A stretch of DNA of 64,000 nt from Octopus sinensis (Eukaryota): assembly GCF_006345805.1 (NCBI RefSeq), contig NC_042997.1, positions 88,908,001-88,972,000 on the forward strand, given 5' to 3'. Positions 1 through 64,000 of the stretch are shown in pieces. Below the pieces are notes generated by a model that was given only the letters and a program-made list of their open reading frames with translations, made no database searches and was not told the DNA's origin. The position numbers were made by a program, and so were the translations under genes. How positions within the stretch are numbered: the first letter of the stretch is position 1; every line of letters begins with the position of its first letter.

Positions 1-81
<81 letters not shown>
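1..81. repeat. (TA)n microsatellite
   Basis: Pure TA run from the window start. Confidence 0.98.
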
Positions 82-84
<3 letters not shown>

Positions 85-924
85 TAAGGAAAATTTTTTT
101 TAAAAATGCAGAATGCTCAAATGAAAGAAAATTTTAATTAAATGAGAAAATGATAAAATATATAAATATATATTTATTCAACCGGTTTTCGTCATGGTAT
201 GACTTGTCAAGAATATTTATGTTTTAAGAAGTTTTTTTAAAAATTAGAAAGGGGAAAAAAAGAAAATTGCATTGTTTTTTGTAAAAGAATAATGATAAAA
301 ATGTACAAAAATTAAAAAATAAGTTCTCCGATACATTGTGAGTTCGTTGTGTATCTTGAGTTTTATGGTTGTTTACGAAAAAATTACCTTGAGGTGTTAA
401 GATCCAAAGGGATTAAGAGCATGTGTTGTGTTGTGTTGTTAAATTCAGTATGTTTGCATGACAGGAAGTAGTAGTAATTGTGGTCCTGGTTCTTCAGTTC
501 CACACAGGAACTGAAGAACCAGGACCACAATTACTACTACTTCCTGTCATGCAAACATACTGAATTTAACAACACAACACAACACATGCTCTTAATCCCT
601 TTGGATCTTAACACCTCAAGGTAATTTTTTCGTAAACAACCATAAAACTCAAGATACACAACGAACTCACAATGTATCGGAGAACTTATTTTTTAATTTT
701 TGTACATTTTTATCATTATTCTTTTACAAAAACAATGCAATTTTCTTTTTTTCCCCTTTCTAATTTTTAAAAAAACTTCTTAAAACATAAATATTCTTGA
801 CAAGTCATACAATGACGAAAACCGGTTGAATAAATATATATTTATATATTTTATCATTTTATCATTTTATTAAAATTTTCTTTCATTTGAGCATTCTGCA
901 TTTAAAAAAAAAATTTCCTTACTT
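82..924. repeat. Long palindrome (~420-bp arms, 5-nt spacer ACACA at 502-506), probably the inverted 3' end/pseudo-LTR of a Penelope-like element
   Basis: Arm 82-501 is the reverse complement of 507-924 apart from a handful of substitutions and 1-nt indels. Each arm carries a minimal hammerhead-like motif. The palindrome is directly visible; the PLE origin is inferred. Confidence 0.85.
792..832 (+). ncRNA. Minimal type I hammerhead-like motif, U3-A8 variant (mirror copy on minus strand at 175-215)
   Basis: Stem I TATTC(792-796)/GAATA(828-832); core TTGACAA; stem II GTCAT-ACA-ATGAC; GAAAA; palindromic stem III ACCGGT; N17=T827. It has one extra A compared with the canonical GAAA box. Confidence 0.55.
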
Positions 925-969
925 ATCATTTCTCCACGTGCGGTCAACACAACCCACCATTTATTGATC

Positions 970-1007
<38 letters not shown>

Positions 1008-1243
1008 ATAAATTATAGATGTTATTACAATACAATAGTATTATTTTCAGTGAAGCTTTACATAGAGTCATATGGTTATTAACTGCTATTTCCAGTAAAA
1101 ATTGGCACCTTGTACCACTATTTCGAAAATCGATAAAGGTGTTGTTCATCGCTTTTTCAGTCTGCGGAGAAATGGCTAAAATTTGCCCTCTTCATAATTA
1201 TGCCATATGTTATATATTATATATATATATATATATAATATAT

Positions 1244-1287
<44 letters not shown>

Positions 1288-1299
1288 ATATATACATAC

Positions 1300-1332
<33 letters not shown>

Positions 1333-1581
1333 TGTATGTATGTATGTATGTATGTATGTATGTATGTATATATATAATGGGTGGTTTGCTGATTGCATCC
1401 CTGAAGACTAGACCGAAAAGAAGGACTCAGAATACGAGACCAATTTATGTAAGTATATACATGACTGTTGTGCTGTTATTTCGATGCTTATGCATTTCTT
1501 TCAAAGATGTATCTTTAATATACGTATATGTTGAAACAATCGCACAACTTTCAGGTACATATGCATGCATATGTATGCATG

Positions 1582-1637
<56 letters not shown>

Positions 1638-2386
1638 AATGAAAAATGCAGTAACATCAAAAGATTCGAACATTTAAGTATTCATGTGTGTGTGTGTGTA
1701 TGTGCGTGTCTGTGTCTGTATGTGTGTGCGTGTGTGTCTTTATATGTGTGTATGTGTGTTTGTGTGTGTGTTTGTGTGTGTGTGCGTGTGTGTGTGTGCG
1801 CGTGTGTGTGTTTGTGCGTTTGTGTCAATGTGTGTGCCATTATGTAATATATAGTTACGTCACAGTCATCAACTATCTCTGAGATGTTTTGTTATTTCTC
1901 CATCAGAAATTAAATCGGTTGGGAAAATAAATTACGTTTTTTGTATTTTTCCAACTGTTTTAGTTCATCCATGATTTTATCCAAATACACAATTGCAGTC
2001 ATAAAAATACCGATTATCCAAGAAACAATGATCGACTTGGCTTATTATTGTTGTTGTTGTTATTATTATTATTATTAATATTATTATTATTTTTACTATT
2101 ATTATGTTATTTTAAATTTAAATTATTTTCAGATGCCTTCCTCAACGTATTCTTATTTCCACAACTAAATACGACCAGTTTTTAATATGTTACATCGATA
2201 AAGTTCACACGCATTTTCTTTTTCAAGGATGTTCCCAGTATCACAACGTATTCCAATATTCCAATTCAATGATTCGATGATGTTTGGGGCAAAAGATATT
2301 TTATATACTTTGCGAGTTCTAATTTTAATTATACATACATGTGTGTGCGTGTGTGTGGGTGTGTGTGTATGTATATACTATGTATT

Positions 2387-2482
<96 letters not shown>

Positions 2483-3080
2483 TATATATATGGCATCTGT
2501 TTTCTTTTTCACTGATGTTTCAATATATGATTCTCTCAAGAGAAAGTGAGGGCGGGGGTAAATAATTGCAAAGCAGAAATCAAACATTTTGTTAGTATTT
2601 CTGTTAGTGATTTGGTGTGGTGTGAGAATAAATAACATTAAATTGTAGAAAGACGAACAGACAGCTGTAGTTTTTAAACTTCAGTGCCGTAGTTGAAAAA
2701 AAAAATTAAAATGGCGAAACCGAGATGAAATTAATGGACAAAAGCAGTGATATAGGGTTTATCTTTTGTGGTTTTTTTTTGGCTGTTTTTCTTTGTTTTT
2801 TCTTTCCGCTTATTTTCACTCTCACTCCTCCGTTCTTTCATATTTCCTGTGAGATTGCCGGCATTCAAACCATTACATAAACCAACCTTAGTAAGTCCAG
2901 ATTATTTACAAACCCATCTCTCGGTCATCATGTGGTTGTTTTTTTTTTTCTTTTTGATATCTTTAAGTTTCTATTAGAAAATGAATGAAATGTTGTTGAT
3001 GTAGAAGAGGTATATAAATTGATGGTAGATTGGTGTTTAACAAACAATGGCAGGGTGTATGTGTACGTATGTATGTTTAA

Positions 3081-3127
<47 letters not shown>

Positions 3128-3131
3128 CGCT

Positions 3132-3330
3132 TTAATAGCACTCCTGTAACTTGATTTTAGCTGTCAGCTGGGTGCCATATGTACGACATTTTCCCCACCA
3201 GGATCGCTCCACGCAGTATTTTTCTTTGGTGAAGACAAAACACCGAGAGCCAAGGAAATCAAAGTAGATACGTCCAATGAGATGGGTTATCGAAGAGTTG
3301 CTGGAAACTTTCTTCAAACAATTACGGAAC
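3132..3330 (-). CDS. Terminal exon of a group III (bee-venom/PLA2G3-type) secreted phospholipase A2
   Basis: Acceptor ttttatatttttcag| then phase-2 FRNCLKKVSSNSSITHLIGRIYFDFLGSRCFVFTKEKYCVERSWWGKCRTYGTQLTAKIKLQECY*. The F..CL...G..YF..L...CF.....C..W/S.W.G.C..YG pattern matches the group III sPLA2 C-terminal half as I recall it. Confidence 0.85.
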
Positions 3331-3829
3331 CTGAAAAATATAAAAATATGCACGTTAAATATATATATATGAATTGATAGAGAATTTCTATTAACAAAGA
3401 ATCAAAATTAGGGAGCTTGTTAAATTTCTTTCAAGTTTTGTCAAATTTTTGAGAATAATCAGAAATTTTCATCTGATTTTGAGAATAATCAGAAATATTC
3501 ATCTGATTCTTCTCAAAAAGTATAGTTCTGATGTAAGTTTTGAATTTTGTTGACGAAAATTGCTTCCAATTAAGAATATAGTGGTTACACGCATTGAATG
3601 TCATGCATTTTTAGCTAGTCGGCAACCTCTATTTGGCAGCACAAACTACAATTTTTTAAAATATTCTGTCGAAAATTCGGAAAACTTCAAGTAATTCAAA
3701 GAAGTTTAACATATAACTCTTCCTAACAGCAGCACTGTCAGAGTATATACATATAGGTACCAAACTGATTAAAAATCAACAACGCTCAAACTCGCGGGTA
3801 ATATGGAGCTGAATATTTACAGTTTAATG

Positions 3830-4990
3830 CTTGTAGAAGATGGTTAAAGATAGTCTCCATGTTATGCAACGGAAATGACTCTTTAGTCCAGTAAGAAATT
3901 TACAAAGACGACATGGAAACGCTTGACTTTGCTGAAAAGACTGCTGGAAATTGTTAACGTGACATTTCATGTGTCTTGTCAACCCAGATTTACTTCTGCA
4001 GATTTTATTGTAAACAGAGCAAGGATAATTCATCGGATTGTGACTGTCAAAAGTCAGTAGGGGGTCTAAGATAAGTGTTTCCAATTATGACTGACTAGTC
4101 CAGTTTGGGAGAAATAAATACTGTTGCAGGTATCACAGGATGAGAAGGATCAATGGCCACAAGCAAACCCTTTCTTGCCTCTCTTTTTATAAGTGCATGC
4201 TCCTGCTTATTATCTTCAAACAAGACAGCACCTTCTCTGATTTTCTCCTCCATTTTGGTCGATTCATTGCACCGCTCTCCCAGTCTGCAGACATCATTTT
4301 GAAATTCTTTTGCGAATTACTAATTAAATCTATGAAACGCATTTTTGGTTTACATTGAGGTCTCTTTGCTTCTTTTATCTGACCGCTACAATTGTTTGGG
4401 TATGTTTTGATCAAATTCCTTTATTAGATGGCCATTCAAGCGAAGTCTGTGTCGATGAATTTCAGCTTCAATGCCAAACACACTAGCATATTCAAGTACT
4501 TCAGAATCCGTTACTTTGTGCACCTTTATCTACTACCCTTGTCATTCATGAATAAAGAAGGGATGAAAGTACACAAGCTCTGTATACTACATTCTTTATG
4601 TTTAAAGTGAGTACTTGATATAAGGAAGTCCATCTCAGTGCAAATTTGATGGAGTAACAAACTATTAACGCCATTTATTTAACCCTATACGTTCCAAAAT
4701 ATTTCCATATTGTCCAATCGGTGCAAACTCTAGTATTAAAGTTACCATGCAAAATAGTTTTATCAGAATTGGCTATACCATGCAAACACTCTTTTAAAGC
4801 TTCCTAATATTCGAGATTGATTCTTCACTGCTATCTAAAGTCGGTACATATGTACTTGTAATTGTTGCATGGCAATCATCTCTTAATTTCATGCGTAGAG
4901 CCATGTTTCTCTCATTAATACCCTTTGGTAAGGCGCTCAACTTTGACACTAAGTTATTTTTAATGGTAAATACCGCACCCGCTTCCATGC
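3830..4990 (-). mobile_element. Internally deleted RTE-BovB-clade LINE (APE fragment fused to C-terminus with zinc fingers)
   Basis: AGAVFTIKNNLVSKLSALPKGINER...STYVPTLDSSEE (APE), KRPQCKPKMRFIDL...NRPKWRRK (RTE C-terminus) and CSVYNKICRSKSGLTRHMKCH (C2H2-like). Many stops and frameshifts. Confidence 0.85.
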
Positions 4991-5005
4991 ACTACATATA
5001 AATAT

Positions 5006-5045
<40 letters not shown>

Positions 5046-5323
5046 TAAATCCAAACAAAGAAGAACAAACATGAAAAAACAACAACGCGAGGATGTGGTA
5101 CAAGTAATGTATTATCAGACGCTCAGGAAAGGAAAGAAAGAGGATTTAACACTTCGAGCAAAGTTCTTCAGAAATAGAGGAAAGTCCAAAAGAAGGGAAG
5201 ACGGAGGAAGAAAATCGCCAACGATTCACACATGGTTACATTTTGAAAAAAACGTATGTATGTATGCATGCATGTATGTATAGAAATATATACAGTATAT
5301 AGTATATATATTATATATATAAT

Positions 5324-5382
<59 letters not shown>

Positions 5383-6745
5383 GTATTGTATGTAGGTATG
5401 TAGTATGTATGTGTATATGTGTGTGTGCGTGTAGTTTTTCTTGACCGCCTCACATGTATAACCCACGCTACTAAAAGTTTCACGCGCATGGAACCCATGT
5501 AAGTTCTTAAGGCGGCAGCCATACCATCGGACTTAAGCAATTCAAATACTGGACCGAATAAAAAAAAAACGGGGTGAAAGAAACCAAATATTGGAACGGA
5601 TTATGTGGATTATGTGGATTATGTGGAAGATACAATTAAGCTGAATACGCAGGCTGTAAATCTCGAGATGCGACGATCGAATGGTGTAAAATGGGATGGA
5701 AAAAGTTTTGTTGATAGAACGAGTGATAGAACAAGTGTGAGAGAAAGATTACAATTTATTTATTGAGCACGAGCACATTAAACATTCTCCTTTTCCTCAT
5801 ACACATAGAGAAATATGCTCTCACACACATACACATATTGACGAAGAGAAGGAGAGAGATAAAGAGAGAGAGAGGGGGGCGGGAAACATTAAACCCAGTA
5901 AAACATTAAATTATCAAATAAGTCAGTGTTAAATAGCGACCCCAAGAGGACGGCACCGAAACGGTTGTTTCAAAACGTCTTATACCCATTATTTCGCAAA
6001 GAATTCAACAAATCAAGCTTAACATAGTGTCTAAGTTTCTACAGATGAGTGAAGATAATTCTAGGGATTTCTAGGGATTATGTGTATCTATATATGTGAT
6101 TTATGTTTTTATATGTGTTAATGCACATGGTTATTTTGTAAGCGTTTGTCTATACTCGAATGTTTTTACACTTATGCAATGTTCATGCACGCAACTTTAG
6201 TGCAGAAATGTGTGCTTGCCTTTTTATGTGACTGTGCCGTCAATAATGACGACAAATGTATCAATTAGAGAGCAGATATTTCAATTGCTAATAAATATAG
6301 TTTTTCTTTACCGGTATGATCACTACAATTACAGTAGCTCTATATTATGTAGTATATTTTCAAAAGGGATAAAAATTGAAGACAAAACACGTTTAGAGTT
6401 TGTATTTATGTATGTGACAAAAAAAATACACTTTATCCTGCCACTCACTTTCATTTTACAGTCAATCATCCTATTTGTCTTTTACCAACTACGCCTCCTA
6501 ATCTCCTTACTGTAACAGCAAATAAATACGCGTAATATATGTGTGTGTATATAGGCTGTATGCACACATATGGTGGCGTATGTTGTGCTTTTTTTGAGTG
6601 TGTGTGTGTGAGTGAGTGTGTGGTTGTGTGTGTGTGTATTTTATGGTGTCTATATTTACATCTTTTTAACTCTATGTAATTATTAAAAATGCACTTTATA
6701 TTAAATAGATGGATTGCAGCCAAGTGTCTTTGGTACAACCCCAAC

Positions 6746-6776
<31 letters not shown>

Positions 6777-7369
6777 AATACTATATATATATATATATAT
6801 TATATATATAATATATATATATGGGATTGTACCAAAGATACTTCATATATATATATAGATATATATATGTAGGTATATATGTAAAAAAATCTATATTTGT
6901 GTGATTATATTTGTGCATCTGTGTACAGACATCAGACCATGTCTGATGGAAATTATTAACACTTTAGCCCAAATGGCTTTCATAGTATCGACTTTTGAGC
7001 TTTGGAATAATCAACAAACCGTTTCATTACTCAGTGGCTGCTTCACTACAACATACTAAATCAACGCGCACGTACACACGCACGTATACACACGCACGCA
7101 CGCGCGTGCACACACACTTACACACACATCATAAATATTAGCATACAGAAATACATATGCATAAACTTACTTAAACAACTACATATATGCATTTAAGAAA
7201 CATACACGTATTTACAAACATATACATATATACATGTATATGTACACATATATATTTGTGTCACACGAGTATATATACATACATGTATACACACATATAC
7301 GTACATATAGATATATACATGTATATATGTATGTGTGTGTGTGTGTGCGCGCGCGTCTATATATATATA

Positions 7370-7400
<31 letters not shown>

Positions 7401-7491
7401 ATGCATACATGTATACAGACATAAGTCAATATATATGCATACACATATATAAATCAATATATATATATGTGTGTGTGGGTGTAAATATATG

Positions 7492-7547
<56 letters not shown>

Positions 7548-7995
7548 TATATATGCATATTTATTTATATAAATATGCATATATGTATGTATGTATGTAT
7601 ATGATATGTGCATATGTACACAACAACACAGACACATACATTTGTATATTAACATATACCCTTCCATTCATGTTTAGCTCAAGTCAGGACGCAGCCCCAT
7701 TCATACAATTAAACCATCGCAGATACGACCTCCCAATGCATGTACTCTTCCCTTCACATGTACACTACTCCTTCTCACGACCACCCACTCAATAACAACC
7801 ATAGATATATTTATAATTCCCCCACTCGCACTGTTTTCCCGTTTTACCCCCTATCATTCGAAATTTCTCTCTATATACCTCCTTCAATATTTTCTTCTCT
7901 CTCACCCCTCTCTCTCAATAGTTGTGTATATTAATAGTGGGTATATATATATATATAATATATATATATGTATAAATATATATATATACATATGT

Positions 7996-8026
<31 letters not shown>

Positions 8027-8283
8027 TATATACACAACACACACAGAGGTTTAAATATATATGCATACATATATTGTATATATGTATGTGTAATATATAT
8101 ATATATATATGTGTTTGTGTGTATATATATATATATGTATGTATGAACATATATATATATATATATATAATATAATATATATACATTATATATACATTCA
8201 TACATACATATATATATATACACAGACACATACATACATATATACATATATGTGTGCATATATATTTAAACGTGTGTGTGTGT

Positions 8284-8331
<48 letters not shown>

Positions 8332-8742
8332 ATGCGTGTGTGTGTGTGTGCGTGTGCGTATGCGTGTGTGTGCGTGCGTCTGTTTTCTTTCAGAACAAAA
8401 CACTGCAATTTCATTCATTCTTTCGCTTAATTAACTCTTGAAACTTTTTTCACCCTTTTTGATCAAAAAAAAAAAAAAGAATTATAATCAAAGACTTTCC
8501 CCTTCCCTTCACTAAGCCTCACGCTTTCATCTCCCTTTTCTTTCTTCGTAACGCTCTCCTACATTTTTCTCCCCGTCATTTACCACTCCCTCCCACGTCA
8601 CTCTCATACTCTGATGCACACACATATATACGCACTCTCCCGTATGCATATATGTATGTTTCTGTATATGTATGTGTGGTATGTGTGTATGTACGTGCGT
8701 GCGTGCGAGTGTGTGTGTGTATAAATATTATATATATGTGTT

Positions 8743-8773
<31 letters not shown>

Positions 8774-9099
8774 GAAATACACACACACATATATATAAAT
8801 CTATATATTGCGTATACAAATATGTATATGTTTATATATATATATACACACACACAAACATATATATACACATAACCACGCACACACACACACACACACA
8901 CACACATACATATATATATATAACATTGAAATACATAATTATGATTATCAGAAACAAAACGTATCATCGTCATCATCATCATCATTATTATCATCCTCAT
9001 CAATATCATCATAATTGTCATTATCAATGTCATCATAACCACTACCACCACCAACAACAACAACACTAATGTGCTTGTATTAGACTTCATTATCGCTGT

Positions 9100-9196
<97 letters not shown>

Positions 9197-9529
9197 ATTA
9201 TTGTTATTGTTGTCGTCTGCGTTGTTGTTGTTGTTGCTGTTGTTGTTGTTGTTGTTGTTGTTTTTATGTATAATAGAATTGGTGTTCGCTTTCGTACTGC
9301 AAACCTGTTTTGTTTGTTTTGACCAAAAACAAAAACAAAGAAAGGCAACAGTTATAACAACTACTGGCTGTACTATTATTACCGACTCTGTTTCTACTGT
9401 TGCTGGAAGCACTTAGTCGAAAACCTAACAAGACAGCCAAACCCAAACTTCCAACACAAGCACTCTACAGTAATGTTGGTAACAATGACAAGCTTACAAG
9501 AGAACCAAAAATTACCTTAATCTTTTAAA

Positions 9530-9597
9530 TTGTGCGGCCCTTCTGATGATTAACTGCGACCCGCTTCTCATAAAAGGTTGCCCATGCCTACTCTATG
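9530..9597 (-). mobile_element. Possible hAT-type DNA transposon terminus
   Basis: Reverse complement begins TAGGCATGGGCAACCTTTT...GCGGGTCGC, resembling hAT/Charlie-like ends. No partner end was found. Confidence 0.3.
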
Positions 9598-9656
9598 TAG
9601 TCACTTAACCTGCTATAAATACCAGCTATAATCCTTGAAATTATATACCATTACCA

Positions 9657-9819
9657 GGTGCAGGAGTGGCTGTATGGTAAGTAGCTTGCTTACCAACCAC
9701 ATGGTTCCGAGCACCTTGGGCAAGTGTCTACTGCTATAGCCTCGGGCTGACCAAAGCTTTGTGAGTAGATTCGGTAGTCGGAATATGAAAGAAGCCCGTC
9801 GTATATATGTATATGTGTG

Positions 9820-9864
<45 letters not shown>

Positions 9865-10070
9865 CGCCCACCCCAACATCGCTCGACAACCGATGCTGGT
9901 GTGTTTACGTCCCCGTAACTTAGCGGTTCGGCAAAAGAGACCGATAGAATAAGTACTTGGCTTACAAAGAATAAGTCCTGAGGGTGAATTTGCTCGACTA
10001 AAGGTGGTGCTCCAGCATGGTCGCAAATGACTGAAACAAAGATGATTGTAAAAGAGTATAAAGAGTAAAG
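9657..10070 (+). mobile_element. tRNA-derived SINE family A (CORE-like), with deletion in the head
   Basis: A-box TGGCTGTATGG, CCTTGGGCAAGTGTC segment, internal TA/TG microsatellite and the shared tail GCTCCAGCATGG...AATGACTGAAAC. Confidence 0.85.
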
Positions 10071-10312
10071 AATATTACAAAAATGAAGGTCGCACTCCTA
10101 AATATATAAAAAAATGGATTAGTTGTGATTGGAACGCTTTTGATTTTAGATCTGCTTCATCATAGCTGACCAGAGGCTAAACAACAACAAAAATGACAAT
10201 AAATACGCCAAGAGCGAAAACCAACAGCAGAGCCACTAAACGGTCACTTTGACTTTCTAGTAATGACGGCTAATTTCCCTCGAACCGTCTTTTCAAAGAA
10301 TCTTATATATAA

Positions 10313-10610
10313 CTAGCAGTATCACCCGGCGTTGCTCGGGTTTGTAAGGGAAATAACTATATAAGCATTTTTAGAGAGTTACTTCCCTTATATAATAGCA
10401 AAAAATGCATTAAAAATGGGAAAAAATTATGGTAAATTTTTTTTTAAATCGTAGACTCAGCGTAGACGCGCGCTAATACCCAGAAGGGCTCGATATGAAT
10501 CACGACTATAAGATACCCGCTTTTGGTTAAACTGCACCGCAAAATGTGGGAGTAGTTAGGAATCTAAATCGTAGGAGACAGACACACAACTTCACTTTTA
10601 TATATAAAGA
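10313..10610 (-). mobile_element. Non-autonomous Helitron
   Basis: Minus strand reads a|TC...CCCGAGCAACGCCGGG hairpin...CTAG|t. Termini are shared with 57571-57958. Confidence 0.8.
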
Positions 10611-10937
10611 TAAAGCTCAATGTGAGTTGGTCACGTTAGAGGGAAAGAAGAGTAAAACAATTATCAAAGTGGGAGTGAGCGAGTGTGAGAGGCGCTAAAA
10701 GGCGGGCAAACAGCTTTCAAAGGTTTTGCTTTGAAGACGTTGATATTTTATAAGAAAAAGAAAATGGAAATTTTTATCGTAAATTGTATTTACTTTATCA
10801 GTTTCAACACGCACACATACACACACACACAAACATACACACACAAACAAATATATATATATATGAAATTTAATATTAAACACTTTGTTTTCAAAATATT
10901 ATCGTTCACATAACATCAATATACAAATGAAAGTATA

Positions 10938-11220
10938 TATTGAGACCCCACTTCGGTCATGACTAACCGTGGGATTGTACCTAGGAAGTTACCCTCCCAG
11001 GCACAAGTCCGGGTAAGTTGTTTATGGAAGACCAGCAGTCGCCCATGCATACCGGCCTCCCCTCTCCACACCACCAGTGATATCCAAGGGAAAGGCAACG
11101 GTCGATACAGCTTGGCACCTGTGACGTCGCAACTCATTTCTACAGCTGAGTGAACTGGAGTAACGTGGAATAAAGTGTCTTGCTCAAGAACACAACACGC
11201 AGCCCGGTCCTGGATTCAAA
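10938..11220 (-). mobile_element. tRNA-derived SINE family C, head-truncated
   Basis: Reverse complement TTTGAATCCAGGACCGGGCTGCGTGTTGTGTTCTTGAGCAAGACAC...CCAGTTCACTCAGCTG matches the head and core of 36522-36768 but has a different 3' half. Confidence 0.7.
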
Positions 11221-11289
11221 ATAGAAAGACGTGATTTATGTCGCAGCCTTTTTGCTTCTGAATAGTGTTTAAAGCTTGCCCTATTTTTA

Positions 11290-12085
11290 TAGGGAGTTCA
11301 TGTCTCAGATTAAAGAGAAGACAGACAGGGAAAAAAGATGGCTGCTGATGACTAAAAGTAATAACCAGAAACGGAGGCTCTAATCTGTGCTGCCCAAGAG
11401 CAGGCGCTAAGAACAAACTACATAAAATATAGAATAGACAACACAACAGAAAGTGATAAGTGCAGAATCTGTGGACAAAACGGTGAAACTGTACGGCATA
11501 TTACCAGCCAATGTACGCCACTAGTTCAGAAGGAATATTAGAGGCACCACGATAATATAGCCAGGCTTGTTCATTGGACACTTTGCAACAAGTATGGATT
11601 TCACAGAGCAAAAAATTGGTACGACCACAAACCTGAAGGCATCGTTGAAAATAGAAATGCAAAGATCCTATGGAATTTTATGATTCAGTGCGACCATGAG
11701 ATAGAGAATAGGAAGCCGGACATAGTCTTAATTGAGAAAGAAAACAAACTATGCTGGATCATAGATATAGCATACCCAGCTGACAACTAAGTATGCGATA
11801 AGGAAGAAAGAAAAGTCGAGTGATATGACAGGTTAGCTTGGGAAGTTAAGCAGCTGTGGTCGATAAAAAAAGGTATCAGTAGTACCAATAATTGTCGGAG
11901 CCCTGGGAACAATGAGCAAAAATTTCGAGAAGTACGTGGAACAAATAGGGGCTGCAATAAGGGTGAAGCACTTGCAATAAACAGCACTGCTTGGAACCGC
12001 TCGAATACTCCGGAAGGTGCTCGAAAAATAAGAGGTGTTACCTTAGTTCACTGGTAGTGAACAGCGTTAGAAGCTATGTAAAGGC
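11290..12085 (+). mobile_element. 3' fragment of an R4/Dong-type RLE non-LTR retrotransposon
   Basis: ETEALICAAQEQALRTN...CRICG...ETVRHITSQC (CCHC), HHD, NRKPDIV...IIDIA (REL endonuclease), VPIIVGALG, TALLGTARILRKVLE*. A short 3' UTR is followed by (AAT)3(GAT)n. Confidence 0.9.
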
Positions 12086-12250
12086 AATAATAATGATGAT
12101 GATGATGATGATAACATTTTAACTGTTCTCAGTGCATTTTCAACTTCGATTTTCTTATATTTCAGATGATTTGGTTTGTAGACGTGCTGCTCTTATTTAT
12201 GCATGCACGTTTAAATGACTGTGGCTCTGTACGAGTGTGTTTATGTATGT

Positions 12251-12285
<35 letters not shown>

Positions 12286-12627
12286 CGTGCGTGTGTACAT
12301 GTGTGTGAGAGAGAAAGAGTGCTTGTAAGTCTTTCAATATGTATATCTGTGTGTAGCCATCTTCCGGACGAAAAGTTAAAAAGGTAAGCGATCCGTCACC
12401 ATCGCTTGGAACATCTTCGGTTTGATGAGAAAGTCGATATTATGACGTATCATTCTATACATTTTGTTTGCAGCCGGGTTAACTTATCTTTGCTTACAGC
12501 ATTACTAAGGAAATCTAACTTGAAATTATAGAAGTAATTCGATAAAGAACATCGCTGAATTCTTGTTGCGGGCGCTATATTGGTGGCGCGGTAAAGATGA
12601 TTTTCCAGAGAGAAACAAATATCTAAT

Positions 12628-12663
<36 letters not shown>

Positions 12664-13045
12664 GAAGAGGAGGAGGAGGAGGAGAGGAGGAGAAGTGATT
12701 TATTTTGTTTGGGAACACGGATTAGTGGGTGTTATATGAACGGGTATTAAATGTGTAGGTGTAATTTACATTGAAATCGAAAGAAGGAAAATGAGAAACA
12801 AAATTTTCTTTCTGAATGACGAGGAGGCGGAGGTGGAGAAAGTGAAGAGGGAGATGATGACAATGAGAGGGGGTGAGGGAGGAGGAGGCAGGTGGTCAAG
12901 ATGATGATGATGATTATCAACTGATGTTTTTGATATTGATGATGATGGTGGTGGTGGTGGTGGTGGTGGTGGTGATGGTAGTAGAGCTTTTAATAGCAGC
13001 AGCAGCAACAGCAACAGCAGCAGCAACCATGATATATATATATAT

Positions 13046-13210
13046 CTCTTTTACTCTTTTACTCTTTTACTTGTTTCAGTCATTTGACTGCGGCCATGCT
13101 GGAGCACCGCCTTTAATCGAACAACTCGACCCCGGGACTTGTTCTTTTGCAAGCCCAGTACTTATTCTATCGGTCTCTTTTACCGAACCGCTAAGTAACG
13201 CTAAGTATAC
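13046..13210 (-). mobile_element. SINE family A, 3' half
   Basis: Reverse complement of the family A tail with (TAAAAGAG)n end. Confidence 0.8.
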
Positions 13211-13452
13211 ATATTTTTTTTCTTGGATCCAAATCCCGGTTAACATTGCAATGAAACCGTATACGAATAAGAATATGGCCGTAGTCATTTGACTGAAACA
13301 AATTAAAGAATGAATGCTTTCGTGAGTAGATGTTCAGTGGGAAGGATATGTGTGTGTATCTGTGTGTGTGTATGTGTGTGTGTGTATTGGTATGTGTGTA
13401 TTGGTATGTGTGTATTGGTATGTGTGTGTGTGTGTGTGTGTATTATATGGTA

Positions 13453-13490
<38 letters not shown>

Positions 13491-13513
13491 TATAGATATA
13501 TATATATATATAT

Positions 13514-13563
<50 letters not shown>

Positions 13564-14224
13564 GGTTCAAATATGTTTGATATATATTTGACCTGTATTC
13601 ACTGTTAATTTACCGCGGAGAATCTTTCTCGCTTAAGGCGATAGGGATTCAAAAACACCAACAGTCATTTCAAGGCAGCCTCTCTCGGTTGAATAGTGAG
13701 TGCATTCCTAGCTTCTTGGCCATCATTATCACCTAGTACCACAAGAGAGAAAATCCCGAAATGACATCGAACAGTAAAATCAGTATCAAGACATGCGCTG
13801 ATCACGTGAGACACCGAGACGGGCCAAAGAAAATCCTGTGGTGGAAGCACGAAGCGGGAAAGGTTCTCCACGGCAAATTAGTGGATACGGCCATTATATA
13901 GGTCAAATATATTCCAAACACATTTGAAGTGATTCCAATGTATGTTTATTCGCAACACTGCTTCAGCGCACTCACTACAATGTATGCATACGTACATGGA
14001 TACATACATACATACATACATACATACATACATACATACATACATACATACATACATACATACATACATACAAATGTATACACATATATATATATATACA
14101 TACATATATTTTTACTCGCGCTTTGATTCTTACAATCCATGCTCCTACATATGGTACTGGTATCAAATTTTTGGCACAAGGCCAGCAATTTAGGGGAGGG
14201 TGTAAATGGATTATATCGATCTCA

Positions 14225-14261
<37 letters not shown>

Positions 14262-14544
14262 CATTTACATTACATAAATATATGTGTATGTAAATATGTA
14301 CGTGTGTATTGTATATTAAATGAAATGAAAGGAAATGCCGGTGGTAATGGTAATTAGAGGTGATGTGAGTTGTGAATGGCAGTAAATGTACCATTGTATG
14401 GAAGTTATTCTTGTTCTGGTGGTGATAGTGGTGGTGGTGGTGGTGGTGGTGGTGGTGGTGTTGGTGGTGTTGGTGGTGGTGGTATGTTGGTGGAGTATGT
14501 TTACTTTCTCCTATAGTTTTACTAATACAGTGTGTGTGTGTATG

Positions 14545-14591
<47 letters not shown>

Positions 14592-14865
14592 GTATGCACC
14601 GTCTGCACACTGATGACAGCTAATTAAAGAAAAATAAACGGCCACAGCTTCACCCATAGCTGTGTTCCTAATCTTTACATAATTTGTCCCTGACAACCCC
14701 CTCTCTCTCTTTCTCTCTCTATGTGTGTGTGTGCATATGTGTGTGTGTATATAAACATACATGCATACATACATGCATGTGTACATAAATACATACAAAC
14801 ATACATACAAATGTGGTGTACGCTTGTATACACATGCATGAAAAGATAATTATATTATGTATATA

Positions 14866-14897
<32 letters not shown>

Positions 14898-14907
14898 AGT
14901 ATGTATG

Positions 14908-15097
14908 TCATTGTTCAGTTTTATTTCAAGATTTCTTGCCAACAGAGAAAAAGCCGGTTTGTAACCTAGATCCAAGGCTCCTTCATTGGAATTTCAACAT
15001 CAACAGGGTATTTCTGTTTGTATGTATATATGTATATGTGAGATTTGTATGTTTTTATTATGTATGTATCCCCATGTATATAGTTGCCTATCTAGAC
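14908..15097 (-). mobile_element. 3' UTR-only copy of the (TACA)n-associated RLE LINE
   Basis: Shares CTAACCTAGATCCAAGG.TCCTTCATTGGAATTTCAACATCAAC and the AATGA|CATACA end with 47215-47445. Confidence 0.85.
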
Positions 15098-16094
15098 ATG
15101 TATGCATGTATGTATGCATGCATGCATGAAGTAATAGATATACTACACGAAATGAAATGAACGGAAACATTAGGTAAATTTCGAGCGTATTATTTTAATG
15201 AAACACATTTTTCTTGTCCCTGAGCAGAAAAAGCGACTGGGCTGGCTTGTATTAATATTTGTTATTTGTTCTTCTGAGATCGGATACTTATTTTCTGGCC
15301 ACGAAGAAAACAGTTATCTTACAACTGTTTATAGTAAACCCAAATTTGGGAAGAACTTGATTAATCTGATTAATTAGCATAACAGTTTAAATGTTTTGCA
15401 GCGAGATTTGGTTAATTAATTAATAAAGCATTATACTGCTTCGGGATAATTAGAAATTCAAGGTAAACTTAAGTATATCAGCTTATTTCTCTTTCTGTTG
15501 TGTATACTTACACATAGACACAGACACAGACATGCTCGCATATATGTATACACACACACACACCACACACATATATATATATACTCATATATATATATAC
15601 ATGTACACATACACACTCATATGAATGCATGTATGTATGTATGTATGTATGTATGTATGTATGTATGTATGTATGTATGTATGTATGTATGTATGCGTGT
15701 ATATATAAATGTAAGCAATCATTCTTTTTGGGGAATAGAAAATGAGTAACTGGTGAAATGCTAATAAACACCGAAGTTAGTCAGATCGATATTTCTGCTC
15801 TACAAGGAAGCAACTGTGACCTAATGACAGCATCTATTTCTCATAATGTGGTTAAAAACCGTGTGTTTATTGAAAACACGCGGTCGTTAACTTAAAGTAC
15901 TTGGGTAGTTTCTACATACGTTGTCTCATTGGCTACGCTGTGCTGTGAGAGGATTTCAGAAGACCAATCACCATTTATGTGATTTGAGACATAACACGCA
16001 TTATGGCTGCAATAAGAAGTCTTTAGAAAGATCGGAAGAACCGCTCTTAATCTTCCGGCTTTTCTGAAGAATGGTAGGTGTAGATGGCTATCTG

Positions 16095-16442
16095 ACTCGT
16101 TTCAGTCATTTGACTGCGGTCATGCTGGGGCATCGCCTTGAAGAGTTTTAGTTGAATAAATCTCCACAATACTTATTCTTTTAGGTCTGGTACTATTCTC
16201 GAATCGTTCACTTTTATCGACCTGCTGGATTACGCGAACGCAAACAAACCAACATCGGTAGTCATGCGGTGGAAGAGAACAGACAAAGACACACACATAA
16301 ACACACAGACACACATACCAATATATATACACATATACTGCATCTTCCAGACAGTTTCCTCACACGGTGCGCGCAATGAGACTGAACACGAAACTATGTG
16401 GCAGTAAAGCGAGCTTCTTAACCACACAGCCATGCCTGCTCC
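16095..16442 (-). mobile_element. SINE family A, diverged full length
   Basis: Head GGAGCAGGCATGGCTGTGTGGTTAAGAAGC through tail CAGCATGACCGCAGTCAAATGACTGAAAC on the minus strand. Confidence 0.8.
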
Positions 16443-16508
16443 TATATTATGCTTCACTTATGATAAAACATTTACTGAAAAATGATTTCTAATATTGAAT
16501 TAAAGCAA

Positions 16509-16660
16509 TCAAGGAGTGGTTGTGCGGTAAAGAAGCTTACTTCCCAACCATGTGGTCTCGGGTTCAGTCTCACCACGCGTCATCTTAGACAAGTGCCTTC
16601 TACCAAAACTTTGTGAGTGGACTTGGTGGACGGAAACTAAAAGTAGTCCATCGTGTGTGC
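16509..16660 (+). mobile_element. SINE family A, 5' half
   Basis: GGAGTGGTTGTGCGGTAAGAAGC...GGGTTCAGTCTC head, ending at its internal TA tract. Confidence 0.7.
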
Positions 16661-16678
16661 GTTATTATATATACATAA

Positions 16679-16970
16679 CCAGATCCAACCGAAACTGTTG
16701 CTATAAACTAGTATTACCAAGCATAGATTGGCATATTTTGGTCATATTATGCGGAGAAAATCCCTGGAGAAGGACATCATGCTCGGAATGGTCAGTGGCA
16801 AGAGAGGAAGAGGCCGACCAAGAACCCGCTGGCTTGACACCATCAAGAGTGACACGGGAATGGCCATAGCCAATCTGAAAGAAGCGACCCAGGATAAAAC
16901 TGGCTGGAGAACACTGATCCATGGAGTAACCGAGAGTCGACTCCGACTGAGCGGGTAAGGAAGGAAAGGA
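16679..16970 (+). mobile_element. 5'-truncated RTE-BovB LINE 3' end
   Basis: RLAYFGHIMRRKSLEKDIMLGMVSGKRGRGRPRTRWLD...WRTLIHGVTESRLRLSG*, followed by a GGAA-type tail. Confidence 0.9.
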
Positions 16971-17021
<51 letters not shown>

Positions 17022-17238
17022 TAAATGATTAATACGGAAGACAGAGTGTACTGGAAGTTTTATTTAGGACAAATAAAGCAACGAAAGTGCACTACCCCGG
17101 ATGACGCCTGGTAGCTGCAAGCAGTGAACGTACCCTGCAAGCACATTACAAGGGACATTCCCATATGGTTTCGATACTGCACCTTAAATTTCCCTACCTA
17201 AACTTCAATTTTAAATACAACTTTTATATATATATATG

Positions 17239-17485
17239 ATACAAAAATGGGACAGGAACGCTAAACATCCAGACAGACAATACAAACAAAACAAGGACAG
17301 GTCATTCAGAATTTTCTCTTCTCAGTCGAGTTCCAGATTATCTTTGCAATTTCGGCTGGTTATACTCGACTGAAGAAAGAAAACTCCGAATGACCCTTCC
17401 TTGTTTTCTGTCTGAATGATTTATTGTCCCTTTTTTGTATCACTTAACTGTCTAGATGTTTTGCGCTCCTGTCCCATTTTTGTAT
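17239..17485. mobile_element. Foldback element, probably derived from a Penelope-like pseudo-LTR
   Basis: Outer arms 17239-17276/17448-17485 and inner arms 17289-17331/17364-17406 with a 32-nt loop, in TA context. A single-orientation homologue lies at 60705-60820. Confidence 0.7.
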
Positions 17486-17568
17486 TTTTTATATATAAAA
17501 ATATAGCGGCGTACATACACTTTGGTCTCTCTCTCTCTCTCTCTCTGTATATATTATATATATCTATA

Positions 17569-17620
<52 letters not shown>

Positions 17621-17650
17621 TTATTTATTTATTTATTATTTTATAGAAGG

Positions 17651-17701
17651 AGCTTCTACAGGACTAGAACTGTTTCATTCAAATGAAATCATCAGGAAGC
17701 T
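17651..17701 (-). ncRNA. Type I hammerhead ribozyme motif (mirror copy)
   Basis: Exact reverse complement of 17885-17935. Confidence 0.75.
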
Positions 17702-17884
17702 TGGTGTCAAGAATAGTTTTGGCATTTATACATTTAGGCAGATTTAATGGGGTGGTGGTGGGGGACTTTTTTGGCCACTCCCCTAAGAAGGACAGTTTGT
17801 GCCCTGCCTACCCCAAAAAGTCCCCCACCACCACCCCATTAAATCTGCCTAAATGTATAAATGCCAAAACTATTCTTGACACCA

Positions 17885-17935
17885 AGCTTCCTGATGATTT
17901 CATTTGAATGAAACAGTTCTAGTCCTGTAGAAGCT
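17885..17935 (+). ncRNA. Type I hammerhead ribozyme motif
   Basis: Stem I AGCTTC/GAAGCT; CTGATGA; short stem II TTTCATTTGAAT; GAAA; stem III ACAG/CTGT; cleavage triplet GUA (A17929). All core nucleotides are present, but the 10.1-11.1 position is U-U. Confidence 0.75.
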
Positions 17936-18045
17936 CCTTCTATAAAATAAATTAATTTACTCTGCAATGTATTGAGTACCTTATTTACTGTGGTTAACCC
18001 CGACTCAACCCGGGACCTACATATATATATATATGTATATATATG

Positions 18046-18079
<34 letters not shown>

Positions 18080-18199
18080 TGTATATATTATATATATGTG
18101 TATATATGTATGTATGTATGTATGTACGTATGTATGTATGTATGTATGTATGTATGTATGTATGTATGTATGTATGTATGTATCTCTGTGTGTGTGTGT

Positions 18200-18385
18200 G
18201 TGTGTGTGTCCTTGTATTTGTTCGTTTCCATCCCTGAATCTTTGTGGTTCGGCCTAAAATAATGATGGAATAAACATAAGGCTTAAAAAATAAGTACTGG
18301 AATCGATATGTTTGACTAAAACCTTTCAAAGCAATGCCCCAGCATGGCCACAGTCCAGTGACTGGAACAAGTAAAAGATAAAAGG
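18200..18385 (+). mobile_element. SINE family A, 3' half
   Basis: AATAAGTACTGGAATCGAT...GCCCCAGCATGGCCACAGTCC...GACTGGAACAAGTAAAAGA. Confidence 0.7.
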
Positions 18386-19257
18386 TAGACGATAACTATT
18401 CGGCATATACACGATTAGATGAACACAGCCAACGCAAGATCCTCAAAGTCAACTGTTCCCAGCATGGTTTCCTTGGAGTCCGGGCTGTCTACAAAGATGG
18501 GAATAGGGACCTGTGACGTGTTCAAAATTTTAAATGCCTGCACTAGAAAATATATGATTACTCACTCATATATTCAGTAATAGATATATATGTATGTATA
18601 TATACGCACACACACACACATATGTACATATACATACATACATACATACATACATGCATACATACATACATACATACATACATACATACATTTTTCAACT
18701 GATTGATGAAACTGGGAAAACGAGTTTGTTGTTAGTTAACAAAATCAGCTTATTAAGTACACTGACTTTTCAAAATTCTGGGGTCCGTGAGAAAATTTAT
18801 TGACATAAAAATGGGTCCTTAGGAACAGAAAGCAAGTGAACTTTGCTCTCTGCGATTGCTTGATCTGATCTGCTTGAAATAGCAGCCAAATATCCCTCAA
18901 ATTAGACCCTACCGTTTTAAAAAAGGAAACGTTAGATAACACGGTTCAGGGTTCTCTTCATACAGGAAAAATATGAGATGGTCATGATTGGAATGCCTTC
19001 GATTTTAACTCAGACTCTATCAGTGTTGATGTGTGGCTAAGCAACAACTGTTACAATTTGATCAACCGTACTGAACGCTTCATTAAATAGTAACTAAATT
19101 ATTCCGGTACTTTTATCCGACGCTCCACTGATTCAGCCAGCTTTATACCTTTACTGAAATTACATATCAAACGTGAACAAGCACACATACATACACACAC
19201 GCGAAATATATGCCTTTTCACCTCATGATCACGTCAACACTTGTATCGTAGAATCAC

Positions 19258-19400
19258 CTGGCTGCGGCCATGTTGGGACATCGCCTTGAAGAGTTTTAGT
19301 CGAAGAAATCGGCCCCCCAGTACATATTCTCGAATCGTTCTCTTTTACCGAACTACTGGTTTACGCGAACGCAAACAAGCCAACATCGGTTGACATGGCG
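19258..19400 (-). mobile_element. SINE family A, 3' half
   Basis: GCTGCGGCCATGTTGGGACATCGCCTTGAAG..., near-parallel to 16110-16265. Confidence 0.7.
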
Positions 19401-19517
19401 GTTGTTTCCCGCCTTCTCTCCCCCTCTCTCTCTCTTTCACTATCTAATCTATATGTCTGTCTTGTGACTTATCTACTTCACGAGGCCTTAATGCATACAT
19501 CTGTGTATCCAAGTGTG

Positions 19518-19561
<44 letters not shown>

Positions 19562-19642
19562 ATATATGTGTGTGTGTGTGTATTAACATTTGACATGTAA
19601 TTTTAACAAAGGTGTAAGCGTAGTGCATTCGTTTATTTAAAA

Positions 19643-19866
19643 CGAGGATTTCGACGTTTACTCGAGTTTTATGTGTAGTGGTCTCTCAGGCGATTAATTC
19701 AGTTACCTGAGCTCTTGCATTTCTTTACGTGTCATTCTTATTGGTCGGTCTATTGGATTGGTCAATGAAAATCGACCAGTGAGAATGATAACCACAAATG
19801 AAAATTGGTATTTTAATACCTAAATTAGTCGACATGTGAAATTCGAGTACCGGTCAAAATCTCATC
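19643..19866. mobile_element. Degenerate MITE
   Basis: Imperfect ~30-bp terminal inverted repeats (GAGGATTTCGAC..TACTCGAG / TTCGAGTA..GTCAAAATCTC). Confidence 0.4.
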
Positions 19867-19867
19867 A

Positions 19868-19908
<41 letters not shown>

Positions 19909-20495
19909 TGTGTGTGTGTGCGTGCGTGTGTGTGTGTGTGTGTATCTGTGTGTGCGTGTTTGTGAGTATATATGTGCGTTGTGTTTGTGTGTATATATTT
20001 GTGTGTGTGTGTCTGTGTGTGTGCGCGTGTTAGTGTGTAACATATTTTATGCATGTATGTATGTATTTATGACCAAGTCAAATGTCACTTTTCAAATGCA
20101 CAAGTATTTGCACAAGTCAAACGGTTGAAGATGTTCTCAGTAACAGAAATTTGCTCGGTTTCCAACTGCAGATGGAAGAAAAATGAGGAGTCAATGCTGG
20201 AGTTGAATGAGAAAGAAGTGCTACAAAAGGACAAGAAACACACGCACACAATCTTTCTGTCTGTCAGTCTCTCTCTCTCTCACACACACACACAGAAGCA
20301 AGGCTTCAAGCAGAATGATTATGAATTATATGAAGGAGACTTGAATAAAACCCCCGTCACAGTTTTTCTAAACAGTTTGAGTTTCTCTTGAACGTAGAGG
20401 CCATCATACGTCAGATATGAAGCATATACACATACATGGAAACATGCGTACATATATACACACATCCACACATAATACATCGACACATACATATA

Positions 20496-20545
<50 letters not shown>

Positions 20546-21212
20546 CGTACACACATACGCTTACACATTCGAAATAAAAATATAAACGTAAAATAACAAA
20601 ATATCTCAAATATGTTCATGCCTCACATTGTAATGAATTTTCATTACATTGTACACTCTTACGGCCCCTAACCAATCCCACTGATTTAATAAGGGTCATG
20701 TCACACAGCTTACCAAACTAGGTCTTCTATGGTGTATTTTACTTCATATTGTTTCCTAATTTGTTATGCTTTCTGATTTCATCTACGATTGACCTTTTTT
20801 CTTCTTTACTTTTCAGGAAGGTCAGCTAAAAATAGGACGATGGTGAGGTGTTAAAAAGATGAGGTGGGGAAGCAACACAAAAAGAGTTCAGAAACGAATA
20901 AGATAAAAATGGTTCTGGAATTTTGTTATGGACGTGTGTTGAGCGGTGTGGTGAAGTGGATAGGAGTGGAAATGTCAACGTAGACAAAACGTGTAATGAT
21001 AGTTGTAGTTAATGAACAGTTGCTGGTGATTCTTTAAATGTCTAGATTGGAGATGGTGTGGTTTGCGCTAGTGGGGTGTTGTGTGTGGTTTGGATAATCC
21101 AGAGATTATCCATCGCCAGCGCTACAAACATCGTAATTGTTCATTCCAATGCCATTATCGCCGCCACCATTAGCATACTTGCATTTACTTACAAATAATC
21201 CTTTCTGTTATA

Positions 21213-21407
21213 GGCACAATGCCTCTGAAATTTTGGGAGAAGCGGGTAGTCGATTATATCGATTCCCCCCCCCATCCCCCATCCAACTCCGAAAGGATGA
21301 AAGTCAACTTCAGCGGAATTTGTATTTAGAAAGTAAAGCTGGAAGAAATGCCGCTAAGCACTTTTTTTTCGGTGATGTAACGTCTTTGCCAGCTCGCCGC
21401 CTTACAT
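21213..21407 (-). mobile_element. tRNA-derived SINE family B
   Basis: Head GGCGGCGAGCTGGCAAAG on the minus strand and the TTTCATCCTTTCGG module. Confidence 0.75.
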
Positions 21408-21514
21408 CTACATACAAATAATGATATATATATATTTACATACATCTGTAGAGTAATATTCCCGTTTCTCCTGTGATGGTGGATGAGCTGATGATGAAAT
21501 TAAAATAAGGCAAA

Positions 21515-21731
21515 ATATTGGTTTCAGATTTTGGTACAAGGCTAGAATGTTCGGAGAAAGGGGCTAAGTCGATTAAATTGACCCCAGTACTCAAACAGTA
21601 CCTATTTTATCAATCCCGAAAGGATGAAAGGCAAAGTCGACCTTGGCGGAATTTGAAGTTAAACCGTAAAGACGGACAAAATGCTGCTCAGTATTTTGCC
21701 GGCGTGCTAACGATTCTGGTAGCTCGCCGCA
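21515..21731 (-). mobile_element. SINE family B
   Basis: Same head, GCCTTTCATCCTTTCGGGATTGATAAAATAGGTAC module and tail 1. Confidence 0.8.
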
Positions 21732-21808
21732 TTAATAAGGCCAAATATTAAAAAAAGGATTTGTCCATTACATACAGTCTTGACTAAAAATCTATACTCT
21801 TATACCTT

Positions 21809-22138
21809 CCGGTATGGCGGTGTCGTTAAGAAGCTTGCTTTGTAACTTAATGACTTAGGGTTCAGTCCTACTGTCTTCTACTATAGCCCCAAGTCGACCA
21901 ATACCTTGTGACTGAATTTAGTAGACGGAAACTGTAGAAACCCATTAGATATATGTGCGTGCACGCGCACATGTGTGTGTGTGGTGCGCCTGCCTTTGTG
22001 GCTGTCTTTGTCCCTCCACCTACCGCTTGGCCCGACTATAAAAAAAGTAGTTCTGAGATCGATTTGTTCGACTAAGACCTTCGAGGCAATGCCCCAGCAT
22101 GGTCGTAATCAAATGATAAGTAAAACGTAAAAGATAGT
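21809..22138 (+). mobile_element. SINE family A, diverged
   Basis: Degenerate A/B boxes, CTTCTACTATAGCC and the GCCCCAGCATGG tail. Confidence 0.65.
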
Positions 22139-22454
22139 ACAGTATATAACCTACACACTTATACATATGTTTATAGCAATTCATTTCTATATGTGCACTG
22201 TATGATTCTAACTGTACATATACGTGTTTGTAAGTAGATAAACATGTTTGAGCGCGCATGCGACCGTGTTTTGGTTTGTCCATTTGTAGAATGCAAGTGT
22301 TGTCTAAACTACGTGTGCGTGTGATTCGATACATATAGATATCTGTGCTTGGATATATTAAGCCATCACTCGAAATAGAACATGTGTGATATTATCCACT
22401 GGTAATTGTAACTTGCAGTCAAGCATACATACATACATTATCAACGCACATACA

Positions 22455-22916
22455 ATGTCTGCTGCCAGAAATAAGGTCTTTCAGCAGCCACTCCATTGAC
22501 CCAGGGCAGCACTACCTCTTCCAGGCACTTGATGTAGGCCTCCGTGTTGAGTCTGAATCCGTGTGGGAAGATGAATGAAGGTATAACGTCGCCATCACTA
22601 GTGATCACTTCTAACACTATGATGCTGACTGGATGTTTGATTTGTATCGCACTCGGTACATATCCACAGATTGCACTGTCCTCAGATTGACACCCAAACA
22701 CTCTGAAATGTTCGTATTGGAGCTTCTGAGCGAATGCTATGCAATACAGCATGTCGTTTCCAAATTTCTGGCAGAGTGAATTGAGTCATGGTGCTGTTTT
22801 ACTCACAGACGGTGCTCGACTGACCCTACCATACTGTGTAGTCGACACAATTAAAAGCAATGCGCATGCGCAAAATTAAAAATATATAATGTTGACAATT
22901 TACCTATCGCACCCTG
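22455..22916 (-). mobile_element. Tc1/mariner (maT-like) deletion derivative
   Basis: TA|CAGGGTGCGATAGGTAAATTG terminus and MTQFTLPEIWKRHAVL N-terminus joined directly to KHPVSIIVLEVITSDGDV...YIKCLEEVVLPW...RPYFWQQ catalytic segment. Confidence 0.8.
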
Positions 22917-23564
22917 TATATATATATATATATCTATATATATATATATATACGTACATATAAATATATGCTAACACACACATACACACATATATATATA
23001 TATATGTGTGTGCGCGGGCGAGCGCCCGTATATAGGCATAAGTATTTACGTATTTAAACTTATGCAAAAACAGCGATCCGTTAAAATCGCACACAACAGC
23101 GTACGAAAGTAAAATACCACCAAACATAATACACCTACCCACCATACCGCCGCTTATAAATATGTATATATGCAGGTATCAACCCAGCTGTCAATTTGTC
23201 ATTCAGCGAGTCAACTGATACCTGACTCACGCTGAGTACGCAGATTCCGTATTTACACATGAGTATGTTTGAATAAGATCAATGATTGTCAGAAGGCCAT
23301 CAACACAATGTCCTACATGAGTCGCCATGGTTGCGAATAAAATATGATCGTTACAATGGTGGTAGATTCTGCAGAATGCCTTGTAGGATCTAGTTTCATT
23401 TGTTTGTGATCTGCGATCAAATCTTGCTGAGATTGGTGTTATTCTTGTTTTGTGTATTTATTCATACTTTTCATCGTTCCGGGTTTGACAAAATAGGTGA
23501 CAGTCAAATTTGTGACCTTCAGCTTACGCTAAAAGTTATTTATCACTATTGTTATCATCATTGT

Positions 23565-23655
23565 TGTCGTTATGATCATCATCAACATCATCATCATCAT
23601 CTTTAATGTCATAATCATCATCATCATAATCATCATCATCATCAGCATCATCATC

Positions 23656-23717
<62 letters not shown>

Positions 23718-23745
23718 TATCATTATCATCATAATGATCACCATA
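23565..23745. repeat. (CAT)n microsatellite
   Basis: Imperfect trinucleotide run. Confidence 0.95.
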
Positions 23746-23759
23746 CTACCCCTTGTTGT

Positions 23760-24152
23760 TGTCTGGCAGAGCCGTTTGAGCATCGGACAAAATGCTTAGA
23801 ATTATTCCTTCCGGCTCTTTACGTTCTGAGTTCAAATTCCAGCGGGGTCGACTTTACGACTTTACCTTTCATCTTTCGGGTTCGATAAAGTGAGTACCAG
23901 TTGAGCACTGTGGTCGGTGTAATCGACTTAACCCTTTGTCTAAATTTGCTGGTCTGTGTCAAAATCTGAATCCATCGAAGGCAGCGAGCTGGCAGAATTG
24001 TTACTGCGCCGCACAAAGTGCTTAACAGTATTTCTTTCGGCTATACGTTCTGAGTTCAAATTCCGCTGAAGTCGACTTTGTCTTTCACCTCTTCGGGGCC
24101 GATAAAATAAATACTAGTTGAGAACTGAAGTTGATGTGATTGATTAGTCCCT
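23760..24152 (+). mobile_element. Two tandem SINE family B copies (~23760-23972 and ~23978-24152)
   Basis: Each has TACGTTCTGAGTTCAAATTCC (B-box) and the TTTCA.C..TTCGGG..CGATAAA module. Confidence 0.8.
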
Positions 24153-24248
24153 CATGGTATTTCGTTTTTCGATTACATCGTTGCTAGTACTCTGTAGGTA
24201 ATTATTGCATCGACTGCGAAGAAGCATGATGGAAAAAGTCAGCTGCGG

Positions 24249-24319
<71 letters not shown>

Positions 24320-24337
24320 ATATATATATATATATAT

Positions 24338-24388
<51 letters not shown>

Positions 24389-24466
24389 TGTGTATAAATA
24401 TTCACCAAAACATACAAACACACATGCAGGCACACGCACACACACACATTCAGAGAGAGAGGGGGA

Positions 24467-24530
<64 letters not shown>

Positions 24531-27500
24531 AGAAACCATTGTTAACTTTCTACACATCTTTAGATATTAAAAGACTAATAGAAAATCATTTCTTACCTCA
24601 CTCTCCACATACATTTCTATTTCTGGAATTTTATTGACTTTTTCCTTCGTTTCATTAAATTTCTATGTTTATTACTTTGTTACTATTAATATTTTCAGCT
24701 TTCTTTATATATTTCTTTACTTAAAACAAACTCATAGACTCCAAAGTTAAAGTTTGAAATCACCAACAGTCTATAAAAACGCTTTACGATAAAAATATTT
24801 TTACTTAATTAAGTCTTGAACCAATTTACAATTTGAGCAATTTTTATTTTTATTTTATTATATTTCATTTCTCTTTCAAAAGAACGTTTATTTGACGTTT
24901 TATGTCACCATCTTCATTTTCTCTCATTCAGTCCTGAAGACTATTTTCGAATTATATTTCATTTGCCTTAACATTTAACATACACCGGAGCATTTTATTC
25001 ATAATGATAACAGTTCGGAGAGAAAATAGACTACAGAAAAATGTATAGATGTGTCAGCTATACCCGCCAAATCATATAATTTCCATATTCGTTAAATATT
25101 CTGATTTAAATTTTAGTTTTCTTACTTTCCCTCAGATTTGATTCAACAAACTTGAAACCAGTTTTTCACACAAGAACGTTATAAATTGTTTAACGTTTCC
25201 TATTCAAATCTATTTTACTTCCCCCAAAATAACCTTTCATAAGTGTGAATCAAAAATCAAAAGAATCTCGAAATCATTCCCTTTCTGTCGCTTATCCTCT
25301 CTCCCTCCCTTCTCTATTTCTCTCTCTCTCTCTCTCTTTCTCCCTATCTATCTATCTATCTATCTATCTATTTACGTGTGAGTAAGTGAGAAGTAAACAT
25401 AGTTGAAAATCCACATCGAAAGATTTCGTGGAATCAACCTTGTGATCAACTATCATTTTAAGCAAGTTTCAGCCCTTGATACGTAAGGTATGAACTGTAT
25501 GCATGCAATAGACTTTGCTCCTTTTTAATATATGTATATATGTGTGAATGTGTGCGCGCGCGTGCCGAATTGTTCCTTCTTGTCAGTTGTATAGCATCCC
25601 CATGATGAACCGTTTGCAAAGTCTCCATGTTATCCACAATTATCTCCAAAGTTTAAAATTCTAACACATTTAAATTCATACATACATACATACATACATG
25701 CATGCATACATACATACGTGTATGTGCACGCGTGTGTGTGTACGTGTTGTGTGCATATGCATGTATGTATACACACACACACATATATTGCTCGATAAAA
25801 TTCGTCGTTCGATTGTGGTTGTTTCTCGATTTTAAACTGCTGACTCCAAATTCATTGTGATGCTCAATATCTTTTTATGTTATTAACTATAATACCAGTT
25901 CTTTATTCATAGTCTTCGCGCTTATTCTGGTTGATCAGCGAATCAAAATAAGATATTTGCTATGACGAGCATATATTAAATACTAGAGTACATTCCCTGG
26001 CATATGAGGCAGTGCAAGTCGAATGAGATGATTTCAATGAAAAATCCTAAGTGGCACATCTACATTCACTCGGTTTGAGAGCGTATCATTTGTTTTACAG
26101 GACTGTCTATATCAGACAATAAGATAGCGCAATAATATACTGATACAGAAATAATATCTAACGTGTATATTTAGGGAGAGAAAGGGAAAATTATATAGAA
26201 TTTGGAGACAAAAACAGATACTGAAAGCAATAAAAAGTTTGAATCTATATCCTTAGGCAATACATTGTTATGTACATTTATGTATGTGTATATACACTTT
26301 ATGTGTGCGCGCGTATATACTTTATTTATACTTACATACATATATACGTGCACACACACATATAGAGATGTATGTGTGTGCGCGCGTGTGTATGTGTGCG
26401 TGCGTGTGTGTGTGTGTTTGTGTGAGTGAGTGTACTATTCTCATTATTAATATTTTGAATATCAGTAGGACAAGGAGAATATAAATTGAAAGAAACCAAA
26501 ATAAAATGGTAAAACTGAGAATGTGTGTGTGCGTGTGTGTGTATGTGTGTGTGTGTGTGCTTGTGTGTGCTTGTGTGTGAGTGTGTGAGTGTGTATAAAA
26601 AACAGAGAGTTTACAAATTGATTCTTCTCATTTCAAAGGAATTGCCGACTCCGACAATTGTAGATTTTATTTTGTATCTATTGCATAGAATTTCCAGACA
26701 TTTGGTTGGGTGCACTAGCAACAGGAGATCGATAGTTTATTGCAGCATGGAAACTATTTTTTCTGAAGGAAGCCACATACAATTTTGGAGACTTTATCCA
26801 TTAGGAAAATACGTGCAGACGATAAATGAAGGAAAATCTAATGACAGAATTCGTCTGCTTCATTGAGTTGCTAATGGGACGTATATAATCCATACGTGCA
26901 TCTATAAGTTAATTACCATTAAGTTTGTGTGTGTGTTATATCGTATGTTTAAGTGTATGACTGTGAATGAATGATATACGTACATGTATACACATACACA
27001 CGTATACGTGCACACACATATATTAGATATATTTGTGTATGTGTACCTGTGTGTATGCATGTATATATGTGTGTGTGCATGTGTGTGCATGTATGTATGT
27101 ATGCATATACTATACGAACACTTACGTGAGCATGGTCGTGTCTGTTTATGCGTATATATGTATATGCATTTGTTTATGTATGCGTTAATAAGGTATGTCT
27201 AGTTATAAAAAAAATTATATGGACAAGCGAAAATATGTAAAAATATATAGATGCAGACAGACACGTTGTTGATGTTTCGTACCGGGCCAGCCCTCGCCCA
27301 ACAGAAATATGAATTGACCGTGACCATCCCAATTTTCTTTAAGGTATCGGTTATCCAAGATTACATTATCAAATGTTTCCTGTTTTATTTCAGAAAGTAA
27401 GGTATGATTCTGAGGGAAATTTGGTTGCTAATTTTAGCAAGTGGGGCAACCGCATGGTTTAGCATATATCTATCAATTCATACCTGTAAGAAGCTGATCT

Positions 27501-28116
27501 TCTTTAACACGTATAATATAATACATGTTTCTAATTTTGACACAAAGTCAGCAGCTGTGGAGAAGGAGTGTGTCGATCCCCGCGGAATTCCATCTCAGAA
27601 CGTAATGACTGATGAAACGCCGCTAAGCTGTCAGCTCGCCGTCTTTTCAACACGTATAATATAAAAGCTTAATGCTAGATTGTGTACAGTTTTTTAACTT
27701 GTAAGCGTTGCATCTCAATGCAGAAGGTACTTTAAGCAATTGACATATTAAGCAAAATATTTTTTCTTGCTTTGCTCTAAAATGATTTGGAGTTAAAATA
27801 CCTGGTTAGAGTATATGGGCCCAAAAGTGAAATATGGGTTCTATCTAAATAGGTTCTCATTCAGCGCTTGTCCATTTAGAACAGTAGCACAACGTGTGTT
27901 TTGAGCGCCCTGGATGGTACTCGATTTAGCAGCTCTTTCCTTGCAAGTAACATAACTTCAACGACAACAAATATACGTATGTAAAGTGACTGCTCTGTGC
28001 GGTCTGCATATTCCACTCACCTCTCGCTACCGCACTTACTCAGAATTTACCATGCTATTTAGATTTACATGTACACACACACATACACACACATATACAT
28101 ATATATGTCTATGTGC

Positions 28117-28147
<31 letters not shown>

Positions 28148-28234
28148 TGTATGTATGTATGTATGTATGTATGTATGTATGTATGCATGCATGTATGTAT
28201 GTATGTATGTATGCATGTATGTATGTATGTATGT

Positions 28235-28483
28235 ATTCTCTGCTATTTTTTAAAATTATTATAAATCTTCTACAAGGATCCTTCTTTGGGATGTAGTTAA
28301 CCCAGACAAATTCACATTTGGAACTTGAGAAAAGTCTTGCGTATTTTTACTGTTCCACTCACAGATTGCACTTGTAATGTACGAATTAGCCGTCGATTTC
28401 TCTTTCTGAAAATCCCAGTTTATCCAGATTCTCCTTTAAGCATTTACTAACAAAACATAGTGCTCCAATTATTATTGCTATGA

Positions 28484-28485
<2 letters not shown>
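28235..28485 (-). mobile_element. 3' fragment of the (TACA)n-associated RLE LINE
   Basis: FIAIIIGALCFVSKCLKENLDKLGFSEREID..LIRTLQVQSVSGTVKIRKTFLKFQM*, homologous to the C-terminus at 47445-47684. (TATG)n on both sides. Confidence 0.85.
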
Positions 28486-28514
<29 letters not shown>

Positions 28515-28650
28515 TGTATGTATGTATGTTTGTATGTATGTATGTATGTATGTATGTATGTATGCATGTATGTATATATGCATGTATGTATGTATGTATG
28601 TATGTATGTATGTATGTATGTATGTATGTATGTATGTATGTATGTATGTA
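28486..28650. repeat. (TATG)n microsatellite between two head-to-head LINE fragments
   Basis: Directly visible. Confidence 0.95.
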
Positions 28651-30071
28651 TTTTGGTTGTTGGAATGTGCGCACACTTCTTGATAATTTCAACAAGTGGC
28701 CAGATAGGCGTACTGCACTTAATGCTTGTGAGCTCAAGAAATATTCCCTTGATATAGTTGCGCTCTCTGAAAATCGTCTCTCTGGTGAGGGTCATGTAAA
28801 TGAACCTACTTATGGATATACTTTCTTTTCGAGAGGCCTACCTAAAGGTCAGCGTAGTGAATCAGGTGTTGGGTTTGCTCTCAAGAATACATTAGTATTC
28901 TCCATTGCAGAATTTCCAAGTGGTATATCTGAACGGATCATGTCATGCCGTATTAAACTGACAAAAGGTAGGTTTCTTATCGTTGTCAGTATTTATGCAC
29001 CAACAATGTCCCATTCTGATGAAACTGTAGGACAGTTTTATGACGATCTAGCACGATTATTGAGGAAAGTACCAATTTCTGACAAGCTGGTCATATTGGG
29101 AGATTTCAATGCAAGAGTTGGAAAGGACTATGTTTCATGGCTTATTTTAGGTCCACATGAGATTTGGAAAATGCAATAAAAATGGAGTAGCTCTTTTGAC
29201 GCTTTGTTATGAGAATAATCGGGTTGTCACCAACACTCTGTTTAAGCAGAAAAAATAAATATAAACCCACCTGGATGCACACAAGATCTAAGCACAGGCA
29301 TCTCATAGATTATATTCTGGACAGGAAACGTGATATGAAAGGCATTTCTAGCGTTCAGGTCATGAGAGGGGCAGAGAACTAGACTAACCATCATCTAGTG
29401 CGTGGAAAAATAGATTTTTCGATAATGCCTAAAAGTCGACAGTATGGTCCTAAGGTACCCAAAAAGTTAAATATTGCAAACTTTAAATTATCAAGCAACT
29501 TGCAAAGATTCCACCATGCTATAGAGAGTATCAATCTTGACCTAAACAATCTATGGGAAGATTTCAAAACAAAAGTATTTCAGGCTGCAAGTTCGTCAGC
29601 GGGATTTAAATCTCATAAATCCATAGACTGGTTCTCAGAAAGATCATCAGAAATTCATGATCTACTTTTTGAAAAACATAACTTAGGCGATACACTTCTT
29701 TCTCAGCCCTTGAACCCTAACTCAAATGAAACTTACAGAAACTTGAAAAGGAAGGTGCAGACTGCTCTAAGGAAAATTAAACAGGAATGGGGAAATGATA
29801 GAGCAAAAGGGGCACAAGAAGCAGCTTTTAGAAATGATGCCAAGGGTTTGTACTCTTATGTTAAGGAGGTATATGGCCCAAAATCTTACTCAATAGCTCC
29901 TGTGAGAACAGAAAATGAACGTTTTCTTCTGACACCGCTTCTCTTCATAAGCGGTGGGTAGAACATTTTTCTGCACTTTTGAATAGACCATCATACGCTG
30001 ACGTATGGATGATAGAAAAAATTGAACACCTTCCAGTTATAGAAGAGATGGCATTTGAACCAACTCTAAAT
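28651..30071 (+). mobile_element. RTE-BovB LINE fragment: APE endonuclease plus linker, no RT
   Basis: GCWNVRTLLD, DIVALSENR, SESGVGFA, SIYAPT, ILGDFNARVG, W.H..S....LIDYIL motifs. Ends at EPTLNE|(GAA)n. Confidence 0.92.
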
Positions 30072-30431
30072 GAAGAAGAAGAAGAAGAAGAAGAAGAAGA
30101 GAAGAAGAAGAAGAAGAAGAAGAAGAAGAGAAGAAGAAGAAGAAGAAGAACAACAACAACAACAACAACAACAACAGTACTTGACTGGCTGGCACTATAT
30201 TTATCGATCTCCTAGAAGAATGAAAGCCAAAGTTGACCTCAGTGTGATTTGAACTCAGATCGCAGAGAGTCGGAACAATTGCTGCAGTTATTCGTGCATA
30301 TTTGTGCATTGTATAAACCAGGTGTTCAAATGCACACATCAGACAATACACAACACGCCCCCACCGCCACAGAATATGGCCCATTAATAACATATTGCGA
30401 TGGTGACAGAGGTTATAACAGCAGCGGCGGT

Positions 30432-30522
<91 letters not shown>

Positions 30523-30788
30523 ATTGTGTTACGTACCGATACTATTGTTAGCATTGATGCTATATTGGAATTAGTGAGGTGGATATATAAAGATGTTAAG
30601 TGATGCTGGCAGTGGTTGTCACTGTGGTGGTATGCTGTTATAGTGATGAAAGTGGTTTTGGTTGAAATTAGTGGTGATCTTGGTAATGGTTGAGGGGATG
30701 GTTGGCAGCAGACATCGTTGAGGTCTTCTTTCAATAAAATAGCAACAGCAGGGGTAGCTGTGATGGTGGTGGTGGTGGTAGTAGTAGT

Positions 30789-30823
<35 letters not shown>

Positions 30824-31095
30824 TAGTAGTAGTAGTTGTTGTTGTTGTTGTTGTTGTAGTAGTAGTTGTTGTTGTTGTTGTTGTTGTAGTATGTTATTTG
30901 CTTTTCATCTGCTGCTGCAACTGTTGACGTTGTTAATGATGATGATAATAACGTCGACGAAGACGACGACGATGATGTTGATGATGATGATGATGAGGAG
31001 GAGGAGGAGGATGGTGACGGTGACAATGACGATGATGATGGTGATGATAACGACGACGACGACGACAACAACGACGACGATGATGATGATGATGA
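30072..31095. repeat. Cluster of trinucleotide microsatellites (GAA, CAA, GCA, GTA, GTT, GAT) with a SINE B fragment at ~30175-30275 (-)
   Basis: Directly visible. Confidence 0.9.
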
Positions 31096-32035
31096 TAGAA
31101 AAAAACCTACATTTTGTTTTTGGTGGTTAACATTATCATTAAAAGCAGCATTCCTTTTCTTACACATTTTTTTTTTCTCACACACATCTCTTCATGCAGC
31201 AACATTCATCGTTTAACAGACTTGCTGAGCTAATGAATTTCTGTACGAGAAAGAATGATATTTTCTGCCTGAGATATCACTGAGTGCATTTTAGACGAGG
31301 AACGAGGACTAAAGAATAGAAACAAGAAAATGAAAACAAAACAGCAACAAACAAAAATAGAACAATGTGTACTTTGCAATCCGGTGAAGCTTTTCAATCA
31401 AGTTCTTTCTTACTGAAAACTCAGACACCAGTGTATGTACGCGTATGTATGTCGTTGTGCGTCGAAATATTCATGATTGCATGTTGTGTGTATGCGTTTG
31501 TGTGGCTTGTGGTTGGGTTTGTTTTTGTTTATTTTTAGTTGTTCAATATTGCTATTTATTATTAAAAGAAATCATTATTGCCATTATTATTTCAGCAGTC
31601 TTAGTTTTATTGCTTGCTTTCACTGCACAATTGAGTGCAGCACTGCGTGCTTTTGGGTACACGTGGAACTTTGTTTTGTTTTTGTGTTTTCTATTGGAAG
31701 TATTCTACGTAATGTGTGTGTGTATGCGGTGCAGCTGTCTGCTAACGTCTGTATATTGTTTATGTGCGTATGCACTGGGTGTCTGGGTTATATATTTGTC
31801 TTCATGTCTTTTTATCATTTTCATACGTCTGCTTTCAGTCCCCCACATACTGGATATCTATATTTCCAGATGTAAATTTCAATACATTCGCCATTTATTT
31901 ACTTTCTTATTTAATTATAATATTTATTCATTATATATATATATTTATTTATTTTGTTTGCTGAGTCTGGAGGAAAGGACATATGCCTTGACCTGAGATC
32001 AGCGAGTTTGATGTCGTTAACGTTCCATTTAATGT

Positions 32036-32194
32036 GTTGCGAGCAGAATAATTAACACACCGGACAAAATGCTAGGCGGCATTTCGTCCGTCTTAACGTT
32101 CAAATTCTGCCGAGATCAACTTTGCTTTTCATTTTGTCAGGTTCGACTAGCTCTCTCCCCTAAAATTTCAGGCCTCGTGCCTATACTAGAAAAG
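32036..32194 (+). mobile_element. SINE family B with tail 1
   Basis: CGGACAAAATGCTAGGCGGCATTTCG...TTCAAATTCTGCCGAG...AAATTTCAGGCCTCGTGCCTATACTAGAAAAG. Confidence 0.75.
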
Positions 32195-32250
<56 letters not shown>

Positions 32251-32332
32251 CATCATTATTATTATTATTATTATCATTATTATTATTATTATTAATTATT
32301 ATTATTATTATTATATTATATTATTATTATTA

Positions 32333-32381
<49 letters not shown>

Positions 32382-32403
32382 CAACATTATTATTATTATT
32401 ATA

Positions 32404-32455
<52 letters not shown>

Positions 32456-32506
32456 CATTATATTATTATTATTATTATATTATTATTATTATTATTATTA
32501 TTATTA

Positions 32507-32582
<76 letters not shown>

Positions 32583-32585
32583 CAT
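32195..32585. repeat. (ATT)n microsatellite, ~390 bp
   Basis: Starts exactly at the SINE B tail. Confidence 0.97.
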
Positions 32586-33863
32586 TCATTGAGAAACTCA
32601 CGTTTCACAGGGCCCCAAGTACAAGATAGTTTCTTAGAAAGAAAAACATATTTCACCCAGTTTTACTAACAGAAAGTTTTCAAATTATTTGAGGATTGAT
32701 CCATTACCCGGAGAAGAAAAAAGGTTTGCCTTTGGGCATCTTATGAGGTTTAAACATTTGTAACAAATAATCAATTACACTATATTTACACATGTTACAA
32801 GATGGTAATCTCAGAAGTAGCAGGAAAAGGTGCTCATAAATTTGGTGATAGGAATAATGCATACACATTATTTTCAAACAAAAAAATAAAAAGGGTCAGG
32901 CAGAAGTTAAATCTTAAACATTTACATGTGTACAAATGAAGGCAGACACACAATAAAGAATACTATTGAAACCATTATTTTAAATGGGAAAATTAGAAGG
33001 GGTAGCAAAGCCGATACCATTAATAATGTTCCAACATGTACTGATGTACTGATGTTGTGGATCGCAATGGATGATTCAAGGATGCTCAAAGAAAAGGAAA
33101 CAATAAATAAGGTTTGACACAAATGGCAGAACCTCCTTGCCCCTCGAACTTATTCACGAAATGGTAAGAATTGCGACATACCTCTACTTTTCAGAAAAAA
33201 GAAATAATATACGCTTTCGTACACTCTCAGAAGAGGAGTTGGAGGATGTCCTTAGAGGACGCTCTTTGGAGTAAGCCCTGGCCGATATGTGGGAAAATGT
33301 ACACTGCATATCAAGATTGGAGCATATGAAAGCATGTGCTTATATATGTGTTTTTCGTTTTTTTTTAGACCGAAAATGGGGTGAGAACAGCGGTGCTTCT
33401 CACACTTTCTCTTACAATAGTACCACAGTACATATGTTTAGGGACCACTAAGAGTAAATAAACAGACGCCGACCCTTGGCTAGTCGTCATATTTGCTCAA
33501 CATTATGGCCAAAAGGAGCATGGAAATAATCTGCAACCTCATGTGTTCATACGGGGTATGTATGCGTATCAAATCCTAATAATCCCACCCGGGAATCATT
33601 TGACTACAGCGCTATCCCGATGTGGTACTCCAGATGGAACGAAGAGAAGGTCAAACAGACTGATGGCGCAGAGAAGAGGGTCTGTTGCTACACGTGTGGT
33701 GAAAAAGACCGGAAGTGGAGCAACAAAGAGAAAAAGGAAGACAATACAAGAAGCATTACCAACAATAACAAGTCTCAGGATGTGCTGATACCGACGTTTT
33801 TGAAGCACCACCGGTGGCATCTCATTGAGTGTGTGTGTGTGCACGTGCACATATATAATACAA

Positions 33864-33913
<50 letters not shown>

Positions 33914-34364
33914 GGGAGAGAGAGAGAGAGAGAGAAAGAGGAGGGAATCGATTAAATTAGCTCATAATGTTATATAATCTTGCATATTGTTGCCAAATTG
34001 TATGATGTACTGTGTTCTTCATAAAATTTTCCTACTGAAACATATGAAGTAAAGCACAAAACAACCAGTCGTTCCATCTTTATTACGATGTGTGTGTGTC
34101 GGTGTGTGTGTGTGTGTGTGTGTCGGTGTGTGTGTTGTGTGTGTGTGTGTGTGTGTGTGTGTCTGTGTGTGTGTCTCGGTGTGTGTGTGTGTGTGTGTCT
34201 ATGTATGTACGTATAGCTGTACGTAGGGTTTTACAGAATGTTCTGTTCGATTACAAGTTTAAACCTGTTGAAACCTGTTTTTTGTAAAAACTATAAATAT
34301 TAGTGGTATTCACTGATGTATAAGTTCTCATAGAGCAGCAGCTATATTTTAGTATATTAATTTT

Positions 34365-34875
34365 TTATATGAAGAACTCATCATAGAACCAATCAAAGAG
34401 CACATTCATCAGATTATGCTTTATGCGTTTTACAGAGATTCTAATGTTAGTGAACAGGCCAAAACATTGCAATAGTTTTCTTGGTCAAAATGCAGTGAAT
34501 GAAAAAAAAACTTGCAGAAAGTGGTGTGAAAAATTCAGACATGACAATTTCAATTTACTTGATGAATCTAGTGCAAAACAGCTTTCCAAATTGGATGACA
34601 AAATGACGGAGATATCACTAGTAAGAAATCCGATTGTGAGAAAGCTTTCCATTGCGTTTAATGCAAGCATTTTGCTCATTCATAATCATTTGAAGAAGCT
34701 AAAAATGTTTCATAGTCGGGGAAATAGATTCTTCATGCTCTTTCGACAGCAAATCGTCGACAAAGACTTCATATCTGTGAATTGCCCCATGCATTTTAAC
34801 TCCAAGCAACATTTTAAAACAGGATCTTGACTGAAGATGAAAAGTTGATTATTTACAGCAATATTACACAGCGTA
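34365..34875 (+). mobile_element. Decayed mariner transposase N-terminal fragment
   Basis: KEHIHQIMLYAF..., NAVNEKKTCRKWCEKFRHDNFNLLDE, IHNHLKKL, RILTEDEKLIIYSN across frameshifts. Confidence 0.75.
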
Positions 34876-34881
34876 TAGTAA

Positions 34882-35025
34882 AGCGGCGAGCTGGCAGAAT
34901 CGTGAGCATGCTAAGCAAAATGCTTAGCGGCATTTCGTCTTTAGGTTCCGAGTTCAAATTCCGCCGAGGTCGATTTTGCCTTTCATCCTTCCGGGGTCGA
35001 TAAAATAAGTACTAGTTGAGGACTA
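34882..35025 (+). mobile_element. SINE family B
   Basis: GCGGCGAGCTGGCAGAATCG head, GAGTTCAAATTCC B-box and GCCTTTCATCCTTCCGGGGTCGATAAAATAAGTAC. Confidence 0.85.
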
Positions 35026-35309
35026 AATTGTGCAAACATTTGAAACAAATATTAGATATTATGATTGTATTTTTAAATAAATGCTAAGAAAAGGACAGAA
35101 GTTTCGACACATCTGTCTGTCTGTCTGTGTGTATGTATGTATGAACACATGCATGTGTGGATATATGAGCATGCTAACATGTTTTGTAATCCGTTTTGTA
35201 TCGACAAGTTGTATATTGAATGTATGGGTCCATATGGCCAATAAAGAAAGTATTATTATTTAGTAGTAGTGGTGGCAGTAGTGGAGGCAGTAGTAGTAGT
35301 AGTAATCTA

Positions 35310-35530
35310 AAGCAGCTGTGTGGGAGATACGATAGTGTGCCGAACTATAAAATGCCTTACAAGCATTTCCTTATGTTCTTTTACGCTGGGAGTTCAATTC
35401 CGGCACAGATCGGTATTGCCTTTCATCTTTTCAAGTATCGATAAAATAATTAAGTATCAGTCAATTACTGGAGTGGATTAAATTGACTACACCCGCCTTC
35501 CAAAATGTGTGGCCTTGAGCCAAAATTTAT
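35310..35530 (+). mobile_element. SINE family B, diverged
   Basis: GAGTTCAATTCC, GCCTTTCATCTTTTC and a tail followed by (CAT)n. Confidence 0.6.
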
Positions 35531-36429
35531 CATCATCATCAACAGCAGTATGATCACCACCACTACTTCCACTATCATCATCATCGTTATCATTATCATC
35601 AGAAGTAGGCGATGGTAGGGGTGGGGTGGGGGAAGTGGAGCTGATAGCGGCCACGCTCACCTGCATATTTCATCTCACACATCGCTTCATACATATTTAA
35701 ATATTGAAATACATAATTCGATACTGACATAATACACCTGAAAGGGGGAGAAAGGAACAGAGAGGCGGGGATGGGATAAAGGGAGAAAAACATTTGTTCA
35801 TATACATACACCTGTGTGCTTACACACACACACACACACACACTTGTACATACGTATACATACAGACAGGCGAAACAGGCAGACAGACAAAAAAGACAGA
35901 CAGACATGCCTATTGATAAAGGATGTAAAAAAAATAAAGCCGATTCAGATTCCGTGCATCAAATGATGTTTGAATTAGATGCAATCAGGTGTAATTTTTC
36001 AGTCTACATTCCCTTGGTGATACGAGATCCACTTGATGCCGATAAAGGCCCTTCATCTACACGGGATACATGCCGACGCAAGCCAACACTAGTTTCCTCG
36101 AATTCCATATTTTACCCTACATACCAATGTACAACATACCTAAGTCAGCAAAGCTCAGCATTATTGGCGATTATTGTGCCTCTTTCAACGCATTTTACAG
36201 ATTGTTTTCTTTTCTTTTTTCTCTTTTCGCTTCCTTTTCCTTTCTTTGTTTTTGGGGGTATCTATGTATCTAAGTTTTTAGTTAGAATCCAAGTATATGT
36301 CTGCGTGTTTAAGCGTAAGCGTGTGCTTTATAAATATACGCACACAAACTTATATGAATATGCATTACATACATACTTACATACATACATGCGTACGTAC
36401 GTATGTTTTGTTCTCTCATTTTTTTCAAT

Positions 36430-37135
36430 TTGAAGTCTTCCTATAAGGAAAGAGCTTGTTTCTAATAAAGATACAACGCTCAATAGTCTGGCATATTTTT
36501 ACTGTTCTGCTTACAGATTATGGAGGCGCGTGGCTTAGTGGTTAGAGTATCAGCATCATGATCGTAAGATTGTGGTTTCGATTCCTGGACCGGGCGACGC
36601 GTTGTGTTCTTGAGCAAAACACTTCATTTCACGTTGCTCCAGTCCACTCAGCTGGCAAAAATGAGTAACGCTGCGATGGACTGGCGTCCCGTCCAGCTGG
36701 GGAGCACATACGCCATTGAAACCGGGAAACCGGGCCCATGAGCCTGACTAGGCTTTAAAAAAAGAGCGCTTACAGATTATATGTGCGTGTTTGCTGGTTG
36801 ATTTCTTTTTATGAAAAGCCTAACCTTTCCAGACTGCCACTTAGGTTTTTGCTCACAAGACCAAATGCACCAATTATTATAACTAAAAATATGAATTTAA
36901 AATCTGGGTATAGAAATTGAAGGTTTCAAAGTAGTTGATCATAGTTATCCTCTTTCTCTTTGATTTTCGAAAAAATATTCGCATTAGCATTGTGATTTTA
37001 GGTAGCCTATATTTTCAAGAATGGTGTTGAATCAGTTTGTTACGTAATCAAGTGCCCAATAATTACAGGTATAAATCTAAATCTATATTTTGAGTAATCT
37101 GCTTGTTTCTCATTGCTTCGGCATAGATATTTTCC
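36430..37135 (-). mobile_element. Two tandem C-terminal fragments of the RLE LINE family, the second interrupted by a SINE
   Basis: KENIYAEAMRN...YRFRFIPVIIG (36990-37135), then DNYDQLL*NLQFLYPDFKFIFLVIIIGAFGLVSKNL...LERLGFS (36782-36990) continuing SVSRTVKICQT (36430-36521). Confidence 0.75.
36522..36768 (+). mobile_element. Intact tRNA-derived SINE family C with 13-bp target-site duplication
   Basis: A-box TGGCTTAGTGG, B-box GGTTTCGATTCC; TSD GCTTACAGATTAT at 36509-36521 and 36769-36781. Confidence 0.92.
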
Positions 37136-37208
37136 TTATTTTTTTTATCTGTGTGTGCATGTATGTGTTATGTATGTATGTATGTATGTATGTATGTATG
37201 TATGTATG

Positions 37209-37239
<31 letters not shown>

Positions 37240-37643
37240 GCATACAAACATGTATATATGTACGCATGCATACATAATGCAAATCTGTATTTGTGTGTGT
37301 GTGAGGGAGAAAGAAGAAGAGAGAGAGAGAGAAAGGGAGAAAGTGTGAGAGAGAATGGGTGAATGTGCATGTGTACATGTGTATTTGGGTGTGTGTGTGA
37401 ATGTGTGTGTGCGAGCACGCACGAATCTAGGTTTTCACAAATGAGGCTTGCTTCATCCATTGGCTATGATTGGAGAGTAAGTTCTGCTGTGACAAAGCAA
37501 AGTGCCTATTTTGAACTTCTTCCCGATTTATACTTGCAGATACACGCGGAGTTATATATACAAAAGCACATACACATTAACAAAAGAACAAACACACATG
37601 CTCAAATATACATATGCATATGTAAACACACATATATACACGT

Positions 37644-37717
<74 letters not shown>

Positions 37718-37879
37718 AGGCACACACACAGCAATCGTCCCATTATTTCCGTCCATTTTCTATAAGCCCTTTAAGACTACGGTGAGAAAAAAAGTGGGGT
37801 TTATAACAAATACCCATTCGTACTTCTTGCCTCTTCTCCATTCTCATACGTTCTCCCTCTCTCTTTCTCTCTTTTTCTT

Positions 37880-37917
<38 letters not shown>

Positions 37918-38642
37918 ACTCTCTCGCTCTTTCAACCCCGCCACCTGCTATCAAAACTTTACGGTCAATATTTTTATTTCATTTATGACATTTAATATCA
38001 ACAACCTCCACAACAAACATAAATAACACCTACAACATCAACAACAGTCACAATAGCGTTTACACTAAGAACAACCACAATATTGACAATTATAACAATA
38101 ATGATCATAACTGACATCTCAATAGTACAAAATGCTATTACAATAATAACCACAATAAAAAATACAATAACAACTAGAACAACGATATACATCGAAATTA
38201 TAATAGCTCGATAAACAAAATTTCTGTAGTACTTAGGTATAAAAACACGCACACGTGAGAGTGTACACATACGTACATACACACACATACACAGGCATAC
38301 ATGCACACACACACACACGCACACATGCATGTTTACATGCATGCCTCTGTGTGTGTGTGTGTGTGGTGTGTGTGTGTGTGTGTGTGTGTGTGAAGGTAAG
38401 ATCCAAGGATCAAGATGTAGGAAGTTAGTGGGCTTCAAACAGCCCGTGGAAGATATATAAAAAAAACAAATTTCAAGAACAATAGTTCAGACGGTTGTGA
38501 ATTTTTCCTTTATCGAAGTACGATAAGTTGAAAAAGGGTTATTTTATAGTTCATGGTTAGCAATTGCATATATGCGATTATATATATATATATAAGAAGG
38601 GATGGTATCATCACAAGTGGCAAGCGAATTATCAGTATACGT

Positions 38643-38673
38643 ATTAGCAATGCACCCTGGCGTTGCCCGGGTG
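38643..38673 (-). mobile_element. Possible degenerate Helitron 3' end
   Basis: TTAGCAATGCACCCTGGCGTTGCCCGGGT resembles the CTAGCAGTATCGCCCGGCGTTGCTCGGG terminus. No 5' end was found. Confidence 0.35.
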
Positions 38674-38794
38674 TTATGACCTACTACCACATTGCATTAC
38701 TTGTTCCTTTCTTATGGGCAGAATCAGTGCACGAGGAGTATGAAGCAAACAACTCTTCTTTATAAACATGTTTTTCGGTCATTTTCTGATGAAC

Positions 38795-38945
38795 AACGCT
38801 GCAGATTCCGTCTACCAAATTCAGCCACAATCCTGTGATTGGCCTAGGGCTATAGTAGAAAGCTCTTGCCCAAGGTGCCATGCAGAAGGACTGAACGTGG
38901 AACGATGTGGTTTGGAAGCAAACTTGTCAACCACACAGTCATTCT
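38795..38945 (-). mobile_element. SINE family A, 5' half
   Basis: Reverse complement of head and GGCACCTTGGGCAAGAGC core. Confidence 0.7.
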
Positions 38946-38953
38946 TGCATCTA

Positions 38954-39015
<62 letters not shown>

Positions 39016-39280
39016 GTGTTTACATTTGTTGTTAAATCGAATATTGTGTCCCACTTTGTCTCAAGCAGAGATCTATGAAATAAATGCTAGATTGAAATAC
39101 GTTCTGAGATCATTATGTCGTGGCGACAGTCAAAAGACTAAACTCAGCATGGCCAACTGAGATTCTAGATGTTATCCAGTTATTGCTTTCTTGGTCTACC
39201 CACAAGATCTGTCGGTTGGTTCGGTATGACGGATCCGTTCTACGAATCTTTCCTGCAACATTCTAATCACATGTCAGTAG

Positions 39281-40022
39281 CAGGGGTGTATATTCCGGGT
39301 ATGCTAGGTGTGCGCTGAACACCCATCGAAAATGGCAAATTCATTATAAATATTAATCTTACTCATTAATTTCATCACAAATCTTAATGGAAAATTAATG
39401 GAGACTTAATGGTTTCAAATTTAAAGTAATGGATTACTAACCACAAGATAATGAGTTGAAAACTTCGTATAGAACTTCCACTCTATACAATAACACTATA
39501 TGTACATCTCAGTCTACTTGACTTCTAACAATTAACAATTGTAATTTGAAGTTGAATGGTTGACTGTAAGAAAGTTGCCCAAATTTCTTTTAAAATTGTT
39601 GTGCAAAATATTCTGAGAAAAAGTTGTTTTTTTTCACCACAACAAAACACACAATCACACAGAGGTGTCTCTGTAGTAACTTGAGCTAGTACAGATAGCT
39701 GCCAAATCGCTCTTAAAACACGCCCTTTCATCAAAAGAAAGGCTCAGATTTACAGTATTTCAGGAAGAAAAAAACTATACGATGGGTCAGCTAATTCAGC
39801 GGAAACTCTTGGCTAAACAAAACACATAAAAACATACTTCACATTAAAAGATTATCTACTAAATAATACTAATAATGTTGACACCCATCGAAAATGGCAA
39901 ATTCATTATAAATATTAACCTTACTCATTAATTTCATCACAAATCTTAATGGACAACTTTTATTATACCCCTGCTTGAAATTTGGTGGCATAGGATATGA
40001 CAGCGTATCCAATACGCCACTA
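39281..40022. mobile_element. hAT-like MITE with an internal ~70-bp direct repeat
   Basis: Ends CAGGGGTGTA / TACGCCACTA; flanks GTCAGTAG and CTTAGTAG (6/8, possible decayed 8-bp TSD). CACCCATCGAAAATGGCAAATTC...CAAATCTTAATGG occurs at ~39320 and ~39883. Confidence 0.55.
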
Positions 40023-40089
40023 CTTAGTAGTACTAGAGCTGTGATCTCCCAATGCTGAGAAATAGCAGCTCGACCTAAAGAGACACCCT

Positions 40090-40295
40090 CAATCTCCAAA
40101 CTGCGCACCCTGACGAATAAAGTTATTCCAGAGATCCTCGAAGAAACAGCCTTTCAACCCACAAGTATTGGTGCATTTCGCGATGTTTGTAAGTGTCTAA
40201 TAGTAAAGTCGAGAAGTTGGGGTTTTACGCGAGAGTGACTACTTAACAGGGAGTTTGCAAATACAATCTGTGAGCGGAACAGTAAAATATGCCAC
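40090..40295 (+). mobile_element. Highly degraded RLE LINE C-terminal fragment
   Basis: FQPTSIGAF..VCKCL....WGF and SLQIQSVSGTVK; nucleotide similarity to 28340-28480 in opposite orientation. Confidence 0.6.
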
Positions 40296-40298
40296 AGG

Positions 40299-40680
40299 CT
40301 CACGGGCATGGCTGTGTGGTTAAAAAAATCTGTTTTGCAACCACTTGTTTTCGGATTCACTCCCACTGAACGGCACCGTAGGCAAATGTTTTCTGCTAGC
40401 CCTGGGATGACTAATGCCTTATGAGTGGATTTGGTAGGCAGAAAATGTGAGAAGCCCGTTGTATATATATATATGCGTATATGTATGTATGTGTGTGTGC
40501 ACGTGCGTGTATGTGAGTGTGTATTTTTCTCCCCTACGTGACAACCAGTGTTGTTTTGTTTACATCCTATACATAGCATTTCAGAAAAAAAATTAAGTAC
40601 TGGGTCAATTAACCCTACAATGTGGCGAGCTATCATGGTCGCAGTTCAATGAGTGAAACAAGCAAAGTCTAAAAGAATAA
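40299..40680 (+). mobile_element. SINE family A, diverged
   Basis: GGCATGGCTGTGTGGTTAA head through ATGGTCGCAGTTCAATGAGTGAAACAAG tail. Confidence 0.7.
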
Positions 40681-40778
40681 CTATTCACGTTCGAGAAATC
40701 ATTATTTCTTTTTCAGAAACTGACTTCTTTGAGGGAGGAATTCAAATAGTTAAAGAAAAAGATATACACATACACAGA

Positions 40779-41165
40779 GGCGCAGGCGTGGCTGTGTGGT
40801 AAGAAGCTTATTTCCCAGCCACATGGTTCCGGGTTTAATCTCACTGCGTGGCACCTTGGGCAAGTGTCTTCCACTATGGCCTTGGCCGACCAAAGCCTTG
40901 TGACTGGATTTGGTGGACGGAACTCGAAAGAAGCCTGTCGTATATCTATATATGTGGGGGTGGGGTGGTTGTCTGTATTTGTCCTCCCACCATCGCTTGT
41001 CAACTGGTGTTAGTGTATTTACGTCTCCGTAACTTAGCGGTTCGGCAAAAGATTCCGATAGAATAAGTACTAGGCTTACAAAGAATAAGTCCTGGGGTCG
41101 ATTTTTTCGACTAAAGGCGGTGCTTCAGCATGGCCGCAGTCAAATGACTGAAACAAGTAAAAAAA
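40779..41165 (+). mobile_element. SINE family A, full length
   Basis: Complete head, core, internal TA tract and tail; closely matches 62186-62606. Confidence 0.92.
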
Positions 41166-41858
41166 ATACATACACACACTCACATACACACATACATACA
41201 TATACAGATACAGATATACATATTAATTCACTCACATATTTAAAGACTCTTAGAATGAACTTGACTCAGAGAAAATTTGTCATTTTATTAGCGAGCAGCT
41301 TGTATTCTGCGAAGAACTTAAATAAATCTGAAAGGAAAACGTATACGCATACATACGTACATATATAATACACTTGCATGCATATTGGCACCTGTAAACA
41401 ATATCACTTTGTATACATCTACAGGATTCGGTGCACAAATCTATTAAACAAAAGATTTAAACAGAAATCTGAAAATAGAAAGGTTCTCCTGAGAAAGCTC
41501 CCTTCTCACAAAACATTCCTTTTCCCTCTCTCATACACACATACATACACACTCCTCTCCACATTCGTGCATACACTATACATATGCGTACACAGAAATG
41601 TATGGGAAAACTGAAGTAAAAAATATAACTAAATATAGACAATGTCGATATCTTTGTTAGGCCGACACCTCAGATTTATTAGTGTCAGTAGAAAACATTT
41701 CTCGTACATGACGTTCATGCTTTTTTCGGTTGAGCATTGATAATATAAATGAACCGAAATTGCTAGAATTGGAAGTGTAACGGAAGGACCTCACACGCTA
41801 GCATTCTATTTCTCTTCTTCGGTATTCGATACAGCAGATGTTATTAAAAAACATCATG

Positions 41859-42082
41859 AAGGCGGCGAGCTGGACAAAATGCTTAGCGATATTTCGCTCG
41901 TTGCTACGTTTAGTGCCCAATCTACCTGATTGCTACGTTCTGAGTTCAAATTCCTCCGAGGTCGACTTTTCCTTTCATCCTTTCGGGGGTCGATAAAATA
42001 AGTACCAGTGAAACACTGGGGTCGATGTAATCGACTAATCCCCTCCCCACAAATTTGAGGCCTTGTGCCTCCAGTAGAAAGA
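41859..42082 (+). mobile_element. SINE family B with tail 1
   Basis: AAGGCGGCGAGCTGG head, B-box, module and CCCCTCCCCACAAATTTGAGGCCTTGTGCCTCCAGTAGAAAG. Confidence 0.85.
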
Positions 42083-42100
42083 GTTTTTAAATAATATCAT

Positions 42101-42178
<78 letters not shown>

Positions 42179-42179
42179 A

Positions 42180-42985
42180 AACGGACTCTCCCGTCGTTAG
42201 ACGACGTATGAGGGTTCGGCACTTTTCTTGCCGAATGGAATGGCTGGATCATTGCCATGTACAGTGACATCTGGTCGATAGTTCGGATGAACGGTCACCC
42301 GTTCAACATCATGTGCTCGGTCCGCCAAGGATGCCCACTCTTCTCTCAGCTGTATGTATTTACTCTGGTGCCACCACTGCAGAAACTGGGAGCCTTGAAG
42401 AGCATCCCACGTGAAATAGGATCTGGGAGAACTGTCTCGGCATATGCGGACGACGTCACCGTCATAGACTTGGACGACAGGTACATCTACCTTATTGGTA
42501 ATTTCATAAAGGAATACGAGGCGATGACAGGAGCAAAAATAAACCAAGAAAAGTCAGTCGGCCTGCAACTCAGCACCTGGAGAGGCAGATCGATGCCGTC
42601 TAACAACGTCGTGGAACGATGGATGAACAGTCCGGTAAAATTGCTCGGGATCTGGTTCGATCCAGACCCTCAAATAGAGAAGAACTGAGACGAGGTAGCA
42701 GGCAGGGTGGCCAATCTCACCCAGAACTGGGCTGAGAGAAACCTTTCCCTGAAAGGACGGGCGGAGGTGGTGAATGTATACATCGCATCCTTCATCTACT
42801 ACAGCTAGGCCGTCGTTCCTTGACTTAATTCGTGCCTGAACAAGCTGGAACGCTTACCTTTCTGCTTTCTGTGAAAGGGACGCAGTCCGCTTGTCAGGCG
42901 CTCTATCTGCTGTCAACAGCCTCAGAATGGAGGCCTGGGCATGCCGTGGATAAAGATGCACAGACATGCGATGAGGTTGCAACAA
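42180..42985 (+). mobile_element. Tx1/L1-clade LINE reverse transcriptase fragment
   Basis: SVRQGCPL, SAYADDVTV, TGAKINQEKS, KLLGIWF, LSLKGRAEV, GLGMPW motifs. Confidence 0.9.
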
Positions 42986-43869
42986 GACTGGATATGAAAG
43001 TAATAACTACTAAATGTACAACAGATACAACAGCAAAGGTACCAAAAGACAAAAAAGCTACACCAACAGACACCGACCCAACAGATTTACTCCTCCCCAT
43101 GTCTGACTCGGACATCTGCAAAGAAACGAATAAAGAGTGGAAAGAACTTCCAAAAAAGAAGAAACGAAAATCGGACACAACCTCAGCACCTCCCTACGAT
43201 ACAGACACCTCACACAACCAATAACCACAATACCCACATTACCAACACCACCAGTACCACTGCCAGAACCGCACACAAAACAGAAACCACCATCGAAAAC
43301 CCTATTAAAGATCACGGCAATAAACACTAACAATGCACAACTTACGAATTACATACAAGAACACACCGACATCATCCCAAGCAATTTTCTTTGCGCACCA
43401 CCAACGCACCACCACATATTTAGATCCTCAGCATTCCAAACATCACCTTCATTGGCATATAAAACAAAAATTATCCAAATGCGGTGGGTAAATTTCAAAA
43501 AACTATTAGCAAGCTGTGTATAAAAATCTGAGGGTGGAAACACCCACAGCCAGCCAGAAGAGTGAGAAAACCCTCCCCCCAGCCAAAAACAGTAAGTAGT
43601 TTTTGGGGGCAAGAATATCTCGAATGACTGGGTCTGACTTGAGCATAAATTCCTAATCAAAGACAGGCTTTCACCCTAGCAATCAGGTAGTTATGTGGCT
43701 TGTGGGGTTTCCACGAACAACCCAGGAAGCCTTCCCCTTTTGAGGAATTACTGTTGTTAATTACTTACTATTGTTATTTTTTTTTTGTACACGCTTTCAT
43801 ATATGACCCAACTCGTATGTCTTGTACCGTCCCTCTATGTTGAGCCCTTAGTGACTAATAAAGAAAAGA
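42986..43869 (+). mobile_element. Probable LINE-derived segment (Thr/Pro/Lys-rich ORF1-like remnant plus 3' UTR ending AATAAAGAAA)
   Basis: Broken ORF with EWKELPKKKKRK; its 3' end resembles SINE B tail 2. The assignment is inferred. Confidence 0.45.
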
Positions 43870-43884
43870 ATTTCTTGCCGAATA

Positions 43885-44075
43885 ACCACACATGTCAAAT
43901 CGACATTACCTGTACAGGTGCATCATGTGCGTCATGTCAGATGACGAAATGATCGCAGGGCAACGTGAAATGAAGTGCTTTGCTCAAGAACACAACGCAA
44001 TGCTCCGTCTAGAAGTCGAAACCACGATCTCGGAATCGTGAGTGCAACATCCTAACTACTAAGTCATGCACTGTC
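43885..44075 (-). mobile_element. SINE with family C head and a third body type
   Basis: Reverse complement GTGCATGACTTAGTAGTTAGG...GTGGTTTCGACTTC...TTGTGTTCTTGAGCAAAGCACTTCATTTCACGTTG. Confidence 0.75.
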
Positions 44076-45636
44076 ACCCTCTGCTTGTAAAAGTATAAGT
44101 ATTATATGCATACATATATAATATGTATGCATATATTTAGTATAACGCATAAATATTTTCCCAAATTCAGGTAAAACGATCATTGTAGCTTAGTCTGAAC
44201 ATATATAGGGTCAATGTCTGCAAGGAAAAACCATAAGTAGGGAAGAAGTCAAGGGTCCTTGCCAGAGGCTTGCAACAGAATGAACGCTGCTAAAGGAATC
44301 CGAGCCTAAGGTGATGGTGTAAAACAGGGTGGCATGTTAAGTCCGGCGATTAGCTTATAGCATGAAGTAGATTTCAGATAAGTCTCTCTCTTGGGATAAG
44401 CAGCTGGTTTCATATCATGTAATATTCCAACTTCATTTAGTACTTATCTTTAACACACAAGGTGAACAGAAGCAATGAAAAATGAGCTGTATTCAGACTA
44501 GAACGATGAAACTTTTGCAACACATATTCACTCATCTATGAGCAAGCTGTCCGATAGCATAACTATGGGACAATTATAAAAAATCCTCTATATTTCTTTA
44601 CGTTTATCACTTTCATCACTATCATCATCGTCCTCACGCCACCACTACCACAACCTTCTTCACTCTTCCGCTGCCTTCTCCTCCTTTTCCTCTTTCTCTT
44701 CTTCCTCATTCTCATCATCATCATCTACTATTTTTCTTTTTGCCCTCCATTCTCTTCTCCGTCCCTTAATTGTATATTTTCACTTCAGGTCTCATAAAAG
44801 ATCTGTGATGTGTATGCATGTGTGTGTTTGTGTGAGTGAGTATGTACGTGTGTGTTTGTGTGAGTGTGTGTGTGTGCGTGTGTGTGCGTGTGTGTGCGTG
44901 TGTATGTGTGTGCGTGTGTGTGTGAGCGCGCGTATATGTGTGTTCTTTCCCTTTGAAACTGTAATCTAATCGTACCAACACTTAATCCAAAGAAAGCTAT
45001 TCTTAAAACAAATATATAACTACACCCACTGTGATATCATGTGAAGAATCCCATCAGCCTACCTCCCAAATGTGTACAGGAAATGGCGACTGTAAATAGA
45101 TTTGGGATCTCAGAGCGCCGAGAGAAAAAGAAGAGAAAAAGGATTAAAAAAACGCGTTGCTGCTTTCTTGAAGACTGCCTTCGCCATATTGGTTCATATG
45201 GTCTATCTTGGGAAACGAAGCTGGGAGATTACAAGATTTTGAAGAAATTGTAGCATGTTCACGGCTCTCTCCATTTCTTTTCCTCTCAACACCTCTCTCC
45301 CCCTCTCTCTGTTTATTTTCTTCTTTAATTTGTTTTCTCTTTTTCCTTTTCTCATTCAATTTTATATCCAAAATATTTCTCTGGTATTTCTTTCTTTTCT
45401 CTGTTTCATTTTTCTTCCCCTCTCTTTCATATCTTTTTATAGGTGCAAATAGACGCAATACATACGTCAATGCAGTATATCATCTATATCTAGCTATCTA
45501 ATATTGATATCTCTTTCCCCGCTTCTCTGTGTGTATATATATATATATATTCCTTCGTCATCCTCCCTTCTTATATTTTACTATATATTTAAATGTATGT
45601 ATATACATACATATATATATATATAATATATATATA

Positions 45637-45685
<49 letters not shown>

Positions 45686-45935
45686 TATACATACATATAT
45701 ATTTATATATATATGTCCATGTTTGTATATGCATATATATATATGTTATATAATATATGTGTGCGTGTGTGTATGTGTGTGTGTGATAGTAAAATGTAGC
45801 AAGGGAGAGCAACGAAAGAACATACGGAAAGCAAGAAACACGGGGACACTTTTATCCCTCATCTGTTGTTGACTAAAAATCATTACGATTTCGATAGAAA
45901 TAATGCGGTTATGTTTTTTTATATCGTCAAAATGA

Positions 45936-46010
45936 TACCATCGGTTTCACGCTGACTATTGTACTTGCCAGTATTCTTAAATGCAATAGCCAGTGTAAAA
46001 ACCGACGGTA
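45936..46010 (-). ncRNA. Candidate pre-miRNA-sized hairpin
   Basis: Arms of 26/27 nt (45936-45961, 45984-46010) and a 22-nt loop. Two plus-strand A-C mismatches, and possibly a third depending on bulge register, become G-U pairs on the minus strand. Confidence 0.4.
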
Positions 46011-46020
46011 ACATTGTGAC

Positions 46021-46174
46021 CATATATATATCTATAACCAGTAATATACTATTCGACGATCTAACGCGCGCGCGTGCACACACACACACACATACATATG
46101 TATGTATGAATGAATGTATATATATATATATCTATAACCAGTAATATACTATTCGACGATCTAACGCGCGCGCG

Positions 46175-46208
<34 letters not shown>

Positions 46209-46380
46209 TATGTATGTATGAATGAATGTATATATATATACATAAAAACACACACACACACATACATATGTATGTATGAATGAATGTATATATATATACA
46301 TAAAAACACACACACACACACACACACACACAACACACACACACACACATACATATGTATGTATGAATGAATGTATATAT
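46021..46380. repeat. Nested tandem duplications (~105-bp unit x2, ~55-bp sub-unit x4)
   Basis: TCTATAACCAGTAATATACTATTCGACGATCTAACGCG occurs twice; CATACATATGTATGTATGAATGAATG occurs four times. Confidence 0.9.
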
Positions 46381-46434
46381 ATATATATATAATATATATA
46401 TATATTATATATATATATATATATAATATATATA

Positions 46435-46485
<51 letters not shown>

Positions 46486-47214
46486 TACACATATATTATG
46501 CATATGTGTATGTATATATATATATATATATACATATATACAAATTATACATTACATATATTCATATATACATATGCATGCATATGTGTGTAGGTGCGTG
46601 AGTGTGAATGTGTGTGCGTGCATATATGTACGTGTGTGCACATGTATATGTGCGCATATATGTGTGCATGTGTGTCTGTGCGCGCATGTATGTGTGTGTG
46701 TGTAATACGTGTGTGAGCACATAAATACGGCAATATATACGTATGTGCGGATGTATCTGTGTTAGCGTTTGAGAGATTTTCTCTACCTGATTGAAGTTTT
46801 AAAAATCATGCTGGCCGGGCACCTGCTTGGGGGAAAGATTGTAAATAAAAGAATCGCTTTTTTTCTTTCTTTTTTTTTTTATTGTTGTCATCCTTAGCGT
46901 AACTGTTCACCTTCTGAATCTTTAGAAAATATTGCAGATTGTTATTGTCCCCGATAATGTCATCATCTATAGCACAAGAATTATGGAGCCATGTCCTTTC
47001 TCGAAGAATCTAAGAATGGCCGTTTGAACCGAGTGGGTTGTACTTAGATCCTGACTCCTCTAATAATGAGTAGAAAACTGAAGCCATATTTTGGGCACTG
47101 AATTTGCTGGCTTCTCATCAATGATCAGTGAGATGTCTGCATTCTTCCGTTTTTATTTAATGTATGTATGTTTGTATGTATGTATGTATGTATATATGTA
47201 TGTATGCATGTATG

Positions 47215-48108
47215 TCATTATTCAGTTTATTTGACGATTTCTTGCCGATAGAGAAAGAACTGATTTCTAACCTAGATCCAAGGTTCCTTCATTGGAATTT
47301 CAACATCAACAACTGGGTATTTTTGTATGTATGTATGTATGTATGTATGTATGCATGCATGTATGTATGTACGTGCAGATTTGTATGTTTTATGTATGTA
47401 TTCTCATGCATATTAGTTACATATCTAGACTTGTTCATATATATTTAAATGATAAACTTCTGGAGAGTTTTATGGATTCTTACAGTGTCAGTCGCGGAGT
47501 GGATCTGTAGTCTTCGAATTAGCTTTCTCTTTTCTGGTTTTGAGAAGCCTAATTTTTCAATATTGGTATATAAGCAGTGTGTTACATATCCCAAGGCCTC
47601 AATAATTACAGGTATAAATCTGAACTTGTAATCTGGAAAGAGTAACTGCAGATTTCTCAATAAATCAGCATAGGTGCTTTTCACTGATCTTCAGATTTAT
47701 GATAATATCTGCTGGTCAGCTAATTCCCATAACTGTGCATAGTTTCTCTTCTCTATTTCAAATCATTATTTCAGGTCTGTTGTGTTTACATTTTATTGAG
47801 GTCTTCACTGGTACATTCCACCAGTATTCCTTTTCATTATGAGTGGCTATGGCTTCTACTATCTTGTGGGTTTTTATTTCTTTGTCCTCGGGATTATACT
47901 TCGGATGGATTTCATTATAGAGTGTTCCAGCTACAACGTCATGTCTCATTGGTAGATAATACCGTGATGACATTTTCGGACAACTGCTTATGATGTGGGT
48001 GATATCTTTAGTGTGGACTCCACAAAGTCTGCTTCGGTTGTCACATCTTACGGCTTTTCCCGCATCTCTATCCCTTTTGTGCATCAGATACTTGGTTGAT
48101 ATTTCCTG
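47215..48108 (-). mobile_element. 5'-truncated R4-like RLE LINE flanked on both sides by (TACA)n
   Basis: QEISTKYLM...RLCGVHTKDITHIISSC (CCHC, first C mutated), RHDVVA, NRPEIMI, FIPVIIEALGYV...KFII*. A 230-bp 3' UTR contains an internal (TACA)n. TGTA runs at 47161-47214 and 48107-48186. Confidence 0.92.
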
Positions 48109-49762
48109 TATGTATGTATGTATGTATGTATGTATGTATGTATGTATGTATGTATGTATGTATGTATGTATGTATGTATGTATGTACGGCTACGAGGATG
48201 AGCTGGCTAGGAATGAGTGATGTTCATAAACTGACTACGGAGTGATACTAGAGCTGTGAAATCCTGCATGCATTAATTTCAACGCTACTCTCCTTCGATA
48301 ATTTCAATACTTCGACCAACACACCAAATTTTAAAAAAAGGATAAACTCTAAATGACATACAATTAAACAAAAAACTCTGGTTATCTGAAGATAAGAGGA
48401 CAGTAGTATAAACGTGTTTCTGTCACAACAACCGTCATCAGCACAGCAAATAGTCTGCTTTGATTTCAGCAGGCGAAATTCTCAGACTAAAACAGAAAAA
48501 GTAGAAAATATTTATGGTCTAAAGTAACTTGCATAATCTAAATGAAAATGAGCTACGAGAAATAAATGAGAGTGACCAATGGCATGAATATAGATAATAA
48601 AAACAAATACAAGTATACAATATGAACACAAGACACAAGATCAATACAAGACGCAAGATAAATACTTCCTTTATTGAAATTCACCTTTTGAGAATTAGGA
48701 AGATCGATATATCCTAGTTACTGACAAAGTACATACAAACATACATACATACATACATACATACATACATACATACATACATACATACATACATACATAC
48801 GTATTGAGTATTAGAAAGGTCGATATAATCGACTATATACTAACAGTCAAAAATATGAGTCATGATGCATATAGGAAAAAGATCAATATTTACCGTGAAA
48901 GACACAGAAACACAAAGAAATTGATATCATATGAGAAACTTTACAAATTTTAGAAAAAAAACTGTTTACAAACAAACGGGGTAAAGATGTCTCACTATAC
49001 ATACTTTTGAGTGTGCTTGTGTGAATGAGCGTGTGCGCGTGTGTATTAATGTTAGATTTTATTTCAACTTTATACAAAAATAATTTGACATTAAACTGAA
49101 GGATAACCCAATGCTTTTTTCTTTATATATTAGAGTATATGTTTATTAACTTTTATGGGGGAAGCATTGGAAATGACTACGAAGTTTCGGCTTGTTTGCA
49201 GCATATACTGTGATTTGAGCTCACGTCCATGGTCGTATACATTATATAATGATGTTGCAGTTATTCACTACCAGGCGAACTTTGATCGAACAGAAATGCT
49301 AGAAAAATATTAAATAGAACCCGCTTGTTTGTTATTCTGTATTTTTTCAGACAATATAGTTCTTGTTTCCTCTTCTTCGGTCCAAGAAGATATTGGTGTT
49401 GACTGAGTGCCTTTATACACTCAGCATTAGCTAAAAAAAATTATATGCATAAGCGTAGATGTTTCTTCTAAAACAACACCACAATTTCTCTACGAATCTT
49501 TACAAAAATATGCATACATATACAAAATCATCCCAGAATAGGGCATGAAAAAACTTTAAGATTTCTCTGGAGCAAAATTTGTACATTTTTGTAATACACA
49601 AGTTCAAGTGAATACACACAGTAAAATATATCAATGAGTTCGACAGACTATCACGAAGACAACAACGACAATATATATATATATATAAACAGTATATAAA
49701 CGCTTCATTACAAACAAGATTGCTTTCGAACACTAAAAGCTAAAGTCTAAAAACCTGTAACA

Positions 49763-50623
49763 CTAGGTCAGATTAATAAGTATCCGGACTGTTGTCATAG
49801 TAAAGAAGCTAAAGCACACAGAGTAAAGCCGCTTTGCAAAGATTGACCTTGAACTCTTCTCGGCATGCCCACTAAGTTTTAACATTCTGGCTCACTTCCG
49901 CTGTTTACAGCAGTGCTTGGAAGGAAGGTGTGTAGCATGTGATCGTCGCATTGACCATGATAGAGAAAGTTGTCATGGCGAGACCTGCTCAGAGGCCAAC
50001 GCAAAGTTGCAGAAAGTGTATGGAGAAGAGTGTATGAACCACACACAAGTGGATGAGTGTTTCAGACGTTTCCAATACGGCCGCAAAAATGACGATATTT
50101 ACGAATGTTCTGGGAAACCTGCAACCAGCAGAGCTGAGAAAAACATCGCAGATGTGCGTGCAGCTGTGAGAGGAAATCGTCGAATCACCATCCGTGAGTT
50201 ATCAGAGGATGTGCAGATTAGTTACAGTTCAGTCCATTATCACTGAAGATTTGGTATGAGACGCGTGTCTGCCAAATTTCTGCCAAAAATGCTTTCAGCT
50301 GACTAAAAAGACACTCGGGTTTCAGTTGCATAAGATCTTCTTGATTATGTCGAGAACGATTATAACTTTTTGAGGAGGTATCGCCAAGCTTTTGGCAAAA
50401 TTGAGGCAGATTCTCTGTTCAACTTTCTCTATCATGGTCAATGCGACGATCACTTGCTACACACCATCCTTCTAAACACCACAGCAGAATTGAGTTAGAG
50501 CGTTAAAACTTAGTACACATATACAGCCAGAGTTCAAGGTCAATCTGTACCAAGCGGTTTTACTCTGCGTGCTTTAGCTTCTTTACTATGGCAATAGTCC
50601 AGATACTTATTGATCAGACCACG
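49763..50623 (+). mobile_element. Mariner derivative bounded by two inverted copies of the 5' end
   Basis: Left arm 49763-49972 is the reverse complement of the right arm 50420-50623 (TIR GGTCTGATCAATAAGTATC.GGACT). The interior encodes the HTH N-terminus (LQKVYGEECM...ITIRELSEDV...MRRVSAKF). Confidence 0.88.
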
Positions 50624-50951
50624 TAATTTAAGTTTCTACATATTTGGCAAACCGAGCAGCGCGTTACATATATTGATATCAAAACTATTGTTTAGGACCC
50701 TCTCACAGAATTTGTTTTATTTTTAATTCACCAAAATAATCGTCTAAGTTTACACGCACGTACATACACACACACACACACACACACCACACACACACAC
50801 ACACACAACACACACACACACATACAGAGGTCACCCGGACGGCGTACGGGAAGCTGTTAGTTTGTAGTTCAATTCCGTAATACAATAGAACATTAAAACA
50901 AATTGCTGTTACCGCTTCATTATAACCCACTACTACTACTACTACTACTAC

Positions 50952-51044
<93 letters not shown>

Positions 51045-51074
51045 TAACTACAACAACAACAACAATAATAATAA

Positions 51075-51411
51075 TCCTTTCTACTATAAGCACAAGGCCT
51101 GAAATTTGTGGGAAGGGATTAACTCGATTACATCGACCACAGGATTCTCCTGATACTTAATTTATCGATCCCGAATGATAATGATAACGATGATGATGAT
51201 GATTTCAAATGTTAGCGCAAGATCAGCAATGTTGGGGGAAGGGAAAGTCTATTAAACCGACCTCAGTGCTTGACTGATACTTATTTTATCGATCCCCGAA
51301 TGATGAAAGACAAGATCAACTTCAGCGGAAATTGAACTCCGAACATTAAGACAAACGAGATGCCGCTAAGCATTTTGCCCGGCGTGCTAAAATTTCTGCC
51401 AGCTCGCCACC
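51075..51411 (-). mobile_element. Two tandem SINE family B copies (~51075-51170 and ~51203-51411) embedded in (AAT)n/(GAT)n tracts
   Basis: Reverse-complement head GGTGGCGAGCTGGCAGAAA, module and tail 1. Confidence 0.8.
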
Positions 51412-51415
51412 CGAA

Positions 51416-51417
51416 TA

Positions 51418-51492
<75 letters not shown>

Positions 51493-51569
51493 GTGACGAT
51501 GATGGTGATGATGATGATGATGACGACGACGACGACGATGACGACGATAACAACAACAACAACAACAAC

Positions 51570-51616
<47 letters not shown>

Positions 51617-51637
51617 TAATAATAATAATAATAATAA
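51416..51637. repeat. Compound (GAT)n-(GAC)n-(AAC)n-(AAT)n microsatellite
   Basis: Directly visible. Confidence 0.95.
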
Positions 51638-53374
51638 TAGAGAAATTATAGGATCTGTAAGAATGAAAGCGAAATTGCCAAAGGCATGTGTAACAAAGGA
51701 GCTGAAAGAAAGAGATCAGGAGAAATCAATGAAGATTACTTGGTTTAGAAGGCTTAAAGGTACCAGTGCAAGAATATAAATGGATTAGGAAACACGAAGG
51801 AAAAGGAAGAGTTACCGAGAAGATTACCATAATTATGTGGAATGGAAAACGGGAGATTGTACGTGGCAATGAGAAACGTTAATGATATCTTAGGAAAGTA
51901 ACTGGTTAATAATATCACTGATATCAAGGCTTTGTTAAATTGTGAAGGTGGATTGACTGAAAAATATTAGGACTTGAGTTTGAGGCATAATCGAAACGAA
52001 CAGGTTTATGTTTACAAAGGAGAGTGGAAAGGCGGGTTAAAAGGACTAAACAAAAGTACCCGAGTCGGCTTTCTTGAATTTTAAACAAGAAAATTGCCTA
52101 TGATGCATTAAAAAGGAAATTTAGATGAAAGAAGAGGTGTCTATTTTATTTTATGGTTTACTCTAGATGTGGGCAACAGGGTTTTTCTTTTCTTTTTTTC
52201 GTATTGGAAGGCCATAATTGAAGTTAAACGCCATCTGACAAGGTTGCAATGAAAGAATGGTATATCATTAAGAGATACATTAAAAAAGATACATTTAAAA
52301 AAATGTTATACTCTTAATACATACACACACATATACATACATCCATACACACACATATATATATATACATACATACATACATACACACACATACATACAT
52401 ACATACATACATACCATACATACATACATACACACACACACACATACATACATACATACATACATACATACATACATACATACATACATACATACATACA
52501 TACATACATACATACATAAAAACTATAACAAAATTATAACAGGGTGGAGTTTCAGAATAAGCTGAAGTTTTTTCATTTCGTAAATTTCTTCAGATTTCTA
52601 TGTTTTAAGCGCAATTATAATTACATCTAAGAAGCAGACAAAGAAATGTAAACAAGTCTTTCTAAACTTCTCAATTAGAAGAAAAGATAAGCGTTAAATA
52701 AAATTAAATCAGTGAAAATATATTCCAATATAATGATTTTCTCTCAAACTGTACTTCTTTCAGAAAGTTGCACTAAACTTTCAGAAAGCCGCTGCATTTT
52801 CACCTTTGACTCTGATATTCTTCATGCAAACAAATATAAATACATACCTATATGCATACATACGTACATATATATTTGTCTATCAGAGCAATAAGAACCA
52901 TCTAGTTATCTTTAAATATGATTGATGACTTGTGTGGTAGCTTTGTTTAAAATGAAGAGTTGCGCATCATCAGCCTCGATCTGTTGTCCGTGACTCTCTT
53001 CAATTCAGTAGCAAGACCAGGTCAAGACAACTGGGGATGGAGATGGAGGGTGACCAGGATATCTTAACTGCCTCATCTTGCTCTCTCCACCTACCCCTCC
53101 GTTGAACGAAGTCCGCCGAATCTGATCTTCACATGTACAATTAGGCAAGCTCTAATATACTAATTAGCCCATATCTGGGACCCTGAAAGTTACTACAATT
53201 CCGGATCAAATTAAACCTGAGATCAATAGTAACTAAGAGGTGGTTCCACACTCCTCAAAACTCTGGAACTCTCAAACCAAGGCCCCATGTATTCATACAT
53301 GCACACATACACACATACACACATACACACATACACACATACACACATACATGCTTTACTCTCATTCGACGCAG

Positions 53375-53520
53375 AAACTGCGAGCTGGAAGAGGCCTCGG
53401 GGAAGGCCCCCACACCAGACGACTGGACGTGATTAAAGATCTCCAGAGGCTCGACGTCAACATGGAGGATGCAGAGGGGCGATGAAGAACACTGGTGGAC
53501 CTTGTCGGCTCTTCTCATGA
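53375..53520 (+). mobile_element. Decayed RTE-type LINE 3' end
   Basis: GRG.G..P.TRRLDVIKDLQRLDVNMEDAEGR resembles the RTE C-terminal RGRP..RW.D motif. Confidence 0.5.
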
Positions 53521-54154
53521 TGACGTTTCTGGGACCACTAACTTGGAATGATCCCCAGCCCCATCAAACAAATGCATGAAGCAAGCAAGCATATAAGAAC
53601 AGGACTAGACTTGATTTCTGACACAAAGTTCAGATGAGCAAAAACAGTAGGAAGAATGAAAATGTTTTGAACATTTATATAATTTAGAGTGAACAATTGT
53701 GGATAAGAGAAAAATCAAGAGAGTTTTATCACATTATATTTCACTTAGTTCCTGCTTTTATGTAATGTAATAATAGAATCTATAAGTATACAAATCTGGG
53801 CCTCAATTATATGATCAGTTGATGAAAAGAAATCCCAAAAGATCATATAATAACATTTTTCATTTACAGTTTACGACGGATTATCATTTTTATTAAGAAT
53901 CCATATTTCCTTTTAACCCTGCAGTTATTTTCATTTTTTTTAATCTTTCATGTCATTTTTATATTCTTTTTGTGCTATTTTCCTCATTTACTAAACTCCA
54001 CATCATAACACTTACAATCTGGTCAGCTTCAATGAATCTGTATATACACACACACACACATATATATTTTTTAATGTATGCAAAGCCGTATATACGTACG
54101 AATTAATGTATGTGTATATATATGTCTGTGTGTGTGTGTATGTATGCATATATA

Positions 54155-54239
<85 letters not shown>

Positions 54240-54788
54240 TATATATATATATATATATATGTATGCATATACATGTATGTATGTACATATATATATGTAT
54301 ATGTGTGTATGTATGATAGGCTATAGATGCTTACACGAACAAAATCAGTATTCAATGCAATAGTAGAGTGACATATTTGTTTAGTGATGATGCATCGTGG
54401 CACGAAATTATATTACCAGGAATAATCACCTAACGATTAAAACATGACAGCTTCACGCGAATATCATTGACTCAAAGGAATTATTATTGTCAATGGCTTT
54501 AATGAGCTGAAACTTTAAAAGTCTCATTAATTGTATTCTTGGATAGTAAATTGAATAAGCAATGTGGTGATCTAAAATGACAGAGACTGTAGCGGTAGTG
54601 AATATCCCTTAGTGAGCTAAAACGGGGGAGCAGAATACTATGATTACTCTTGGTAAATAATGACTTATCAACCCATTTAGTCAGGAGGTGCTTTAAGCAT
54701 CTCGTGTTTCAGCTATATTTGCCGAAATGGTATCACTTCGTAGCGATCTCTGATCTGACATTTTGATAGTTCACAGATTTGTTGCTGA

Positions 54789-55024
54789 AAGGCGGCGAGC
54801 TGGCAGAATCGTCAGCACGCCGGCCGAAATGCTTAGCGGTATTTCCTCTGCTGTTACGTTCTGAGTTCAAATTCCGCCGAGGTCGACTTTGCCTTTCATC
54901 CTTCCGGGGTCGATAAATTAAGTACCAGTTTCGTACTGGGGTCGATGTGATCGACTTAATCCCTTTGTCTGTCCTTGTTTGTCCCCTCTATATTTAGTCC
55001 CTTGTGGGCAATAAAGAAATAAGA
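54789..55024 (+). mobile_element. SINE family B, well preserved, with tail 2
   Basis: Head, B-box and module as in the other B copies, but ends TTTGTCTGTCCTTGTTTGTCCCCTCTATATTTAGTCCCTTGTGGGCAATAAAGAAATAAGA. Confidence 0.92.
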
Positions 55025-55290
55025 TGTGTTGCTGTACTTGGGTATAAGATTCTTTTCGGTTGTGTACAACCCTCAACTTCTTATAATTTCTGTATGGTCT
55101 ACATCGTTCATAAAGTTTCCATTTGGTATCGAGTGTAGTAGTAGTCCAGACGTAATTGAATAGTTCTGTTGCATTGCTCATTTCTATATTCTTTAATGAA
55201 GAAATATGGGTGGAGTATTGTTTGAATTTATCTTCACCATATCTATGTTGTGCTCACGCACGATACATTAGGTTTGGTTTGGTTTTGTGA
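55025..55290 (-). mobile_element. Penelope-like GIY-YIG endonuclease fragment
   Basis: N..YRA...GEDKFKQYSTHISSLKN..SNATELFNYVW...KWKLYERCRPY resembles the PLE motif FK.RY..H..SF...NAT.LS.Y.W...W.I.....PY. Confidence 0.65.
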
Positions 55291-56088
55291 AAGTGATGGT
55301 GAAGTTTACCTCTATGATTATCGCTTCATCGTTGCATGACGGAATTTCCAGTACTGTGAAAGTAGTTAGCCTAAGTTAATGTAGCTTGTTTATTTGATAT
55401 TAAACTTTATTTTCATATTGATAGTACAGTTATTTCTATTGAATTATTTTCTGTATCAGTAATTAATGGAGAAATATATATTTATTGAAATTGGGAAGTA
55501 GCATATGTTTGTATATGTCGCTGTGTGTTTGTGTGAGGGTGGGGAGTAATATCCGTGTGAGGTATATGTGGGGGTGGGGAGTAATGTCCGTATTTATGTA
55601 TGCTAGTATAGCTGTATGATTTCTTGTATGAATGAATATATGCATATATGCTTGTGCGCATGTATATATGATGCGTACGTGTAAACTCAGCTGCAAGCTT
55701 TATGATCGGTGAACATCCCTTCTAAATTTCCTCTTATTATATTTCTACTAAGGGATCAATACAATTGATCCCTGGCGGTAGTAATTAGCGCAGGCATTAG
55801 GGGATGGAGATCAATAATCTTATACATAATGGATATCAAAATGAGGCAGGCAAGGACCTGTTGATGGGTGGCAACGAGAGTGAATCGTAGGTTACAGATG
55901 AGAAGAGAGACGGCTTGTTAAGGGAGAGAAGTAGATGGCAATGAAATAAAGGTGATCTAGTGTGAAAGAACAACGCAAGGGATAAGAAAATGGTGTTGTA
56001 TGTGGGGTGGGATCAGTAATATAGGGATGATGAGACCTGCACTTAATAATGGTAGAAGTAATATTAATGGCTGATGTGAGTTGTTGTT

Positions 56089-56120
<32 letters not shown>

Positions 56121-56628
56121 TAGTAGTAGTAGTAGTGGTGGTGGTGGTGGTGTTGGTATGGTGGTAGCGGATCTGGAGACCTACTGTGAGAGTTGCCACC
56201 ATTTTTGAGCGCTCCACTGCGTAAATCAGGGTTTTATACAACCTGCTCTCAAAGCCTGTATTTCATGTAAGCCACTCTATAAATCAGCATTTGAAGTCAC
56301 CCTTCAAGATGGAGAATATTATATTATAAACGATGATTTTTCAAAACGGGCCTGAAACAAAATCCGAATTATTTACTATATACCAAACATTTTATCTCTC
56401 TGAATAGTTTGCACGCATTACTCCAACATCTAACGAGAAACTTTGCGTAGCGAATGAGTTAATCATGAGCTTTGCTCAAGATAATGTGTTATGATGAAAG
56501 AAGGATTACTCGGTAACATAATATATTATGTGTATTATGCTACCGAATAATCCTTCTTCCATTTTTTTAAGTAGAAGTGTGTGTGTATCTGTGTCTGTGT
56601 GTGCACGCGCGCGCATATACATATATAT

Positions 56629-56684
<56 letters not shown>

Positions 56685-56701
56685 GTAGATAGATAGATAG
56701 A

Positions 56702-56733
<32 letters not shown>

Positions 56734-57070
56734 CATACATACATACATACATGCATACATGCATGCATACATGCATGCATACATACATACATACATACAT
56801 ACATACATGCATACAAACCACTGCGTGGTATCTTGGGCGAATGGCTTATGTAACAGCATCAGAGTGCGCCGAACATTGTGAGTGAATTTATGCGGAAATC
56901 CGTCGGACGACCTGTATCTCTAATTCCAACGCTCAGCCTTCTCCTAAGATATGTCACGCTAATTCTGAGAATTACGTTAAGATAATACTCAGCCACGTAC
57001 ATATCAGTTTTAAGACTAGTTAAATTAGCAGGTCGATCAACTGAAATCGCATTGTCGAAGGATTCATGAA

Positions 57071-57073
57071 ATA

Positions 57074-57170
<97 letters not shown>

Positions 57171-57237
57171 ATCTATCTATCTATCTACCTATCTATCTGT
57201 CTGTCTGTCTGTTTGTCTGTCTATCTATCTATCTATA

Positions 57238-57291
<54 letters not shown>

Positions 57292-57313
57292 ACTATCTGT
57301 CTGTCTGTCTCTG

Positions 57314-57330
<17 letters not shown>
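57071..57330. repeat. (ATCT)n/(GTCT)n microsatellite
   Basis: Directly visible; a second tract lies at ~58045-58200. Confidence 0.95.
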
Positions 57331-57404
<74 letters not shown>

Positions 57405-57570
57405 TATAGACAGATAGTTAGATAGATAGATAGATAGATAGATAGATGTATATATATATATATATATATATATAATATCCATCTATCTATCTATCTACCT
57501 ATCTGTCAGTCTGTCTGTCTGGCTGTCTACCTGTCTGTTTATGTGCCATCTATTTGTATATATATATATA

Positions 57571-57958
57571 CTAGCAGTATCGCCCGGCGTTGCTCGGGTT
57601 GTTTCGACCCTTTAGAATTGGAATTTTGAAAAGTAAAACTTTGTATTATTAGCTTGTTATTCTCTTTTAATTGAACAATTTTTTCTGGTTAAAATACACG
57701 AAAAATGGCGCACCACACCAGTCAAAAAATCGTAAAAAATAGGGATTTCATAGAAAAAAAGCACCTTTTTGATGTAAATAATTTTTGATCTTAACATGGT
57801 CGATTTGAATTTTATCTTCTGAGAAATGAAGGCAAGCCTTCTTCATATCATACTCTCAATTTGGTCACTTTGCGCGCCGCGGGTCTTGGAGGAGATAGTG
57901 TTAGTTGAAGGCTACCAAACCTGCCACACACAGCCAACTTCAGCTTTATATATATAGA
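57571..57958 (-). mobile_element. Non-autonomous Helitron
   Basis: a|TCTATATATATAAAGCTGAAGTT...CCCGAGCAACGCCGGGCGATACTGCTAG|t on the minus strand. Confidence 0.82.
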
Positions 57959-58047
57959 TATAAATATTTCAGGGTTGAAGATCTCTGTTCATCTAGGCAT
58001 CTATTTTATCAGCCTACCTTTCGTATTCACACATTGAACTATGTACC

Positions 58048-58171
<124 letters not shown>

Positions 58172-58885
58172 AGTATATCTCTATCTAACTATCTGTCTAT
58201 CTAGTTAGCTATCTGTCTGTATATCCATCAATCCACCTACATGTGTATATTTCATGTCTCTTCTCTCTCTCCTTCTCTCTCTCTTTCTCTCCCCTCCCTT
58301 TCTATACACACACACACACACCACCCCACACCAGAAATCATACATAATATATACAACATGAAAATCATCACACACGCATAATGCATGCATACGTATAGGT
58401 GCATATATATATATATATATATATTATAATATATATATAATAATATATATATAGTTATGTATGTATACATGTATGTATATGTATATATGTGTTATATATA
58501 TGTATATATATTGTTCACAAACACGCACTTGCACGCATACACTTACGCATAGAAACACGTAAACACCTATGTTTAATACTTCATTTTCATCTGATTCCTT
58601 CTATTTCCTTCATCATTTTACCTCCTCATTTGTCTTGCTAGGTGATCTCAATCCCACCTGCAGCAATCTATACCCTTCTCCCCTTCATTCGACATAATTA
58701 CCTCCCATTCACTTTCCTTCTTTATTTCTTTCTGTTTTTTTCTTTTTTCTTTTTCTGTTTTATCCTATTTATTGTAACTTGCTTCCTCACCTATAGCAAG
58801 CGAATGCATATGCATACACATAGATACGTGCATGCTCATACATTCGTGTATGCCTATGCATGTGTGATTATGTGCCTCTTTGATG

Positions 58886-58932
<47 letters not shown>

Positions 58933-59203
58933 GGATGAGTGTACGTATATATATGTGTGTGTATATATATATATATTATATATGATATATATATATATAT
59001 GTATGTAATGTATGTTATGTATGTATGTATGTATTGTATGGCGTGCGGGATGAGAATTCATATGTGTATGTACGCTCATGTCCTCGATAACGTGTGCGTG
59101 TACATTTGAAAAATATGTCTATTTATATCGTTATATATCTATGATATGTATGTATATAATATATATTATATGAATATTGATAATTATATACATGGAAATA
59201 TCC

Positions 59204-59275
<72 letters not shown>

Positions 59276-59277
59276 TA

Positions 59278-59310
<33 letters not shown>

Positions 59311-59364
59311 CTATCTTCTATCTATCTATCTCTCTCTCTCTCTCTCTCTCTCGTCTCTCTCTCG

Positions 59365-59413
<49 letters not shown>

Positions 59414-59676
59414 AATATTGATAATTATATATACATGGATATATATCCATGTATATATATATATATATATATAATATCTATCTATCTATCTATTATATAT
59501 ATATATAATATATATTATAATATTAAATATATATATATATACATATATAATATATATATATATATATATATTAGTAGCTATTTGTGTCTGCGTGTACACA
59601 CGTTTGTGAATGTGTGTTGTATATATATATACATAGATAGATACATACATACATATATATGTATAGATATATATAT

Positions 59677-59708
<32 letters not shown>

Positions 59709-59717
59709 TATTATATA

Positions 59718-59752
<35 letters not shown>

Positions 59753-60117
59753 GCATCAAGCAGTGGTGTGCGTGTGTGTGAGTGTGTGTGTGCGTTTGTG
59801 CGAGTATGTATCTGAGGCACATTTTACTGGGATTAGAAGCAAAAATGCTTTCACTTATTCATGCTACTTTGTTGCTGTTGTTCTTATGCCTTGACGTTTG
59901 TTGTTGTTGTGGTGGTGGTTATGATGATGGTGGTAGTGGTGGTGGTGGTGTCGTCGTCATAGTCGTCGTGGCGGCGTAGTTGTCGTTGGATCCTCGTCTT
60001 CCTATAAATATGAAGCTTAAGGCGTATATAATAAAATCACCATCGCTATCATCATCACCATCATCGTCACCCTCAGCCTCCTCCTCTTCCTCCTCCATAT
60101 CATAATCATCATCAACC

Positions 60118-60157
<40 letters not shown>

Positions 60158-60178
60158 CCATCATCATCATCATCGTCG

Positions 60179-60226
<48 letters not shown>

Positions 60227-60443
60227 CCATCATCATCTACTCTATATTTAATATTACCAATCACTGAGTCCACCCCTACACCACACCTTCTGCTGACCTA
60301 CATATATCTCTTGATCGTCTCACTTTATTCAATAAAATAAAACAAGCGGTTTTATGTTTCACAACGTCAGTGATGATGATGGTGGTGGTGGTGGTGGTGG
60401 TGGTAGCGGCGGCGACGACAACAACAACAACAACAACAGTAGT

Positions 60444-60517
<74 letters not shown>

Positions 60518-60704
60518 AGTAGTAGTAGTAGTAGTCGTGGCAGCAACAGCAGCAGTAGTAGCAGTATTAGTAGTGATGAACATCATAAATGATGATAATG
60601 AAGATGATGATGACAGTGCTGTTGATCTGTGCGTCTGAATCTGTTGTCTGTAGATATGTACTTATATACAGACAAATAAATGAAATATATACATCAAGAT
60701 TAAT

Positions 60705-60820
60705 CAGCCGAAATTGTTAGGATGATCCGGTTCTTGACTGAAGATTGAAGGCTTCGAATGTCCCGTCCGTGTTTTTTGTATCGTCTTCTAAATGTTTTAC
60801 GTTCTTGTCCCAGTTTGTAT
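60705..60820 (+). mobile_element. Penelope-like pseudo-LTR fragment
   Basis: CAGCCGAAATTG...GACTGAAG...CGAATG.CCCGTCC...GTTCTTGTCCCA.TTTGTAT, homologous to 17239-17485. Confidence 0.6.
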
Positions 60821-60872
60821 TTTTCTACATATATATGTGTATATATATATGTGTATATATATATATAATATA

Positions 60873-60941
<69 letters not shown>

Positions 60942-60969
60942 CATCTAAGCATGTGTATGCGTATATATA

Positions 60970-62030
60970 CAGAGGTTGGACAAAATAATGGAAATCTCTA
61001 GCATCATACCACCATAATTTTGAAATATCTATAAAACCGTCAAAATCTTGCTTATTTTCATATATTTTGATTTATTATTAGTGTTGCTTAATATATTTTG
61101 CTAATATCGCTGATTCTTTTCAGATATTATCAGAAAAAAGGTAATTAAAATTCATTAAAATTGCAGATCTATCGGACTTTCAAAGATGACAAATTATTGG
61201 TGCTCATATGGTAGGTGCTAGCGTAACGAAAATAGTCGAAATATTTGGTGTATCAAGAAGTACTGTCTCGAAAGTAATGATATCCTTTGCGAAAGAGGGA
61301 AAAACCTCGTCGAAACAAAACTCCGGAAGGAAACCAAAACTTTCAGATAGGGACCGTCGGACTCTAACGCGAATTGTTAGAAAGGATTACAAAATTACTG
61401 CGGAGCTTAATGACCGCCTCGAGAACTCAGTTTCCACAAAAACTGTCCGCCGGCAGCTACACAAAGCTGGATTTCACGGGAGTGCTGCAATCAGAAAACC
61501 ACTACTTTCAAAAACAAACGTTGCAAAGCGTTTAGAATGAAACAGAATCGGTCCCTAGAGCAGTGAAAAAATGTTATTTTCTCCGACAAGTTATCCTTTA
61601 CCTTATTTCCAATCACTAGCCGATTATACGTGTGGAGACAGCCAAAAGAAGCATTTGACCCAGACTGCCTTCATCCTACTGTTAAACATGGAGGAGGATC
61701 TGTGATGATCTCGTGGGGGCTATATCTTGAAAATCATGGCAGAAATAATAGTCAAGACTATTTAAGCATTTTATCTGATCAAATTCATCCTTTGGTTGCG
61801 GAACTGTTTCCGGAGGGAAACGCAATCTTTCAGGATGATAATGCACCAATTCACACAGCTAAAGTTGTTACTAAATGACACGATGAATATTCTAGTGAAG
61901 TTGAACATCTTATCTAGCCACCACAGTCCCCATATCTCAATATTATTGAACATTTATGGTGTATTTTAGAAAAAACAAGTAAGGAGTCGAAATCCTCCAT
62001 CATCATCCTTACAAGAACTGTTGACTGTCT
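60970..62030 (+). mobile_element. Tc1-family DNA transposon, decayed, right end missing
   Basis: TA|CAGAGGTTGGACAAAATAATGGAAA terminus; GASVTKI...GVSRSTVSKVM, GRKPKLSDRD, TVKHGGGSVM, FQDDNAPIH, PPQSP.LNIIE. Confidence 0.93.
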
Positions 62031-62185
62031 TAAATGATTTAAATTAGAGCTTGAATTCTACAAGGTATGGACTCGTACAAAGTTTGAATTGTTTCCAGCC
62101 TTGCAGAAATAGCAGCCAAATACATCCATACATCACCGTCTTAGAAAAGAACATATCTGATAATGTGGAAAAAAGAAACATTGTT

Positions 62186-62373
62186 CAGGAGTGGCTGTGT
62201 GGTAAGTAGCTTGCTTACCAGCCACATGGCTCCGGGTTCAGTTCCACTGCGTGGCACCTTGGGCAAGTGTCTTCTACTATAGCTTTGAGCAGACCAAAGC
62301 CTTGTGAGTGGATTTGGTAGACGGAAACTGAAAGAAGCCCGTATATATATGTATATATATATATATATATGTG

Positions 62374-62425
<52 letters not shown>

Positions 62426-62606
62426 AACATTGCTTGACAACTGATGCTGGTGTGTTTACGTCCCCGTAACTTAGCGGTTCGGCAAAAGAGAACGATAGAA
62501 TAAGTACTAGGCTTACAAAGAATAAGTCCTTGGGTCGATTTGCTCGACTAAAGGCGGTGCTCCAGCATGGCCGCAGTCAAATGACTGAAACAAGTAGAAG
62601 AGTAAA
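62186..62606 (+). mobile_element. SINE family A, full length
   Basis: A-box TGGCTGTGTGG, B-box GGGTTCAGTTCC, core, internal (TA)n(TG)n and tail. Confidence 0.93.
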
Positions 62607-62989
62607 TACTGTTGAATACATGCCTAATAAGTTAGGACTGACCTAAGGCTAAACAACAACAATGTCTAAGCTCATGTGTCAACGAGGTTGCTTTGTGCGT
62701 GATCATTCAGCATCCCTTGAAATAACAATCAGATATTCCGCTCTACAACCTTAAAAAGCGAAGGCTACATGACATAATGTAGTTCTTAATGTGATGTGCC
62801 TGATGCTAAAACTAAAGGATGCAAAAACCGGAATGGTCATGACAAATGCCTTTGATCACAGGTCTGCTACATTAGATCTGACTTGGAACTGAATAACAGT
62901 TACTACTACTACTATTGCTACGTCCGTAAGGAGGGACGAAATATCAGAGGGTATTTTGTTTGGCGTGCTAACGATTCTAACGATGTCTT

Positions 62990-63217
62990 ACAACGTTAAT
63001 ATCGGTTTCAAGTTTTAGCACAAGACCAGCAATTTCGGGAGAGGGGGTAAATCAATTACATCGACCATAGTGTTCAACTGGTATTTATTTTACCGGTCCC
63101 GAAATGATGAAAGGCAAAGTCAATCTCGGTTTAATTTATACTCAGAAGATAAAGACAGACGAAATGCTACTAAGCATTTTGCCTGACATGCCAACAATTC
63201 TGCCAGCTCACCGCCTT
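62990..63217 (-). mobile_element. SINE family B with tail 1
   Basis: Reverse-complement head AAGGCGGTGAGCTGGCAGAATTG and module. Confidence 0.8.
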
Positions 63218-63832
63218 AACATATATTAATATCAACAACACATAAAAACAGACATTATTATAGGCAACTCTTAATACCTAAAACAGACCACAACTAAAGC
63301 AAAGACAGGATGTTCAAACATAGAAAAAACTTTTTACCGCATATCTCCTCTGTTGGGGCATACCTGGGACTAAAGAACAATATAATAATATAAAGAACAT
63401 CTAAAAAAAAAAATCAGGCATTATCATAAGAATTTCCGTAAGCAGACCAACTCAATGAAATGAGGTAGGGGGGATTTTATTGATTTCAATACAAGAGAAA
63501 GCCTTTCTAAGGAAACCAGAATAAAAACTTCATAGTGTATTTTACAATGTTTCTCGCTTAACCTAACATTCAATCTTGGAATTTAAAGGTTCGTTTAACT
63601 TTTCCCTTTCAACTCTCATAAAGTGGAATCATTTCCTTTATTAAAATATTTCAGAACTTCTACAAAACTCATACCTTTGTATTTGCCCACCAATCTTAAT
63701 CCCTACTTGTTGGTCTCACACACACACACACACACATACACACACACACACATACACACACACACACATACACACACACACACACACACATACACACACA
63801 CACGCAGATTCACACACATTATATTCTCTTTT

Positions 63833-64000
63833 ATCTTTTACTTGTTTCTCTCATCGGACTGTGGCCATGCTGGGGCACCGATATGAAGGATGTAGTCAAA
63901 CAAATCATCCTGAGTACTTGTTTTTTCAAGTCTAGTATTTATTATTTCGGTATCTTCAGCAGAACCACTAAGTTACAAGAGGTAAATAGACCAGCATCGA
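63833..64000 (-). mobile_element. SINE family A, 3' half (runs off the window)
   Basis: CTTTTACTTGTTTC...GACTGTGGCCATGCTGGGGCACC. Confidence 0.7.

What the first reader, a model, noticed from the sequence alone, without database searches (positions are those of the whole stretch)
47161..48186. Candidate (TACA)n-targeting RLE retrotransposon family
Seen: an 890-bp 5'-truncated CCHC+REL element sits between (TACA)n tracts on both sides. The 5' junction CATACAG-GAAATA reads in frame as IQEI, suggesting microhomology with the repeat, and the 3' UTR carries its own internal (TACA)n. Related fragments occur at 14908, 28235, 36430-37135 (two) and 40090; at 15097, 28485, ~37140 and 48108 the 5' edge abuts or nearly abuts the same repeat in the same orientation. 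Established: RLE LINEs are often sequence-specific, and microsatellite targeters are known for TAA (Dong), AC (Waldo/Mino) and TC/TTC (Kibi/Koshi); I know of none for TACA. Inference: a TACA-specific lineage that both uses and spreads this tetranucleotide. Caveat: TACA tracts are very common here, so chance adjacency must be excluded.
Basis: partly seen in the sequence, partly recalled or inferred. Interest (0 to 1): 0.8.

Follow-up and report, generated by a model that had tools for sequence, protein, structure and literature searches.

The report
LINE retrotransposon that inserts into TACA repeats
The region is a dead, front-truncated copy of a jumping gene (a LINE with a restriction-like endonuclease) that sits inside a TACA microsatellite; relatives in several genomes sit in the same way, so the family very probably targets this repeat, a new example of a known habit.

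Summary
Window 47161-48186 (minus strand) reads: (TACA)20, then the last ~220 codons of a LINE ORF (CCHC knuckle and restriction-like endonuclease; two stops and one frameshift), then a 229-nt 3'UTR, then a (TACA)n tail.

Four of six related fragments in the window have their 5' end at or within about 20 nt of a sense-oriented TACA tract. Two of these four are only near or degenerate. Taking three within 25 nt, chance gives about 4e-6.

Seven copies from other genomes, including Octopus vulgaris and Argonauta hians, and four of them full-length, start directly after (CATA)n. In those loci the repeat occurs only at the element's ends.

Close sister families instead carry (CTTA)n or (CA)n. In the one fully resolved case the same repeat lies on both sides.

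Best reading: an R2-group LINE that integrates by target-primed reverse transcription into the microsatellite matching its own RNA tail.

This is a known habit of such LINEs: Dong uses (TAA)n, Togen (TG)n, and some HERO families are microsatellite-specific. The APE-type Waldo already targets ACAY repeats. So this is a new member, not a new kind.

Not settled: clade placement (R4/Dong or HERO), and whether protein or RNA tail chooses the target. The claim that the family "spreads" TACA has only weak support.

The parts
48107..48186 (-). Upstream (5') flank: perfect (TACA)20 in the sense orientation of the element. This is the part of the target microsatellite left upstream of the insertion.
   Evidence: The sequence beyond it (48187 onwards) is unique and is not an element 3'UTR.
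47448..48106 (-). 5'-truncated ORF remnant of about 220 codons, covering the region from after the RT to the C-terminus. It is a pseudogene: stops at 47758-47760 and 47716-47718, a frameshift near 47680, RPD changed to RPE, and the first Cys of the CxxC changed to Ser.
   Evidence: It is 47-57% identical over 99% of its length to ORFs from other assemblies and 72% identical to an O. bimaculoides protein.
47980..48048 (-). CCHC zinc-knuckle region (RCDNRSRLC...HIISSC).
   Evidence: The columns C179, H188 and C193 are invariant or nearly so in alignment A1. There is a weak zf-RVT match.
47707..47781 (-). Core of the restriction-like (PD-(D/E)xK) endonuclease: HNRPEIMI ... VMGIS*PAD. Intact relatives read HN(R/K)PDI ... 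IIE(I/F)SCPAD ... K..EK.
47445..47447 (-). Stop codon (TAA) of the ORF.
47323..47444 (-). Extra 3'UTR segment specific to the A/E subfamily. It ends in an internal TACA-rich stretch (47385->47324).
   Evidence: Shared with copy E (75% identity over 244 columns). Absent from the O. vulgaris relative, where the canonical 3'UTR follows the stop codon directly.
47216..47322 (-). Canonical 3'UTR of the octopus family, about 105 nt. It contains GAAGGAACCTTGG and ends in AAACTGAATAATGA.
   Evidence: Aligns along its whole length with the 3'UTRs of B, C and E and of the O. vulgaris copy. The end motif AAACTGAACAAT is also found in L010.
47161..47215 (-). Imperfect (CATA/TACA)n, which is the 3' tail of the element, the downstream part of the target, or both.
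28236..28484 (-). Copy B: the last ~60 codons (one frameshift, stop codon at 28312-28314) plus an 83-nt 3'UTR. (TACA)n lies on both sides, at 28485-28650 and 28107-28235.
37049..37148 (-). Copy D: a short ORF fragment truncated at both ends. Its 5' end lies about 20 nt downstream of (TACA)17 at 37169-37238.
36405..36985 (-). Copy C, from a different subfamily. It is joined head-on to the 3' break of D and interrupted by a 247-bp antisense SINE (36521-36767) with a 12-bp target duplication, TAATCTGTAAGC. There is no TACA at its 5' end.
14899..15096 (-). Copy E: 3'UTR only, of the same subfamily as A. Its 5' end abuts the CATG/CATA tract at 15097-15128. Its tail is CATACATAC, followed by (TA)n.

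Best explanation
This is a decayed, 5'-truncated copy of a non-LTR retrotransposon. Intact members of the family encode one ~1100-aa protein with four parts: a small N-terminal three-helix domain, a reverse transcriptase, a CCHC knuckle and a restriction-like endonuclease.

The family integrates by target-primed reverse transcription into (TACA)n microsatellites. The proposed steps are inferred by analogy with R2 and Dong:
1. The endonuclease nicks the bottom strand inside the repeat.
2. The (ACAU)n tail of the element RNA pairs with the exposed (TGTA)n strand.
3. That strand primes cDNA synthesis.
4. Synthesis often stops early, which gives 5' truncation.
5. The cDNA end is joined back into the upstream part of the repeat, sometimes through a few bases of microhomology.

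The result is an element with the same repeat, in the same orientation, on both sides.

The element belongs to a widespread clade in which each family uses one repeat unit, (CATA)n, (CTTA)n or (CA)n. Close relatives have switched unit, so the match between RNA tail and target is probably part of how the site is chosen.
For: Shown:
- Anatomy of the window copy.
- Full-length relatives have RVT_1 and no APE domain. Their best solved-structure matches are R2 proteins, at 1e-24.
- In the window, 5' ends truncated at four different positions lie at or near sense TACA tracts. Chance gives about 4e-6.
- External 5' junctions directly after (CATA)n: L001, O. vulgaris L007, L009 full-length and L010, a second full-length element in L010, Argonauta L011 full-length and L015 full-length. 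In each locus the repeat is found only at the element's ends.
- The flanks upstream of these tracts are unique sequence, not element 3'UTRs. The copies are therefore not simple tandem arrays.
- Co-variation between sister families. P0004 (CATA on both sides) and P0002 (TTAC on both sides) are 85% identical, and their 3'UTRs align up to the tail. P0185 (CATA on both sides) and P0179 are 64% identical and share the 3' end TTATTACGA, which is followed by (CATA)n in one and (CA)n in the other.
- Repeat types are interleaved in a rough NJ tree.

Inferred: the order of the TPRT steps, the tail pairing and the microhomology.
Against: - No empty site, polymorphic insertion or biochemical assay is available, and target-site duplications cannot be read inside a repeat.
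- Two window fragments (C, F) and one O. bimaculoides copy (L006, rearranged) lack TACA at the 5' end.
- D and E are only near, or next to, degenerate tracts.
- In several copies the upstream tract is long and the downstream one only 3-5 units (L001, L008, L015). Simple insertion at a random point of a tract does not predict this.
- Co-variation of tail and target does not show which determines which.
- The loci came from protein look-ups, not from an unbiased genome census.
Confidence: 0.85

Rival explanations
1. The protein chooses the target. A DNA-binding part of the protein (the N-terminal three-helix domain, the CCHC region or the endonuclease) recognises (TACA)n. The RNA tail is only a by-product, copied from the downstream target by read-through transcription, as downstream 28S sequence is in R2 transcripts. 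On this reading, tail and target co-vary because the tail follows the target.
For: - R2 and R4/Dong are thought to find their sites through N-terminal Myb-like domains (PMC7998251).
- Full-length relatives share a conserved N-terminal domain predicted as a three-helix bundle, mean pLDDT 84.
- Co-variation alone fits this reading equally well.
Against: - The N-terminal domain is no more diverged than the rest of the protein between CATA and CA families: 63% against 64% overall, and 61% against 49% overall.
- The C-terminal 262 aa, which hold the CCHC and endonuclease, are 85% identical between the CATA and CTTA sisters.
- No significant Myb/SANT match was found by Pfam, PDB sequence search or fold search.
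Confidence: 0.35
2. The LINE has no target preference and simply carries a (TACA)n tail, as many LINEs carry short tandem-repeat tails. The TACA upstream of 5' ends is then either chance in a repeat-rich genome or the tail of an older, almost completely truncated copy.
For: - TACA tracts are common in the window: 28-38 oriented tracts.
- Tail-only or near tail-only insertions could not be recognised.
- Element-after-element arrangements do occur: D/C in the window, and two elements separated by 925 bp of (TACA)n in L010.
Against: - Chance is excluded numerically: about 4e-6 in the window.
- In seven external loci the only tracts of the unit are those at the element's ends.
- The sequence upstream of the 5' tracts never shows the element's 3'-terminal motif.
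- Inserting into older tails would itself be a preference for (TACA)n.
Confidence: 0.07
3. The upstream repeat is made during integration and was not there before. At the end of cDNA synthesis the reverse transcriptase jumps to the tail of another template RNA and copies it reiteratively.
For: - R2-type reverse transcriptases are known for template jumping (established knowledge, not tested here).
- The upstream tracts are often much longer than the downstream ones.
- The head-on D/C junction might be a template switch.
Against: - A jump to another element RNA should continue into that RNA's 3'UTR. None is seen upstream of any 5' tract.
- The tracts reach 165-200 bp of perfect repeat.
- Plenty of TACA tracts exist without any element, so targets were available.
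Confidence: 0.05

Closest known systems
Dong (R4/Dong clade RLE LINE, first described in Bombyx mori; also reported in molluscs, cnidarians and crustaceans)
   Same: - Single ORF with RT followed by a restriction-like endonuclease, and no N-terminal zinc finger.
- Inserts into a microsatellite, so that the repeat lies on both sides.
- Octopus repeat libraries label abundant LINEs 'Dong-R4': five families with 1129 recent insertions in O. vulgaris, mean length about 4.2 kb (my division of the reported coverage by insertions, PMC13282606). Whether this family is among them was not checked. The full-length relatives here are about the same length.
   Different: [quoted passage not shown] Here it is (TACA)n, with (CTTA)n and (CA)n in sister families.
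- Membership of the R4/Dong clade was not tested by RT phylogeny.
- No HDV-like ribozyme was detected at the 5' end, whereas Dong has one (PMC3774820).
HERO clade and Togen families (RLE LINEs)
   Same: - RLE LINEs, some of whose families are microsatellite-specific. This is stated for HERO in PMC4640811, citing a Repbase report on a leech family.
- Togen families in fish are (TG)n-specific. (TG)n is the same repeat as the (CA)n tails of P0179 and P0183 here.
   Different: - The repeat unit used by the HERO families is not given in the literature I could read.
- The relationship to this clade was not tested.
- Togen was described from fish. These elements come from cephalopods and from unidentified assemblies, some from marine samples.
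Waldo (R1 clade, APE-type LINE of insects)
   Same: It targets ACAY microsatellites (PMC3812793). The ACAT version is the same repeat as TACA.
   Different: Waldo has an N-terminal apurinic/apyrimidinic-type endonuclease and belongs to a different LINE group. The shared target is convergence, not relatedness.
R2 (28S rDNA-specific RLE LINE)
   Same: - Best solved-structure match of the full-length relative, 1e-24 over RT and beyond.
- Same order of RT, CCHC and RLE.
- Its TPRT mechanism is the model used here.
   Different: - R2 has N-terminal zinc finger(s) plus Myb and a single-sequence target in rDNA.
- These elements have neither a zinc finger nor an rDNA target.

Membership tests
RLE-type non-LTR retrotransposons (R2 group: R2, R4/Dong, NeSL, HERO, CRE) | Single ORF with a reverse transcriptase domain and no APE endonuclease | tested here: met
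   Full-length relatives P0033 and P0034 hit RVT_1 (3e-27, 7e-29) and no APE domain. PDB best hits are R2 proteins. The window copy itself lacks the RT because of 5' truncation.
RLE-type non-LTR retrotransposons (R2 group: R2, R4/Dong, NeSL, HERO, CRE) | CCHC motif followed by a PD-(D/E)xK restriction-like endonuclease, C-terminal to the RT | tested here: met
   The motifs CxxC...H....C, (R/K)PD, E-x-S-C-P-x-D and K..EK are conserved in alignment A1. They are present but mutated in the window copy. This rests on sequence motifs only. No Pfam model covers the endonuclease, and no structure was compared.
Microsatellite-specific LINEs (the behaviour of Dong, Togen, Waldo, Mino, Kibi and Koshi) | The same repeat in the same orientation on both sides of copies that are truncated at different points | tested here: met
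   Window copies A and B, and less cleanly D and E. External copies L001, L007, L009, L010 (two elements), L011 and L015 for CATA, and L008 for CTTA.
Microsatellite-specific LINEs (the behaviour of Dong, Togen, Waldo, Mino, Kibi and Koshi) | Empty sites showing an uninterrupted repeat, or endonuclease/TPRT specificity in vitro | not testable with these tools
   No whole octopus genome, population data or biochemistry was available. A look-up of the window ORF found no other assembly.
R4/Dong clade | RT domain groups with R4 and Dong in a phylogeny | not tested
   No R4, Dong, HERO or NeSL reference sequences were reachable. Repbase and Dfam are not among the tools.
R4/Dong clade | N-terminal diverged Myb/SANT-like domain without zinc fingers (PMC7998251) | tested here: inconclusive
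   No zinc finger is present. A conserved ~60-aa N-terminal domain (consensus RNRDYS..F.WT.ELN...Y.CY.....GY..R.K.LWD..HP) is predicted as a three-helix bundle, mean pLDDT 84. There is no significant match by Pfam, PDB sequence search or fold search (best hit E=4, a C-terminal domain of CHD1).
R4/Dong clade | HDV-like self-cleaving ribozyme at the 5' end (PMC3774820) | tested here: inconclusive
   No ribozyme family was hit at the 5' ends of L009, L011 and L015, nor at the start of the L002 contig, which is probably not a true 5' end, even at E<=10. The folds are not unusually stable. The Rfam scans may miss such ribozymes, so absence is not shown.
R4/Dong clade | Target is rDNA (R4) or (TAA)n (Dong) | tested here: not met
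   The flanks are (TACA)n, or (CTTA)n/(CA)n in sister families. The (ATA)n at the start of contig L002 is most likely an internal poly-Asn coding repeat, not a junction.
Waldo (R1 clade) | APE-type endonuclease N-terminal to the RT | tested here: not met
   The endonuclease is C-terminal and restriction-like, and no APE domain is present.

The most novel reading that the evidence does not exclude
In this clade the insertion site is set mainly by base pairing between the short tandem-repeat tail of the element RNA and the nicked target. A family would then retarget from (CATA)n to (CTTA)n or (CA)n simply by a change in its tail. That would make it a naturally RNA-programmable LINE integration system, whose protein has little sequence preference of its own.
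Probability: 0.3. Interest if true: 0.7.

Novelty: new member of a known kind. Interest (0 to 1): 0.42.

Why it matters
Microsatellite-specific LINEs are a known but small and poorly understood group. How they recognise a repeat has not been worked out: a 2013 review says so for the microsatellite targeters it lists (PMC3812793), and I found nothing later in the literature I could read.

This family offers three things:
- A tetranucleotide target for RLE-type LINEs.
- Intact full-length copies to work with. The ORFs of P0200, P0185 and P0179 are uninterrupted.
- Sister pairs, 85% identical over the C-terminal 262 aa and 64% over the full length, that use different repeats. These pairs are a ready-made experiment on whether the protein or the RNA tail sets the site.

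The same question is being asked of R2 elements in genome engineering.

For octopus genomics, one group of LINEs is tied to one class of simple repeat. That affects repeat annotation, assembly breaks and microsatellite markers.

Tried and rejected
1. Pfam on the window peptide gave only a sub-threshold zf-RVT hit. The identification therefore rests on homologues.

2. The metagenome scan returned only four loci, all of the (CTTA)n type. The (ATA)n at the start of L002 first looked like a Dong-type (TAA)n junction. I rejected that because the ORF there lacks the N-terminal domain and the repeat can encode poly-Asn.

3. Rfam searches for an HDV-like ribozyme at four starts (three full-length 5' ends and the L002 contig start) found nothing. 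(TGTA)n gives a spurious sub-threshold mir-297 hit.

4. Testing whether the N-terminal domain is Myb/SANT-like found nothing significant by Pfam, a PDB profile search, or AlphaFold2 followed by Foldseek.

5. Literature searches for a described (TACA)/(ACAT)/(CATA)n-specific RLE LINE found none in the held library. Kojima & Fujiwara 2004 and Biedler 2015 are not held. The supplement of the O. vulgaris repeat paper has no consensus library.

6. Species identification and an orthologous locus through the window ORF: not on record.

7. 'The element seeds most TACA tracts' is rejected for this window. Only tracts at three or four of the TACA loci adjoin a recognisable fragment.

8. Tandem-array origin of the 5' tracts is rejected, because the upstream flanks are unique.
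Full report
**What is in the sequence**

The window is AT-rich (64%) and packed with simple repeats. The best named protein matches come from Octopus bimaculoides and O. vulgaris, so it is probably an octopod genome. The species was not determined.

The finding lies on the minus strand. Read 5' to 3', it contains:

| Feature | Coordinates |
|---|---|
| Perfect (TACA)20 | 48186->48107 |
| Open-frame remnant of about 220 codons | 48106->47448 |
| TAA stop codon | 47447-47445 |
| 3'UTR | 47444->47216 |
| Imperfect (CATA/TACA)n | 47215->47161 |

The peptide carries three motifs:
- A CCHC knuckle, RCDNRSRLC...HIISSC, whose first Cys is now Ser.
- HNRPEIMI, where relatives have (R/K)PD.
- ...IS*PAD, where relatives have IIE(I/F)SCPAD.

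Together with a following K..EK, the last two make a restriction-like PD-(D/E)xK endonuclease.

The copy is dead. It has two in-frame stops (47760-47758 and 47718-47716) and one frameshift near 47680. Homologues read AIQEQEISTKYL where the window reads ...TYIHTYIQEISTKYL. The element is therefore cut off inside a conserved motif, and the repeat begins exactly there.

**What kind of element it is**

A search of 5.8 billion proteins found 24 relatives of the peptide, all 370 aa or shorter. A profile search of the representative library found 6292 relatives, many of 1000-1500 aa.

- Full-length relatives hit Pfam RVT_1 and nothing else of note. Their best solved-structure matches are R2 retrotransposon proteins, at 1e-24.
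- They have no N-terminal zinc finger and no APE endonuclease.
- They share a conserved N-terminal stretch, consensus RNRDYS..F.WT.ELN...Y.CY.....GY..R.K.LWD..HP.
- AlphaFold2 predicts that stretch as a three-helix bundle with mean pLDDT 84.
- Neither Pfam, a PDB profile search nor Foldseek gives it a significant name.

The element is therefore an RLE-type LINE of the R2 group.

A diverged Myb/SANT-like N-terminal domain without zinc fingers has been reported for the R4/Dong clade (PMC7998251). Octopus repeat annotations list 'Dong-R4' as the most numerous recently active LINE group. It has five families and 1129 insertions, about 4.2 kb each by my division of the reported coverage (PMC13282606). 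'Hero' families are also listed.

I could not place this family between R4/Dong and HERO, because no reference sequences were reachable.

**Is the adjacency to TACA real and more than chance?**

Besides copy A, the window holds five related fragments.

| Copy | Coordinates | 5' end | Notes |
|---|---|---|---|
| B | 28484->28236 | Directly after (TACA)n | 166 bp of repeat upstream, 129 bp downstream |
| D | 37148->37049 | About 20 nt downstream of (TACA)17 | Degenerate ACA-rich sequence in between |
| E | 15096->14908 | Abuts a degenerate CATG/CATA tract | 3'UTR only; ends in CATACATAC |
| C | 36985->36405 | Joined to the broken 3' end of D | No TACA at its 5' end |
| F | about 40060-40300 | No TACA | Plus strand, more diverged |

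A random oriented position lies within 25 nt downstream of a sense tract with p of about 0.006-0.008. Three or more of six by chance then has probability 4e-6 to 9e-6.

The four truncation points differ, so the upstream repeat cannot be part of the element.

**Copies elsewhere**

I fetched the DNA around relatives from other assemblies. Most are not from named species: apart from the named octopod genomes they are ENA assemblies, some metagenomic (one TARA ocean sample), whose source organisms I could not identify.

| Locus | Source | Copy | Upstream | Downstream |
|---|---|---|---|---|
| L001 | ERZ25067903 | 5'-truncated | About 50 units of (CATA) | (ACAT)3, then unique DNA |
| L007 | O. vulgaris | Truncated in the RT | (CATA)20 | (TA)n, then ACATACATA |
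| L009 | ERZ25068966 | Full-length, 1151-aa ORF | About 42 units of (CATA), directly before CGACACCGAAGAGGACGG | Off the contig |
| L015 | ERZ17100903 | Full-length, 1142-aa ORF | (CATA)n before the near-identical 5' end CAACATCGAAGAGGAAGG | ...TTATTACGA, then (CATA)5, then unique DNA |
| L011 | Argonauta hians | Full-length | (ACAT)n | 90-nt 3'UTR, then CATACACACA... |
| L010, first element | ERZ25878582 | 5'-truncated | (CATA)25 | ...AAACTGAACAATTA, then 925 bp of (TACA)n |
| L010, second element | ERZ25878582 | Full-length, different family | Starts right after that 925-bp tract | Not examined |

- In every one of these loci, the only tracts of the unit are those at the element's ends.
- None of the upstream flanks resembles an element 3'UTR.
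- One O. bimaculoides copy (L006) lacks TACA. It is cut off at the 3' end and sits in a zinc-finger gene array, so it is uninformative.

**Sister families use other repeats**

- **L008** encodes P0002, which is 85% identical to P0004 of L001. Their 3'UTRs align up to the last base before the tail. L008 has (TTAC)21 upstream and (ACTT)5 downstream.
- **P0179** is 64% identical to P0185 and shares its 3' end, TTATTACGA. Its tail is (CA)n.
- **P0183** has a CA-rich tract upstream, but the junction is not well defined.
- **L002-L004 and L012-L014** end in (CTTA)n or (ACTT)n.

In a rough neighbour-joining tree of the C-terminal 225 residues, the repeat types are interleaved. The repeat has therefore been switched several times. 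Where both junctions can be read (L008), the upstream flank changed together with the tail.

**How it most likely works**

These points are shown:
- The same repeat, in the same orientation, lies on both sides.
- This holds whatever the truncation point.
- It holds across divergent families and genomes.

The mechanism is inferred from what is established for R2 and assumed for Dong. The endonuclease nicks the bottom strand in the repeat. The (ACAU)n end of the RNA pairs with the freed (TGTA)n strand. Reverse transcription is primed from the nick. The upstream join is then made inside the remaining repeat.

At the window junction, the repeat's ACA could overlap the ACA of the element's GGACAAGAAATA, as read in an O. 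bimaculoides relative. A single junction cannot establish this microhomology.

**Protein or RNA tail?**

Which of the two picks the repeat is open.

- Co-variation fits both readings. If transcripts read through into the downstream target, the tail would simply follow the target.
- Two observations lean towards the RNA. The N-terminal domain is no more diverged than the rest of the protein between CATA and CA families (63% against 64% overall, and 61% against 49%). The CCHC-endonuclease region is 85% identical between the CATA and CTTA sisters.
- I put the RNA-guided reading at about 0.3 and treat the protein-guided reading as a live rival.

**An oddity in the 3'UTR**

The last ~105 nt of copy A align along their whole length with the complete 3'UTRs of B, C and the O. 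vulgaris copy. In the O. vulgaris copy that UTR follows the stop codon directly.

Copies A and E share an extra 120-nt segment between the stop codon and this canonical UTR. That segment ends in the internal TACA stretch.

The simplest reading is that their master copy is a composite. A UTR-only copy landed in the (TACA)n tail of a longer copy, and the whole was then propagated. If so, it is one more insertion into (TACA)n. This is inference.

**Comparison with what is known**

- RLE LINEs are mostly target-specific, and their targets include microsatellites (PMC4640811).
- Dong inserts in (TAA)n in insects, molluscs, cnidarians and an ostracod (PMC3812793, PMC7998251).
- Togen families are (TG)n-specific, and some HERO families are microsatellite-specific (PMC4640811).
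- Among APE-type LINEs, Waldo targets ACAY repeats, Mino AC, Kibi TC and Koshi TTC (PMC3812793).

ACAT is the same repeat as TACA, so this target already has a LINE, though of an unrelated type.

I found no description of a (TACA)n-specific RLE LINE in the held literature. Repbase and Dfam may hold the octopus consensus sequences with a note on the target, and I could not consult them.

**Does the family spread the repeat?**

Only weakly, in this window. The window has 28 merged oriented tracts of three or more units. Only the tracts at copies A and B, the one upstream of D, and E's short degenerate tract adjoin a recognisable fragment. Tail-only insertions would be invisible, so the question stays open.

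**Verdict**

- The element is a new member of a known kind, the microsatellite-specific RLE LINEs.
- The most useful by-product is the set of sister families with switched repeats. These make the question 'protein or RNA tail?' directly testable.

Noticed in passing
window 11368-12112 (+): A fragment of a second, distant RLE LINE family. It is 27% identical to the TACA family and 36-49% identical to P0221. About 55 nt after its end lies AATAATAAT(GAT)n, possibly that family's own repeat tail.
   Followed up: partly
window 36509-36779 (-): A 247-bp SINE-like element with a tRNA-like head lies antisense inside LINE copy C. It has an A-rich tail and a perfect 12-bp target duplication, TAATCTGTAAGC, so a different, poly-A-type LINE mobilised it. 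ARAGORN finds no tRNA there.
   Followed up: partly
window 36985-37049 (-): Copy C (one subfamily) begins exactly where copy D (another subfamily) breaks off, at nearly the same position of the ORF. This could be a nested insertion followed by a deletion, or a template switch during reverse transcription.
   Followed up: no
window ~40060-40440 (+): A diverged C-terminal LINE fragment (IGAFRDV...LQIQSVSGTVKY) on the plus strand, with no TACA at its 5' end. It is followed by a second SINE-like insert and then (TA)n/(TGTA)n in the wrong orientation for a tail.
   Followed up: partly
whole window: All five copies of the TACA family lie on the minus strand. TACA tracts are also skewed towards it: 18 minus-sense against 10 plus-sense tracts of three or more units.
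   Followed up: no
protein P0009 (NCBI, 'MAG: hypothetical protein AAFN09_17640, Pseudomonadota bacterium') compared with L011:5770-6513: This protein, filed under a bacterial metagenome-assembled genome, is 98% identical to the LINE in the Argonauta hians genome. The 1.1-kb contig is almost certainly cephalopod DNA that was binned as bacterial.
   Followed up: yes
L006 (O. bimaculoides CM046628.1, gene model LOC106878562): The 'uncharacterized protein' gene model is a 3'-truncated copy of this LINE lying next to C2H2 zinc-finger repeats (HKRIHTGEKPY...). It is a transposon fragment annotated as a gene.
   Followed up: partly
L009 3708-3780; L015 40-59: Long (TGTA)n tracts score against the Rfam mir-297 model (43.5 bits; the family threshold is 90). 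This is a repeat-driven match, not a microRNA.
   Followed up: yes
literature: PMC9115989: The octopus-brain LINE is described there as an RTE. Yet it is reported to have a C-terminal endonuclease, an N-terminal C2H2 zinc finger, an 1109-aa ORF and a microsatellite making up most of the 3'UTR. That layout resembles an RLE (R2-group) LINE more than an RTE, which has an N-terminal APE. The classification may deserve a second look.
   Followed up: no
L012-L014 3646-4450; L004 3' end: In the (ACTT)n-tailed family the tail grades into hundreds of bp of (ACTG)n and then (ACGG)n. This suggests the repeat mutated stepwise and then expanded after insertion.
   Followed up: no
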